A DNA stretch of 6,036 bases from a virus. Numbering within the stretch: the stretch's first letter is position 1; every line of letters begins with the position of its first letter. The DNA lies in the IMG/VR virus record IMGVR_UViG_3300045988_006460, positions 1 through 6,036 of that record; one strand, given 5' to 3'. The position numbers were made by a program, and so were the translations under genes. This document shows, one piece after another, positions 1-6,036 of the stretch. The notes below the pieces were generated by a model. It was given only the letters and a program-made list of their open reading frames with translations. It did not search any database and was not told the origin of the DNA.

Positions 1-119
1 ATTTTTTTTGTAACGTATCCTGCAACATATCTATAGGTTTCCGGTGTTGCTTGTGCTATCTGGATTTGACCCATTCCCCATAGGTTGCACATCCATTTGC
101 TTGTATAATATCCGTTGTG
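1..119. repeat. Terminal direct repeat, copy 1: overlap from a circular-genome assembly, identical to 5918..6036
   Basis: Base-by-base reading shows 1..119 (attttttttgtaacgtatcctgc...tataatatccgttgtg) is identical to 5918..6036. A minus-strand reading frame runs seamlessly across the junction and reconstitutes one 340-aa VP4. The unit genome is therefore 5,917 nt. Confidence 0.95.
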
Positions 120-662
120 CCTTATTTTATAGATTTGCTCTAGGTCTGTTGGTTGCCAACCGTATAAAATCATATGATAGTGTGGTCTCGCTGTTTGCTC
201 TCCGTACTCTCCAGCACAGAAATAGCGTAGTTGGCCCCTGTAAGCCTTTCTGAGACGTTTTAAGAACTTTTGCATATCTGGATATAGCAATGTTTGCACG
301 CTCTCTGGTGCCTTTTCTCCCGGCTTCCAGACGTATTGAACCTTACGCATGATTTCACCGGTTTTAACTATCATTCCTGGTATGTGGTCATCATCATAAG
401 TTAGCGTGATAAACCACACTTCTTCTTTTGGCCATGCTCTGGCCTCTAGCTCTATGCGTGTTGTCCAGTCCTCTCTTTGCCGTATTCTGCACCCGATGCA
501 TTTTCCGCATGGTATTAGCATTACTTTTGGGTCATACATCAAATCTTCATACTTCATCTGTTTCCCGGTTAACTCAGAAAAGCGGGCGAGAGACATCACC
601 CGCCCGCTTATTTCTCTGTTTTCCGGGTTGTACAGCCTTATAAGTGGCTTGTAACAACTCAT
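1..662 (-). CDS. VP4: Replication initiation protein VP4 (rolling-circle endonuclease, phiX174 A-protein superfamily), N-terminal part, running off the window edge. It continues at 5917 on the circle.
   Basis: This ORF is absent from the track because it has no stop codon at this end of the window. My translation from the ATG at 662..660 is MSCYKPLIRLYNPENREISGRVMSLARFSELTGKQMKYEDLMYDPKVMLIPCGKCIGCRIRQREDWTTRIELEARAWPKEEVWFITLTYDDDHIPGM...LRYFCAGEYGEQTARPHYHMILYGW...SKW. This then joins MCNLWGMGQ... of the 5557..6009 ORF. It carries the Cys cluster PCGKCIGCR, RCR motif 1 FITLTY (396..413) and motif 2 HYH (174..182). An AGGAG Shine-Dalgarno lies about 10 nt upstream. The ATG overlaps the VP2 stop as ATGA (659..662). 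Confidence 0.92.
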   Translation of the reverse strand, partial: MSCYKPLIRLYNPENREISGRVMSLARFSELTGKQMKYEDLMYDPKVMLIPCGKCIGCRIRQREDWTTRIELEARAWPKEEVWFITLTYDDDHIPGMIVKTGEIMRKVQYVWKPGEKAPESVQTLLYPDMQKFLKRLRKAYRGQLRYFCAGEYGEQTARPHYHMILYGWQPTDLEQIYKIRHNGYYTSKWMCNLWGMGQIQIAQATPETYRYVAGYVTKK

Positions 663-1513
663 CTTAAATAATCTCCTGGTTTTCTTTTTTCGCCATAATC
701 TCCTGTTTTGTCTTGCGGCTTTGTGAATTCTTGCTTTCTTCCCTGTCTTGGCGTTACTTTTTCAACTGCTTTTTCGGTTGCTTTGTCGGTTTCGTTTCCG
801 ATTTCCGTTAGCGCCTTTTGCATTCCGTAAGGTGTCAAGTGCGTTTGGCTTAGCATTTGTTGCCAGCTTTGCGCCGCGTTGTACCAATCTGATTTGCTCC
901 AGCTGCTGCTGCTGTATGCGTTTGGCACAAATCCTCCGCTTCTGCTTACACCTAGCGCACTACTACTTGCAAGGCCTATACTTGCACCGCTGATTGTTCC
1001 TGCGCTGCCTCCTGGCGTGCTCGCGCCTCCGTTTGCGAATGCTAGTATTGGATTTAGCCCTGCTTTTTTCATGTCCTCTACGGCTCTTTGATAGGCTGTG
1101 CTTGACATTCTTTCTTGCCATTCCCTATTTTTCATGGCTTCGGTGCTATTAAAATTCATTGCCGCCGTGTTCTCGATGTGGTTATAAATGCCTTGTGCAA
1201 TTGCGCTTAAAGTGTTATAGCCCATTTGTTTTAACATGGAACCGCTGTTAAATTGACTTTGCCTTTCTGCTTCGCCTGCTTGGTATTGGTAGGCACCTTC
1301 TAGCCACTTTTGCACTTGTTCGATGTTCGTTCCTGCTTGGCTTCCGCTTTCTGAATGTCCTCCGCCTTGGCTTACACTGCCGCCTTGGCTTTGTGAATTT
1401 CCTGTCTGTCCCCATCCACCGAATGCGCCGCCTATGTTTTTTACTGCTCCTGCAATGCTTCCTATTGCGTTGGCTCCTGCGCCAATCATTGACATAATGC
1501 TTAATGGATCCAT
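659..1513 (-). CDS. VP2: Minor capsid / DNA pilot protein VP2
   Basis: The ORF is 284 aa and lies directly downstream of VP1. Its N-terminus is Gly/Ala/Ser-rich and glycine-zipper-like (MIGAGANAIGSIAGAVKNIGGAFGG), followed by low-complexity GS/Q sequence. The motif REWQERMSSTAYQRAVEDMKKAGLNPILA matches the conserved TAYQR...D...AGLNP block I recognise from gokushovirus VP2 proteins. Confidence 0.85.
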   Translation of the reverse strand: MDPLSIMSMIGAGANAIGSIAGAVKNIGGAFGGWGQTGNSQSQGGSVSQGGGHSESGSQAGTNIEQVQKWLEGAYQYQAGEAERQSQFNSGSMLKQMGYNTLSAIAQGIYNHIENTAAMNFNSTEAMKNREWQERMSSTAYQRAVEDMKKAGLNPILAFANGGASTPGGSAGTISGASIGLASSSALGVSRSGGFVPNAYSSSSWSKSDWYNAAQSWQQMLSQTHLTPYGMQKALTEIGNETDKATEKAVEKVTPRQGRKQEFTKPQDKTGDYGEKRKPGDYLR

Positions 1514-1521
1514 TTTAAAAT

Positions 1522-1541
1522 AGCCCGGATTTCTCCGGGCT
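1522..1541 (-). terminator. GC-rich hairpin with a GNRA tetraloop between VP1 and VP2: putative partial intrinsic terminator and mRNA structure
   Basis: The minus strand reads A-GCCCGGA-GAAA-TCCGGGC-T, an 8-bp stem with a GAAA loop. It is followed immediately by ATTTTAAA and then the VP2 ATG. The hairpin begins 10 nt after the VP1 stop codon. Confidence 0.5.
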
Positions 1542-1542
1542 T

Positions 1543-1550
1543 CCTCCTTT
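1543..1550 (-). promoter_or_regulatory. Shine-Dalgarno AAAGGAGG, displaced about 29 nt from the VP2 start by the intervening hairpin
   Basis: The minus strand reads TAA-G-AAAGGAGGAA-hairpin-TATTTTAAA-ATG. No other SD-like sequence lies between the hairpin and the ATG at 1513. Confidence 0.5.
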
Positions 1551-1551
1551 C

Positions 1552-3249
1552 TTACAGTTTATACAGGCCCGGCACGCTATACAATGGCATCCGTCGCGTG
1601 GTTTTGTTTGCCACTCGCACGGCTCCAAAGAATTGCGGTTCGCTCTGGACGATTAATGTTCTTGCAATCTCCGCTTTGCCTTCTGCCATCCATTCCTGGC
1701 TGAGTGTTGGAACAGTGCTGTATACATCAGCATAATGCCAGAAATCCAGTGTACCGGTGGCGTTGCTTCTCATTAGTCCAGATACCCGGTTTGGCTTCAT
1801 GCGGTAGTCTGCCCACGCTTCTTGATAGCCGAAAGTTTCCTCATCGGTCGTATCGCCTGTGAGCATGATTTCTTTCTTTTTTACCGGCTGTTCGCCTAAA
1901 TTTGCAAACTGTGGCACATAATAGTCAAGTCTGTCGCGTCTGCTCCAGAATCGTTCTAATCCCTGTTGGTAGCTTCGGTTGTGTCGTACACACGCAACAC
2001 CGATTACAAACCCGTGTTCTTCAAAACTCTTTGTGAATGAGCTTTCTCTGATAGGTGTTACGGACACTGCACCCGTTTCACCGATGGGAGTGTCGTTTTC
2101 CGTCTGCTGGCCGCTCGTCTGTACAATCTGGTTAACGTTGACTTGGTATCTGCCGCCTCCCAGATATTCCGGAATTTGTACTGTTTTGTCACTGATGGTT
2201 ACATCCCACAGTGCGCGTACCTGTTCGCGGTACCGGCTGCCGCCTCTAGCCAGCGTTTCATAGTACTGCTGCACTGCAATGGCCTGCCGCAACTCGTTTA
2301 TGGTCGTTGCTTCGATGCCGTGCAGATTTGTGTACAGGTTTCCACTTACGATGTAATTACCGCTTGGGCCTACTGTATATTCGCTGCCTTCGACGCCTGC
2401 TAATTCAACTGCTCCAGCTTTACCGTCCCAATAGCGATTGAACGCTCTGCCTGCTGCCGTTTTCGTTGGCGAGTTAAACCAAATTTGTTCGTTTTCTGCA
2501 TATGGTTCTACTTTACCGTTTACTAGATTGCCAATTATCACCGGTGCGTCACCGCTTAGGCTGATTGTTACCTCTGGCCCGCGCTGTGGATAAGGTAGAC
2601 AGCTGGTAAAATAGTCATGGTACTTGTTCACCGGTAGCAGATTTCCGCCCAACACTGCATTTTGCAGGTCTTTTTCTAGCGTTTCCGTTGCTTCTGCGTT
2701 GAATTTGTATGTCACATTTGCGTCATCGCTTTTCAAAACTGCCGCGTTGTCTATGTTTTCGTCTCTAAAAAATTCATTCCAGATTTTGACATATGCCCGG
2801 ATAGGCAATGCGTTGATGCTGAACGGTTTTTTGATTTTCGTAGGCACACCCATATAGTCCAGAATAGACCTCTCATCTGGTGCCGGTTTTGCTTCTGTGC
2901 CGTTGATATTGATTTGCGGCACTGTATATGCTTTTGTTGGCATCCACGGCGTTTCCTCAACTTCACCCATGAAGTTTTTGAAGCTGTCCCACAAGATTCG
3001 GTTCGGTGTGTAGAAGTAATAGAAGTCGATGAATGCATCGTCCATGACTGGATATTTCGGCGTGCTCATGCGGATGATTGCCGTTGTGTCTACCTGGAAA
3101 GTGTCTCCCGGAAGCACTTCATCCACGAAAAACGGAATCAGTTTTCCGGAATCAAATGTGGTTAAAATTGTCTGGTCGCGATTAAATCTCGTTCGGCTTG
3201 CGTGCATTTCCGGGATTTGAAGGAAATGCCTTTCATTATTTCTGTTCAT
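1552..3249 (-). CDS. VP1: Major capsid protein VP1 (Microviridae F-protein family)
   Basis: The ORF is 565 aa. Its N-terminus, MNRNNERHFLQIPEMHASRTRFNRDQTILTTFDSGKLIPFFVDEVLPGDTF, has the hallmark microvirus capsid signature (R..F...H...TTFD.G.L.P....EVLPGD.F). The size is typical of gokushovirus-like VP1. A GGAGGAAG SD lies 4 nt upstream of the ATG. The start overlaps the VP3 stop by 14 nt. Confidence 0.95.
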   Translation of the reverse strand: MNRNNERHFLQIPEMHASRTRFNRDQTILTTFDSGKLIPFFVDEVLPGDTFQVDTTAIIRMSTPKYPVMDDAFIDFYYFYTPNRILWDSFKNFMGEVEETPWMPTKAYTVPQININGTEAKPAPDERSILDYMGVPTKIKKPFSINALPIRAYVKIWNEFFRDENIDNAAVLKSDDANVTYKFNAEATETLEKDLQNAVLGGNLLPVNKYHDYFTSCLPYPQRGPEVTISLSGDAPVIIGNLVNGKVEPYAENEQIWFNSPTKTAAGRAFNRYWDGKAGAVELAGVEGSEYTVGPSGNYIVSGNLYTNLHGIEATTINELRQAIAVQQYYETLARGGSRYREQVRALWDVTISDKTVQIPEYLGGGRYQVNVNQIVQTSGQQTENDTPIGETGAVSVTPIRESSFTKSFEEHGFVIGVACVRHNRSYQQGLERFWSRRDRLDYYVPQFANLGEQPVKKKEIMLTGDTTDEETFGYQEAWADYRMKPNRVSGLMRSNATGTLDFWHYADVYSTVPTLSQEWMAEGKAEIARTLIVQSEPQFFGAVRVANKTTRRMPLYSVPGLYKL

Positions 3250-3640
3250 TTGCTTCCTCCGTCTTTTCCTGCGCGGTTTCCTGCGCTTTCTTCAGTTCTT
3301 CTAGCTTCATGGCGTTTACCTGTGCCGTTGCCATCATCTGGTGATACTCGTGCACGTTCTGCGGCCATCCGGTAATATCCTTGATAGGCGTTTCTTCCTT
3401 GGATAGCGCTCCCTGTGACAGACTTGCCATAAAGGCCGGGTCGAAACTCGCTTTTCTCACGATGTTTTTGATGTCGCATTCGTCTGCATAGCTTTCAATT
3501 TCGGCCTGCACGTCGATGCTTTCGGTTTCCTGTAGGTACTCTTGGCCGTCCTTATCTTTTGCCCAGACGTATTGTTTCCGTTCGTTTTTGCCCGGTTCGG
3601 AAAAGAGGGGCTTTCGCCCCTCCTCATATCGTTTATTCAT
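3236..3640 (-). CDS. VP3: Putative internal scaffolding protein VP3 (134 aa from the ATG at 3640)
   Basis: The gene sits immediately upstream of, and overlaps, VP1. It is small with an acidic, helical C-terminus (KLEELKKAQETAQEKTEEANEQK). The ECDIKNIVRK segment resembles the E.DIN.I..R block of gokushovirus VP3 as I remember it. I prefer the start at 3640 (MNKRYEEGRK...) because a GGGAGGG SD lies 8 nt upstream and this ATG overlaps the stop of the preceding gene by 8 nt. The ORF-track start at 3700 has no SD. Confidence 0.55.
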   Translation of the reverse strand: MNKRYEEGRKPLFSEPGKNERKQYVWAKDKDGQEYLQETESIDVQAEIESYADECDIKNIVRKASFDPAFMASLSQGALSKEETPIKDITGWPQNVHEYHQMMATAQVNAMKLEELKKAQETAQEKTEEANEQK

Positions 3641-3872
3641 GTGGCTTGCCCTCCCACACTTTTTCTTTGTCGTTCTGGAAGGTTCCCAGTTCATCCTCAA
3701 AGTCGGCCAATTTAAAGCCGGTGTAGTCCTGCGGACTCTGGCCGATAAATGTTTTTTCGTCCTTGGCCATCACATTGCACATTCGCGCAAAGGTTGCGTT
3801 GTTTTTGCTCTCGCCTACCCATGCATAGCATTTTGCTACGTCGTCCCAGATGCCGTAATATGCGTGAATCAT
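3633..3872 (-). CDS. Hypothetical protein, 79 aa, possibly the small conserved non-structural protein seen in many gokushoviruses
   Basis: The start is ATG with an AAAGGA SD 8 nt upstream, and the gene is packed tightly between its neighbours. The pattern YYGIWDD...ATFARMCN...QDYTGFKLADFEDELG resembles a Y.I.D...A.R.F...DY.L..[IL]G.[FY]D..G family I recall from gokushovirus genomes. This was not verified. Confidence 0.55.
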   Translation of the reverse strand: MIHAYYGIWDDVAKCYAWVGESKNNATFARMCNVMAKDEKTFIGQSPQDYTGFKLADFEDELGTFQNDKEKVWEGKPHE

Positions 3873-3888
3873 TGTTTTTGTCCTTTCT

Positions 3889-3990
3889 TTACAGCCGGAT
3901 GCCCCCGCGCATGGGCTTTTGGCTCAGGTTGATACTCTTGGTTTTTCGCGCGGTGACGTTGAACATGCGCTTATCCTTTCGCATATTCAT
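3889..3990 (-). CDS. Small, highly basic peptide of 33 aa: candidate DNA-condensing/packaging protein, analogous to phiX174 J or gokushovirus ORF8
   Basis: The ORF is below the track cutoff. My translation is MNMRKDKRMFNVTARKTKSINLSQKPMRGGIRL, with 10 K/R and 1 D. It fills the gap between the 75-aa gene (stop codon at 3995..3997) and the 79-aa gene (start at 3872), and its stop codon abuts the next gene's SD. Its own SD is weak: AAGAAG is adjacent to the first ATG and 6 nt from the ATG at 3984. Confidence 0.45.
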   Translation of the reverse strand: MNMRKDKRMFNVTARKTKSINLSQKPMRGGIRL

Positions 3991-3994
3991 CTTC

Positions 3995-4222
3995 TTACGA
4001 TATGCCATTGTAAAATCCCCTTCTGATAAGTTCAAGCTCGATTGCATTTGTAAAGCTCTTTAAGTGCCAGATTTCGTCTAGCATCTTCTTTGCGGTTTCT
4101 ATGTCCGCTATCTTGCGCAAGAGCTTATATTGCGCGTCTATCTCTTTGTATTTTTTTTCGAGAATGCTTCTCAATTCATCTTCGGTCTGGTCTCTGACGT
4201 TCCAGCTTTTGTGTAAGGGCAT
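3995..4222 (-). CDS. Hypothetical protein, 75 aa, predicted helical
   Basis: The start is ATG with a strong GAAGGAG SD 7 nt upstream. The gene is on the same strand as its neighbours and tightly packed. I recognise no motif in it. Confidence 0.6.
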   Translation of the reverse strand: MPLHKSWNVRDQTEDELRSILEKKYKEIDAQYKLLRKIADIETAKKMLDEIWHLKSFTNAIELELIRRGFYNGIS

Positions 4223-4227
4223 GTTTG

Positions 4228-4344
4228 TTACTCCTTCTCGTTCGCCGCGTCCTTAAGCGCGTGATAGATTTCATCGAGCTTTTCAAGAATGTCCATCATG
4301 AGCTTGACGGCCTGTTTGACGTCCTTCACACTAATCAGTGTCAT
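4228..4344 (-). CDS. Hypothetical small protein, 38 aa, an amphipathic helix
   Basis: The ORF is below the track cutoff. My translation is MTLISVKDVKQAVKLMMDILEKLDEIYHALKDAANEKE. An AAGGGAG SD lies 7 nt upstream. The ATG comes 2 nt after the peptidase stop codon. Its last codons (GAG AAG GAG TAA) form the SD of the next gene. Confidence 0.5.
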   Translation of the reverse strand: MTLISVKDVKQAVKLMMDILEKLDEIYHALKDAANEKE

Positions 4345-4346
4345 GG

Positions 4347-4730
4347 TTATACTCCCTTTCTATATTTGTTTTCGCGCACGTCAATGTGTACGAAATTAGT
4401 ATATCGGATGACCCCGCCTTTGTCAAGTATGTTATCTGCATATTTTGCGACTTCTTTTGAACTGTGTCCTTTCACTACGATATCCGCCGCCATTCCTTTG
4501 CAGTGATATGAGTTCCCTGCGCCGTTTACTTTTGCGTTGTGGCTTGGCGTTCTGTAGCCGCTGTTAATCGTACAAGGTGCATTGAAATGATTTCTAATCT
4601 TCTCCAGTGTTTCCAGTAGCTCTGTGCATAGGAGTAGTTCAAAACTTCCGTCTTTACACGCAAATTCTTTCGCCTCAAAGTGTTCACTCACCTTTCCGAA
4701 ATCTCTGTTAATGAAGTTAATGTGTTTCAT
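4347..4730 (-). CDS. Zinc D-Ala-D-Ala carboxypeptidase-like peptidoglycan hydrolase (peptidase M15 / LAS fold, M15A-like)
   Basis: The ORF is 127 aa. It carries SGYR (aa 57-60), an H-x6-D motif (H76CKGMAAD83) and a C-terminal FVHID (H115, D117). This is the Zn-ligand arrangement of LAS/M15 enzymes. An AAGGAG SD lies 8 nt upstream. There is no N-terminal signal peptide or TM segment. Confidence 0.85.
   Translation of the reverse strand: MKHINFINRDFGKVSEHFEAKEFACKDGSFELLLCTELLETLEKIRNHFNAPCTINSGYRTPSHNAKVNGAGNSYHCKGMAADIVVKGHSSKEVAKYADNILDKGGVIRYTNFVHIDVRENKYRKGV
4398..4426 (-). promoter_or_regulatory. Candidate internal promoter inside the peptidase gene
   Basis: The minus strand reads TTGACA (4421..4426), an exact 17-nt spacer, then TATACT (4398..4403). 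It would start transcripts about 45 nt upstream of the 38-aa ORF. Confidence 0.4.
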
Positions 4731-4917
4731 TGTTTTGCTCCTTTTCGGTGAAGTACAGTGCCACTTTTTCTACTTTGTACAGTGAGTACAGACCCGGGTG
4801 CCTGTTTGCGTAATCTTTCGCTTTCTGCTTTGCGCATTTCGGTTCCTCGTTCATTTTCAATACGGTGGTCATGGTGTCGTCATCGTTCCAGCTTCTCAGC
4901 TCGTATCTGTGCTTCAT
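4717..4917 (-). CDS. Hypothetical protein, 66 aa from the ATG at 4917, first gene after the promoter
   Basis: The ORF-track start at 4926 is a GTG sitting directly against the SD. The ATG at 4917 lies 8 nt downstream of AAGGAAGG, so I prefer it (MKHRYELRSWNDDD...). The gene overlaps the peptidase start by 14 nt. Confidence 0.55.
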   Translation of the reverse strand: MKHRYELRSWNDDDTMTTVLKMNEEPKCAKQKAKDYANRHPGLYSLYKVEKVALYFTEKEQNNETH

Positions 4918-4944
4918 TTTTAGCACCTTCCTTTCTGTGATTAT

Positions 4945-4973
4945 ATTCTATCATATTTTTAGGTTTTTGTCAA
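4945..4973 (-). promoter_or_regulatory. Near-consensus sigma70/sigmaA-type promoter with an extended -10 and an upstream A/T tract
   Basis: The minus strand reads AAAATTTTTTCAAAAAAGAC-TTGACA-(17 nt)-TGA-TAGAAT. The -35 TTGACA is at 4968..4973, the TG at 4952..4953 and the -10 TAGAAT at 4945..4950. A second TATAAT at 4940..4945 overlaps it. The first gene's SD and ATG follow about 20-30 nt downstream. Confidence 0.75.
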
Positions 4974-5013
4974 GTCTTTTTTGAAAAAATTTTAGAAAAC
5001 TTTTCCTAGGATA

Positions 5014-5091
5014 GGAGCGCCATTAAACTCCCCGCTGCAGCGGCTCCTTTTGATAAGACCGGCAAGGCCGGTCAGACTGTTGGTGCGCTCC
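5014..5091. other. 78-nt closed multi-stem element, with a three-way-junction-like potential fold
   Basis: The outer 7-bp stem pairs GGAGCGC (5014..5020) with GCGCTCC (5085..5091). It encloses the perfect 12-nt palindrome CCGCTGCAGCGG (5032..5043) and the hairpin GACCGGC-AAG-GCCGGTC (5057..5073). It lies about 40 nt upstream of the promoter -35 element. Confidence 0.45.
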
Positions 5092-5135
5092 GTTAGACTT
5101 TGCCTTCACCGCTCACTCTGTTTTATTGGCCGTTC

Positions 5136-5270
5136 TTTTCAACTTTTCCACATTGTTAAACTTTAGCACAACAGAGCATTTCAACAATTCAACAAGTTTT
5201 CAACATTTCTTTTAACAGTACTTTCTTTTATAAAGAAACGTTATTGTGTTATTTTTTAATGGTTTTCAAC
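5136..5270. repeat. AT-rich block with five copies of TTCAAC(A), which reads GTTGAA on the gene strand
   Basis: TTCAAC occurs at 5138, 5180, 5188, 5199 and 5265. The middle three copies are spaced 8 and 11 nt apart. The 9-mer CAACAAGTT occurs twice (5190..5198 and 5299..5307). TTTTCCACA at 5144..5152 fits the relaxed DnaA-box consensus TTWTNCACA. Confidence 0.5.
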
Positions 5271-5312
5271 TTTTTAACTACCTCTACTACTACGACTACA
5301 ACAAGTTAATAA

Positions 5313-5364
5313 ATATATGCGCGTGCGTGCGTGCGCGTCTACGTGCGCGTATGCGCGCGCATAC
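5313..5364. repeat. Alternating purine-pyrimidine (CG/TG/TA) tract, Z-DNA-prone, which is also an imperfect palindrome
   Basis: Strict R/Y alternation holds across 5313..5338 and again across 5340..5364, with a single phase slip at c5339. The arm 5316..5338 can pair with 5341..5363 at 23 positions, giving 18 Watson-Crick pairs and 5 G-T pairs. The tract includes the perfect palindrome TATGCGCGCGCATA (5350..5363). Confidence 0.8.
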
Positions 5365-5386
5365 CTTTGAGCGCTTTAGCGCGAAC

Positions 5387-5449
5387 CGGCACCGGATAGG
5401 TGCCGTGCCAATAGGGGGCACGGGGGACGCGAGCGGAACGCGGCCCCCG
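5387..5449. other. Three abutting GC-rich hairpins
   Basis: H1 is CGGCACC-GGATA-GGTGCCG (5387..5405). H2 is GTGCC-AATAGGG-GGCAC (5405..5421). H3 is CGGGGG-A-CGCG-AGCGGAA-CGCG-G-CCCCCG (5421..5449), with 10 bp and one A/G mismatch. On the plus strand H3 is followed by GATTTCTTGATAATTTC. Confidence 0.6.
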
Positions 5450-5490
5450 GATTTCTTGATAATTTCAATCACTGAATAGGCTGATACATG

Positions 5491-5507
5491 GAGCCTTTAA
5501 ACGGCTC
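5491..5507. other. Small hairpin GAGCC-TTTAAAC-GGCTC
   Basis: It has a 5-bp stem and a 7-nt loop, and it abuts the 14-bp hairpin at 5507..5542. Confidence 0.4.
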
Positions 5508-5542
5508 TGGCCCAGTACCTTACTTGATAGGTACTGGGCCAG
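5507..5542 (-). terminator. Perfect 14-bp hairpin 14 nt downstream of the VP4 stop: putative transcription terminator or ssDNA structural signal
   Basis: CTGGCCCAGTACCT (5507..5520) pairs perfectly with AGGTACTGGGCCAG (5529..5542) around the 8-nt loop TACTTGAT. No clear U-tract follows on either strand, so its function as an intrinsic terminator is uncertain. Confidence 0.45.
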
Positions 5543-5556
5543 GTGACACCAAAATC

Positions 5557-6036
5557 TTATAAACCGCCTTTTTGGAGTTTTACAGACTTTTTGACAACTC
5601 TTTCTTTTGTTTTTAAGTTCTCTGCGAAATCTGCATTTTCATACTTGAGCCGGTTTTGTTCGATTACTGCTTTCTGTCGGTTCCTCTTGATTCTCCATAA
5701 CCGTTCTGGATTTTCTGCTTCCATCATTTTTTCATAATATCGTGGAATTTGTGCTTGTTTTCCGTTGGTGCACTGGATATAGCCTTTTTTCCATATTTCT
5801 TCCTTGTGTTCTTGATAGTAGGAATCGCCTAGGCCCGGCTTCAGACTCATGCATGCAAATGGTTTCTGCTGGCCTAACTCGTAATACACGTTTGCTTTCT
5901 GGCCGTCAATTTCGTACATTTTTTTTGTAACGTATCCTGCAACATATCTATAGGTTTCCGGTGTTGCTTGTGCTATCTGGATTTGACCCATTCCCCATAG
6001 GTTGCACATCCATTTGCTTGTATAATATCCGTTGTG
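5557..6036 (-). CDS. VP4: Replication initiation protein VP4, C-terminal part. The full protein is 340 aa across the circular junction.
   Basis: The frame is continuous with 1..662 through the 119-nt overlap. It contains the two-tyrosine RCR motif 3, YVAGYVTKK (5920..5946, also present at 3..29), which closely resembles the active-site YVAKYVNK of the phiX174 A protein as I recall it. The stop is TAA at 5557..5559. The Met at 6009 in the ORF track is internal. Confidence 0.92.
   Translation of the reverse strand, partial: HNGYYTSKWMCNLWGMGQIQIAQATPETYRYVAGYVTKKMYEIDGQKANVYYELGQQKPFACMSLKPGLGDSYYQEHKEEIWKKGYIQCTNGKQAQIPRYYEKMMEAENPERLWRIKRNRQKAVIEQNRLKYENADFAENLKTKERVVKKSVKLQKGGL
5918..6036. 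repeat. Terminal direct repeat, copy 2 (identical to 1..119)
   Basis: Same as copy 1. This is a redundancy from linearising a circle, not a biological repeat. Confidence 0.95.

Follow-up and report, generated by a model that had tools for sequence, protein, structure and literature searches.

A conserved M15 peptidase in gut gokushoviruses that lack a membrane partner: a probable endolysin domain acquired from tailed phages of Clostridia

The window analyzed here, a stretch of 6,036 nucleotides, carries on its minus strand (4347..4730) a gene for a 127-aa protein of the Peptidase_M15_3 family (MEROPS M15A, LAS-type) that consists of the catalytic domain only, as identified by Pfam and PHROG profiles, alignment to the structure 1LBU, and the invariance of its motifs. 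We consider it probable that this protein is a catalytic-domain-only endolysin for the release of progeny, taken over from a tailed phage's endolysin module and kept by its clade as a core gene. A very abundant clade of gut phages thus retains an active-looking endolysin domain without a membrane partner, whereas the tailed-phage homologues of that domain adjoin holins. To our knowledge, no lysis mechanism has been demonstrated for any gokushovirus. The 127-aa enzyme, together with four small ORFs and the pilot protein VP2, would make a clean experimental system for the way in which a phage without a holin releases its progeny, and the question of how release is achieved concerns the clade, not this window alone.

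The first 119 nucleotides of the window are repeated exactly at its end (1-119 = 5918-6036), which closes the sequence into a circular genome of 5,917 nucleotides with a G+C content of 45.8%. This is the complete genome of a small ssDNA phage from the gut, a gokushovirus (Gokushovirinae, Microviridae). Every credible gene in it is encoded by the minus strand, VP1, VP2, VP3, VP4, and VP5 among them, and the circle falls within the 4.5-6 kb that is a hallmark of the Gokushovirinae. The microvirus context recognized in the preliminary description was borne out by Pfam and PHROG profiles, which matched all five of these proteins: the replication protein VP4 (662..1 and 5917..5557, across the junction of the circle), the pilot protein VP2 (659-1513; PHROG 8742, E 7.5e-125), the capsid protein VP1 (1552-3249; Pfam Phage_F, E 1.3e-137), the scaffold protein VP3 (3236-3700; Chlamy_scaf), and VP5 (3633-3872; Phage_ORF5). 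A further gene on this strand encodes a basic protein with a pI of 11.4 that was found in all 102 related microvirus genomes. It is listed as a 52-aa ORF (3889-4047), but the match to PHROG 10695 (E 1.6e-11) spans residues 14-52, and the likely gene is a 39-aa version that starts at M14 (3889..4008); the product is probably a VP8/J-like DNA-binding protein. The closest GenBank records are classified as Gokushovirinae from human, pig, and monkey feces, with the best match, KT264792.1, showing 86% nucleotide identity across 68% of the genome.

Membership of the peptidase in the M15_3 family is secure. An HMM search against the Pfam M15 families, proposed as a check in the preliminary description, matched PF08291 (Peptidase_M15_3) from end to end (profile positions 2-108 of 108) with an E of 2.7e-23 and a score of 82.6 bits (cut-off 23.2). 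The match to Peptidase_M15_2 (PF05951) was weaker (E 3e-08), and that to PHROG 894, annotated as "endolysin", was strong (E 3e-38). By direct count, the motifs are S57-G58-Y59-R60, H76-x6-D83, and H115-x-D117, exactly the positions within the 127-aa ORF at which an SGYR, H-x6-D, and H-x-D zinc-site arrangement had been described before any database search. The H-x6-D motif, the C-terminal His motif, and the SxxR substrate loop are therefore all present. Across 101 microvirus orthologues that are 42-96% identical, residues S57, G58, R60, H76, D83, H115, and D117 are invariant in 99-100, and the dN/dS of the gene is about 0.10, with dS near saturation. The active site is intact and under selection, and its sequence would lead one to expect an enzyme that degrades peptidoglycan. 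An orthologue of MepK was considered and rejected: the NCBIfam match has an E of 3.6e-12, but its 46.5 bits fall far under the equivalog cut-off of 185.

The only solved structure matched by sequence is 1LBU from Streptomyces albus G (E 5e-4 with the single sequence, 2.5e-5 with a profile). In an alignment of about 44 residues, running from SGxR to H-x6-D, H76 and D83 of the peptidase fall on H154 and D161 (chain positions) of 1LBU. An AF2 model of the peptidase has a mean pLDDT of 77.8 and a low-confidence loop at residues 60-77 that includes H76. Comparison of this model with BFVD and the PDB places it in the Hedgehog/DD-peptidase fold. The comparison with LAS-fold structures, also suggested at the outset, gave matches in both collections. 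In BFVD, the model reached a TM of up to 0.82 and an E as low as 4e-19 against predicted structures of viral proteins labeled "Peptidase M15A C-terminal", several of them from marine microviruses. In the PDB, the best Foldseek matches were Hedgehog N-domains, which have the LAS fold, with a probability of 0.99 but weak scores (E about 1e-2, TM 0.46). No M15 endolysin structure scored in the PDB search with the AF2 model, probably because the active-site loop at 60-77 is poorly modeled.

That this gene exists, which family it belongs to, how it is distributed among gut gokushoviruses, and that it was acquired horizontally have been on record since 2012, as has the endolysin hypothesis. Roux et al. 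2012 (PMC3394797) reported M15_3 peptidases from Gokushovirinae of the human gut, noted their affinity to Faecalibacterium/Clostridiales, and proposed both horizontal acquisition and an endolysin role. The putative-endolysin interpretation was repeated by Kirchberger et al. 2022 (PMC9239249), Zhang et al. 2024, and others, and later surveys treat the M15 peptidase as a typical lysis-associated accessory gene of microviruses. The expectation that the gene is probably not unprecedented was thus correct, and it is annotated in GenBank as well. The accompanying view that such ORFs occur sporadically in microviruses has to be given up. With tblastn, the peptidase was found in 398 phage records, many of them Microviridae annotated as "peptidase M15" or "similar to peptidase"; 319 IMG/VR stretches match it, mostly contigs of 5.5-6 kb; and a protein database yielded 790 matches at E <1e-5, the best 120 of which are 72-93% identical. 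In KT264792.1, the gene lies at 4230-4610, unannotated in the record, and its product has 93% amino-acid identity to that of the window. Among 47 near-complete relatives that were picked via VP4 and not via the peptidase, 46 have the gene at the same position, and the single exception is a contig broken at the peptidase locus. The peptidase is a core gene of a large clade of gut gokushoviruses. What we add to the earlier work is a measure, across the clade, of how consistently a membrane partner is missing, the link of the tailed-phage homologues to holins, and the finding that the flanking mini-genes are a conserved part of the backbone.

The peptidases of this clade fall into two allele groups, 60-96% and about 50% identical to the window protein, on otherwise similar backbones. 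The contigs L060-L083 and L165-L218, compared with L004-L049, have alleles about 50% identical in the same slot, with a backbone VP4 that is 84-95% identical. These sequences suggest that the peptidase gene has been replaced through recombination between the allele groups, and recombination of peptidase genes, as reported by Kirchberger et al. 2022 (PMC9239249), fits this pattern. Two more distant contigs, L031 and L059, have VP1 and VP4 only about 40% identical to those of the window and a different gene order, and they keep the peptidase (75% and 51% identical, respectively) and the small downstream gene ORF38 (76% and 71%). From this comparison, the small genes appear to move as a block between distant microvirus lineages. 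Another reading is that the peptidase has a non-lytic role, for example in wall remodeling or superinfection effects, or that it is a dispensable passenger acquired horizontally; the swapping of alleles on the same backbone and the existence of a related lineage that lives without the peptidase both point that way. However, near-universal retention in the clade, an invariant active site, and strong purifying selection, in a genome of less than 6 kb where space is costly, speak against either, and we regard both as very improbable.

The closest non-microvirus homologues of the peptidase are domains of endolysins in tailed phages of Clostridia, with 50-58% identity. Proteins of 200-414 aa, these endolysins join the peptidase domain to NAGPA, Phage_lysozyme, or PG_binding_1, and their genes adjoin Phage_holin_4_1 (E 2.6e-37) or Phage_holin_5_2 (E 1.5e-19). 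On one contig (L070), a stand-alone version of 131 aa lies downstream of a holin recognized by Pfam, with one small hydrophobic ORF in between. The endolysin of Faecalibacterium phage FP_oengus is 48% identical to the peptidase. The nearest cellular homologues (up to 57% identity) are almost all from Clostridia, namely Lachnospiraceae, Oscillospiraceae (Faecalibacterium, Dysosmobacter), and Lacrimispora. CRISPR spacers likewise predict Clostridiales hosts for gut gokushoviruses (Shah et al. 2023, PMC10159846), and together these two lines of evidence lend indirect support to the earlier guess of a thick-walled host.

A thick wall also raises the question of entry. A peptidase carried in or on the virion could open the wall locally for a tailless capsid and its pilot protein, and might contribute to lysis as well. 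Muralytic enzymes do occur in the virions of tailless tectiviruses such as PRD1, in which P15 also acts in lysis. The probable monoderm, Clostridia-type host and the lack of any encoded export device would suit such a role, and a peptidoglycan hydrolase of the microvirus Ebor, Gp7, has been found in purified virions (PMC11980548). That signal, however, was present in trace amounts only. The window peptidase is free-standing, unfused to VP2 or VP1; related genomes without it exist; and 5.9 kb of ssDNA would presumably leave little space for it inside a T=1 capsid. No close homologue outside the microviruses is a tail or ejection protein; all are endolysins linked to holins. The suggestion in the preliminary description that the enzyme may act at entry found no positive support here, and we consider entry an unlikely function.

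An endolysin would ordinarily be accompanied by a means of crossing the membrane. We searched for one with a Kyte-Doolittle scan (19-residue window, threshold 1.6; hereafter KD19) of all ORFs of at least 25 aa in the three gene-strand frames of the circularized genome. No gene-strand ORF in the window contains a segment of transmembrane (TM) grade by this measure, and the same holds for 94 of 102 related microvirus genomes. In the eight exceptions, the hydrophobic stretches are the VP2 N-terminus of L031, just above the threshold, non-ATG alternative-frame ORFs in VP1, and ORFs over a GC-rich intergenic repeat, and none of these is conserved. In phiX174, the same scan detected the lysis protein E (2.79) and gave 1.40 for the N-terminus of the pilot protein H, a segment which we take to be a transmembrane helix. 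As a second positive control, holins were recognized by Pfam beside the tailed-phage homologues. The peptidase itself is a soluble enzyme: its maximum KD19 is 0.63, its N-terminus, MKHINFINRDFGKVSEHFEAKEF, is polar, and neither a signal peptide nor a SAR segment was found on it. Longer versions of the protein in databases were considered as carriers of a signal peptide and rejected, being extensions by gene callers from upstream starts that are basic and non-hydrophobic.

Hence, the window contains neither a canonical holin-endolysin cassette nor, lacking any gene-strand TM ORF, a single-gene lysis protein of the phiX174 E type. It had been foreseen that a conventional holin or TM protein might have been missed in an overlapping frame; none is conserved in any gene-strand frame of the window and its 102 relatives, and a hidden holin or overprinted TM gene was rejected accordingly. 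TM genes on the opposite strand were rejected as well. The plus strand holds 15 hydrophobic ORFs, none of which is open in most relatives; the best kept is a 38-aa ORF opposite the conserved VP1 that is open in 55 of 102. These ORFs are a compositional effect that is expected opposite purine-rich coding sequence. The lack of a holin, signal peptide, or TM partner that had first been noticed in a single genome is thus confirmed, and the absence of a holin is real across the whole clade. On this strand, just one segment comes near TM grade, a Gly/Ala-rich hydrophobic stretch at the N-terminus of VP2 on the gene side (1442..1504, minus strand), LSIMSMIGAGANAIGSIAGAV, with a KD19 of 1.49.

Small ORFs flank the peptidase on both sides. 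Upstream lies ORF66 (4717..4917, minus strand), which probably starts at the ATG at 4917, with AAGGAAGG ahead of it. The 3' end of ORF66 and the start of the peptidase share 14 nt, and the Shine-Dalgarno sequence of the peptidase (AAGGAG, 4739..4744, minus strand), 8 nt 5' of the ATG, lies within that 3' end. Downstream, the ATG of ORF38 (4228..4344, minus strand) follows the peptidase stop by 2 nt, and its GGGAG Shine-Dalgarno sequence lies within the 3' end of the peptidase gene. The translational coupling to both neighbors that had been inferred earlier is in keeping with this arrangement. The description of these neighbors as orphans is not: ORF38 is kept in 99 of 102 relatives and ORF75, a small helical protein (3995..4222, minus strand), in 98 of 102, both under purifying selection (dN/dS 0.13 and 0.16, respectively), and ORF66, with no match in Pfam, PHROG, or NCBIfam, has a patchy set of homologues, found in KT264799 and 17 of the 102 relatives (dN/dS about 0.21). 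ORF75 has matches in Microviridae only, in gut gokushoviruses, and is mostly unannotated. The order peptidase-ORF38-ORF75-basic protein-VP5-VP3-VP1-VP2-VP4 is conserved.

ORF38 encodes an acidic mini-protein of 38 aa that would form an amphipathic helix (hydrophobic moment 0.64, pI 5.2). It occurs in gut gokushoviruses only, and hardly any GenBank record annotates it. Given its pI, a cationic membrane-active peptide was rejected. It was also rejected as a partner specific to the peptidase, since it occurs, 64-72% identical, in three complete genomes of 5.2-5.3 kb that have no peptidase (MG945157, KT264799, and MG945423). VP1 of these genomes is 45-50% identical to that of the window; ORF38 is thus better conserved across gokushovirus lineages than most genes. 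Its presence in the peptidase-free lineage indicates that ORF38 is a backbone gene and that the peptidase is an accessory gain. The same three genomes also lack any gene-strand ORF of TM grade. Because a lineage with neither a peptidase nor a TM protein must release its progeny too, the backbone must hold some further release mechanism, and the peptidase may be an accessory factor and not the primary lysis effector.

The 630-nt region between VP4 and ORF66 (4927..5556) is an unusually long non-coding stretch. A consensus scan found in it a promoter-like site of the sigma-70/SigA type (4973..4945, minus strand), TTGACA-17-TAGAAT with a TG extension (TGaTAGAAT). The statement in the preliminary description that the peptidase is the second gene after the strongest promoter stands as to gene order, the peptidase being the second ORF; the 11 of 12 matches of the promoter, a match to the consensus only, are tied with those of one other site, from which it differs in being the sole site with TG. 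A promoter-like site with 11 of 12 matches (TTGACA-17-TATACT) also lies inside the peptidase gene (4398-4426, minus strand), facing ORF38 and the downstream genes, and may be due to chance. Also in the non-coding region are five repeats that contain TTTCAAC (5136-5279), an imperfect palindrome of alternating purines and pyrimidines that is rich in GC (5311-5368), and, shortly after the stop codon of VP4, a perfect hairpin of 14 bp (5507-5542). The region may harbor an origin, a terminator, or regulatory sites. A search for Rfam families in it returned only sub-threshold miRNA models on the GC-rich palindrome, which we regard as spurious. Strong Shine-Dalgarno sites and a TTGACA-17-TGnTAGAAT promoter are compatible with a Clostridia-type host. 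The operon looks constitutively transcribed, with no obvious timing device, and this counts against the endolysin reading.

Constitutive expression would fit a different mode of action, in which the peptidase would remain cytoplasmic and break down the peptide stems of UDP-MurNAc-pentapeptide or of lipid I/II, so that wall synthesis is starved, growing cells lyse, and no holin is needed. Such an enzyme would be a catalytic analogue of the "protein antibiotics" phiX174 E and Qbeta A2. This would account for the clade-wide lack of a membrane partner, and 1LBU, its nearest relative of solved structure, is a muramoyl-pentapeptide D-Ala-D-Ala carboxypeptidase; within the M15 family, VanX and VanXY act on cytoplasmic precursors. 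On the other hand, the same domain serves tailed phages as a holin-dependent endolysin that acts on the mature wall, and other stem-peptide endolysins build up harmlessly in the cytoplasm until the holin fires. Attack on precursors as the function of the peptidase is, in our judgment, improbable.

Under the endolysin reading that we favor, an ancestor of this gut gokushovirus clade would have picked up an M15_3 domain from a Clostridia tailed phage's endolysin module; only the catalytic part would have been retained, now one of the clade's core genes. As infection ends, the zinc-dependent peptidase would cut peptide stems or cross-links of the host wall, and the progeny would thereby escape from a monoderm, Clostridia-type cell. 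As there is no canonical holin, signal sequence, or SAR domain, access to the wall would have to be gained via something else. One candidate route is a membrane lesion made by the pilot protein VP2, the sole protein with a TM-like segment. A second would be a lysis factor in the gokushovirus backbone, common to the peptidase-free relatives. A third may be non-classical export of the peptidase, by analogy with some endolysins of phages that infect Gram-positive bacteria (fOg44 Lys44, the pneumococcal SV1 lysin, and Ms6 LysA with Gp1). Whether the endolysin of the gut clade works without any holin, either by attacking cytoplasmic precursors or with VP2 (through its glycine-zipper N-terminus), ORF38, or ORF75 as a holin substitute, is a broader proposition, which we hold to be doubtful. 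If true, holin-free lysis by an endolysin, in either form, would be a strategy not yet described for any phage.

Among known systems, the peptidase can be compared with bacterial wall enzymes, tailed-phage endolysins, and the lysis genes of other microviruses. The zinc D-Ala-D-Ala carboxypeptidase 1LBU (M15A) shares SGxR and H-x6-D with it, but is a secreted bacterial enzyme with an additional N-terminal domain, and its second motif is presumably H-x-H, in place of H-x-D. E. coli MepK, an L,D-endopeptidase of the Peptidase_M15_2/DUF882 family that is exported to the periplasm, has a related catalytic core without being orthologous. The M15_3 endolysins of Clostridia tailed phages (FP_oengus and those on contigs L053, L069, and L070) have a catalytic domain that is 48-58% identical, with the same motifs and Pfam family; however, they are mostly multidomain and holin-adjacent, while the microvirus protein is a bare 127-aa domain without a holin. 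The genome of phiX174, like that of the window, is a Microviridae genome without a holin, but its lysis gene, overprinted in gene D, makes a small TM protein, E, which blocks MraY. The window gene, by contrast, encodes an enzyme, was gained through horizontal transfer, and shows no such overprinting. The microvirus Ebor likewise has a small free-standing wall enzyme, Gp7, a peptidoglycan hydrolase of 146 aa that degrades peptidoglycan in zymograms (PMC11980548). Ebor differs in belonging to the "Tainavirinae", in infecting a Gram-negative host, Rhodobacter capsulatus, and in encoding a predicted membrane protein of 45 aa, Gp1; the HHpred match of Gp7 is 6SSC, which is absent from the PDB sequence matches of the window peptidase. 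The M15_3 peptidases of human-gut Gokushovirinae (KT264792.1; KX513877.1, annotated "peptidase M15"; MG945xxx, annotated "similar to peptidase") come from the same habitat and virus group and represent the same gene, and the window is an isolate-level variant of them with no essential difference.

Follow-up and report, generated by a model that had tools for sequence, protein, structure and literature searches.

Genome organization and the gene-free region

The window, a 6,036-nt stretch of viral DNA, is a circular gokushovirus genome of 5917 nt whose ends overlap by 119 nt. The minus strand encodes all credible genes (M15 peptidase, VP5-like, VP3, VP1, VP2, and Rep). Rep (662..1 joined to 5917..5557) stops at 5557, and the start of the first gene is at 4917 or 4926, leaving 630 nt (4927-5556) without a credible gene. 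This confirms the first-pass annotation, which had singled out an oversized gene-free region. Among relatives, the distance between Rep and the peptidase ranges from 470 to 1030 nt. The abrupt change in base composition that had been noted is also present, with GC content rising from 0.26 to 0.69 over about 5300-5450. Both strands of the region fold far more stably than shuffled sequences (plus-strand z = -7.1, minus-strand z = -5.0).

The first-pass annotation described three compartments (a multi-stem element, an AT-rich repeat segment, and a GC-rich hairpin cluster) and proposed a comparison with relatives. The structural details of the compartments held, but they do not coincide with functional units; the conserved units are 5470-5550 and approximately 5135-5360. 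The least conserved portions of the region proved to be the most visibly structured ones. Hairpin 1 (5507-5542), which covaries, and the AT-rich repeat segment (approximately 5135-5320) are near-universal among relatives. The elements originally stressed are present but do not form the conserved core, as about 5 of 83 relatives have the multi-stem element and about 12 have the GC-rich cluster. The region is a mosaic of conserved parts and rare lineage-specific insertions (the GC-rich hairpin block and the multi-stem element). A hidden small gene was rejected, since the open reading frames cross modules absent from relatives, and since the conserved blocks are invariant at every position while the spacers between them are indel-rich.

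A strong promoter is located on the minus strand at 4973-4945 (TTGACA, a 17-nt spacer, and a TG-extended TAGAAT, matching the consensus at 11 of 12 positions), beside the multi-stem element as previously proposed. Downstream are a strong ribosome-binding site and the first gene start at 4917. From this gene-proximal end, the promoter would drive the gene block.

Several other identities were considered for the region. ARAGORN predicted no tRNA genes in the window, and its lack of any match to the 78-nt multi-stem element removed a tRNA or tRNA-like identity. Rfam searches returned no family, only sub-threshold and spurious miRNA matches on the palindromic tract. A known noncoding RNA family was discarded on this basis, and the structured RNA suggested earlier found no support among described families. 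Transcription termination, also suggested, was unsupported. A scan for intrinsic terminators found none at hairpin 1, hairpin 2, or the GC-rich block, and hairpin 1 lacks a T-run on both strands. As the T-run is missing after every hairpin in the region, a Rep terminator was rejected as well. Finally, no sequence in the window matched the 28-bp dif core of B. subtilis or E. coli with three or fewer mismatches, and a dif/XerCD site was rejected.

A conserved hairpin shared across gokushoviruses

Hairpin 1 lies on the plus, non-coding strand at 5507-5542. It consists of a perfect 14-bp stem (arms 5507-5520 and 5529-5542) and an 8-nt loop, TACTTGAT, at 5521-5528. The stem is followed directly (0 nt) by the plus-strand flank GTGACACC at 5543-5550, which reads GGTGTCAC on the coding strand. 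This flank was invariant in an alignment of 114 distinct sequences. The loop is likewise invariant, while five stem pairs have changed on both sides, and the resulting covariation score was reached by none of 500 shuffles. Counts of G.T versus A.C pairs within the stem were too few and too mixed to mark the folding strand.

To compare this element across the group, we defined a pan-gokushovirus hairpin by a perfect stem 8 bp or longer, CTTG inside a loop no longer than 16 nt, and TGAC(AC) no more than a few nucleotides 3' of the stem. With its 14-bp stem, TACTTGAT loop, and adjoining GTGACACC on the plus strand, hairpin 1 falls within this definition. A CTTG-loop hairpin followed by TGACAC was found in 60 of 79 diverse gokushoviruses, Chp2 included. 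The flank KTGACAC(C) follows the homologous hairpin in distant lineages and diverse gokushoviruses alike. Its loop and flank identify hairpin 1 as this genome's version of an element that recurs in diverse gokushoviruses. The loop varies by Rep lineage. The close group has TACTTGAT, whereas a lineage with about 38% Rep identity mostly has TCCTTGTCT.

ACTTGATA is common to the hairpin-1 loop and the gene-A origin of phiX174 (phiX174 sequence verified), and it spans the gene-A cleavage position. The Rep of the window contains a REP_ORF2-G2P domain (PF23343) with the HUH motif HYHMI and the paired tyrosines YVAGYVTKK (YxxxY). These features suggest that hairpin 1 is most likely the best candidate site for Rep recognition and nicking. 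A phiX174-type Rep (HUH, YxxxY) would recognise and nick hairpin 1/GTGACACC, starting rolling-circle synthesis.

Hairpin 2 (GAGCC at 5491-5495 and GGCTC at 5503-5507) and its adjacent block, CATGTATCAG.CTATTCAGT, together span 5469-5507 and are common to about 57-60 of 83 relatives. In many relatives the block beside hairpin 2 is a tandem TCAGnCTAT repeat, this tandem 9-mer being present in 25 of 64. A tandem repeat next to the candidate nick hairpin may be a putative Rep-binding repeat. We also considered a pMV158-type nick sequence, which TACTACGAC on the plus strand matches. It was rejected because TACTACGAC is not conserved in relatives, whose consensus is TACTACTCC.

The AT-rich segment resembles a bacterial DnaA unwinding module

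Five of the seven TTCAAC copies in the genome lie within 5138-5265. The first-pass annotation had recognized these TTCAAC(A) repeats, which are present as described; what it had not considered is their identity as variants of the DnaA box. Boxes were accepted with up to two mismatches to TTATCCACA or to a species-specific variant. The array occupies 5136-5271 and runs one way on the plus strand (TTTTCAACT at 5136, TTTTCCACA at 5144, TTTAGCACA at 5162, ATTTCAACA at 5178, TTTTCAACA at 5197, and TTTTCAACT at 5263). The box at 5144 has one mismatch to TTATCCACA. The trio-proximal box at 5263 has three mismatches to this E. coli consensus and one to the variant of Oscillospiraceae origins. With the strict consensus, the window contains just three boxes (P about 0.04). 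Enrichment is clearer across 151 distinct modules, which contain 1.03 boxes per module with at most one mismatch (0.07 in dinucleotide shuffles) and 4.75 with at most two (0.96 in shuffles). This corresponds to a 5- to 15-fold enrichment, and nearly all boxes are directed toward the trios.

Published DnaA-trios have the consensus 3'-GAT-5' in at least three repeats; the C. difficile trio tract is CACCTACTACTATTACTACTATGA, and the oriC2 unwinding region of this species is a predicted one (PMC8287927, PMC7561715, PMC6669920). In the window, a DnaA-trio-like run is found on the minus strand at 5284-5298 (TAG TCG TAG TAG TAG; CTA CTA CTA CGA CTA on the plus strand). It contains at least three trios on the strand that runs 5' away from the boxes, the same polarity as C. 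difficile oriC2. The last box is 12 nt from the trios (5272-5283), inside the 0-16 bp rule, and relatives most often have 4 nt. Altogether, 116 of the 151 modules follow the published box-spacer-trio rule in its strict form. Beyond the trios, the AT-rich stretch GTTAATAAATATAT (plus strand, 5305-5318) holds the position of a DNA unwinding element and aligns with TATAATATAA of an Oscillospiraceae dnaA-dnaN origin. In the order of its elements, the AT-rich segment is laid out as a bacterial DnaA unwinding module (one-way boxes, spacer, TAG trios, and AT-rich element).

Beside the trios is a 13-mer, TAACTTGTTGTAG (5296-5308, minus strand), that was invariant in 65 distinct sequences and present in at least 119 viral contigs. 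Matches to the motif in nine large or Rep-less viral contigs had no flanking sequence in common and were dismissed as chance. The 13-mer is in coding-strand orientation at 146 loci and reversed at 30. Its core, ACTTGTTG, is missing from the aligned bacterial origin and is thus phage-specific. This core resembles the hairpin-loop variants TTACTTGTTGT of other gokushoviruses.

The module signature was detected in 137 of 142 lineage genomes versus none of 78 other gokushoviruses, a contrast that is partly circular as many loci were fetched by a trio-containing motif; loci fetched by Rep show the module in about 70 of 83. Phages with Rep and VP1 only 38-40% identical have the module in common, in either orientation and at two genome positions. 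This distribution fits a host-factor site acting on double-stranded DNA.

Homology to bacterial chromosome origins

Arrays of TGTTGAAAA were found between dnaA and dnaN in Oscillospiraceae and Ruminococcus, whose origins carry (TAG)5 at the trio position. The complete layout between the two genes in Ruminococcus and Oscillospiraceae MAGs is AT-rich / (TAG)5 / 4-nt GC cluster / TGTTGAAAC-TGTGGAAAA. One Oscillospiraceae dnaA-dnaN origin is collinear with the phage module, with 71% identity over 212 nt, a value inflated by the repeated motifs. The comparison covered 14 origin-adjacent loci, with the taxon checked for all except L364, L387, L395, L398, and L399; hosts were assigned from MAG bins, and one origin match is labelled Alistipes. 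Prophages do not account for the bacterial matches, none of which has microvirus genes or the TAACTTGTTG core.

This homology suggests that the module was likely derived from a host chromosome origin, and that the host is likely a member of Oscillospiraceae/Ruminococcus. The module is not itself a chromosomal oriC. It sits between Rep and the first gene of a microvirus and not beside dnaA/dnaN, and is therefore a mimic or derivative of oriC.

Possible functions of the DnaA-type module

On the double-stranded replicative form, the array of the host's DnaA-box variant (TTTTCAACA / TTTTCCACA) would bind host DnaA. DnaA would then open the AT-rich element and assist in loading the replication machinery of the host. 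Opening by DnaA may also expose the phage-specific ACTTGTTG motif beside the trios, and this motif, not hairpin 1, could be the true nick site.

Such a model, in which the TAACTTG/TTG motif is the real Rep nick site exposed by DnaA melting and the module is the plus-strand origin, has a modest chance of being correct. The same modest chance applies to its corollary, that hairpin 1 is a complementary-strand origin or another single-strand signal. The motif is invariant, phage-specific relative to bacterial origins, and similar both to the loop variants TTACTTGTTGT and to AACTTG of the phiX174 origin. It also lies exactly at the boundary of the trios and the AT-rich element, where DnaA opens DNA. 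However, its two orientations (146 and 30 loci) occur even among close relatives, while hairpin 1 and the strand-specific hairpins described below keep one orientation. A nick at the motif would mean that the packaged strand flips without its single-strand signals. Furthermore, the motif is identical despite Reps that are about 38% identical, yet the loop of the hairpin changes from one of these Rep lineages to the other. The module is absent from most gokushoviruses, which nevertheless have the hairpin.

It is less probable still, and on balance doubtful, that the box array serves as a DnaA sink or regulatory site and not as an origin. The many-copy replicative form could titrate host DnaA and stop host replication, or DnaA could act as a transcription factor for the promoter. 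The density and single direction of the array are compatible with such a role, as is its location, upstream of the main promoter here and immediately 5' of Rep in the distant lineage. For titration or regulation, boxes alone would suffice, but trios, 4-nt spacer, and AT-rich element are kept in the order and polarity of unwinding, and a genuine dnaA-dnaN origin can be aligned with the module. The module also varies in orientation and in its distance from promoters. We favor the unwinding function for the module, with hairpin 1 as the putative nick site.

Strand-specific hairpins and optional insertions

The 52-nt alternating purine/pyrimidine tract first noticed on inspection was verified at 5313-5364. 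This GC-rich quasi-palindrome comprises two alternating runs of 26 and 25 nt, exceeding the longest run in 500 shuffles (20 nt), and on the plus strand forms a 22-bp hairpin with many G.T pairs. Its folding energy is -21.7 kcal/mol on the plus strand and -13.0 kcal/mol on the minus strand. Across 79 distinct tracts, the non-coding strand was more stable in 76, with 293 G.T pairs versus 10. The mean strand difference was -5.8 kcal/mol, compared to -1.6 kcal/mol in shuffles that keep composition and alternation. Alternating tracts border the invertible module, and their positions are its inversion breakpoints.

Next to the tract is the GC-rich block (5366-5466, plus strand), a lineage-specific insertion of four short hairpins. 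Together with hairpins 1 and 2 these amount to six, so that the cluster of hairpins reported after the tract is real but its count of five was one short. In relatives L008 and L013, hairpin 1 adjoins the next conserved module directly. Part of the block is replaced by a different hairpin in relatives, with compensatory and G.T changes on the plus strand. The closed multi-stem element (5014-5091, plus strand) folds as originally described and is also a lineage-specific insertion. Three of its pairs have compensatory changes, and 17 of 17 one-sided changes yield G.U/G.T pairs on the plus strand.

For the purine/pyrimidine tract, multi-stem element, and GC-rich hairpins, folding is confined to the non-coding strand. 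On the single-stranded form these structures are candidate signals, for example for complementary-strand priming. Two of the three strand-specific structures are optional insertions.

We consider it very unlikely that these three structures belong to a plus-strand noncoding RNA antisense to the genes. Such an RNA would explain G.U pairs on that strand only, and the G.T/G.U asymmetry does favor the plus strand. The strong folding (z = -7.1) and a weak promoter-like match on the plus strand (4920-4947) are also in its favor. The single-stranded DNA of an ssDNA phage, however, gives the same asymmetry without a transcript. The promoter match covers only 9 of 12 positions, the plus strand has no terminator, Rfam gave no match, and the structured modules are optional in close relatives.

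Orientation of the hairpin and the packaged strand

All 133 lineage genomes have the hairpin element on the non-coding strand, whereas 60 of 61 other gokushoviruses have it on the coding strand. These large counts are non-independent, as the contrast probably reflects one or two evolutionary events. The first-pass annotation took the gene strand for the viral single strand, but the orientation of the hairpin and the G.T asymmetry favor the non-coding strand in that role. With the nick hairpin placed on the strand complementary to all genes, the displaced strand would be antisense. The nicked and displaced strand, which is probably the one packaged, would then probably be antisense to the genes. 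To our knowledge, every characterised microvirus packages the coding-sense strand, which is a strong prior against antisense packaging.

Base composition was also considered as a marker of the packaged strand. Four-fold sites on the coding strand are strongly A-rich (A about 0.5, T about 0.12), while those of Chp2 and SpV4 are T-rich. This skew is constant whichever way the module is oriented, and several A-rich gokushovirus lineages have the hairpin on the coding strand. The skew argument was dropped for these reasons, as it does not discriminate between the models.

A probable composite replication control region

Our data suggest that the gene-free region is probably a composite replication control region, built of separable modules that include a captured host-origin module. 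The earlier expectation that this much structured DNA is likely to be functional was borne out, with functional non-coding, replication-origin roles providing the best fit. The region shows conservation, covariation, a fixed hairpin orientation, an ordered architecture, and homology to bacterial origins. From the sequence we infer DnaA binding, Rep nicking at hairpin 1, and the identity of the packaged strand. More tentatively, the lineage may have captured the DnaA module of an Oscillospiraceae/Ruminococcus host, inserted a Rep-type motif, and come to package the antisense strand; we regard this full scenario as less likely than not. If true, it would represent the first negative-sense microvirus lineage and the first ssDNA phage shown to depend on host DnaA through an oriC mimic.

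The widely varying length and two dispensable modules of the region might suggest non-functional filler for the most part, a scar left by recombination, or an artefact of assembly. This reading is effectively refuted already, since the core blocks are more conserved than the proteins, hairpin 1 covaries, and the modules are found in more than 170 independent contigs as well as in GenBank records of several laboratories. Their recurrence also excludes the assembly chimera that had been raised as a caveat.

Microviruses rank among the most abundant human gut phages, and outside phiX174 we know of essentially no mapped replication signals for them. Our literature search found no description of a gokushovirus origin, of ACTTGAT, or of DnaA boxes in microviruses, with the original descriptions of Chp1, SpV4, and phiMH2K lying outside the searchable texts. 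Neither did the searchable literature describe dependence of ssDNA phages on host DnaA. The present analysis offers a testable map of replication signals for one large gut lineage, and a candidate Rep hairpin common to most gokushoviruses. Should the module function as its layout suggests, these phages would recruit the initiator DnaA of the host, which could explain plasmid-like persistence in the gut. The unusual box variant TTTTCAACA links the phages to Oscillospiraceae/Ruminococcus and so allows the host of uncultured phages to be predicted from sequence. The inverted hairpin and the folding of the non-coding strand question universal coding-strand packaging, with consequences for how ssDNA viromes are read and quantified. 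Together, the opposite-pointing hairpin and the copy-like version of a host origin suggest a new way of copying for phages of this kind.

Comparison with known replication systems

Complementary-strand origins of ssDNA replicons include the hairpins of M13, G4, and phiX174 and the single-strand origins of plasmids. Like the structures described here, they are intergenic, strand-specific hairpins on an ssDNA replicon. They share no sequence similarity with the region, where the hairpins are optional and fold on the non-coding strand. Conserved intergenic hairpins have also been described in small microviruses (PMC9865509). Enterobacterial gokushoviruses carry dif/XerCD integration sites (PMC7062461). 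Those sites and the present region are both functional non-coding DNA, but the window contains no dif-like sequence.

In other HUH-Rep replicons, nick sites lie in stem-loops, examples being the loop of CRESS-DNA viruses with its nonanucleotide and the double-strand origin of pMV158-type plasmids. Hairpin 1 resembles these sites in its conserved loop, compensatory stem variation, and nearby direct repeats, but differs from them in Rep family and loop sequence. The phiX174 gene-A origin (CAACTTG/ATATTAATAACACTATAGACCAC) is served by the same Rep family (HUH + YxxxY) as that of the window. However, it is located inside gene A and not in a hairpin loop, while the site proposed here is a hairpin loop on the strand opposite the genes. 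Of the 30-nt phiX174 origin (recognition, spacer, and key), only ACTTGATA (in the loop) or AACTTG (in the module motif) is shared.

The DnaA-type module has its counterpart in the bacterial basal unwinding system, characterized in B. subtilis and predicted for C. difficile oriC2. Element order and polarity are the same, as are the 4-12 nt spacer, the runs of 5'-TAG-3', and the one-way box arrays. The dnaA-dnaN origins of Oscillospiraceae/Ruminococcus additionally share the unusual box variant TTTTCAACA. Unlike a bacterial origin, the phage module lies in a 5.9-kb ssDNA phage, away from dnaA, and has the phage-specific ACTTGTTG inserted between the trios and the AT-rich element. It is also bordered by GC-rich alternating purine/pyrimidine tracts and occurs in either orientation.

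Results

The window is a circular genome of 5917 nt, with its 119 first bases repeated at its end. Every credible gene lies on the minus (coding) strand, in the order 66-aa ORF, M15 peptidase/endolysin, small ORFs, VP5-like protein, scaffold VP3, capsid VP1, pilot VP2, and the replication initiator Rep, whose reading frame wraps round the window ends. Rep contains a REP_ORF2-G2P domain, and its HYHMI and YVAGYVTKK sequences represent the HUH motif and paired tyrosines, as in phiX174 protein A. The nearest records are gokushoviruses of human, pig, and monkey faeces. Two small ORFs overlap on the minus strand (3889..4047 and 3995..4222). One, of 52 aa, matches phrog_10695 and is Arg/Lys-rich, as a DNA-binding or packaging protein would be; the other, of 75 aa, had no family match. 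The M15 peptidase (4347..4730) is 92-96% identical in a few relatives and about 50% identical in most genomes with a near-identical Rep, evidence that the lysis gene is exchanged as a module within the lineage. Some microvirus matches lay on contigs far above microvirus genome size (L036, 8781 nt; L048, 10917 nt; L069, 10711 nt; L257, 30505 nt). These could be concatemers, chimeras, or integrated copies.

The large structured gene-free region reported in the first-pass annotation was confirmed. No credible gene occupies 4927-5556, between the Rep stop at 5557 and the next gene start at 4917/4926, and the hairpins and closed multi-stem fold are both present. The 52-nt alternating Pu/Py tract is real (5313-5338 and 5340-5364; maximum run of 20 in 500 shuffles), and the genome has seven TTCAAC copies, five of them within 5138-5265. 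On either strand the region folds far better than shuffled sequence (plus, z = -7.1; minus, z = -5.0). It contains no tRNA and no Rfam family, giving sub-threshold miRNA matches on the palindrome only. A strong promoter (TTGACA-17-TAGAAT with a TG extension) is located at 4973-4945 on the minus strand.

We compared this region across 83 related loci (6 from GenBank, 80 from viral contigs via Rep similarity). Segments 5547-5470 and 5356-5180 were common to about 60-82 and about 70 of the 83, respectively. The GC-rich hairpin block (5466-5367) was present in about 12, and 5176-4990, containing the multi-stem element (5014-5091), in about 5. In loci L008 and L013, the hairpin nearest Rep (hairpin 1, 5507-5542) abuts the AT-rich module without a gap, and the distance from Rep to the peptidase ranges from about 470 to 1030 nt among relatives. 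Together, these patterns argue that the region is large because lineage-specific insertions were added to a conserved core. The earlier proposal of functional structured DNA is partly supported, but the segments with the most evident structure are those that relatives can lack. Of 64 relatives, 25 carry a tandem 9-mer, TCAGnCTAT-TCAGTCTAT, at a distance of about 25 nt from hairpin 1. The 9-mer might be a protein-binding repeat; in the window (5469..5490) it is degenerate (TCAGCCTAT TCAGTGATT).

Read on the plus strand, hairpin 1 consists of a 14-bp stem with loop TACTTGAT, followed by GTGACACC. Among 114 distinct sequences, the loop (TATCAAGTAAG on the coding strand) and the upstream GGTGTCAC were invariant, while the stem varied by compensatory substitutions. 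Two-sided changes affected 5 of 13 stem pairs (25 cells). None of 500 shuffles reached the observed covariation score, and slid-register controls collapsed. A homologous hairpin was also found in lineages whose Rep is only about 38% identical; there the stems differ and the loops are TCCTTGTCT, TACTTGTCT, or GCCTTGTC, with the KTGACAC(C) flank unchanged. Chlamydia phage Chp2 likewise has a perfect intergenic hairpin, with loop TCTACTTGAT, on its coding strand. The hairpin-1 loop shares ACTTGATA with the phiX174 origin (CAACTTGATATT..., verified inside gene A), where we take Rep cleavage to occur after the G. With its conserved loop, covarying stem, loop changes that accompany Rep lineage, and subfamily-wide presence, hairpin 1 has the properties expected of a Rep recognition and nick site, for which it is our candidate. 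The element was undescribed in the searchable literature; older descriptions of Chp1, SpV4, and phiMH2K lay outside that search and may mention a hairpin.

Orientation of this element distinguished the lineages. Under a strict definition, 79 diverse gokushovirus genomes collected with a VP1 profile carried it on the coding strand in 60 cases, on the non-coding strand in 1, and not at all in 18. The corresponding values for 141 near-complete genomes of the window's lineage were 0, 133, and 8. This contrast may reflect one or two ancient events. The sole non-coding case in the diverse sample, L278, may be an independent inversion or may be akin to the window's lineage.

Other structures favored the same strand. 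Folded on the plus strand, the Pu/Py tract is a 22-bp hairpin with abundant G.T pairs (-21.7 kcal/mol); in the minus strand those pairs turn into A.C mismatches and the fold reaches just -13.0 kcal/mol. The non-coding strand had the higher stability in 76 of 79 distinct tracts and the coding strand in 0, with G.T pairs favoring the non-coding strand by 293 to 10. The mean strand difference was -5.8 kcal/mol, versus -1.6 in shuffles preserving composition and alternation. The multi-stem element showed three compensatory pairs, and its one-sided changes were wobble on the plus strand in 17 of 17 cases, although the sequences behind these strand counts, and behind the module counts below, are related, so that the counts overstate independence. 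Folding of both elements agrees with hairpin-1 orientation. For an ssDNA phage, the most economical interpretation is that the strand existing in single-stranded form is the plus strand, antisense to all genes and displaced from the replicative form. It is probably also the packaged strand. A plus-strand RNA would likewise account for strand-specific folding, an explanation weakened by the lack of a terminator or family match and by the optional nature of the structured modules.

At 4-fold sites the coding strand of the window is strikingly A-rich (A about 0.5, T about 0.12). We dropped this skew as a polarity marker because the hairpin stays on the coding strand in several A-rich lineages. 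Lineage-wide values (window 1552..3249, 659..1513, and Rep, minus strand; loci L007-L196) were about 0.47-0.55 for A and 0.11-0.13 for T. Chp2 and SpV4 favor T (0.49 and 0.65, respectively), and phiMH2K favors A. Over 80 other gokushoviruses the skew ranged from -0.86 to +0.52, with no tracking of hairpin orientation.

The AT-rich TTCAAC segment (about 5135-5320) is, by its architecture, a module shaped like a bacterial origin. In an alignment of 65 distinct copies, TAACTTGTTGTAG..GTAGTAGTAG was invariant, and conserved GTTGAAAA repeats came after it. Its 19-nt core occurred in at least 119 viral contigs; nine core matches without microvirus genes had no common flanks and were attributed to chance. 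On the box strand, the layout is a one-way TTTTCAACA/TTTTCCACA array, a short spacer, CTA CTA CTA ..., CAACAAGTTA, and an AT-rich stretch. The basal unwinding system of bacteria comprises a DnaA box (TTATCCACA, ≤2 mismatches), a 0-16 bp spacer, at least three DnaA-trios (3'-GAT-5'), and an unwinding element (PMC8287927). In C. difficile oriC2, the predicted order is three boxes, a GC cluster, CACCTACTACTATTACTACTATGA, and the unwinding element, and nuclease assays located DnaA-dependent unwinding in the predicted region (PMC7561715).

Across 151 distinct modules, boxes with ≤1 mismatch averaged 1.03 per module versus 0.07 in dinucleotide shuffles, and those with ≤2 mismatches 4.75 versus 0.96. 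Nearly every box pointed toward the trios. The published box-spacer-trio arrangement was present in 116 of the 151, most commonly as TTTTCCACA + 4 nt + CTACTACTAC. In the window, the proximal box TTTTCAACT (5263-5271) is followed by a 12-nt spacer and trios from 5284; the strict consensus gave just three DnaA boxes (P about 0.04). The module signature was found in 137 of 142 genomes of the window's lineage, a partly circular figure given that many loci were fetched with the module motif itself, versus 0 of 78 other gokushoviruses. Nothing in the searchable literature connected DnaA boxes with microviruses. The array could instead be a DnaA sink or operator, a reading weakened by retention of the trios, spacer, and AT-rich element alike.

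The origin-like module is also portable. In 146 loci the coding strand carries it, 69-288 nt after Rep; another 30 loci have it on the opposite strand. In close relatives the flip is confined to the segment equivalent to 5312-5180, while hairpin 1, the Pu/Py tract, and the promoter stay fixed, and the breakpoints coincide with GC-rich alternating tracts on both sides. Inversion between these fixed quasi-palindromes suggests recombination or template switching there. Rep in relatives with an inverted module is 83-86% identical to that of the window; inversion in place relative to 5180..5312 was seen in L035/L161, L061/L090, L064, L065/L132, L077, and L195. A distant lineage (Rep and VP1 38-40% identical) has the same module of about 230 nt between VP2 and Rep, adjoining its own hairpin. 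Being orientation-indifferent, movable, and better conserved than the proteins, the module is consistent with a site that a shared host factor recognizes on double-stranded DNA.

One genome per bacterial species was scanned for three closely spaced TGTTGAAA units. The scan gave at least 120 loci, and no microvirus genes were present at any of them. Among those listed, 14 were located at dnaA/dnaN, nearly always immediately downstream of dnaA. Titles, known for nine of the 14, were Ruminococcus, Oscillospiraceae, or Clostridia MAGs plus one Alistipes label, host assignment here coming from MAG bins. Pfam confirmed DnaA and DnaN at the origin loci, with yidC and jag upstream. The bacterial order is AT-rich, (TAG)5, a 4-nt GC cluster, TGTTGAAAC TGTGGAAAAG, and long TGTTGAAAA arrays. 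Because these arrays sit at dnaA/dnaN, TTTTCAACA appears to be the DnaA-box variant employed at the chromosome origin of these Clostridia. Long TGTTGAAAA (TTTTCAACA) arrays together with (TAG)5 were seen in the dnaA-dnaN regions L289, L298, L308, L310, L321, L329, L352, L395, and L399, from Ruminococcus and Oscillospiraceae MAGs. The box type appears to be clade-specific; no description of such a variant was found in the literature searched.

Phage module L122 and bacterial origin L298 are collinear, with 71% identity over 212 nt (a score inflated by repeats), including the block TTGTTGAAAACTTGTTGAA..GTTGAAA.ACTCT.TTG. This shared order of elements argues for derivation of the phage module from a host origin. 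Two other scan observations stand apart. In L383 (about 4213..4662), a box / (TAG)3 / AT-rich signature adjoins a phosphofructokinase gene rather than dnaA and might represent a further DnaA-box cluster or belong to a plasmid or some other element. In L331 (895..1142, a Nitrosopumilus contig), seven iteron-pattern matches at exact 36-nt spacing indicate a tandem array unrelated to the phage.

Discussion

We propose that Rep would nick the plus strand in the hairpin-1 loop and that rolling-circle synthesis would displace the nicked strand. Judging from architecture and homology, host DnaA would bind the box array on the replicative form, polymerise onto the trios, and melt the AT-rich element. 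Melting would help host helicase loading and DNA synthesis, and may also expose the Rep-like motif inserted in the module. The plus-strand-only hairpins, two of them optional, may have a role while the DNA is single-stranded, such as priming of the complementary strand.

The inserted motif resembles hairpin-loop variants TTACTTGTTGT of other gokushoviruses and could itself be the true nick site. This is weakened by two observations: the module flips whereas the single-strand signals do not, and the motif is constant across Rep lineages. Hairpin 1 remains our preferred candidate.

Compared with known systems, the phage module has the same published layout as the bacterial basal unwinding system. 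What most clearly sets it apart from the bacterial origin is ACTTGTTG, a phage-specific insertion that separates the AT-rich element from the trios.

Follow-up and report, generated by a model that had tools for sequence, protein, structure and literature searches.

A conserved, strictly alternating CG/TG hairpin in the non-coding origin region of gut gokushoviruses, putatively on a packaged strand antisense to the genes

The alternating CG/TG tract analysed here belongs to the non-coding origin region of gut gokushoviruses, where it is conserved as a hairpin element. Its pairing is selected beyond composition, and only on the strand on which both arms read (YG)n. We judge the chances evenly balanced that the tract works as a strand-specific ssDNA hairpin on the displaced and packaged plus strand of the replication-origin region, i.e. 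the strand antisense to the genes. The wider proposal, that the clade and several environmental lineages are negative-sense with an inverted origin cassette and that the tract is the complementary-strand-origin hairpin of the virion strand and perhaps also a Z-DNA switch, could equally well turn out right or wrong.

The window, meaning the whole stretch of 6036 nt that was analysed, represents a circular gokushovirus (Microviridae) genome; its unit length is 5917 nt, and the remaining 119 nt are a terminal redundancy. All its recognisable genes are on the minus strand. The sole long non-coding region (≈4918-5556) is bounded by the VP4 stop codon and a promoter-like site, and groups the tract with an origin-like hairpin, optional GC-rich hairpins and DnaA-box elements (Table 1). 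The VP4 stop codon is 6 nt from the flank of the origin-like hairpin. The promoter-like site (4973-4945, minus strand) is strong and lies outside the tract.

Table 1. Features of the window, with positions counted from its first nucleotide.
Feature	Position	Strand	Description
VP2	659-1513	-	
VP1	1552-3249	-	
Peptidase M15 homologue	4347-4730	-	
Same-orientation repeats TTTTCAAC(A/T) and TTTTCCACA	5136..5281	+	DnaA-box-like, TTWTNCACA with 0-2 mismatches
Trinucleotide array	5284-5304	+	CTA CTA CTA CGA CTA CAA CAA
AT-rich stretch GTTAATAAATATAT	5305-5318	+	Adjoins the tract
Tract, left arm	5313..5338	+	26-nt perfect purine/pyrimidine run, ATATAT then (CG/TG)n; 5316-5337 pair with the right arm
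Tract, hairpin loop TCTA	5338..5341	+	Includes the phase slip C5339
Tract, right arm	5340..5364	+	25-nt perfect alternating run; 5342-5363 pair with the left arm
Variable GC-rich insert	5365..5505	+	Between tract and origin-like hairpin; several Watson-Crick hairpins
Origin-like hairpin	5507..5550	+	14-bp perfect stem 5507-5520/5529-5542, loop TTACTTGA, 3' flank GTGACACC at 5543-5550
VP4 (Rep) gene	5557 through circular junction to 662 (3' part 5557..6036)	-	340 aa

As originally predicted, the tract consists of two perfectly alternating runs of 26 and 25 nt separated by one phase slip, with the dinucleotides CG (12), GC (12), TG (6) and GT (6). Such runs are improbable by chance, since none of 2000 first-order Markov simulations gave one of at least 25 nt (maximum 21). 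The longest other purine/pyrimidine run in the genome is 12 nt. A repeat search returned 28-nt inverted arms that are 75% complementary and 2 nt apart, and Tandem Repeats Finder reported period-4 and period-12 units.

The plus strand of the tract folds into a hairpin of 22 pairs (17 Watson-Crick and 5 G-T), and every non-canonical pair on this strand is indeed a G-T pair. The hairpin had been proposed to span 23 positions; it is foldable, but the 23rd pair (T5338-A5341) would leave a loop of 2 nt and is infeasible. The predicted energy of the plus strand is -21.7 kcal/mol as DNA, with a modest z-score of -2.9 against shuffled sequences, and -41.5 kcal/mol as RNA (z -4.9). The minus strand of the tract folds no more strongly than shuffled sequence, either as DNA (-13.7 kcal/mol, z +0.45) or as RNA (-24.4 kcal/mol, z +0.43). 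This wobble asymmetry is peculiar to the tract, the other hairpins nearby in the window being symmetric on both strands.

Relatives were collected by scanning IMG/VR for the adjacent motif TACTACNNCTACAACAAGTTA, which gave 119 genomes, or 120 with the window. A bipartite (YG)n-loop-(YG)n tract, taken as ≈20 nt of alternation, a break of 0-6 nt and another ≈20 nt of alternation, is present in 87 of these 120 related gokushovirus genomes (65 distinct sequences); the sequences are phylogenetically related, and the tract counts overstate independence. Equivalent tracts are found in the same place in GenBank relatives from human, pig and monkey faeces. Two near-identical genomes (L048 and L065) have a 52-nt tract identical to that of the window, and two others (L101 and L111) differ from it by transitions only at identical length. 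Tract length, which the original prediction had singled out as a point to check, is thus the same in these near-identical genomes. The loop differs among relatives (TCTA, TTTA, TTTC, CTAT, ATTA or ACTTTT). About a quarter to a third of the related genomes (e.g. L007, L008 and L010) have no tract, which must therefore be dispensable or replaceable.

A degenerate pattern scan also identified this bipartite element in 4.2-5.4-kb non-gut microvirus contigs, where its loop is often TTTC. More than 100 genomes retain the bipartite tract and its central loop, including non-gut lineages and genomes with as little as ≈38% VP4 identity. A chimeric insertion or assembly artefact, which had been named as a possible objection, is excluded, since the tract occurs in near-identical genomes and in many independent assemblies; several laboratories have deposited GenBank genomes with equivalents, and many IMG/VR samples contain them too.

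As both arms read (YG)n on the plus strand, some self-pairing with G-T pairs is automatic, and the original prediction had allowed that the G-T bias might be compositional. We reject this. The in-register pairs of the 65 tracts comprise 856 G-C, 264 G-T and 134 A-T pairs and 22 mismatches, with A facing T in 134 cases and C in 14. Watson-Crick pairs number 990, against 823 ± 11 when the pyrimidine and purine identities were shuffled within the left arm with the alternation retained (0 of 1000 permutations reached the observed value). RNAalifold on 41 tracts gave 18 pairs, 10 of them with compensatory CG<->UA or GC<->AU changes, and only six A-C cells. In 64 of the 65 tracts the YG strand has the more stable fold. 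The ratio of G-T to A-C (264:14) is above the mutation bias of roughly 3:1, and selection for pairing is therefore still needed.

Strict alternation is clearly constrained as well. Purine/pyrimidine swaps are absent from the 18 stem columns of 41 variants. They occur freely in the stem of the neighbouring origin-like hairpin, a qualitative comparison that was anchored on the loop only and in which register errors inflate the swap count. The alternation itself must therefore be under constraint, and a hairpin role gives no reason for it.

The strand on which YG lies does not vary within the gut clade, where it is the non-coding strand in 121 of 121 records (some contigs were fetched twice). In 113 of 113 gut-clade records the YG strand also bears an origin-like hairpin, 18-190 nt 3' of the tract. 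Some close relatives (e.g. L009 and L052, whose VP4 is 84-85% identical to that of the window) have their TTTTCAACA-type repeats and CTA-trinucleotide motif inverted relative to the genes, and a distant clade (VP4 ≈38% identical) has its non-coding region between VP2 and VP4; in the inverted-module relatives and the distant clade alike, the (CG/CA)n of the tract stays on the coding strand. Outside the gut clade the arrangement of tract and origin hairpin is not universal, the hairpin being 5' of the tract in L360 and far apart from it in L257.

Polarity can also be compared with synonymous-site composition. Among 115 distinct tract-bearing genomes, 111 have A-rich synonymous sites and YG on the non-coding strand, four have T-rich sites and YG on the coding strand (L257, L360, L374 and L408), and none is discordant. 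One of the four, L408, has a hairpin with a ACTGACACC flank ≈190 nt 3' of the tract, all on the coding strand. Since polarity tracks both the T-rich strand and that of the origin hairpin in all 115 genomes, the polarity of the G-T pairs identifies the strand behaving as single-stranded DNA.

The origin-like hairpin carries CCTTACTTGATAGG on the plus strand and CCTATCAAGTAAGG on the minus strand, with the loop reading CTTACTTGATAG and CTATCAAGTAAG, respectively. Its loop and flank resemble the phiX174 viral-strand origin CAACTTG^ATATTAATAACACTATAGACCAC (ACTTG^ATA ... GACACC), and by analogy the plus strand would be nicked between G5526 and A5527. The phiX174 origin (30 nt, nick G4305/A4306) is the closest known element to this hairpin, not to the tract; the ACTTGATA core is identical and GAC(A)CC follows 17-18 nt later in both. 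Unlike in phiX174, the gokushovirus core is in the loop of a 9-15-bp hairpin, and the window clade has it on the strand opposite the genes, whereas phiX174 has it on the viral strand. The architecture GGGCACAGTTAC-TCACTTGATG-TAACTGTGCCC-ACTGACACCA is an example of the widespread gokushovirus origin-like hairpin, which a loop-motif scan found in 217 of 302 genomes examined and not in the other 85. Chlamydia phage Chp2 and 83 environmental genomes carry the hairpin made up of stem, loop with ACTTGAT, stem and TGACACC on their coding strand, whereas the window clade, like a few independent environmental genomes, carries it on the non-coding one.

The Microviridae have been described as positive-sense viruses, and the original prediction had taken the gene strand to be the packaged one. 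At four-fold sites of the coding strand, the frequencies of A and T are 0.40-0.59 and 0.08-0.16 in the window, which mirrors phiX174 (0.05-0.14 and 0.49-0.65), Chp2 (0.16-0.26 and 0.51-0.53) and SpV4 (0.28 and 0.65). The NNT preference of ssDNA phages has been ascribed to C->T deamination of the single-stranded genome (PMC3278643). We polarised substitutions at VP1 four-fold sites with outgroups. Genomes with the hairpin on the non-coding strand have 2.2-2.9 times as many G>A as C>T changes on the coding strand (p 1e-12 to 1e-24), with A>G and T>C equal, and this excess with symmetric reverse transitions therefore favours a mutational cause over codon preference. Genomes with the hairpin on the coding strand, a small control group of 3-25 triplets, have the opposite asymmetry (ratio 1.2-2.0, p = 2.5e-4 in the largest set). 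Four environmental genomes with an inverted hairpin (L226, L232, L291 and L315) are each A-richer than their nearest sense-oriented neighbours. For the window clade the gene strand is probably not the packaged one: the plus strand, antisense to the genes, appears to be the single-stranded (packaged) strand, because the skew at synonymous sites and the excess of C->T changes agree with the orientation of the origin-like hairpin, an assignment based on sequence analogy and mutational signatures.

We propose that the hairpin forms once the plus strand of the window becomes single-stranded. This strand would be nicked by VP4, displaced and packaged, as expected because the loop (ACTTG^ATA) and the flank (GACACC) match those of the phiX174 viral-strand origin. 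The (YG)n arms could then zip up into a roughly 20-bp GC-rich stem, in which C->T damage, the dominant change in ssDNA, would only turn C-G pairs into tolerated T-G wobbles that might later be mended by compensatory G->A changes. Most likely, the tract would be part of a single-strand (complementary-strand) origin, where a stable duplex island on the SSB-coated incoming DNA might mark the assembly site of host priming factors. Alternatively, it might aid refolding of the origin at the end of a rolling-circle round. Strict alternation would give the supercoiled duplex a potential for Z-DNA, maybe as a second, duplex-stage use.

A reading in which the tract is a Z-DNA element of the supercoiled replicative form, with one or both arms going left-handed, seems rather unlikely to us. 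That such a transition takes up supercoils and influences the nearby AT-rich unwinding element, the origin hairpin or VP4 run-out transcription is doubtful to a similar degree. The original prediction that the tract is Z-DNA-prone holds by sequence rules: its perfect CG/TG alternations are uninterrupted, of mainly CG and CA/TG, and over the length of roughly at least 12 bp that such rules ask for. The tract adjoins an AT-rich stretch in the window arrangement, and its alternation survives all substitutions, which are transitions only. Z-DNA is also the sole known property that requires strict alternation. In a rough estimate, with parameters reportedly going back to Ho et al. 1986 and Peck & Wang, the B-Z transition of either arm in a 5.9-kb circle comes at sigma ≈-0.04, against ≈-0.075 for a cruciform, and Z-DNA would therefore be the more accessible non-B state in the replicative form.

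Unconstrained supercoiling in vivo is about -0.03, however, and may be below this estimated threshold. Z-DNA is strand-symmetric and leaves unexplained that TG never changes strand with respect to the origin hairpin (115/115). It also fails to account for the 3-6-nt non-alternating centre that forms the loop, the matched arms, and the covariation by which A pairs with T in the hairpin register. In relatives with an inverted module the tract is apart from the AT-rich element, and Z-DNA has no known function for any microvirus in the literature searched. Z-DNA in the duplex replicative form may be a co-function of the tract, but it cannot be the whole story.

G-U pairs are a usual mark of RNA structure, and the tract might instead act as an RNA hairpin in a plus-strand (antisense) transcript, either as a primer RNA on the template strand or as a small antisense RNA toward the 3' end of VP4. 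The strong fold of the plus strand as RNA, which coding-sense RNA does not share, fits this, and several relatives have a TATAAT 5-10 nt upstream of the tract on the plus strand. This TATAAT has no -35 element, however, and a promoter scan made no plus-strand call there; in genomes with an inverted module the upstream sequence is wholly different, yet the polarity of the tract is the same. No U-rich tail follows the hairpin on the plus strand. Searches of Rfam 15 gave no match at gathering level in the window or 20 relatives (the best bacterial one was Clostridiales-1, 22.2 bits vs 48), and the microRNA matches are generic, sub-threshold hairpins. For the substitution and skew data ssDNA suffices. 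We consider a role as RNA quite unlikely.

It is very unlikely that the tract is a functionless by-product, i.e. a slippage-prone CG/TG microsatellite decaying by C->T on the single-stranded genome. Such an origin would agree with the period-4 and period-12 units, the C->T bias, which is real on the YG strand, and the fraction of relatives from which the tract is missing. But decay would not be expected to keep the bipartite architecture and loop across so many genomes, down to ≈38% VP4 identity and into non-gut lineages, nor to give an excess of G-T over A-C well beyond mutation bias together with 134 compensated A-T pairs. Nor does slippage agree with the equal lengths in the window and its near-identical relatives (L048, L065, L101 and L111), which differ by transitions only.

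A cruciform in the duplex replicative form, with hairpins extruded from both strands, is extremely unlikely in spite of the 28-nt inverted arms. A cruciform takes a near-perfect duplex palindrome, but the arms are 75% complementary, with five of the 22-23 positions non-complementary in the duplex, and the minus-strand hairpin would have A-C mismatches. By nearest-neighbour calculation, extrusion of the 52-bp tract would cost ≈49 kcal/mol (a perfect palindrome with these arms costs 11), where the minus-strand energy is the minimum free energy, a forced mirror structure being unreliable with A-C pairs unparameterised. The estimated threshold is beyond the Z transition, and evolution has retained the mismatches on one strand rather than removing them. 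Hardly more credible is an intrinsic terminator, or an RNA stabiliser, closing the VP4 transcription unit: although the tract is downstream of the VP4 stop and AUAUAUUUAUU comes next in the coding sense, an intrinsic terminator is a stable GC-rich hairpin with a U run in the sense of the transcript, whereas the coding-sense fold of the tract is no better than shuffles (z +0.43) with A-C mismatches at 22% of stem positions, a terminator scan made no call at the tract, and inverted-module relatives (e.g. L037) have no U-rich tail.

The preferred reading, an ssDNA hairpin of the origin region, can be set beside known systems. Complementary-strand origins of ssDNA replicons include the G4 primase hairpins, the M13 minus-strand origin, ssoA-type origins of rolling-circle plasmids and the A-site of the ABC primosome, which is a dnaA box in a hairpin. 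The phiX174 hairpin for PriA/n' is a further case (PMC9865509). Like single-strand origins, the tract is a hairpin specific to one strand; it belongs to the non-coding part of a rolling-circle replicon, adjoins the double-strand origin and is clustered with other hairpins. Its structure is conserved on one strand only, which would be the displaced strand, and it is near the nick origin, with L257 and L360 as exceptions outside the clade. Single-strand origins work only in the displaced strand, and by analogy the same might apply to the tract. Like the A-site, it is beside a DnaA-box-holding hairpin in relatives. Unlike single-strand origins, the tract has no sequence similarity to any of them, none of which has an alternating CG/TG stem, and it is dispensable in some lineages, a priming role being putative.

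Inserts of d(CG)n and d(TG)n form Z-DNA in supercoiled plasmids. The tract resembles these in its CG/TG-rich alternating runs of 18-26 bp, with a transition predicted at moderate negative supercoiling, but it differs from them in being bipartite with a conserved loop-like break, in its fixed polarity and in its covariation. We know of no Z-DNA element for which a bipartite loop-like break, fixed polarity and base-pair covariation are properties.

Hairpins are to be expected in the non-coding regions of ssDNA phages. Intergenic hairpins with compensatory substitutions have been described in reekeekee- and roodoodooviruses and proposed as initiation sites for the complementary strand (PMC9865509). 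The tract is like these in its position in a microvirus non-coding region near Rep and in its compensatory substitutions, but it comes from another clade and has another sequence, alternating CG/TG, and the argument from strand polarity is absent there. Full-text literature searches returned no gokushovirus or microvirus paper with Z-DNA or DnaA boxes and no description of a gokushovirus origin hairpin. In the literature searched, such a tract is not a described microvirus feature, in agreement with what had been supposed at the outset.

What is new is a strictly alternating CG/TG hairpin that is conserved in more than 100 genomes and undescribed in the literature searched. The inversion of the strands that we infer is more surprising than the tract itself. 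Wobble polarity serves as a strand marker and is matched by three independent signals: how the origin hairpin is oriented, how synonymous sites are skewed and which way the C->T excess runs. All four suggest that these phages, abundant in human and animal guts, are antisense to their genes in single-stranded form. If true, this would overturn the assumption that all Microviridae are positive-sense, and a simple sequence rule would assign the virion strand in metagenomic microvirus genomes. It would also define an origin region, consisting of nick hairpin, tract and DnaA-box/trio module, for a group without a cultured member. The tract is in addition a natural test case for the role of a Z-DNA-prone sequence in a bacterial virus.

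The position of the tract between the origin-like hairpin and the DnaA-box/trio-like module is fixed, and other hairpins co-occur with it. The GC-rich insert on its 3' side folds to the same degree on either strand (z about -4.5); KT264792 and MG945383 lack it, and other relatives carry different GC-rich hairpin inserts.

On the other side of the tract, the trinucleotide array and the AT-rich stretch resemble a Firmicute DnaA-trio followed by an unwinding element; the DnaA-trio of C. difficile, with which the array was compared, is CACCTACTACTATTACTACTATGA. The DnaA-box-like repeats and the trio array make up one module, and some close relatives have it flipped with respect to the tract and the genes. 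The basal unwinding system consists of a DnaA box (with at most 2 mismatches) at most 16 bp from at least three NAN trios (3'-GAT-5'), followed by AT-rich sequence (PMC8287927). In the window, the module reads TTTTCAACT TTTTAACTA CCT (CTA)3 CGA CTA CAA CAA and is followed by AT-rich sequence, and in a relative (L105) it reads TTTTCAACT TTTCCACAT CCC (CTA)5. DnaA-box matches are not enriched genome-wide (18 vs 13.4 expected). This candidate DnaA-box/trio-like context supports a replication role for the tract, with which it fits.

Two other candidates were rejected, and a third found no support. A Rep nick site in the coding-strand motif TATTAACTTGTTGTAG was discarded, as the motif is inverted relative to the genes in L009 and L052, and the same module inversion led us to reject a hairpin on the strand left free by a DnaA filament. 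For a dif/Xer site, comparison by eye of the motif beside the tract, AAGTTAATAAATATAT, with the dif sequences of E. coli and B. subtilis gave no convincing match.

Contigs were also scanned for the trio motif with host oriC or prophage in mind. The matches were a phage-sized contig binned under Bacteroides sp. CAG:545, a chance match within coding-looking sequence and two contigs of archaeal MAGs (L335 and L338); the scan yielded no host assignment. Environmental relatives have a hairpin with TTATCCAC DnaA boxes in its stem ≈70 nt from the tract, and this hairpin is more stable on the non-coding strand.

On the strand opposite the genes, the alternating CG/TG tract adjoins a module of DnaA-box-like repeats and a trio-like array. 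The repeats, TTTTCAAC(A/T) and TTTTCCACA, all lie in one orientation and are followed by CTA CTA CTA CGA CTA CAA CAA and then by an AT-rich stretch. Judged by its sequence, the module seems similar in layout to the basal unwinding system of bacterial oriC (DnaA boxes, DnaA-trios and unwinding element), and its trinucleotide array is similar to the trio sequence of C. difficile. The module is strongly conserved between clades with a VP4 (Rep) identity of only about 38%, and its orientation is reversed in some close relatives (L009 and L052). The IMG/VR contig L105 has two copies of a segment made up of the trio motif, the AT-rich stretch and the tract, about 110 nt upstream and 44 nt downstream of the motif, and hence two tracts in one genome. 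No paper connecting microviruses with DnaA boxes was found in the literature searched.

The trio motif is also present in a phage-sized contig (L336, CAVKUS010000079.1, 5739 nt) binned in the metagenome-assembled genome "Bacteroides sp. CAG:545"; this is weak evidence for a host, since a contig of 5.7 kb may end up in the wrong bin.

Two environmental microvirus contigs (L344 and L368) have a hairpin with DnaA boxes in its stem about 70 nt from the tract. It reads GCTTATCCACGGGTTGTCCAC-TTTA-GTGGGCAACCGGTGGATAAGC on the non-coding strand, which is favoured by 3.7–4.7 kcal/mol in stability, and recalls the "dnaA box in a hairpin" priming signal of ssDNA.

An origin-like hairpin is near-universal among the gokushoviruses compared (the window, Chlamydia phage Chp2 (L126) and L184–L334), and its loop and 3' flank resemble the viral-strand origin of phiX174. 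Chp2 and the majority of environmental genomes carry it on the coding strand; the entire window clade and a few independent environmental genomes carry it on the non-coding strand.

Four-fold degenerate sites in VP1, VP2 and VP4 of the window are A-rich (0.40–0.59) and T-poor (0.08–0.16), the mirror image of the composition in phiX174, Chp2 and SpV4. Among polarised substitutions, G>A on the coding strand is 2–3 times as frequent as C>T. Taken together, the skew and the G>A excess suggest that it is the non-coding strand that is exposed as ssDNA.

The GC-rich insert folds equally well on either strand. It is missing from the GenBank relatives KT264792 and MG945383, while other relatives carry unrelated GC-rich hairpin inserts instead, e.g., GCGACAGCCCC...GGGGCGCTGTCGC AAGGGGG...CCCCCTT. 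Hairpin modules seem to be gained and lost especially often in this interval. In Rfam, the stretch that covers the tract and the insert hairpins matches Clostridiales-1 RNA at 22.2 bits (E about 0.01), below the gathering score of 48. As none of the relatives searched reached the threshold, this match probably reflects a generic multi-hairpin likeness.

Coordinates of features in the window and of the Chp2 hairpin.
Feature	Position	Strand	Details
VP1	1552–3249	-	composition analysis
VP2	659–1513	-	composition analysis
VP4	5557–662	-	composition analysis
66-aa ORF	4917–4717		
Sigma-70-like promoter match	4973–4945	-	TTGACA, 17 nt, TAGAAT, upstream TG
DnaA-box/trio-like module	5136–5318	+	repeats, trio array, AT-rich stretch
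Clostridiales-1 match	5302–5458	+	
GC-rich insert	5365–5505		140 nt, four or five hairpins
Origin-like hairpin	5507–5550	+	loop ACTTGAT, 3' flank TGACACC
Origin-like hairpin, Chp2	about 2905–2950	coding	
Terminal direct repeat	1–119, 5918–6036		119 nt, exact

The terminal repeat is exact, which means that the genome is a circle of 5917 nt whose assembly overlaps at the ends; ORFs spanning the ends of the window, such as VP4, appear split unless the sequence is circularised. The promoter match is strong (11/12) and lies directly upstream of the 66-aa ORF; judging from its sequence, it probably drives transcription of the gene array.
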